From: Chromatiales bacterium
GTDB lineage: Bacteria; Pseudomonadota; Gammaproteobacteria; Chromatiales; Chromatiaceae
Assembly (NCBI GenBank): GCA_050116235.1
Contig: JASFPB010000001.1
Location: forward strand, 1-31,305
DNA: 31,305 nucleotides
Direction: 5' to 3'
Below, piece by piece: positions 1 to 31,305 of the stretch. Position 1 is the stretch's first letter. Each line of letters opens with the position of its first letter. The notes under the pieces are model-generated. The model ran no database searches. It was not told the DNA's origin and worked only from the letters and a program-made list of their open reading frames with translations. The position numbers were made by a program, and so were the translations under genes.

Positions 1-413
1 AGAATCCTGAAGGTCGAGACTGTGCGGACTGCCAGGCGGGGTGGCTCGTTCGGCTTGACGAGCTGATCGAACTCTTCCGGTGGGGAGAATTCCGAACTCG
101 TCTGATCTGCTGTCTGCAGGTCGACTGGCCCTTTCATTGCTTCGTTGACAGTCGGTTTGACCACCTCGTCAGTATTGCCGCCACCCTCCTGGTTCGCCTG
201 TGCGAGGAAATCGGCGTCCTCGGGCGCATCCACAAGTGTCTTCGGGGCTACGACAGTGATTTCCAGGGAGTGGTCGATATTCGTCGGCGACGAGGGGAGT
301 ATGTCGAAATTGAAAGTCAGTATCACGAGCCCGTGCACCAGTACTGCCACCAGCAGACTGTTCCCGAACATGCCGCTCAGAACAGAGTCGTTGTTGGTGA
401 CTGTAGGAATCAT
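1..413 (-). CDS. Energy transducer TonB family protein, N-terminal part (runs off the left edge)
   Basis: Not in the ORF track because it has no stop in the window. Hand translation from ATG at 413: MIPTVTNNDSVLSGMFGNSLLVAVLVHGLVILTF...LEITVV...DADFLAQANQEGGGNT. It has an N-terminal TM helix with His and the 'A.FLAQANQ.GGG' motif typical of the TonB-like gene linked to gshB in gammaproteobacteria. The ATG directly follows the apbE stop (TAGATG). Confidence 0.75.
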   Translation of the reverse strand, partial: MIPTVTNNDSVLSGMFGNSLLVAVLVHGLVILTFNFDILPSSPTNIDHSLEITVVAPKTLVDAPEDADFLAQANQEGGGNTDEVVKPTVNEAMKGPVDLQTADQTSSEFSPPEEFDQLVKPNEPPRLAVRTVSTFRI

Positions 414-1457
414 CTAGAGAGCGATAGGTTTGTACTGTATATCGTGATCGACAAAAGTGATTCTCTCGAGCAGGCTCTCGCTGATATGTATCACACCATG
501 AGCATCCGTAATGACGATGTCGTCAATGCCGAGGAGCCTCGCTGTCGAGGACCAGCGCTCGGGCCCCGAGCCGAAAAGTGCGTGTGCCGCAACGCTTGCA
601 TGTACGGCGTCCGGATGGACAACGGTCACGGACCTCGTATGGGTTACGAGCTGTCCGGTGTCTGGATCGATCACCGGATAACCCGTGTAGCTGCTGCCGG
701 TCGACTGGGGCTTGAACTGCGACAGGGTCATGATCGCTTCGTTGACGATATCCAGGGTTCCAAGGATACCGTCTGCATCGCCGCGTGGTATCGCAGCATG
801 CCAGGGTTGTCCGGAACGGGAACCGAGCGTCCGAATATCCGCTCCGATCTTGATGGAGCCGTTCGAGATGTTGGCGTCTCGTAGCAGCTGGGCACAGATT
901 TCCAGTGCATAGCCCTTTTTCATCAGGCCGAAATCGAGACTCGCATGGGGGTTGTGGCTGCGCAGGCGATAACCGCTGATTTCGATATCCAGTGCGGAAG
1001 GCATGTCATCGATGACCTCGGCGTTTTCAAGGAAGGAGACTTTCTGGTTTGCCTCGGATTCCCTGGTTGGGGTCGCGGGCTTGTATTGCCGGGTAAGCTT
1101 TGCGACAGCCGGATCATAGAGCCCTTGCGTCATTTCGGCATATTGCTGTCCGAGTCTGATCAGCGGAATCAGGGAAGGCGGGGCCGAGAATTCCTGCATG
1201 GAGGAGAGCAGAAGGTTGGTGCGCGCAAGCGGCCCGGGGATGGAGGGATTCCATGAATCCTGCATGTATTCGATGTCCTTTCGCAGCTGAGAGAAGATTG
1301 CTTCTGCCTTGGCTGGCGAAGTCCCCGGAAGTGAGATCACTACGGTGTCGCCAAATCCCGGAAAGCTGACTGCCGAAACAGGGGTATTCCTGGAGCAGGC
1401 GCCCAGGCCGAGAGTCATTGCCAGCAGGGTGGTCAGGACGATGAGTTTACGGTACAT
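414..1457 (-). CDS. apbE: ApbE/Ftp (FAD:protein FMN transferase) family lipoprotein, divergent at catalytic motifs
   Basis: Lipobox LGAC (Cys21). Family landmarks include GLYDPAV, LDFGLMKKGYA, IGADIRTLG, IDPDTG and SVTVV. Several catalytic motifs are altered (see findings). Confidence 0.85.
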   Translation of the reverse strand: MYRKLIVLTTLLAMTLGLGACSRNTPVSAVSFPGFGDTVVISLPGTSPAKAEAIFSQLRKDIEYMQDSWNPSIPGPLARTNLLLSSMQEFSAPPSLIPLIRLGQQYAEMTQGLYDPAVAKLTRQYKPATPTRESEANQKVSFLENAEVIDDMPSALDIEISGYRLRSHNPHASLDFGLMKKGYALEICAQLLRDANISNGSIKIGADIRTLGSRSGQPWHAAIPRGDADGILGTLDIVNEAIMTLSQFKPQSTGSSYTGYPVIDPDTGQLVTHTRSVTVVHPDAVHASVAAHALFGSGPERWSSTARLLGIDDIVITDAHGVIHISESLLERITFVDHDIQYKPIAL

Positions 1458-2395
1458 CTCTGCTCTATAACGTCGAATAGATCCGAACTGATGTTCAACC
1501 CGAATTGCGCGTCGAGCTCGCGGATACAGGTTGGACTCGTGATGTTGATTTCTGTCAGATAGTCTCCTATCACATCGAGGCCGGCAAACAGCACGCCATT
1601 GTCCCTGAGCCAGCTTCCGAGCTCGTTCGCGATCCAGTAATCGCGTTCGGAGAGGGGTTGTCCGACGCCGCTTCCGCCGGCAGCAAGGTTACCACGGAAT
1701 TCCCCTGCACGTGGAATCCTGGCCAGTGAGTAGGGGATCGGGTTTCCATTCACCATCAGGATGCGTTTGTCACCGGCGGAAATTTCCGGGATGAAGTGTT
1801 GTGCCATCACATAGCGTTTTCCATGACCAGTGACTGTTTCGAGTATGACATTGAGATTCTTGTCATCTGCCTTGACACTGAAGATGGATTCGCCACCCAT
1901 GCTGTCGACCGGTTTGACGACAGCATGTCCGGCATCAATGATGAAGTCGCGCAAGCGTGCGATGTCACGCGCAACGAGCATTGGAACACAGCACTGCGGA
2001 AAGAGCGTGGTTGCCATCTTCTCGTTGAAATCACGCAACGCGCGCGGCGGGTTGACGACCATCGCCCCGGCACGGGAGGCTGCATCGAGAAGATAGGTCA
2101 CCATGATGTAGGTAAGATCGAACGGGGGATCCTTGCGCATCAGTACGACATCGAGCTCACCGAGTGGTGCAACGCGCTCTCCTGAGAATTCGTACCAGTC
2201 ATCGGTGTCGTCATTCACCCGGAGCTTGCGCTGGTGTCCCCATGCCACGTCCGAAACCATCCAGAGATCCGGGGGTTCCATGTACCAGAGATCGTATCCC
2301 CGTCGCTGGGCTTCCAGCATCATTGCAAAGGTACTGTCCTTGACGGGTTTGATTGTTTCGATAGGGTCCATGATGACCCCGAGGGTTAGCTTCAT
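1433..2395 (-). CDS. gshB: Glutathione synthetase
   Basis: MKLTLGVIMDPI..IKPVKDSTFAM, DVVLMRKDPPFD, NEKM, GNLAAGG and EINITSPTC are GshB motifs. Start set at ATG 2395 by homology (the track ORF extends to 2455). Confidence 0.97.
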   Translation of the reverse strand: MKLTLGVIMDPIETIKPVKDSTFAMMLEAQRRGYDLWYMEPPDLWMVSDVAWGHQRKLRVNDDTDDWYEFSGERVAPLGELDVVLMRKDPPFDLTYIMVTYLLDAASRAGAMVVNPPRALRDFNEKMATTLFPQCCVPMLVARDIARLRDFIIDAGHAVVKPVDSMGGESIFSVKADDKNLNVILETVTGHGKRYVMAQHFIPEISAGDKRILMVNGNPIPYSLARIPRAGEFRGNLAAGGSGVGQPLSERDYWIANELGSWLRDNGVLFAGLDVIGDYLTEINITSPTCIRELDAQFGLNISSDLFDVIEQRCTVNSSS

Positions 2396-2671
2396 GCGCC
2401 ACCGCTGGTATTTCGGGCTAAAGCGGTTTGTACCTGCAGGGTCGCTGATCGTCAAGGGGGTATCTCAGCCACTCCAGCCGAAAATTACCGACAATGTACC
2501 GCAGGAGATAAAATACGGATTCGCTATTGCCATTGGCGTGATCAAGTGCTAGATTCTCATTTATAACAATAAGTTCCAATGACTTTCTCAAAGTCGTTAT
2601 GGATTCAAAATCTCTGCTTGGTTAGCTGGACGGCACAGGATTGCCATAACAATAATCGACCAACGGGCGAG

Positions 2672-3028
2672 ATGCGGAGATTGAGTAAATACATATCCCT
2701 AAAGCTGTTTCTCTCAGTCATACCAGCGTTTGCGGTGCCTGTTGTTGCTGCAGATGACACGGACTATTTGTCTGAAATTTCTGCAGAAGTCGACAAGGTT
2801 GATGCTGTGACCGAATACATTGCCGAGCAGTCAGGCAACAGTGATTCGCAAGCCTACCTTGAGAACAAGAATGGATTTGAAAAGTTGCTCGAGGAGAGCT
2901 ATCACGGCAGCTACGTCTTCTACAAAAAACTGCCGGAACGCGCCCAGCTCGAGATCTTTGACGATTACAGACAGGGGCAGGAGATGTCCACGCTCAGGGA
3001 AAAAATCATTGAGCGCTACATGCAGTGA
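2672..3028 (+). CDS. Small secreted helical protein, possibly SoxK/SaxB-like
   Basis: From ATG 2672 there is a signal peptide (MRRLSKYISLKLFLSVIPAFAVPVVA-ADD) and a mature part of about 90 aa without Cys, containing FEKLLEESYHGSYVFYKKL. It lies directly upstream of a SoxL-like rhodanese. The start codon is uncertain and the family assignment is tentative. Confidence 0.6.
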   Translation: MRRLSKYISLKLFLSVIPAFAVPVVAADDTDYLSEISAEVDKVDAVTEYIAEQSGNSDSQAYLENKNGFEKLLEESYHGSYVFYKKLPERAQLEIFDDYRQGQEMSTLREKIIERYMQ

Positions 3029-3107
3029 TGTGCATGTCGATCAATCATCCAGCAGTTCCGGAACATTTCCCGCTGCTGACTAGTAACAGATTGGGGGAGT
3101 CAACCAA

Positions 3108-3827
3108 ATGACAGCAAAGCCAAAGCGCAATCTCTTCGCGGTTGTGTTCATCATTGCTGCAGCGACACTGTTTCTGGCTTCGGCCGCACCGGCTGATGTC
3201 CTGCTCTACGATGGAAAGCCGTACTTGCACGTAATTCACGAAGGCCGGTCAATCAAGATCCAGCGGATTCAGGATCCCGGTTATGAGCTGAAAGGCTATT
3301 TTGCAAAAACGGCACGCAAGTGTCCGCCGTTCTGCATTCAACCGATCGCCGTGGATCCCGCCGTCAGAACGATTGGCGAGATCGAGCTGTTTCACTTCAT
3401 GGAGAACGACCTCAGGGAAGGTAGAGGGGTTCTTATCGATGCCCGCACACCGTCGTGGCACAAGAAAGGCACCATCCCGGGCTCGGTGAACTATCCATTC
3501 ACACTCTTTACGCAGGATGAAAATGCGGATGAACGCGACGCCTTGTTTCGGGAATTCGGCGCAAAACCGCGACAGCAGCCCGGCCTGATCGAGAAAACCA
3601 TGCAGGGACTCGGATTATCCGACAAGCAGTACCTGACAGATCGCTGGGATTTCACCGGGGCCAGAACACTGGTTCTCTGGTGCAACGGACCGGCATGCGG
3701 TCAAAGCCCGAGGGCGATAGAAGGCCTGATCAGCGCGGGATATCCGGCCGACAAGATTTTCTACTACAGGGGTGGAATGCAGATGTGGCAGTTGTGGGGG
3801 CTGACGACAGTCGTCCCTGAATCATGA
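3108..3827 (+). CDS. Periplasmic rhodanese-domain sulfurtransferase (SoxL-like)
   Basis: Signal peptide, C72-PPF-C76, LIDART, GTIPGSVN, active-loop C192-NGPA-C197-GQS and YYRGGMQMW rhodanese signature. Confidence 0.85.
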   Translation: MTAKPKRNLFAVVFIIAAATLFLASAAPADVLLYDGKPYLHVIHEGRSIKIQRIQDPGYELKGYFAKTARKCPPFCIQPIAVDPAVRTIGEIELFHFMENDLREGRGVLIDARTPSWHKKGTIPGSVNYPFTLFTQDENADERDALFREFGAKPRQQPGLIEKTMQGLGLSDKQYLTDRWDFTGARTLVLWCNGPACGQSPRAIEGLISAGYPADKIFYYRGGMQMWQLWGLTTVVPES

Positions 3828-3868
3828 TGTTGGCCTGATCCCTGACTCACACAGCCCGGTATAGACAA

Positions 3869-4294
3869 ATGAGCAATACAGCGATAGAGAACAATAACGA
3901 CGGCCTCAAGGGTACCAAGGTCATGGTCGTCGACGACAGCAAAACCATACGTCACACGGCGGAAGCCATGCTTGCGAAGGCGGGCTGCGATGTCGTCACA
4001 GTGAGCAATGGTTTCGAGGCACTCTCAGCTGTCGTCGAGCACAAACCTGACCTTATCTTCATGGATGTCATGATGCCGAGGCTCGACGGATACAAGGCCT
4101 GTGTCCTCATCAAACACAACGAAGAATTCAGGGATACACCGGTCGTCATGCTCTCCAGCAAGGACGGGTTGTTTGACAAGGCCCGCGGGCGCATTGTGGG
4201 TTCGGAATGCTACCTGACCAAGCCATTCACACGGGACGAACTACTGGAAGCGGTGAGCATGCATCGACCTGAAGCTTCGGCTGCAAAGTCCTGA
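3869..4294 (+). CDS. pilG: Twitching motility response regulator PilG
   Basis: KVMVVDDSKTIR, DVMMPRLDGY, MLSSKDGLFDKARGRIVGS and YLTKPF match PilG; first gene of the Pil-Chp cluster. Confidence 0.93.
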   Translation: MSNTAIENNNDGLKGTKVMVVDDSKTIRHTAEAMLAKAGCDVVTVSNGFEALSAVVEHKPDLIFMDVMMPRLDGYKACVLIKHNEEFRDTPVVMLSSKDGLFDKARGRIVGSECYLTKPFTRDELLEAVSMHRPEASAAKS

Positions 4295-4328
4295 AAAGAG
4301 ACAGATTCCAGGTATTACAGGGTAACTC

Positions 4329-4703
4329 ATGGCAACAATACTCATCGTAGAGGACTCCCAGACGGAGCGTCAGGTTCTTCGGAAAATGCTTGAAAATGGC
4401 GGACATCTCGTCATTGCGGCGACGGATGGTCTCGAGGGAATTGCTATGGCAAGGCAAAATAAACCTGATCTCATCCTCATGGATGTTGTCATGCCGGGGC
4501 AGAACGGCTTCCAGACAACCAGGCAACTCAGCCGTGATCCAAGGACACAGCAAATTCCGATAATCATCGTCACGACAAAAGATCAGGAAACCGACAGGGT
4601 TTGGGCAAAAAGGCAGGGTGCAAGCGATTACCTGGTCAAGCCGGTATCCGAGAAGCAGCTGTTGCCGATAATCAACAGCCTGCTCAAGCAGCGTGTCTCA
4701 TGA
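4329..4703 (+). CDS. pilH: Twitching motility response regulator PilH
   Basis: ILIVEDSQTE, DVVMPGQNGFQTTRQL and TTKDQETDRVWAKRQGASDYLVKP match PilH. Confidence 0.93.
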   Translation: MATILIVEDSQTERQVLRKMLENGGHLVIAATDGLEGIAMARQNKPDLILMDVVMPGQNGFQTTRQLSRDPRTQQIPIIIVTTKDQETDRVWAKRQGASDYLVKPVSEKQLLPIINSLLKQRVS

Positions 4704-5245
4704 ACGAGGAAGCGCAGACGGATCCTTACGCTCTGTTGCTGGCACTGGATGCGAAGGCACGCGACAACCAGCTCGTCAGCGATGCTGCAGATGAGTACAG
4801 ACAGACAAACTCATACCTCTCTTTCTCGGTTTGCAGCAAGGGAGTATTGCTGCCAATTGGCGAGATTATCGAACTGGTCTCCACTCCGTCCATCGTCGAG
4901 ATACCCATCATGCAACCCTGGATGCGCGGGATTGCGAACATACGAGGCTCACTGCTGCCACTGACAGATCTTGAGGGTTTTTTCTGCGAAAAGCGCCAGA
5001 GTCTGGGCGCAAATTCCCGTGTGCTCATCATCGAGAAAGGTAGCAGCCGTTATGGTCTGCTCGTTCCCGAGGTCTATGGAATCAAGGAAATCGCGCCGGA
5101 GAAACTACGGGAGATTCAACCGGATGCCGGCAACCCGCTATCAGGCTTTTGCACACTTCATGCCAGCTCAGGCGGGAAAGAGTGGTACCTCCTTGACTTT
5201 GACAGTCTCATCGGTGACGAGCGATTCATGGAAGTCGCGGCTTGA
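4700..5245 (+). CDS. pilI: CheW-like adaptor PilI
   Basis: PWMRGIANIRGSLLPLTDL CheW motif; ATG at 4700 overlaps the pilH stop (ATGA); position in the operon. Confidence 0.88.
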   Translation: MNEEAQTDPYALLLALDAKARDNQLVSDAADEYRQTNSYLSFSVCSKGVLLPIGEIIELVSTPSIVEIPIMQPWMRGIANIRGSLLPLTDLEGFFCEKRQSLGANSRVLIIEKGSSRYGLLVPEVYGIKEIAPEKLREIQPDAGNPLSGFCTLHASSGGKEWYLLDFDSLIGDERFMEVAA

Positions 5246-5294
5246 ATGAATATCAATGCAAACAAACAACAATAGTTATCCAGGCAGAAAATAG

Positions 5295-7319
5295 ATGAAA
5301 AAACAACTGGACTCAGGAAAAGCGATACCCGCTGTGACAACGGTGCTGGTGATTGTTCTCCTGCTGACAATTTTTGCGATTTACTACATCTTCATAACGG
5401 GCAAGCAGAACGAGGAAATCCTTCTGGAGGTAAACGAACAGCGCGCGCTTTCAGAGCAGACTGCGAAGTATGTCCTCTCTGCTGCAAATGGCGATGTGGA
5501 TTCCTTTGAAAGTATCAATGAGTCGAGATCGCGCTTCGACGAATCAATCAGAGAGCTGAAGAATCTCTCCCCCGAGAGCATGCAAATCCCGGTGAGGGAG
5601 CATGAAAATCTCTGGCTCGAGATGCGCGAAGCCGCAGATACTGTCGAAGCCAACAAAGACCAGATTTCGCAGCTAAGCGAGTTGATCAGTGTTGCGATAT
5701 CCAAGATCCCTGGCCTGCAAAGCAGGCTTGGCAACATTACACGTCTGCTGATGTCGAATGCCGAGAGCGAGTCCTCCAGTATCGGTCTCATAACCCGGCA
5801 GCTTCAGGTACTCGAGCGCATGGGGCGGAGTCTCGATAATATCTTCCAGGGTGGGGCAAGATCTGCCGAGGCCATCGACACATTCGGCAGGGATACCCGA
5901 AGGTTTCAGGCCATCCTGGATGCGATGGTCGACGGCAATGAAGAACTCGGGGTGAAGAAGATCGAGAACCCTGAAGCCCGGGAGGAACTGAAGACACTGG
6001 CGACGAGCTATGTCGCCTTTCGCGATATCGCCAACAACATCTTCGGCCTTGTCCCGGATCTTCTCTCTGCACTCGAGGCCGCGCAAAACATTACGGATAT
6101 CTCGACGCGTCTCAACGACTCCTCGGTCTCGCTGATCACCCGGTATCTGGATGTGCCTGGCAGACCCATGTTCGCAGGTGTTCGAGTGGGGCCATGGCTC
6201 GTCTATCTCCTTGGCGGACTGGCGGTATTGATCGCGTTGCTGCTTGGATACCTGCTTGTCAACGATGCGAGGAACCGGGAAAGGGAAACCGGTGAACAGA
6301 ATACACAGAACGAGGAAGCGATACTGCGGCTGCTCGACGAGATGGCGGACCTTGCCGATGGTGACCTGACAGTCAAGGCAACTGTGACCGAGAATATAAC
6401 AGGCGCTATCGCCGACTCGATCAATTTCACGATTGAGGAACTACGCCAGCTGGTATCGACGATCGATTCCTCCTCAAAGCAGATCAGTATCTCCACAAAA
6501 AATACGCAAAATGTTGCACAGAGACTGACAGACGCGAGTAAGTATCAGGCAAACCAGATACTTGCTGTTACGCAGAAAACCGAAGAAGTACGCAAGGCGA
6601 TGGACGAAATGTCCAACCATGCGCAGGACTCGGCCGAAGTAGCAACCAAATCCCGTGCTATTGCCGGTGAGGGTGGCACAGTCGTGCGGCGCACCATCAA
6701 CGCCATGGACCAGGCACGTTCGCATATTCAGGATACCGGCAAGCGGATCAAGCGCCTCGGCGAGAGTTCACAGCAAATCGGCGAGATTGTCGAACTTATC
6801 GAGGACATCGCAGACCAGACAAACCTGCTGGCACTCAATGCCGCGATGCAGGCAGCAAATGCCGGTGAGGCAGGCAAGGGGTTTGCAGTTGTCGCCGATG
6901 AAGTACAACGACTGGCCGAACGATCTGTTGATGCATCCCGCCAGATCGAGGCGCTCGTCAAGACTATCCAGGTCGATACCAAGGATGCTGTTTCATCAAT
7001 GGAAGTCAGCACCTCTTCGGTTGTAGATGGCGCGAAACTCGCCGAGGAAGCTGGTACCTCGCTGCTACAGATTGAAGAAGTCTCCGACTACATTGCTGAT
7101 CTTACGCGACGTATGTCCCAGACGGCGCAATCACAGTCGGCTTCGGTAACCGATGTAGACAGTACAATGAAGAGCATCAGGGAGATCACAGAACAGACCT
7201 CCCAGGGTGTGGTCAGGGTAACCGCATCCATCATGAGTCTCTCGAATCTTGCAGACCGGCTGCAACAGACAGTTTCCGGGTTCCGGCTTCCGGAAACGGT
7301 TCAGGACGAAAATCCCTGA
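5295..7319 (+). CDS. pilJ: Methyl-accepting chemotaxis protein PilJ
   Basis: Two TM helices flanking a periplasmic domain, HAMP-like [25 protein letters not shown], and signalling hairpin [40 protein letters not shown]. Confidence 0.93.
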
Positions 7320-7342
7320 GGCACTGAAAACGGGTTAATGCA

Positions 7343-10300
7343 ATGAAGAGCGAAAGCACTATCACCAGCGGCTACAACGAGATCACTCTCGGCTGGGTCA
7401 GCCATGAAATCAATAACAGCCTCGTACAGGCGAAGCAGTACCTTGAGGCCTATCAGGAGCATGGCGATACCGACGACCTCGAGGCCTGCTGGAGCCAGAT
7501 GCACCATCTGCGCAACACCCTGGTCGTTATCAATCTGCATGGCGCCTCGATGCTCACCGATGAACTCGAGGCAGTGCTCAAGTTTCTGCTGAAACGGGAT
7601 GTTGATGGTAACGAGGAAGATATCCTTCAGGCGATATTTGGTGGAATTCTCTCCTTGCAGGATTATCTAGAGCGCATCGAGAAAGGCGCACCGGACGTAC
7701 CGGTCATTCTTTTACCCGTACTTAATGAATTGCGTGCTTCCCGTCAAAAACATCTGCTCTCCGAATCAGCGTTCTTTTCTCCTCGGCTCAAGGAGATCAT
7801 CGACAACGAACTCGCTGAGCCCTTCGAGGATAGTGGTGAACTGCGGCGCTACCTCGTAGGAAACAGGGCCGCCTTTCATCGCAGTTTGCTGAAATGGTTT
7901 CAGAACAGCGATGCGAGTAGCGGATTGTTGGTGATACGCGAGATCCTCGAGGGTGCGGCACAACGTGCAAGCCGACCGGTATCGCGACTCTTTACGCTGG
8001 GTGCGCATCTGGCAGGTCTTGTCTCGAACAACCCTGATGAGAGCAGCATTGCTACAAAGCTCATTGTCGGACACATCGATGCCATCTTCCGCACTGTCAT
8101 TACTTCCGGCGAATCGGGATTGAGAGACAACTATCCCGTCGAGCGCTTGCGTAACATGCTGTTTTACGTGGGGCAGTCAGAATCAAGCAGTAGCGACATT
8201 CTCAAGCTGAAAGAGGAATACAGTCTGGATTCGGAACTGGCCGGCAAGCAAAGCCATATTCCTTCACCAGCAACTGTCGAGGCTGTCAGTGGAGCCCTGA
8301 CAAGCGATATCACCGAGCTGAAAGATGCGCTTGATATCTATAACCGCAGTCTGGTCAAGGACAACAGTCTCCTTCAGACCATCGTGCCCCGTCTTCGCCA
8401 GGTGGCAGATACAGTCGGGATGCTCGGATTGGGCAATCAGCGACAACTGCTGCTTGAGCATGCAAACGTCTTCAATGGTTGCCTTACCAAGAATTCGGTA
8501 ATTGAAAACGAGTTTCTTGAAAAACTCGCCAATGATCTTCTGGGTGTTGAATCTGTCCTGCCGGATCTTTTCTATTTCAAGCCTGCAAAAGCAGGTTCAG
8601 ATCCTTCTCAGCTGGTATCCGATGCTGATTTACAGCAGTACACCACGGAAACCATGTCCGAATCCCTGACAGAAGTAGCCAAGGTCAAGGATCTCATTGT
8701 CAAATCGCTTGAGAGTGACGAACCGCAGCCACTCATCGAGGTTCCTCTATTGCTGAGGCGTCTCGCCGGCGTCCTGCGTATTCTGAACCTTCAGCATGTC
8801 GGTGAAATGGTCCTGCAGATTTCTCGCTACATCGAAGGTTATCAGGATGACAATCAGGCACTTCTGGGTGATGAGGAGAGTATCAACAAGCTTGCGGATA
8901 TCGTCTCGGGACTTGAGTACTATCTTGAAGTAGCACCATACCGGTGTCGCCAGGAGCGTGAGATTCTCGAATATCTGACTGCAGAGATCGCAAGGCTCAC
9001 GGTGCCGGAGGAAGTAGAGCGTGACACAACGCCTGAGCATGATGTGGACCTGTCAGCAGGGCAAGAAGTTGAAGAGACAGAGGCTCATGTCGAAAAACCT
9101 GTAACCGGATCAGAGACCAAAACAGCAGTCGAAGAATCAGCAGAACTGCCTGCAGACGAAGTGTCTGAAGAGAGTGTCCCGGAGGTAAGGCAACCCGCTG
9201 CGCCCGAGAGCTTCATCGATGATGAGATCCTCGACATCTTCAGGCAGGAAGCACAGGAGCAGCTTGAAATAATTGAAGAATACTATCCGGAATGGAAAAA
9301 GGACCACAATGACGCAGAGTCCCTCCTGACTGTCAGGCGTTCATTCCATACTCTCAAGGGAAGCGGCAGAACCGTCGGGGCGACTCGCATCGCTGAATTT
9401 GCCTGGGAAATCGAGAATCTCCTGAATAATGTTATCGATGGAATCGTTGCCCCGAATCAGCGCGTTCTGGCGTTGCTTGACCGTGCCATTGCCTATCTCC
9501 CCGGACTGCTGGGTGGCACAGCGGCCTCTGATGGCGAACGTGAATACATTGAGCAACAGGCGAGGGAAATCCTCCTCTCTGTCTCGGAAAAGGGCAGAGA
9601 CAAGAGTGAGGTCTCACCGGGTGACAGCGAAAAGGTCGGTGAATACCTCTCCTCTATACGCAATGGCTTCACGGCTTTGGCCGGTTTTCTTCGCCTGATT
9701 CAGAGCTGCACAGCTTCTCCCCGGGACTGCAACGTTGCACTCTTCGATGATTCCATTCGCGATCTGCATACGGCAGCCGAGAATGTGGAAGCAGAAACGC
9801 TTGTCGGCCTTGCATCCTTCGCACAGGAACTGGCCCTCACCGGAGAGAGCGGAGAGTGGTTCAATCAGGCGCTGCTGGAGCATTGCGTCAAATCACAGGC
9901 CGAGCTTGGAAAACTGCTCGATGCAACTGATACCGGAGCAGTCGTCGAAGTACAGGAAATCCAGGGTGCGATCGAAAGCCTTCGTGATGAAGTAGAGGAA
10001 GTCATGACGGATCTCGGGAGGCTGCTGCAGCCCGAGGAAGAGATCGGCAGTGATACTTTTGTTCATGAACCCGAATCCGAGCAGCCGATTTCACCACCAC
10101 ACCTCGAGGAAGAGACTCCGGAGAGGGTGAGTCAGGACAGCGAGCTCCTCTCCACAGACGAAAGCAAAAAGCGCATTGTTGAGACGCAGGAAGAGCATGC
10201 GGGCGACCTTGAAGTCGAGACTGAACTGAGTGGTTCTGGGATTGCCACTGAGCAAACCGAACCGGAAGACGAACTCCTGCCAGTATTCCTGGAAGAGGCA

Positions 10301-12667
10301 AGGGAGCTGAACGAGAAGATTGAAAGTGTCTTCAAGCGTACTGATATATCGGATGGATTCACGGACGAAGCGGCCGAGGAACTGAAGCGTCTTCTCCATA
10401 CCCTCAAGGGTGCGGCCAGGCTGACAGGCAATGATAGTCTCGGAGATGTCACGCATGCCTTCGAGACCATGCTGATCGAGGCTGATGAGCATGACATCAT
10501 CGATGACAGCCGTGTGTACACGCTTTCCAGAAAGGCAGCAGACTATCTTCACACCCAGATCGAGCTTCTCGAGAGTAACAGTCCGGTGGAGGATGGCAGC
10601 GAGATCCTGGCCCTGCTTGAATTGCCCCTTGAGACAGAAAAGGGCACGAAAGAAGAGCGCACTGAACAGCCGGAAGATACAACCACCAGGCAGGTGACGC
10701 TGCCTGGAAAAGGGAGTGACGAGACTGCTGATCTTGCACTCTCGAAAGAAGAGACCGCTGCAGATCAAATCGAGGAGGAGGGCAGAATCACTGCCGAGAT
10801 CGTTGCATTCCCGCGACGCAGGCGTCCGGTCGTCACAGATGACGCTGACAAGAGGGTGCGCATATCGACCCACATTCTCGACCGCCTTGTCGATGGTGTT
10901 GGCGAGGTCATCACATTTGGCTCGCGTCTGCAACAGCAGCGGAACAGCATTCGGTCAAATCTCAGCGAATTCGAACAGACACTCAAGAGGCTGCGTGAAC
11001 AACTCCGCAGCCTGGAAATCGAGGCCGAGACACACATTCTCTCGCAGTATCAGAAAGACACCGACTACCCGGGTGGCGAGGGTTTCGATCCACTCGAACT
11101 GGACCAGTATTCTGCCATTCAGGAACAGTCGCGTGCGCTTGCAGAAACAATCAGTGACCTCGGTAACATTTCCCAGGGCTTCGACCAGGCACAGCATGAA
11201 ATCGACATGCTGCTATCGCAGCATTCGAGACTCGCCTCCGATCTGCAGGACGTACTGCTTCATACGCGGACAGTGCCATTCATTCAGCACGTCCCGCGAC
11301 TGACCAGGCTGGTCCGCCAGACTTGTGCCTCGACAGGCAAGCATGCCGACTTGCGTATTCTCGGTGAACAGCAAGAGATGGATCGCGGCGTTCTTGATCG
11401 CACGATTCCCCTGCTGGAACATCTGTTACGCAATGCTGTTTATCACGGTATCGAGACACCCGGGGAGCGAGTCGAGAGTGGCAAGAGTGAGCAGGGACTC
11501 ATCAAGGTCAGTCTTGCACGCGAGGGGATGGAGATCATTCTCACTGTCTCGGATGACGGCCGGGGATTCAACAAGGAGGCGATCAGGAAACGCGCGCTGC
11601 AGAAAGGACTGATCAGTGCGAATGATACTCTCAGCGACGAGGATACCCTGCGACTGGCAACACTACCGGGATTCTCGACGGCTGACAGTGTTGACCAGAT
11701 CTCCGGTCGTGGTGTTGGCCTCGATGTCGTCGTCAACGAGGTCGAGAATCTCGGGGGCAGGCTCAATATCGAATCTCTCGAGGGCCAGGGTACAAGCTTC
11801 AGGATTTGCTTTCCATTCAATATCGCTATAACGGATGCCCTGATGCTCTATCAGAACGGTGTCTGGTATGCGATTCCTTCTTCGAGTATCGACAGCGTCG
11901 TCAGGGTGACAAGGAACGAGCTGGATGCATGCTATTCGGGGCGCCGGGAAGGCTACACCTACGGAGACAAGCTTTACCGTATCACCAGTCTTGGTGATTA
12001 CTTCGGTCAGGAACAACAGCCACCGGCCGACAAGCGTAAATGGCATTCATTACTGCTTGTCAGTTCCGGCAGTAAACATATCGCCCTGCATCCCGAAGAG
12101 GTGCATGGACACAGCCAGATCGTCCTCAAGCCAGTCGGGCCGCAACTCGAAACCGTTCCGTGGATCATCGGTGGAACCGTCAAGGGAGATGGAAACGCCG
12201 CGATCGTCATCGATCCGACAGCGCTGATCAACCTCGAGATGGAAGAGAGAGAGGAGGCCGTCGAGGTTCAGGAAACCGTTGAACAGCCCCTGATGGTGAT
12301 GGTGATCGATGATTCCATAACCATGAGAAAAGTGACAGGCGGCATGCTCGAGAGGAATGGTTATGACATCATGACAGCAAAGGACGGCGTGGACGCGCTG
12401 GCACAACTCGAACATTCACGGCCTGATATCATCCTGCTTGATATCGAAATGCCCCGCATGGATGGCTTCGAACTGGCACGTCACTTGCGCAGCAATGACC
12501 TGTACAGGGATATTCCGATCATCATGGTGACATCCCGCACGGGTGACAAACACAGGGAGCGCGCCAGGGAGCTATCGATCGAATCCTACATGGGGAAACC
12601 TTTCCAGGAGAAAGAGCTGCTTGAGAGTATCAGTGAACTTGCAGCAGACAGGAGGTTCAGAGCATGA
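7343..12667 (+). CDS. chpA: Hybrid CheA-like histidine kinase/response regulator ChpA (PilL)
   Basis: N-terminal FimL-like Hpt repeats, two HTLKG Hpt motifs, HATPase (HLLRNAVYHGIE, SDDGRG, SGRGVGLDVV), a CheW domain and a C-terminal receiver (DDSITMR, DIEMPRMDG, KPF). Confidence 0.93.
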   Translation: MKSESTITSGYNEITLGWVSHEINNSLVQAKQYLEAYQEHGDTDDLEACWSQMHHLRNTLVVINLHGASMLTDELEAVLKFLLKRDVDGNEEDILQAIFGGILSLQDYLERIEKGAPDVPVILLPVLNELRASRQKHLLSESAFFSPRLKEIIDNELAEPFEDSGELRRYLVGNRAAFHRSLLKWFQNSDASSGLLVIREILEGAAQRASRPVSRLFTLGAHLAGLVSNNPDESSIATKLIVGHIDAIFRTVITSGESGLRDNYPVERLRNMLFYVGQSESSSSDILKLKEEYSLDSELAGKQSHIPSPATVEAVSGALTSDITELKDALDIYNRSLVKDNSLLQTIVPRLRQVADTVGMLGLGNQRQLLLEHANVFNGCLTKNSVIENEFLEKLANDLLGVESVLPDLFYFKPAKAGSDPSQLVSDADLQQYTTETMSESLTEVAKVKDLIVKSLESDEPQPLIEVPLLLRRLAGVLRILNLQHVGEMVLQISRYIEGYQDDNQALLGDEESINKLADIVSGLEYYLEVAPYRCRQEREILEYLTAEIARLTVPEEVERDTTPEHDVDLSAGQEVEETEAHVEKPVTGSETKTAVEESAELPADEVSEESVPEVRQPAAPESFIDDEILDIFRQEAQEQLEIIEEYYPEWKKDHNDAESLLTVRRSFHTLKGSGRTVGATRIAEFAWEIENLLNNVIDGIVAPNQRVLALLDRAIAYLPGLLGGTAASDGEREYIEQQAREILLSVSEKGRDKSEVSPGDSEKVGEYLSSIRNGFTALAGFLRLIQSCTASPRDCNVALFDDSIRDLHTAAENVEAETLVGLASFAQELALTGESGEWFNQALLEHCVKSQAELGKLLDATDTGAVVEVQEIQGAIESLRDEVEEVMTDLGRLLQPEEEIGSDTFVHEPESEQPISPPHLEEETPERVSQDSELLSTDESKKRIVETQEEHAGDLEVETELSGSGIATEQTEPEDELLPVFLEEARELNEKIESVFKRTDISDGFTDEAAEELKRLLHTLKGAARLTGNDSLGDVTHAFETMLIEADEHDIIDDSRVYTLSRKAADYLHTQIELLESNSPVEDGSEILALLELPLETEKGTKEERTEQPEDTTTRQVTLPGKGSDETADLALSKEETAADQIEEEGRITAEIVAFPRRRRPVVTDDADKRVRISTHILDRLVDGVGEVITFGSRLQQQRNSIRSNLSEFEQTLKRLREQLRSLEIEAETHILSQYQKDTDYPGGEGFDPLELDQYSAIQEQSRALAETISDLGNISQGFDQAQHEIDMLLSQHSRLASDLQDVLLHTRTVPFIQHVPRLTRLVRQTCASTGKHADLRILGEQQEMDRGVLDRTIPLLEHLLRNAVYHGIETPGERVESGKSEQGLIKVSLAREGMEIILTVSDDGRGFNKEAIRKRALQKGLISANDTLSDEDTLRLATLPGFSTADSVDQISGRGVGLDVVVNEVENLGGRLNIESLEGQGTSFRICFPFNIAITDALMLYQNGVWYAIPSSSIDSVVRVTRNELDACYSGRREGYTYGDKLYRITSLGDYFGQEQQPPADKRKWHSLLLVSSGSKHIALHPEEVHGHSQIVLKPVGPQLETVPWIIGGTVKGDGNAAIVIDPTALINLEMEEREEAVEVQETVEQPLMVMVIDDSITMRKVTGGMLERNGYDIMTAKDGVDALAQLEHSRPDIILLDIEMPRMDGFELARHLRSNDLYRDIPIIMVTSRTGDKHRERARELSIESYMGKPFQEKELLESISELAADRRFRA

Positions 12668-13128
12668 ATGCCGAGCAGCGGTCTGTCGGCCTGCGCGCAT
12701 TACTGCTGCCTCTTCGAGAGACATCATTACTGTTGCCACAGAATGTCGTAGCTGATATCTCATTCCATTACGAGAAGGCGCGTGACCGTCAGGGGAAACC
12801 TGACTGGTTTCATGGCGACCTCTACTGGCATGGCAATAACGTTCCTGTCATCTCCTATGAAAAACTCAACGGGCAGGCCTATATCCCGGGCCATCACAAG
12901 GAGAAGATCGCGATCTGCAACCTGCTTGATGCATCCGGCAACTACCCGGCTGTTGGTATCCTCGTCAGGGCCGTGCCGCGGATGGTGCAGGTTGATGAGG
13001 GGATTCTGTTGACAGAGGAATCAGCCGTCAAGGACAGCTTCGCACTGGCAAACGTGAGATTCCAGGGAGAGAGCATGATCATTCCCGACATCCAGAAGAT
13101 CGGACGCGAGATCAACAGGATACTCTGA
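12664..13128 (+). CDS. chpC: CheW-like protein ChpC
   Basis: LLLPL...LLLPQNVVADI, WFHGDLYWHGNNVPVISYE; ATGA overlap with the chpA stop; last gene of the Pil-Chp cluster. Confidence 0.8.
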   Translation: MNAEQRSVGLRALLLPLRETSLLLPQNVVADISFHYEKARDRQGKPDWFHGDLYWHGNNVPVISYEKLNGQAYIPGHHKEKIAICNLLDASGNYPAVGILVRAVPRMVQVDEGILLTEESAVKDSFALANVRFQGESMIIPDIQKIGREINRIL

Positions 13129-13139
13129 GGCTCAATTGA

Positions 13140-14219
13140 TCAGTCGCCAGTATACTTTCCGCTGATTCCATGCTCTTCGGCAAATCCGAGCATGCGCTCT
13201 ATCGGTATCAATGCCTTCTGCCGAATATTCTCATCGATGTAAATCTCGTTCTCTCCGCTGATCAGCACCTCTTCGAGGTTCTGGAGTGAATTCATTGCCA
13301 TCCAGGGACAGTGGGCACAGGACTCGCAGGTCGCTCCCTCACCGGCAGTTGGCGCTGAAATCAGGGTTTTATGCGGTGCAACCTGCTGCATCTTCCAGAA
13401 AATTCCATCGTCTGTTGCCACGATAAACTTGTCCTGTTCCATTTCGGATACTGCCTTGATGAGCTGTGTGGTCGAGCCGACGACATCGGCCTGATCGATC
13501 ACATGTTCGGGAGATTCCGGATGCACGAGAACGGCTGCATCCGGGTGCAGGCGCCGGATACGCTCGAGTGCGACGGACTTGAATTCTTCATGTACAACGC
13601 AGGAGCCGGGCCAGAGCAGCATATCGGCACCGGTCACTTTCTCGATGTATTTGCCGAGATGGCGGTCGGGTGCCCAGAGCACTTTTTCACCGCGTTCCTT
13701 GAGATGACTCACGATCGGCAGTGCGATTCCCGATGTCACCATCCAGTCGGCACGGGCCTTTACGGCAGCAGAAGTATTGGCATACACGACGACCGTATGA
13801 TCAGGATGTTCGTCGCAGAACTGTGAGAAAAGATCAGCGGGACAGCCGACGTCGAGTGAACAGGTCGCATCGAGATCGGGCATCAGGACGCGTTTTTCGG
13901 GGTTGAGGATTTTCGAGGTCTCACCCATGAAGCGCACGCCGCAAACAATAATTGTCTCTGCATGCGTGGTCGTGCCAAACCGCGCCATTTCGAGTGAATC
14001 AGCGACACATCCACCGGTTTCCTCGGCCAGTGCCTGCAGATCGCCATCCGTGTAGTAGTGCGCAACCAGGACGGCATTTTGTTCCTTGAGCAGTTTCCTG
14101 ATACGTTCCCTGAGTTCCGCTTTCTCTTCGACCGAGAGTTCAGGCCAGACCGGATGTTTGGGAACCTTGATACTGTTGCGAATGGCGTCCGCTGAAATCT
14201 TGATACTGTTGGTTGACAT
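13140..14219 (-). CDS. nadA: Quinolinate synthase A
   Basis: [24 protein letters not shown], the [4Fe-4S] cysteines in [14 protein letters not shown] and [10 protein letters not shown], plus VHPES. Start is at 14219 or 14225. Confidence 0.96.
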
Positions 14220-14299
14220 GCGCATTCGATTTGCTGATTACAGTTGATGCTGATTCTATCCGAAGTTCTTGTGAAAATCCGGTTACAATTCGGCCCACC

Positions 14300-17200
14300 A
14301 TGCATGACGAGCACCGGTTTCCAGACGACTCCCTCATTGATGACTGCCTGCTTGCTGACCGCCACGCTTTCAGAAAGCGCCTTGACGGCCTCAAACGGCG
14401 CCTGAAGCAGAAACAGCCTGTCGATGCTGGACTGGAGAAACTCGAAAAGGCGATTGCGGAGTCGCTGCGAACGGTTGCAGTACGCCGTGAACTCGCGCAG
14501 GAAATCAATTTCCCGCCTGACCTGCCGATCAGCGGGTCTCTTGATCAGATCCGGGAGACCATTGCCGCGAACCAGGTTGTGATCCTCTGCGGCGAGACCG
14601 GATCCGGAAAATCCACCCAGCTGCCGAAAATATGCCTTTCAATGGGACTGGGTACGCATGGACGGATCGGCCATACCCAGCCACGCCGTATCGCTGCTCG
14701 CAGCCTGATGTCGCGCATCAGCACTGAACTCGAGACTGAACCGGGGACGCTTGTCGGCTACAAGGTGCGTTTCAAGGATCATGTCCGGCCGCAGACGCGT
14801 GTCAAGCTCATGACCGACGGTATCCTGCTCGCCGAGATACAGCGGGATGCCTGGCTAAATGAATACGACACCCTGATCATCGACGAGGCACATGAGCGCA
14901 GCCTCAATATCGATTTTCTGATCGGTTATCTGAAACAGTTGATCAAGCGACGCAGCGATCTCAAGATCATCATCACATCGGCCACCATCGATCCGCAACG
15001 CTTCTCGAGACATTTCGACAATGTGCCTGTCATCGAGGTTTCCGGCAGAACCTATCCGGTCGAACTCCGTTACCGGCCACTTGAGGAAGAGGGCGTTTCC
15101 GAGCGTGACGAGGCTATGCAGCTGGCGATTGTCGATGCTGTCGATGAACTTTCTCGCGAGGATTCCGGCGATGTCCTGATCTTCCTCTCTGGCGAGCGCG
15201 AGATCAGGGAAACAGCGGAGACACTGCGCAAACACAAATTGCAGGCAACAGAGGTATTGCCGCTTTATGCGCGTCTTTCTCCTGCGGATCAGGCGAGAAT
15301 CTTCCGTTCCTCCGGCAAGAGGCGGATCGTTCTTGCAACCAACGTTGCCGAGACTTCGCTGACGGTACCGGGTATCCGTCATGTCATCGATACCGGTTTT
15401 GCACGCATAAGCCGATACAGCCATCGCAGCAAGGTACAGCGACTTCCGGTCGAATTTATCAGTCAGGCCTCGGCCAACCAGCGCAAGGGACGCTGCGGTC
15501 GTGTTGCCGAGGGGATCTGCGTTCGTCTCTATAGTGAGGAGCAATTTGAGAGCCGGCGTCCATTCACGGAGCCGGAGATCCAGCGCACGAATCTCGCCTC
15601 GGTAATCCTGCAGATGAAGTTGCTACGCTTCGGTGATATCGCGACCTTCCCGTTCATCGATCCACCTGACAAGCGCCTTGTTCGGGATGGCTATCGGTTG
15701 CTCGAGGAGATCGGGGCGGTTGACGGTGAGCGCAGTGTGACGCGCATCGGCAGACAACTCGCGCGCCTTCCTGTCGACCCGCGTGTTGGTCGCATGCTGC
15801 TCGAGGCCGCACATGGCAGTTGCCTCAGGGAGTTGCTGGTGATTGCAGCGGCCCTCTCCATACAGGATCCACGCGACCGACCGCTTGACAAACAGCAGGC
15901 TGCCGATGAGGCTCACAGGTTATTCCATGACGAGCATTCCGACTTTGGAGCTTATGTGAATCTCTGGAAGCATCTCGAGGAGCAGCGACATCACCTCACA
16001 CGGCGCAAGTTCATCCGGCACTGTCGCGAATATTTCCTCTCTCCGACACGAGTACAGGAGTGGCACGATATACATCAACAGCTCAGGCTGCAGATGCATG
16101 AACTGGGTTACAGGGAAAACGAGCAGGACGCCGGCTACGAGGAGATCCACAGGGCAATTCTTTCGGGACTGCTGTCGCATATCGGGTTTCGCGAGAGCGG
16201 CTCCGACCGTGACTACAAGGGAGCGAGAGGCAGCCGTTTTTTCGTATTTCCGGGTTCCTCTCTTTTTGAACAGCAGCCAAAGTGGATTGTGGCTGCAGAG
16301 CTGGTCGAGACGACGCGGCTTTATGGACGTACGCTGGCGATGGTAAAGCCCCAGTGGATCGAATCGATGGCCGGCCATCTGCTCAAGCGCAGCTACTCGG
16401 AACCGCACTGGCAGTCAAAACGCGGCCAGGTCGCCGGATACGAGAAAATCACACTTTATGGCCTTACCCTCGTGCGGCGCCGGCGCATCAATTTCGGGCC
16501 GGTCGACCCTGAGACATCACGCGAGATCTTTATTCGTTCGGCGCTTGTCGATGAAGATTTCCAGACTCGCGCGCCATTCTGGCGACACAACCTCGAACTT
16601 CTCAAAGGCCTGCGCCAGCAGGAGGCAAAGTCCCGCAGTCGCGATATCCTTGTTGACGAGGAAGCCCTCTATCATTTTTATGATGAGCGTATTCCGAAGG
16701 AAATCTACAGCACGCCGCAGTTCGAACAGTGGCTCCGCAAGGCAACGCAGCAACAGCCCAAGCTGCTTCACCTGACGGAGCAGGATTTACTCAGACCCGG
16801 GGCCCTGAAAGTCGAGAAAGAGCAGTTTCCGGATTCTCTCGAGATCAACGGTATGCACCTGCCGCTCGAATACCATTTCGAGCCGGGTGCGGAGAATGAT
16901 GGTGTCACGCTTCTCGTTCCCGAAGAGGTTCTGAACCAGATAACCGAGGAGCAGCTGGAATGGCTGGTACCCGGCTTGCTCGAGGAGCGCATCACGACGC
17001 TTTTACGCGGGCTGCCCAAACCCCTGAGGCGCAATTTCGTTCCGATTCCCGATACGGCAAAGGCTGTCCTCGAACGTCTCAAACCCTCGAATGACTCCCT
17101 TCTTCTGGCCATTGCCTCGACCCTAAAAGAGATGACGGGTGTGCATATCTCCGAAACCGACTGGCCGCGCGAAGAGTTGCCGGGGCACCTGCAAATGAAC

Positions 17201-18208
17201 CTGCGCATCGTCGATGCCGGCGGCAAGACGCTCGCCGCGGGACGCAATCTCACGCAGCTCAAGCGCAAGACTGCCGGCAGTGGTGGGAAAGGCCCCGGAA
17301 TAAAGCGCATGCCCTCTCATGATATTGAGCAGGAGGGCATCACCCGCTGGAATTTTGGCGACTTGCCTGAGCAGGTCAGCATCGACAGGGCAGGGATCAG
17401 CCTTACAGGTTTTCCGGCACTTGTCGACATGGGCAAGGATGTCGCGATCCGCATACTCGACAGCAGGTCCAATGCCCTCCATGAGCACCGCAAGGGGCTT
17501 CGGCGGCTGATCATGCTCACGCTGGCGCTACAGGTCAAGTTCCTGCGCAAGGAGCTCGCGGGCGTTGACAGGATGCGCTTGCAGATGGCAAAGGCACCGG
17601 GCCGCGTGACAGGCAAACAAATTGACATCGAACAGGAACTCGTGAGCCTGGTCATCGATCGTACCTTCCTGCATGAACATGCCGACATCCGCAAGCAGAT
17701 GAATTTCGAGACAGTACTCAGGCGACACAAGGCCGACCTCATGAGCGTTGCCAGTGAGACAGTCAAACTGGTGTCGCAGATTCTCGACAGCTATCAGAAG
17801 TTGCGCAAGCAGCTGTCGTCAATCACGGCGATCAACTGGCTGGCATCCGTGAAGGACATGCAGCAGCAGCTTGACGGACTTGTCTACCAGGGCTTCCTCC
17901 AGGAAACTCCATGGGAGCATCTGCAGCGTTATCTTGCTTACATCAGAGCGCTTGAACTGCGCCTCGAAAAGCTCAAGCATGCTGCAGCACGTGACCGGCA
18001 GTCGATGCAGGAACTGGCAAAGATCCATGAGAAATGGAAGTTGCGCCATGACCGGATGTCTGCAGATCACCGGTATGATGAACGACTCGAAGAGATTCGC
18101 TGGTCTATCGAGGAACTGCGCATCTCTCTTTTTGCACAGGAAGTCAAGACCGCATTTCCCGTCTCCGTGAAACGTCTCGAGAAACGCTGGGAGGAACTGG
18201 GGCTCTAG
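14300..18208 (+). CDS. hrpA: ATP-dependent RNA helicase HrpA
   Basis: GETGSGKSTQLPK, TQPRRIAA, DEAHERSLNID, SATID, TNVAETSLTVPG and QRKGRCGR, with the long HrpA C-terminus ending EELRISLFAQE. Start set at ATG 14300 because the 14213 extension overlaps nadA. Confidence 0.96.
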   Translation: MHDEHRFPDDSLIDDCLLADRHAFRKRLDGLKRRLKQKQPVDAGLEKLEKAIAESLRTVAVRRELAQEINFPPDLPISGSLDQIRETIAANQVVILCGETGSGKSTQLPKICLSMGLGTHGRIGHTQPRRIAARSLMSRISTELETEPGTLVGYKVRFKDHVRPQTRVKLMTDGILLAEIQRDAWLNEYDTLIIDEAHERSLNIDFLIGYLKQLIKRRSDLKIIITSATIDPQRFSRHFDNVPVIEVSGRTYPVELRYRPLEEEGVSERDEAMQLAIVDAVDELSREDSGDVLIFLSGEREIRETAETLRKHKLQATEVLPLYARLSPADQARIFRSSGKRRIVLATNVAETSLTVPGIRHVIDTGFARISRYSHRSKVQRLPVEFISQASANQRKGRCGRVAEGICVRLYSEEQFESRRPFTEPEIQRTNLASVILQMKLLRFGDIATFPFIDPPDKRLVRDGYRLLEEIGAVDGERSVTRIGRQLARLPVDPRVGRMLLEAAHGSCLRELLVIAAALSIQDPRDRPLDKQQAADEAHRLFHDEHSDFGAYVNLWKHLEEQRHHLTRRKFIRHCREYFLSPTRVQEWHDIHQQLRLQMHELGYRENEQDAGYEEIHRAILSGLLSHIGFRESGSDRDYKGARGSRFFVFPGSSLFEQQPKWIVAAELVETTRLYGRTLAMVKPQWIESMAGHLLKRSYSEPHWQSKRGQVAGYEKITLYGLTLVRRRRINFGPVDPETSREIFIRSALVDEDFQTRAPFWRHNLELLKGLRQQEAKSRSRDILVDEEALYHFYDERIPKEIYSTPQFEQWLRKATQQQPKLLHLTEQDLLRPGALKVEKEQFPDSLEINGMHLPLEYHFEPGAENDGVTLLVPEEVLNQITEEQLEWLVPGLLEERITTLLRGLPKPLRRNFVPIPDTAKAVLERLKPSNDSLLLAIASTLKEMTGVHISETDWPREELPGHLQMNLRIVDAGGKTLAAGRNLTQLKRKTAGSGGKGPGIKRMPSHDIEQEGITRWNFGDLPEQVSIDRAGISLTGFPALVDMGKDVAIRILDSRSNALHEHRKGLRRLIMLTLALQVKFLRKELAGVDRMRLQMAKAPGRVTGKQIDIEQELVSLVIDRTFLHEHADIRKQMNFETVLRRHKADLMSVASETVKLVSQILDSYQKLRKQLSSITAINWLASVKDMQQQLDGLVYQGFLQETPWEHLQRYLAYIRALELRLEKLKHAAARDRQSMQELAKIHEKWKLRHDRMSADHRYDERLEEIRWSIEELRISLFAQEVKTAFPVSVKRLEKRWEELGL

Positions 18209-18209
18209 G

Positions 18210-18503
18210 TCATGGCTTGTCTGTGTGCCCCAGATCGCGTTCCGGTGAAACCATGTCGCGTACCTTCTGCTTCAGCTCCTTGATATCCGGGAAGCGACCT
18301 TCCTGCTTGCGTGACCAGACCAGTTCGCCGTTGAGGTGGATGTCGTAAACGCCGCCTGTGCCAGGACGCAAGGCGACCTCCGTCAGCTCGTCCTGGAAAG
18401 TAGTCAGCAGCTCTTGCTGCATCCAGGCGGCGCGCAGCAGCCATCGGCACTGGGTGCAGTAGTGTATGGTGAGGCGGTTTTCCTCCGATGTATTCGATGT
18501 CAT
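18210..18503 (-). CDS. SelT/SelW/SelH (Rdx) family thioredoxin-like protein, CxxC form
   Basis: IHYCTQCRWLLRAAWMQQELLTTF...EVALRPGTGGVYDI...WSRKQEGRFPDIKELKQKVRDMVSPERDLGH is the typical bacterial Rdx pattern. Confidence 0.92.
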   Translation of the reverse strand: MTSNTSEENRLTIHYCTQCRWLLRAAWMQQELLTTFQDELTEVALRPGTGGVYDIHLNGELVWSRKQEGRFPDIKELKQKVRDMVSPERDLGHTDKP

Positions 18504-18669
18504 GGGGCAGAGATCTCCGGTGTCATCTGTGTCCGGGGCGATTCTATCCGGGATTTGGTCTCTGTTTCATGGATCTTCTGTAGCGATTCCTGGTTTTTTC
18601 TCTTTGTGTCTGCCACACGGGCTTCGTGTCTTCTCGACATCAGGAGCGTGGATATTGGACACTTGGTAC

Positions 18670-19083
18670 ATGTACAACCTCTTCACCTACGGATCACTGA
18701 TGTTTAGCGAAGTCTGGGACCGCGTGGTCGACGGGAATTACCCCTCCCGGCACGCGACCTTGCGCGGCTACGTGCGCAGGCAGTTACGCGGCGAAACCTA
18801 CCCTGCGATCGTACCGGCCCCGGGAGAGTCATGCCTTGACGGCGTCCTCTATTGCGGAATCATACCGGAGGACATGGCGCGACTGGACCGCTTCGAGGGC
18901 GATTACTATACGTGCTCGGCGGTTACTGTTTTGACAACTGCAGGGGCAGCTCTCGATGCATATACCTATGTTCTCAGGGAGCAGTATCACCACATGCTCT
19001 CTGCCGAAGCGTGGGATACCGAGCTTTTCTTGAAAGAGGGAATACAGCAGTTCCTGTCGGATTATTCCGGTTTCGACCGCTGA
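18670..19083 (+). CDS. Gamma-glutamylcyclotransferase (AIG2-like) family protein
   Basis: From ATG 18670: MYNLFTYGSLM, YPAIVP, GVLY, LDRFEGDYY and AYTYV match the GGCT fold motifs. The track ORF from 18466 is an upstream extension overlapping the Rdx gene. Confidence 0.88.
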   Translation: MYNLFTYGSLMFSEVWDRVVDGNYPSRHATLRGYVRRQLRGETYPAIVPAPGESCLDGVLYCGIIPEDMARLDRFEGDYYTCSAVTVLTTAGAALDAYTYVLREQYHHMLSAEAWDTELFLKEGIQQFLSDYSGFDR

Positions 19084-19234
19084 TATTCCCTCTGCAGCGC
19101 GTGTTTCTCCAGCAGACCTCCACAAACATGAGTCAGATCAAAACCTGACTCCGCGTCAGACTATATAGTCGAGAGTCTGAATGTCCCGATTCAAACAGTT
19201 ATCGGGACGGCTCGGTCGGAAAGAGGTGGACGAG

Positions 19235-20110
19235 ATGACAAAAAAACAGGAAGCGAAGAACAAGTCAGAGAAGAACAGCATGACCATTGGCCCTTCAATC
19301 CAGATTGATGAAGAGGACGAGGGACCAAAGACGAAGAAAATCAGTAAAGACGACTATTTCAATGCGCTCGGCAAGCTCCAGATCGAACTCGTGAAACTGC
19401 AGGAGTGGGTCAAGGCGAAAGGGCTCAAGGTTGTCGTCCTCTTCGAGGGGCGCGATGCTGCCGGCAAGGGCGGCAGCATCAAGCGCATCACCGAACCGCT
19501 CAATCCGCGTATCTGCCGCGTCATCGCATTACCCGCACCGACCGAGCGCGAGAAGACCCAGTGGTATTTCCAGCGCTACATCGAGCACCTGCCAGCTGCC
19601 GGTGAAATCGTACTGCTGGATCGCAGCTGGTACAACCGTGCAGGTGTCGAGCGTGTCATGGGCTTCTGTACCGAGGACGAATACTGGGAATTCATGCGCA
19701 CCTGCCCCGAGTTCGAGCGTATGCTCGTACGTTCCGGCATCATCCTTATCAAATACTGGTTCTCGGTCAGTGACGAAGAGCAGGAGCGCCGTTTCCAGAA
19801 GCGGGTCGATCGTCCGGAAAAACGCTGGAAACTGAGTCCGATGGATCTCGAGTCTCGCAAGCGCTGGGTCGAGTACTCGAAAGCGAAGGACGTGATGTTT
19901 GCGCATACCGACATCAAGCAGGCGCCCTGGTACGTGGTTGATGGTGACAACAAGAAACGCGCGCGCCTCAATGTCATTTCCCACCTGCTGAGCCTGATTC
20001 CCTACGAGGATCTGACACCGCCACCGATCAAGCTGCCCCCTCGCGAGGACAAGGCCGGTTACGTCAGACCACCGATCTCTGACCAGAACTTCGTCCCCGA
20101 AGTCTTCTGA
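19235..20110 (+). CDS. ppk2: Polyphosphate kinase 2 (class I-type)
   Basis: Walker A FEGRDAAGKGG, Walker B LLDRSWYNRAGVERVMGF, KYWFSVSDEEQ and WKLSPMD. ATG 19235 has a GAGGTGG RBS; the alternative start is 19181. Confidence 0.95.
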   Translation: MTKKQEAKNKSEKNSMTIGPSIQIDEEDEGPKTKKISKDDYFNALGKLQIELVKLQEWVKAKGLKVVVLFEGRDAAGKGGSIKRITEPLNPRICRVIALPAPTEREKTQWYFQRYIEHLPAAGEIVLLDRSWYNRAGVERVMGFCTEDEYWEFMRTCPEFERMLVRSGIILIKYWFSVSDEEQERRFQKRVDRPEKRWKLSPMDLESRKRWVEYSKAKDVMFAHTDIKQAPWYVVDGDNKKRARLNVISHLLSLIPYEDLTPPPIKLPPREDKAGYVRPPISDQNFVPEVF

Positions 20111-20120
20111 AAGACACCCG

Positions 20121-20151
20121 CAGTGCCGCGCCTGCAATAGCGCGGTGCCTG
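20121..20151 (+). terminator. Possible hairpin terminator after ppk2
   Basis: GC-rich stem (CCGCGC/GCGCGG extended by G-U pairs) 10 bp after the ppk2 stop, followed by a weak T-tract (TTTCATGTT). Confidence 0.3.
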
Positions 20152-20287
20152 TTTCATGTTCTGCAGGGAGCGGCTCGCTTTCATGGATTTTTCACAAAGC
20201 CGGCATCCAACCCCGCAGGTCACATGGCTATGGGATATACGGCAGTTGTAGTATTGGTGTGCACGTTCAACCAACAGAGAGCGACTC

Positions 20288-21229
20288 ATGACACATCCAC
20301 TCAAGGAACTTTACGACGCCGAACCGGAATCACCTCTCTACGTGGCCATCAACCGCGTACTCGTCGAGAACGACCCGAATCTCATGCGCATGATGAAGCA
20401 GGCCAGCTCGAAGATGTGTTTGGCCACAGCGCTGACGCCGGGATTCCGCGGCTTCGACCTCATGCGCCAGGTCGGAAGCTGCCCCATGGGCATGCGCTGG
20501 AGTGCAGCCTCCGACATGACCGGCTCACTGTCACATATCTGGATCGACCAGTTCACCTACTGGGAGAGTGTCGAAGCGCACGAGGATTTCCACGAGACTT
20601 TCGAGGACGTGGTTGTTGACGCCTGCGCAAAGTGCGGCGACGTGTTGCTGGACGGACCGGAAGAGCCAGTCTACCGCATTGTCACGAGCGACCTGCCCAA
20701 GCTTGTCTCCATGAACCAGATGATGCAGCTCAACCGGGAAGGGAAGGGCAGTGGCTATGCCGTCGACTCGGGCGAGACCGTGACCGTGCTTGCCACCCAT
20801 CATGTGCGCCCCGGCAAGGAGTCCGAATTCGAGGAGGCCGAACAGCAGACGATGGAGATGCTCAAGGAGACCGCCGGCGTCGTTGGCTACCAGATCCTGA
20901 AGCGCATCGGCGTCTCCACGCTCGGTAGTGGTCATGCGACCGTCGAGTCGATGATGGAAGAGCTCAAGGAGAGTTCCGGCAGCAAGCTCAAGCGCACTGC
21001 CGAGGTGTGGGAGGGCTACTCCCTGCCGGTCGAGTATCTCGTTATGGTCGAGTGGGAAAACCTGCGAGCGGCGCAGCGTGGTATGCCGCATGTCAATGTC
21101 AAACCGGAGATCCTCTTCGTGCACGGTCCGAAGGTGCTCAACAACCTCATCAGGTTGCCGACGCTGCGAATTTCCGAGTCGATGTTCACGGAACACACGT
21201 TCCGCGAGATCCTGCAGGGCAACGCTTGA
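20288..21229 (+). CDS. sor: Sulfur oxygenase reductase (SOR)
   Basis: Colinear with my recollection of Acidianus ambivalens SOR: YVAIN; KMC44LATALTPGFRGF (persulfide Cys31 equivalent); H98-EDF-H102 and GPEE126P (2-His-1-Glu Fe site, H86/H90/E114); C113-AK-C116 (C101/C104); HHVRPGKESEFE; ILKRIGVSTLGS; YLVMVEW; FREIL. Confidence 0.92.
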   Translation: MTHPLKELYDAEPESPLYVAINRVLVENDPNLMRMMKQASSKMCLATALTPGFRGFDLMRQVGSCPMGMRWSAASDMTGSLSHIWIDQFTYWESVEAHEDFHETFEDVVVDACAKCGDVLLDGPEEPVYRIVTSDLPKLVSMNQMMQLNREGKGSGYAVDSGETVTVLATHHVRPGKESEFEEAEQQTMEMLKETAGVVGYQILKRIGVSTLGSGHATVESMMEELKESSGSKLKRTAEVWEGYSLPVEYLVMVEWENLRAAQRGMPHVNVKPEILFVHGPKVLNNLIRLPTLRISESMFTEHTFREILQGNA

Positions 21230-21251
21230 GAGCCAGTCACGGGCATCCCGC

Positions 21252-21479
21252 TCAGTAGTGCGGTGGAACCTCGTGCCCGGGTGTTGCCGGCGATGGCAAC
21301 TGTTCGGCCATCGAATCGAGCCGGGCGACCATTTCTTGCAGCTGTCGCTGCAGCGCCTGGATCATCTCCTGCTGCACGTGAAAAACCTTGCTCAGGGTTT
21401 CAATCGTCGTCTCGTGGTCCATGACCAGTAGCTGCAGTTTCTCGATCTCTTCTTCCATCGGCAATTCATCTGGTGTCAT
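21252..21479 (-). CDS. slyX: SlyX family protein
   Basis: Short coiled coil (IEKLQ...HETTIETLSKVF..QQ..I..LQRQL) ending in EVPPHY, the SlyX C-terminal signature. Confidence 0.88.
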   Translation of the reverse strand: MTPDELPMEEEIEKLQLLVMDHETTIETLSKVFHVQQEMIQALQRQLQEMVARLDSMAEQLPSPATPGHEVPPHY

Positions 21480-21582
21480 TTATGCGTCATTCTAGCTACT
21501 TTGGTCTGCGTCTGCCGGGATTGGCGAGGGGAGGCGGATTTGCTAGCCTCTGGAGGATTCTTCAGTTCTAGTCTGGGATATT

Positions 21583-22011
21583 ATGGACCAGGAATACATG
21601 ACAGCTTTCAAAGGGCGTTTCACCTCGGCCATGCGCTGGCCCCAGCTGGATGCCTTGTGGCATGTGCTGCATCAACAGAACGACGGCGGGTGGTTCGTCT
21701 ATGCTGTCGGTGAGAAGCCGCCCGAAAAACCGGTCACTTCCGAACAGTTTAATCTCTTTCTGGGCAAGATCGACGAGCTGCTGCGACAGGAACACGATCA
21801 CGATTACTGCGGCATCGTCTACGCGGACAGTCTGTCCGAACCAACCATTATCAAGATCTACGACCCCAACAATCTTGGCGTCTCCTGTGGCTTCAGCGAC
21901 AATCCACCGCTGCCGGGCTGGATTCTCAGCAGGCTACAGCCAATCGATCTGCCTGAAGCGATGCAGCCGCCCAAAAACCGGCGTAGCTGGTGGCAAAAGC
22001 TCTTTCACTGA
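21583..22011 (+). CDS. Hypothetical protein with HDHDYC and YDPNNLGxSCG motifs
   Basis: 142-aa ORF with protein-like composition that fills the gap between slyX and the next gene, preceded by GGAGG/GGGA. I do not recognise a named family. Confidence 0.75.
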   Translation: MDQEYMTAFKGRFTSAMRWPQLDALWHVLHQQNDGGWFVYAVGEKPPEKPVTSEQFNLFLGKIDELLRQEHDHDYCGIVYADSLSEPTIIKIYDPNNLGVSCGFSDNPPLPGWILSRLQPIDLPEAMQPPKNRRSWWQKLFH

Positions 22012-22061
22012 TCCAGGTGAATCATTTCCTCGCAAACCATATGTATTCAGCCTGACAGCTG

Positions 22062-22090
22062 TGTTAAAATACCTAGCAATTTGATAGGTA
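22062..22090 (+). promoter_or_regulatory. Extended -10 promoter (TGTTAAAAT, 22062-22070) overlapped by inverted repeat TACCTA-N9-TAGGTA (22070-22090), a candidate operator
   Basis: Read directly from the sequence, 27 bp upstream of the Xre/MbcA-like ATG. Function is inferred. Confidence 0.5.
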
Positions 22091-22117
22091 ATTTAGTGCG
22101 CAGCACAGGAACTCCAG

Positions 22118-22543
22118 ATGTCAGAGCAACAGCAAACAGCCGCACAGCGCGAGGCCATGCAGCAGATTACACAATCCGTCATGAGCTTGCTGGATATGTG
22201 GAATCTGGAGACCGCCGAGATGCAGAGACTCTTGCAACTCCCGGACAACGTCCGTTCCAGGGCGTTTCACAAGTTCCGTGAGGGGCGTGACGTACTGCCT
22301 ACAGACAAAAGCGTCATGCGTCGTGCGACCTACCTGCTGCGGATCGCCGATGCACTCAGAACTGCCTATCCCTGTAATCCCCGTATGGCCAGCCACTGGA
22401 TTCGCACCCCGCACAGACGATTTGGTCGCCGAACCCCGCTCTCGATCATCCTCGCCGACGATACAGACAGCGGTATGATCGCTGTTCTCTCCGAACTCGA
22501 CTGCACCTTTTCCTGGGATTTGACTGGATCCAGCTGCTCCTGA
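22118..22543 (+). CDS. Xre/MbcA/ParS antitoxin-like protein (DUF2384-type C-terminal domain), orphan
   Basis: N-terminal helical HTH-like region (LLDMWNLETAEMQRLL), then RATYLLRIADALRTAYP and HWIRTPHRRFGRRTPL...GMIAVLSELD, matching the MbcA/ParS toxin-binding domain. No RES toxin gene is adjacent. Confidence 0.75.
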   Translation: MSEQQQTAAQREAMQQITQSVMSLLDMWNLETAEMQRLLQLPDNVRSRAFHKFREGRDVLPTDKSVMRRATYLLRIADALRTAYPCNPRMASHWIRTPHRRFGRRTPLSIILADDTDSGMIAVLSELDCTFSWDLTGSSCS

Positions 22544-22744
22544 ACCAGGCTCGATCAAACCCCTGCTTTTACACAAGCAGAAGGGAAGCCCGTGAATTAC
22601 GTGCTTTGATTCAACTTGCCTAGTAATTATTCTTAGATAGTTTGCTTAACTAACTGTTAAATAATAAGTTATTAATCTGTCTAAAAAATAGGCAACTTAA
22701 CAGAAGCGTAATAAAAACCTCCTTTCTCTATCCGCGTCGAGGAA

Positions 22745-22779
22745 TTCTCCACAAAGTTATCCACAAATTGTGTGGAAAA
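22745..22779. promoter_or_regulatory. Cluster of three DnaA boxes (DARS-like core)
   Basis: TTCTCCACA (22745-53, 1 mismatch), TTATCCACA (22757-65, perfect) and TGTGGAAAA (22771-79, TTTTCCACA on the minus strand), with 3-bp and 5-bp spacers, inside an AT-rich noncoding stretch. Confidence 0.8.
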
Positions 22780-22847
22780 CTCACGGTTATCGCCTCGTCA
22801 TCGTGGATTTGAAGCAACAGCATGAATTGTGACTTAACTATATCCTG

Positions 22848-22860
22848 TAAATAACTGATT
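22848..22860 (-). promoter_or_regulatory. IHF-binding site consensus
   Basis: The minus strand reads AATCAGTTATTTA, matching WATCARNNNNTTR. A one-mismatch copy (TAACAGTTAGTTA) lies at 22647-22659. Confidence 0.55.
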
Positions 22861-22903
22861 TTACGTCCGCATTATTATTAGCCTTTCCTGATGCGACAGG
22901 CTG

Positions 22904-22916
22904 TATAATCCGCGGC
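22904..22916 (+). promoter_or_regulatory. Sigma70 -10 element with GC-rich discriminator upstream of typA
   Basis: Perfect TATAAT at 22904-22909 followed by CCGCGGC, the pattern of stringently controlled promoters. No convincing -35 element. Confidence 0.5.
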
Positions 22917-22946
22917 TTGTATTATTACCCCAATCGGGACCATTTT

Positions 22947-26196
<3,250 letters not shown>

Positions 26197-26237
26197 CCAG
26201 AGATACAGGCCCCGGTAATCTGAAACACGGGCATCTG

Positions 26238-27704
26238 CTAGAGTGATTTCTCCCTGGCATGAAGGGAATCCGGCTTGTCCGCGTTCTCGGCACTGGCCGT
26301 CCTGAAACTCGTATGCCAGACCAGTAATTCATAGAAGTTGCGGATATTGTCGACGTAGACCACAGGTTCCCGGCCACGCGCGTAACCATGTTTCAGTGTC
26401 GTATGGTATTTAGTCTGTGCGAGCAAGGGCAGGTGTTCTCGTACATCCTGCCAGATGTTCGGATTACCCCCCAGTCGCCTGGTGAGAATTCTGGCATCCT
26501 CGAGGTGGCCAAAGCCGACGTTGTAGCCAGCGAGAATGAACCACTGGCGGTCAGGCATCTTCACCTCTTCCGAAATCTGCTCGTCGAGGAGCTTGAGGTA
26601 GCGCGTCGATCCGACGAGGCTCTGTTCCGGGTCGGTACGATCAGCGATATCGACTAGCCTGGCAGTGTCATTGGTGAGCATCATGAGGCCCTTGACACCT
26701 GTGGGCGAGACAGCCTCCGGGTTCCAGTGTGACTCCTGGTAGCCTATGGCGGCCAGCAGTCGCCAGTCATAGCCGCTGGTCCTGGAGACACGCCTGAACA
26801 GTGGCTCGAAGCGCGGCAGGCGTGATTCGACGTTTTTCCAGAAGGTGTGGGTATCGGCAAAGGTCAGCAAGTCAACATGCGCGTAGTAGCGCGTCAGGAC
26901 GGTATCGAGCTTGCCGTTCCTCCGAATGTGCTGGAAATACTCTCTGACCCTCTGATGCAGCGAAGTGTCCTTGTGTCTCGGCATGGCCCACTGCAGCGGT
27001 TGCGGCAGGCCGATATCGAAAGCCACGCGCAGATCCGGGTAGAAGCGCCGGTTGAAATCGACAACGTTGGAGTTGGCAATCGTGTACTTGATGGCCTTTT
27101 CCTGGAGCAGGTAGAGCAGTTGCTCGACGTCCATATCCGGTGAACTTTTCCAGCTGGCGAAGAGTTCACCCTTCTCGCCAAGCTGCTCCAGAAGCTCACC
27201 GTGATGACTCCCTTCGGCTATCTCGATTTCGTCGTCCCCGACCTCATAGAGGCTGGCAGGAACAGGAGAGCCTGCCCTGTAGACAAGTTGCCGGCTGATG
27301 TACTGGTAGACTGGGCCTGGTCTGATGCGCTGTGGCATTCCGTTCAGGACCATCCCGGGCGCAGCAAGATGGACCTTGCCATTTTCGACAGCGTTCATGA
27401 TCTCCGAATCGCGTTCGTAGATGACGAATTCGGCTTTGACACCAAGCGACTCCGCAAAGGCCGTTACAAGGTCATATTCGGGGCCGGTGGGGCCGTTCGG
27501 ACCCTCATACCAGGTCGTGGCGCTGTTGCGTGTTGCGACGAGAAGCACACCATCGCGCTTGATGCTCTCGACGGTGGTGAGCGGTTTGCCCCATTCCGTG
27601 TAGAGCAGTAAAAAGAGGAGAGTCGCCGGGACGAGTGCCGCCAGCGTCAAGGGCAAAAAAAGCAGCTTCCTGAAGAGGTTGGTACTCTGCCGCCGGAATC
27701 CCAT
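26238..27704 (-). CDS. mltF: Membrane-bound lytic murein transglycosylase F
   Basis: N-terminal TM helix, SBP domain (LLVATRNSATTWY, GPEYDLV..FA..LGV) and SLT domain with catalytic YQESHWNP, TGVKGLMMLT, AGYNVGFGHLEDAR and GYARGREPVVYVDNIR. Confidence 0.93.
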   Translation of the reverse strand: MGFRRQSTNLFRKLLFLPLTLAALVPATLLFLLLYTEWGKPLTTVESIKRDGVLLVATRNSATTWYEGPNGPTGPEYDLVTAFAESLGVKAEFVIYERDSEIMNAVENGKVHLAAPGMVLNGMPQRIRPGPVYQYISRQLVYRAGSPVPASLYEVGDDEIEIAEGSHHGELLEQLGEKGELFASWKSSPDMDVEQLLYLLQEKAIKYTIANSNVVDFNRRFYPDLRVAFDIGLPQPLQWAMPRHKDTSLHQRVREYFQHIRRNGKLDTVLTRYYAHVDLLTFADTHTFWKNVESRLPRFEPLFRRVSRTSGYDWRLLAAIGYQESHWNPEAVSPTGVKGLMMLTNDTARLVDIADRTDPEQSLVGSTRYLKLLDEQISEEVKMPDRQWFILAGYNVGFGHLEDARILTRRLGGNPNIWQDVREHLPLLAQTKYHTTLKHGYARGREPVVYVDNIRNFYELLVWHTSFRTASAENADKPDSLHAREKSL

Positions 27705-27891
27705 CGTCCCCGGTTGTCAATTTGATCGTGACCGATGATCATAGCTTTAGCCTGCAGTGAAGTACAGATGTCCGAATATCGCTACCGGATTTGGTTGTCG
27801 AGCGGAATTGATCGGGAAATCGGGCTGCACAAAGGGTACAATCGCCACCAACATAACGATAAAACAACAGGTTGCGTCTTTCTTCGCGCAC

Positions 27892-28809
27892 ATGATCGAA
27901 GTCGAGGGAATTTCAAGGCATTACGGCAGTCAACTGGCAGTCGATGATGTCTCTTTCAGTGTCGGAGCCGGCGAGATTGTCGGATTGCTCGGGCATAACG
28001 GCGCCGGAAAAAGCACCATCATGAAGATGCTGACCGGATTTCTCGAACCGGCATCCGGCCGGATCCGTGTCGGCGACCTCGATCTGCGCCAGCACCCCGT
28101 CCGGGCCAGAAGCCTGATTGGCTATCTGCCCGAGAATTGTCCGCTCTACCCTGAAATGCAGGTGATGGAGTATCTCTACTTTCAGGCCGCGCTAAAGGGT
28201 ATTCCGGAAATCCTGCGGCATCAGCAGGTTGCTCATGCCATCGGGGGGACGCAACTGCAGGAAAAAGCCACGAGCCTGATCGATACTCTGTCACGCGGAC
28301 AGCGCCAGCGCGTGGGTGTAGCCCAGGCACTGCTTGGCGATCCGGAAATTCTCATTCTCGACGAGCCGACAAATGGACTCGATCCGGCCCAGATCAGGCG
28401 GATGCGCCAGCTCATCAGGAATGCAGCAGAGAAAGCCACGGTACTGGTCTCGACCCATATTCTCCAGGAGGTGGAAGCCGTCTGTGACCGGGTTCTGATC
28501 CTGCAAGGCGGAAAGCTTGTCATCGACCGTTCGCTGGTTGAATTGCAGCGTGCCAGCCGACTGCGGGTTGTCGTAGAAGAACCGGGAGACATGGCGAGCG
28601 CACTGCTCGAGAGCATCGCACCTCTGGAGCCCGGGGATGGATGCTATCTTCTCGATTGCACAGGCGAGGACGTAACACAAACGGCGCGAGAGGTCAGCAG
28701 GCGTCTTGCGGAAGAGGGGATACTGCTCCTCGAATTGCGTCCATTGCGTGATTCACTCGAGTCACTGTTTCGTGATACGCAGGAATCGGGGGAGCACACG
28801 AATGCGTGA
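27892..28809 (+). CDS. ABC transporter ATP-binding protein, GldA-like
   Basis: MIEVEGISRHYG, Walker A GHNGAGKST, signature LSRGQRQRVG, Walker B LILDEPTNGLDP and H-loop STHIL. Start set at ATG 27892. Confidence 0.9.
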   Translation: MIEVEGISRHYGSQLAVDDVSFSVGAGEIVGLLGHNGAGKSTIMKMLTGFLEPASGRIRVGDLDLRQHPVRARSLIGYLPENCPLYPEMQVMEYLYFQAALKGIPEILRHQQVAHAIGGTQLQEKATSLIDTLSRGQRQRVGVAQALLGDPEILILDEPTNGLDPAQIRRMRQLIRNAAEKATVLVSTHILQEVEAVCDRVLILQGGKLVIDRSLVELQRASRLRVVVEEPGDMASALLESIAPLEPGDGCYLLDCTGEDVTQTAREVSRRLAEEGILLLELRPLRDSLESLFRDTQESGEHTNA

Positions 28810-31305
28810 ATCGCTCGCCATTGCACGTCGCGAGATCGCCGCTTTCTTCGCCTCGCTGAGCTCCATGCTTCTACTTGCCATATTCGTGACAGTTGTTGCA
28901 TTCCATTTCTTCTGGATCGAATCTTTTTTTGCTCGCAATATTGCTGATGTACGGCCCATGTTCGACTGGGTTGCCCTCGTGATGATCCTGCTTGTCGCGA
29001 GCCTGACAATGCGCAGCTGGTCGGAAGAGAGGCGCAATGGAACTATCGAGCTGTTGCTGACATCGCCTGTTCCGACCAGCCGCCTGGTTATTGGCAAGTT
29101 CGTCGCTGTCATGGGCATTCTCCTCGTGGCACTGAGCCTGACCCTGCCCATACCGGTCATGGTGGCATTCACGGGCGAACTCGATCCCGGCCCGGTGGCC
29201 AGTGGCTATGCCGGCCTGCTGCTGCTTGCATCAGCATTCAGTGCCATCGGGCTGTTTGTTTCTTCCAGGACCGATAACCAGATTGTCAGCCTGATTGGCA
29301 CAGTCACTCTCTGCGGCTTGCTACATCTTGTTGGCAGTGACGGCTTCACGGGCTTCTTCGGCTACAGAACAGCCGAGTGGCTTGGATTGTTGAGTAGCAG
29401 TGTACGTCTTGAGTCCATGATGCGCGGTGTTGTTGCCCCCGGGGACCTGCTTTACTTTGCGGTTGTCACGCTTGTTTTTCTGTTGCTCAACGGCCTGTCA
29501 CTCGAGTCTCTGCGACAGGCCGGCGAGCCATCTGCCATGCACGGGGCAAGGCAGATGCTGACAGCTCTCCTCGTGGTTATCCTTCTGCTGACGAGCCTGG
29601 CTGTCTCCACGATCAGCCTGCCGCGGCTGGACCTCACCACGAATAGCCGATATACGCTATCAGAGACCACCCACTCGACTCTCGCGAATCTCAAGCAGCC
29701 GCTTCTTCTGCGCGGCTATTTCAGTGAACGCACGCATCCGATGCTCAATGGACTGATCCCGCGGATGCAGGATCTGCTCGAGGAGTATCGTGTTGCAGGA
29801 AACGGACGTGTCAGGGTCGAGCTGGTCGATCCCCTGCGATCACCGGAACTTGAGCAGGAAGCTGCAGAGAAGTATGCCATCGAGCCCACTGCCTTCCAGA
29901 CAGCCGACAGGTACCAGGCGTCGCTTGTCAACTCCTATTTCGACCTGCTGGTCGCATATGGCGATCAGTTCCAGACACTGAATTATTCCGATCTCATCGA
30001 GCTCAAAACCCGTGGCGAGACCGATCTCGAGATTCGCTTGCGCAACCCGGAATATGATCTGACGGCCGCTATTCGCAAAGTGCTCTTCGCACAACGAACC
30101 CACGAGAACCTCTTCGACTCCATTCCTGGAAAGATTCGTTTTCGCGCCTTCATTTCCGATGACAAACGCTTGCCGGAGAAGCTCGTGGCACTGAAACGTG
30201 ATCTCGAAACACTGCTCGTGACGTTTGAGGAGAATGCTGCCGGCAAGCTCGAAATCACGATCGAGGATCCCCAGCAGGGTGAAGGCGCAATGGTCAAGGA
30301 AATTCGCGAGAAATACGGTTTCCGTCCCATGGTGATGACACTCGACAGCACCGACCAGTTCTTCTTCTACATGATCATGGAAAATGACCAGCGCGTGGTG
30401 CCCGTGCCCTTGCCGGACAGCCTGGACGTCCATGGCTTGCAGCGTGCACTCAGTGCCGGTCTCAGGAACTTTGCGCCGGGTGTGTTGCGCAAGGTTGCGC
30501 TGTTTTTGCCGCCCGAGCCAATCTCGATCGCAGGTTTCCGGCAGAAAGGCTACGCAACCTGGTACCAGCTCGAGAAACGCTTGCGAGACAGCGTAATGGT
30601 GGAGAAAACGAATCTCGCATCCGGGGGTGTACCCCAAGATGCGGATCTGTTGATCATTGTTGCGCCCGAGAAGCTCGAAAAGAAACAACTCTTCGCCATC
30701 GACCAGTTCCTCATGCAGGGCGGCACGGTGATCATTGCTACTTCACCCTGGAATGTCAGGCTCAGCAGTGATGCGATCTCGGCGGAGAAGCGACTCTCCG
30801 GTATCGAGCCCTGGCTGGCTCATCATGGCATCACGATTGACGAAACGCTTGTCATGGATACGCAACTCGGCTATTTCCCGATCCCGGTGCAACGTCAGGT
30901 TGGCGCCAGCACGGTCGAGGAGACGCGACAGCTCGCCTATCCCTATTTCATCGATCTCAGGCAAGAGAATCTCGATAGCACAACAGGCATCTTCGCCGGT
31001 ATCAACCAGCTGACAATGAACTGGGTATCGCCGCTGATAGTCGATAATCCGGGATTGAATGTGACCACGCTGTACAGCAGCTCGGAAGAGAGCTGGCTCG
31101 ACAGTGAAGGCGGAATACAGCCCGATCTGGAGAAATGGCCAGCCAGCGGTTTCGATTCAGGGGATGGCAGGGAACGTAAAGCCAGTGAACTGGCTATTCT
31201 TGCCAGCGGAAGATTCAACTCCTGGTTTGCCGGCAAGCCGGTTGACTTTGATGTCACGTCAGGGGGATCAAACGACGGCAAGCCCGTCGAGGTGATCGAA
31301 CAGTC
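28802..31305 (+). CDS. GldF-like ABC-2 permease fused to a GldG-like periplasmic domain (partial, runs off the right edge)
   Basis: Not in the ORF track because it has no stop in the window. Hand translation from ATG 28802: MRESLAIARREIAAFF...TMRSWSEERRNGTIELLLTSPV...GKF (GldF-like), multiple TMs, then RLDLTTNSRYTLSETT...LRGYFS...DLLEEY...VDP and DADLLIIVAP...FAIDQFLMQGG (GldG-like). Overlaps the ATPase stop by 8 nt. Confidence 0.88.
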   Translation, partial: MRESLAIARREIAAFFASLSSMLLLAIFVTVVAFHFFWIESFFARNIADVRPMFDWVALVMILLVASLTMRSWSEERRNGTIELLLTSPVPTSRLVIGKFVAVMGILLVALSLTLPIPVMVAFTGELDPGPVASGYAGLLLLASAFSAIGLFVSSRTDNQIVSLIGTVTLCGLLHLVGSDGFTGFFGYRTAEWLGLLSSSVRLESMMRGVVAPGDLLYFAVVTLVFLLLNGLSLESLRQAGEPSAMHGARQMLTALLVVILLLTSLAVSTISLPRLDLTTNSRYTLSETTHSTLANLKQPLLLRGYFSERTHPMLNGLIPRMQDLLEEYRVAGNGRVRVELVDPLRSPELEQEAAEKYAIEPTAFQTADRYQASLVNSYFDLLVAYGDQFQTLNYSDLIELKTRGETDLEIRLRNPEYDLTAAIRKVLFAQRTHENLFDSIPGKIRFRAFISDDKRLPEKLVALKRDLETLLVTFEENAAGKLEITIEDPQQGEGAMVKEIREKYGFRPMVMTLDSTDQFFFYMIMENDQRVVPVPLPDSLDVHGLQRALSAGLRNFAPGVLRKVALFLPPEPISIAGFRQKGYATWYQLEKRLRDSVMVEKTNLASGGVPQDADLLIIVAPEKLEKKQLFAIDQFLMQGGTVIIATSPWNVRLSSDAISAEKRLSGIEPWLAHHGITIDETLVMDTQLGYFPIPVQRQVGASTVEETRQLAYPYFIDLRQENLDSTTGIFAGINQLTMNWVSPLIVDNPGLNVTTLYSSSEESWLDSEGGIQPDLEKWPASGFDSGDGRERKASELAILASGRFNSWFAGKPVDFDVTSGGSNDGKPVEVIEQ

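Follow-up and report, generated by a model that had tools for sequence, protein, structure and literature searches.

The locus analysed here raises the question of whether a single gene, set among housekeeping genes on a gammaproteobacterial chromosome, encodes an intact sulfur oxygenase reductase (SOR), how far this copy departs from known SORs, and what such an enzyme would do for its host. The gene, sor, lies in a stretch of 31,305 nucleotides (referred to as a whole as the window) from the MAG of a Chromatiales bacterium, and consists of a single uninterrupted frame running from ATG to TGA. A previous sequence-only reading had described a divergent SOR with an intact active site in a gammaproteobacterial host. 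The host assignment was borne out, and the flanking genes are housekeeping genes (hrpA-like helicase, nadA, ppk2, slyX and typA). The features of the locus are:

19181..20110, plus strand: ppk2 (polyphosphate kinase 2), the upstream flank (TIGR03707 378 bits, cut-off 301.8; PF03976)
20111..21251, no strand assigned: segment of 1141 bp from the ppk2 stop to the slyX stop, holding sor and its upstream region
20123..20148, plus strand: terminator-like hairpin just 3' of ppk2, with a 9-pair stem; the alignment shows one in the sister genome G008
20288..21229, plus strand: sor, sulfur oxygenase reductase of the Thioalkalivibrio-type branch, 313 amino acids (PF07682, PDB 9RDN, fold, dN/dS)
21252..21479, minus strand: slyX, the convergent downstream flank (PF04102 51.7 bits, cut-off 30)

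A search with the Pfam SOR model (PF07682), which had been suggested as a check, matched the product over the full model (positions 2-299 of 300) at 216.6 bits (E 4.6e-64; gathering threshold 25 bits). The score against the NCBIfam equivalog for classical SORs (NF047630, SulOxRed) was 184.6 bits (E 2.1e-54), below the cut-off of 400 bits, and 47 aligned relatives all scored at a similar level (best E 5.4e-57). The ABM model (PF03992) reached 21.3 bits over 41 residues (165-205), below its gathering threshold of 23.1 bits, and an ABM-only label was rejected. The earlier expectation that automated pipelines could miss the gene, or label it as an ABM protein, thus held only with respect to the NF047630 cut-off; Pfam recognised the product, and many close relatives carry the name SOR in JGI or NCBI annotation. 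An AlphaFold model built with 47 sequences (pLDDT 78, pTM 0.83) gave SORs as all ten best Foldseek matches (TM 0.82-0.83, 30-34% identity; Acidianus SOR TM 0.83), while 9RDN was absent among the Foldseek matches listed. The ABM/dimeric alpha-beta barrel protein CT0912 (3GN6) shares the ferredoxin-like barrel (TM 0.56), but ABM proteins (PF03992, 3GN6) lack the SOR site.

Residues C44, C65, H98, H102, C113, C116 and E126 were all present where the sequence-only reading had placed them, as was GPEEP (residues 123-127). C44, H98, H102, E126, C113 and C116 align to C31, H86, H90, E114, C101 and C104, respectively, of Acidianus SOR structures, and H98, H102 and E126 are the equivalents of the 2-His-1-carboxylate iron ligands. 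In the T. paradoxus SOR studied by Ruhl et al. in 2017, Cys44 is reportedly an essential residue. Judged by profile match and alignment, the sor product is a genuine SOR family member with a complete set of catalytic residues.

The departure of this copy from other SORs proved to be a different matter. Its N-terminal extension of about 13 amino acids, GPEEP in place of GPWEP, and Cys65 had been taken as divergence of the gene itself. The extension was confirmed, since 17 residues precede the YVAIN motif versus 4 in Ferroplasma/Acidiplasma SORs, giving 13 amino acids. All three features, however, recur in the closest PDB sequence match, 9RDN ('Sulfur oxygenase reductase', 313 aa, 8 chains; E 1.6e-161; classical SORs followed at about 1e-44), which shares with the sor product its length of 313 aa, numbering, extension, C44, C65, H98, H102, C113, C116 and GPEEP. 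By hand count from the alignment, 229 of 308 columns were identical (approximately 74%, residues 4-310). The novelty of sor, which the earlier reading itself had expected to drop if a near-identical characterised enzyme existed, was largely lost to 9RDN at this level of identity. In an alignment of 175 distinct relatives picked by similarity (70-97% identical, some proteins possibly entered twice through different trimming), C44, C65, H98, H102, C116 and E126 were invariant (175/175) and C113 was kept in 174; position 125 held E in 166, I in 7, V in 2 and W in none. Among the 121 top proteins, 119 had 15-21 residues before YVAIN. Nine classical-type rows had Cys at position 65 in no case (0/9) and W at position 125 in eight. 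According to these alignments, the 13-aa extension, GPEEP and Cys65 are signatures of the whole branch, common to 9RDN and not peculiar to this copy, and Cys65 is invariant in the Thioalkalivibrio-type branch only. The branch signatures derived in this analysis (N-terminal extension, Cys65 and absence of Trp from GPxEP) are all found in the sor product.

The classical SORs used for comparison were those of Acidianus ambivalens, Sulfurisphaera tokodaii (StSOR) and Halothiobacillus neapolitanus (EC 1.13.11.55; PDB 2CB2, 6M35 and 6QPA; NF047630), and the StSOR features were taken from PMC7398979. The sor product resembles these in fold (TM 0.82-0.83), in the 2-His-1-Glu iron site and in the three cysteines, and H171, H279 and M299 preserve the classical/StSOR His166, His277 and Met296. 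It differs in overall sequence (30-34% identity in the structure matches), in the 13-aa extension, in Cys65 for Leu52, GPEEP for GPWEP, Phe300 for StSOR Met297 and Asp111 for Arg99, and in a chimney helix that, as read from the alignment, is four residues shorter, with Phe133 replaced by Met and Phe141 lost. Compared with 9RDN, about one quarter of the residues are changed, most thickly around 144-200; the chimney helix is one residue shorter, M145 stands where 9RDN has F and D111 where it has T, and the sor host, instead of being a haloalkaliphile, is a Chromatiaceae-family MAG that looks non-phototrophic and has matches in wetland RNA runs. Because of this difference of about 25%, the oxygenase:reductase ratio of the sor product may differ.

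The entry 9RDN is probably the Thioalkalivibrio paradoxus enzyme TpSOR (Ruhl et al. 2017) or that of a close Thioalkalivibrio relative, given that the SOR in a MAG labelled T. paradoxus (L021) is approximately 90% identical to it (275/307, hand count). For the T. paradoxus enzyme, the literature reports a reductase activity that is atypically low (PMC6382920) and an optimum close to 80 C (PMC6060420). The sor product itself was 77% identical to the L021 protein, and 75-77% identical to Thioalkalivibrio SORs versus 29-33% to classical-type SORs. With approximately 74% identity to 9RDN and 75-77% to the Thioalkalivibrio proteins, sor is an ordinary further member of a widespread bacterial branch with a solved structure and a characterised enzyme.

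The Thioalkalivibrio-like affinity proposed by the sequence-only reading was upheld both by the 77% identity and by the phylogeny it had suggested. In a tree of 92 rows, computed by a quick method with SH-aLRT support and no bootstrap, the sor product fell in a group of 81 rows, six of them from Thioalkalivibrio (SH-aLRT 85; 100 with the sister pair added), and nine classical-type rows fell outside this group. On this sequence evidence, sor belongs to the Thioalkalivibrio-type SOR branch. A protein search returned 419 homologs, of which the best 120 were all at least 73% identical. In GTDB, 61 loci were labelled Chromatiaceae, Sedimenticolaceae, Thiotrichaceae, Ectothiorhodospiraceae or unclassified gammaproteobacteria, with Halochromatium roseum, Lamprobacter modestohalophilus and Cocleimonas flava as cultured carriers. 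The supposed rarity of SOR in such hosts did not hold: PF07682 matched 42 of the 380 genomes available for the host's family. Full-length copies scoring like sor (196-223 bits; a score class) were present in 34 genomes, full-length classical-type copies (407-466 bits) in six, and partial matches in four. Two genomes, G351 and G362, carried a classical-type SOR (456-466 bits) together with a second SOR at 208-213 bits, the latter assigned to the branch by score and not by tree, and this co-occurrence suggests different jobs for the two types. Within the host's genus, SOR was found in two of 13 genomes, the sister pair G000 (the host) and G008, and was not found in the other 11, most of which are incomplete MAGs.

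Gammaproteobacterial SORs from beyond extreme habitats are already on record, and the published cases include strain ODIII6 (PMC10952691), a Sor expressed in a marine vent biofilm and attributed to Thioalkalivibrio (PMC8056087), soda-lake MAGs with SOR (PMC6704655) and SOR in 39 MAGs from the Bohai Sea, most of them Desulfobacterota (PMC12345210). No survey devoted to the Thioalkalivibrio-type branch was found in literature covered chiefly as non-subscription main texts.

The host MAG (78% complete) encodes dsrA, soxB, soxZ, FccB, a partial RuBisCO large subunit and a C-terminal fragment only of aprA, and gave four heme-copper-oxidase-family matches; soxC and a photosynthetic reaction centre were looked for in this 78% complete genome and not found. 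The SORs of Halochromatium, Lamprobacter, Thiohalocapsa and a Sedimenticolaceae MAG have identical counterparts in genomes of the host's GTDB family, and the host is therefore Chromatiaceae in the broad sense. Its gene content fits a putative sulfur-storing chemolithoautotroph. Among 50 carrier genomes tested (of the 61 loci), dsrA was present in 44 (43 above cut-off), a count made across related genomes with no background control. PMC6382920 gives rDsr in 6/75 and SOR in 3/75 Thioalkalivibrio strains, and both were present in four of the six Thioalkalivibrio MAGs examined. The host genome also encodes a 149-aa half-size SOR-like protein with Cys and an HExxH motif (L158; G000:C75:1137-1586), which matched the SOR N-domain weakly (E 2e-4 locally; Pfam SOR 17.3 bits, below cut-off). 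Further possible sulfur-handling genes in the window are those for a SoxH-related metallo-beta-lactamase-fold protein with a signal-peptide-like start (25174-26196; TIGR04559 below cut-off) and a rhodanese-domain protein (3108-3827).

Among 79 of the 102 picked neighbours of SOR genes (the other 23 being same-lineage repeats), no gene family recurred beyond close kin, and a conserved operon with sor was rejected in the absence of recurrent neighbour families; TauE, rhodanese and Ni-SOD were single cases only. By eye, loci L002, L010, L013, L014, L017, L019 and L050 share a downstream SulP-type transporter, microcompartment shell protein and LysR regulator, which probably reflects synteny in one lineage rather than a functional link. 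The window itself contains a lone Xre/MbcA/ParS-antitoxin-like gene with no adjoining toxin seen (22118-22543) and a gene for a 142-aa protein without a Pfam match (21583-22011), both of which are kept upstream of typA in congeners.

Four terminator-like sites were found versus 1.2 expected in shuffles, and the hairpin after ppk2 would suggest separate transcription of sor; the search for sigma-70-like promoter sites for sor gave none (0.5 expected). Contigs of all four wetland RNA runs examined (eight other runs were left out of this count) covered sor in part at approximately 99% identity. Run X1 covered all 30 bins, and one RNA-run contig spanned genes on both strands, so DNA carry-over is possible in this evidence. 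The antitoxin-like gene had high contig depth in X1.

Taking these results together, sor encodes an intact Thioalkalivibrio-type SOR. We consider it likely that this cytoplasmic enzyme would produce sulfite from elemental sulfur or polysulfide in an O2-dependent manner, with little H2S. From what is established for the SOR family, a non-heme iron would be held by H98, H102 and E126, and the sulfur chain would be bound at C44 with C113/C116 assisting. By analogy with classical SORs, oxygenation to sulfite would take place inside a hollow homo-24-mer and thiosulfate would arise non-enzymatically, while the expectation of little H2S comes from one relative. In the cell, the enzyme might act in an accessory role, bypassing the rDsr route under oxic conditions without itself conserving energy; it would drain stored or excess sulfane sulfur under O2 and supply the other sulfur enzymes of the host with sulfite and thiosulfate. 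According to PMC12345210, SOR requires O2 and conserves no energy. Counting against this explanation are the patchy distribution in the genus and the lack of conserved sulfur-gene neighbours. Carriers also include the anoxygenic phototrophs Halochromatium and Lamprobacter, which makes for a poor fit with an energy-related oxic role.

The same chemistry could instead be mainly protective, scavenging O2 together with reactive sulfane sulfur when oxygen pulses occur and so shielding O2-sensitive enzymes such as rDsr. A reaction that uses up O2 without conserving energy is compatible with this, as are the phototrophic carriers, dsrA in 44/50, the accessory and patchy nature of the gene and the wetland origin of the matching RNA runs. 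The host's several heme-copper oxidases, however, are able to remove O2, and oxidative-stress genes were not recurrent (one Ni-SOD among the 79 scanned neighbours). We regard protection as the main role as rather unlikely, though it overlaps the preferred explanation and differs from it in physiological emphasis only.

Full oxygenase-reductase activity as in archaeal SORs, yielding sulfite and H2S from sulfur, would require the low reductase rate to be a quirk of the alkaliphile enzyme or of a high-pH assay. All StSOR residues required for both activities, as given in PMC7398979, are kept in the sor product, the branch conserves the residues equivalent to the pore and zinc site (M299, F300, H171 and H279), and a single branch member had been assayed in the literature found. 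This reading nevertheless appears improbable in view of the distance from classical-type SORs (29-33% identity versus 75-77% to Thioalkalivibrio SORs), the branch-wide change of W to E in GPxEP, Cys65, the D/E at the Arg99-equivalent position in 161 of 175 relatives, and the two genomes with both SOR types, which suggest different jobs.

The history of the site was examined by comparison with congeners. The ppk2-slyX interval spans 1141 bp here versus 54 bp in congener G002, in which the remaining gene order is kept, so sor represents a one-gene gain or loss at this site. In the sister genome G008 (TypA 95% identical), sor occupies the same position, and a TypA tree joining G000 and G008 as sisters (100/100) implies one sor change, the direction of which is not given by the tree. 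Because slyX is placed in another context in seven congeners, the empty site is visible only in G002. The family member G017 retains the last ~70 codons of a branch-type sor (L070:4966-5229; G017:C58), apparently a deletion remnant that would point to loss within the family. No notable repeats flank sor and no mobile-element genes were present among the scanned flanking genes; without such repeats, a mobile-element origin was rejected. That sor is foreign DNA, either gained of late or in decay, and now without a function, as could be read from the lone gene at a site empty in G002, from the highest GC3 of the 16 window genes checked (0.80 versus 0.50-0.75 in the others) and from the G017 remnant, is very improbable and already largely refuted by the selection signal, since the frame is intact and a dN/dS of 0.058 against L001 (at dS 0.54) indicates maintenance under purifying selection, with the same position in G008 and the lack of repeats and mobile-element genes nearby also standing against it.

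Six clusters (P0167, P0169, P0170/P0232, P0262, P0263 and P0264) made up a deep-branching clade that is sister to the Thioalkalivibrio-type SORs, and their proteins are 31-35% identical to P0001 and carry long Cys/Pro-rich extensions; C44, C65, H98, H102, C113, C116 and E126 were kept in all five full-length proteins. The single sister-clade contig examined (29% GC), in which P0167 is encoded at L125:9-1703, also carries genes for asparagine synthase, DNA polymerase X, a staphylococcal-type nuclease and an ankyrin protein. The nearest Atlas clusters of the polymerase were 94-100% viral, mostly Nucleocytoviricota, and P0167 likely represents a giant-virus SOR-like gene, as far as this gene context can indicate. 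No virus core genes were seen in the 9.7 kb of the contig, and an Atlas search with P0167 gave no usable match. Searches of viral contigs for P0001, P0167 and alignment A3 found no phage copy. The term 'sulfur oxygenase' occurred in none of 15 papers listed by a literature search, and no passage of this kind was found in a review of giant-virus metabolism (PMC9270025).

A broader proposal, which we put forward tentatively and consider possible but doubtful, is that the Thioalkalivibrio-type proteins form a distinct four-cysteine sulfur oxygenase class in which Cys65 would be catalytic or redox-active and suppress H2S release. This class would be the main SOR of rDsr oxidisers and purple sulfur bacteria, acting as an oxic sulfur/O2 overflow valve, coexisting with classical SOR in some genomes and having a sister lineage in giant viruses. 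The sor gene itself adds one member to a branch for which enzyme characterisation and a solved structure already exist; its value is comparative. Neutrophilic sulfur oxidisers carry this branch far more often than cultured examples would suggest (34/380 genomes of the family, assigned by score class), and the invariant Cys65 and the W-to-E change bear on the question of why H2S is a product of some SORs and is hardly formed by others.
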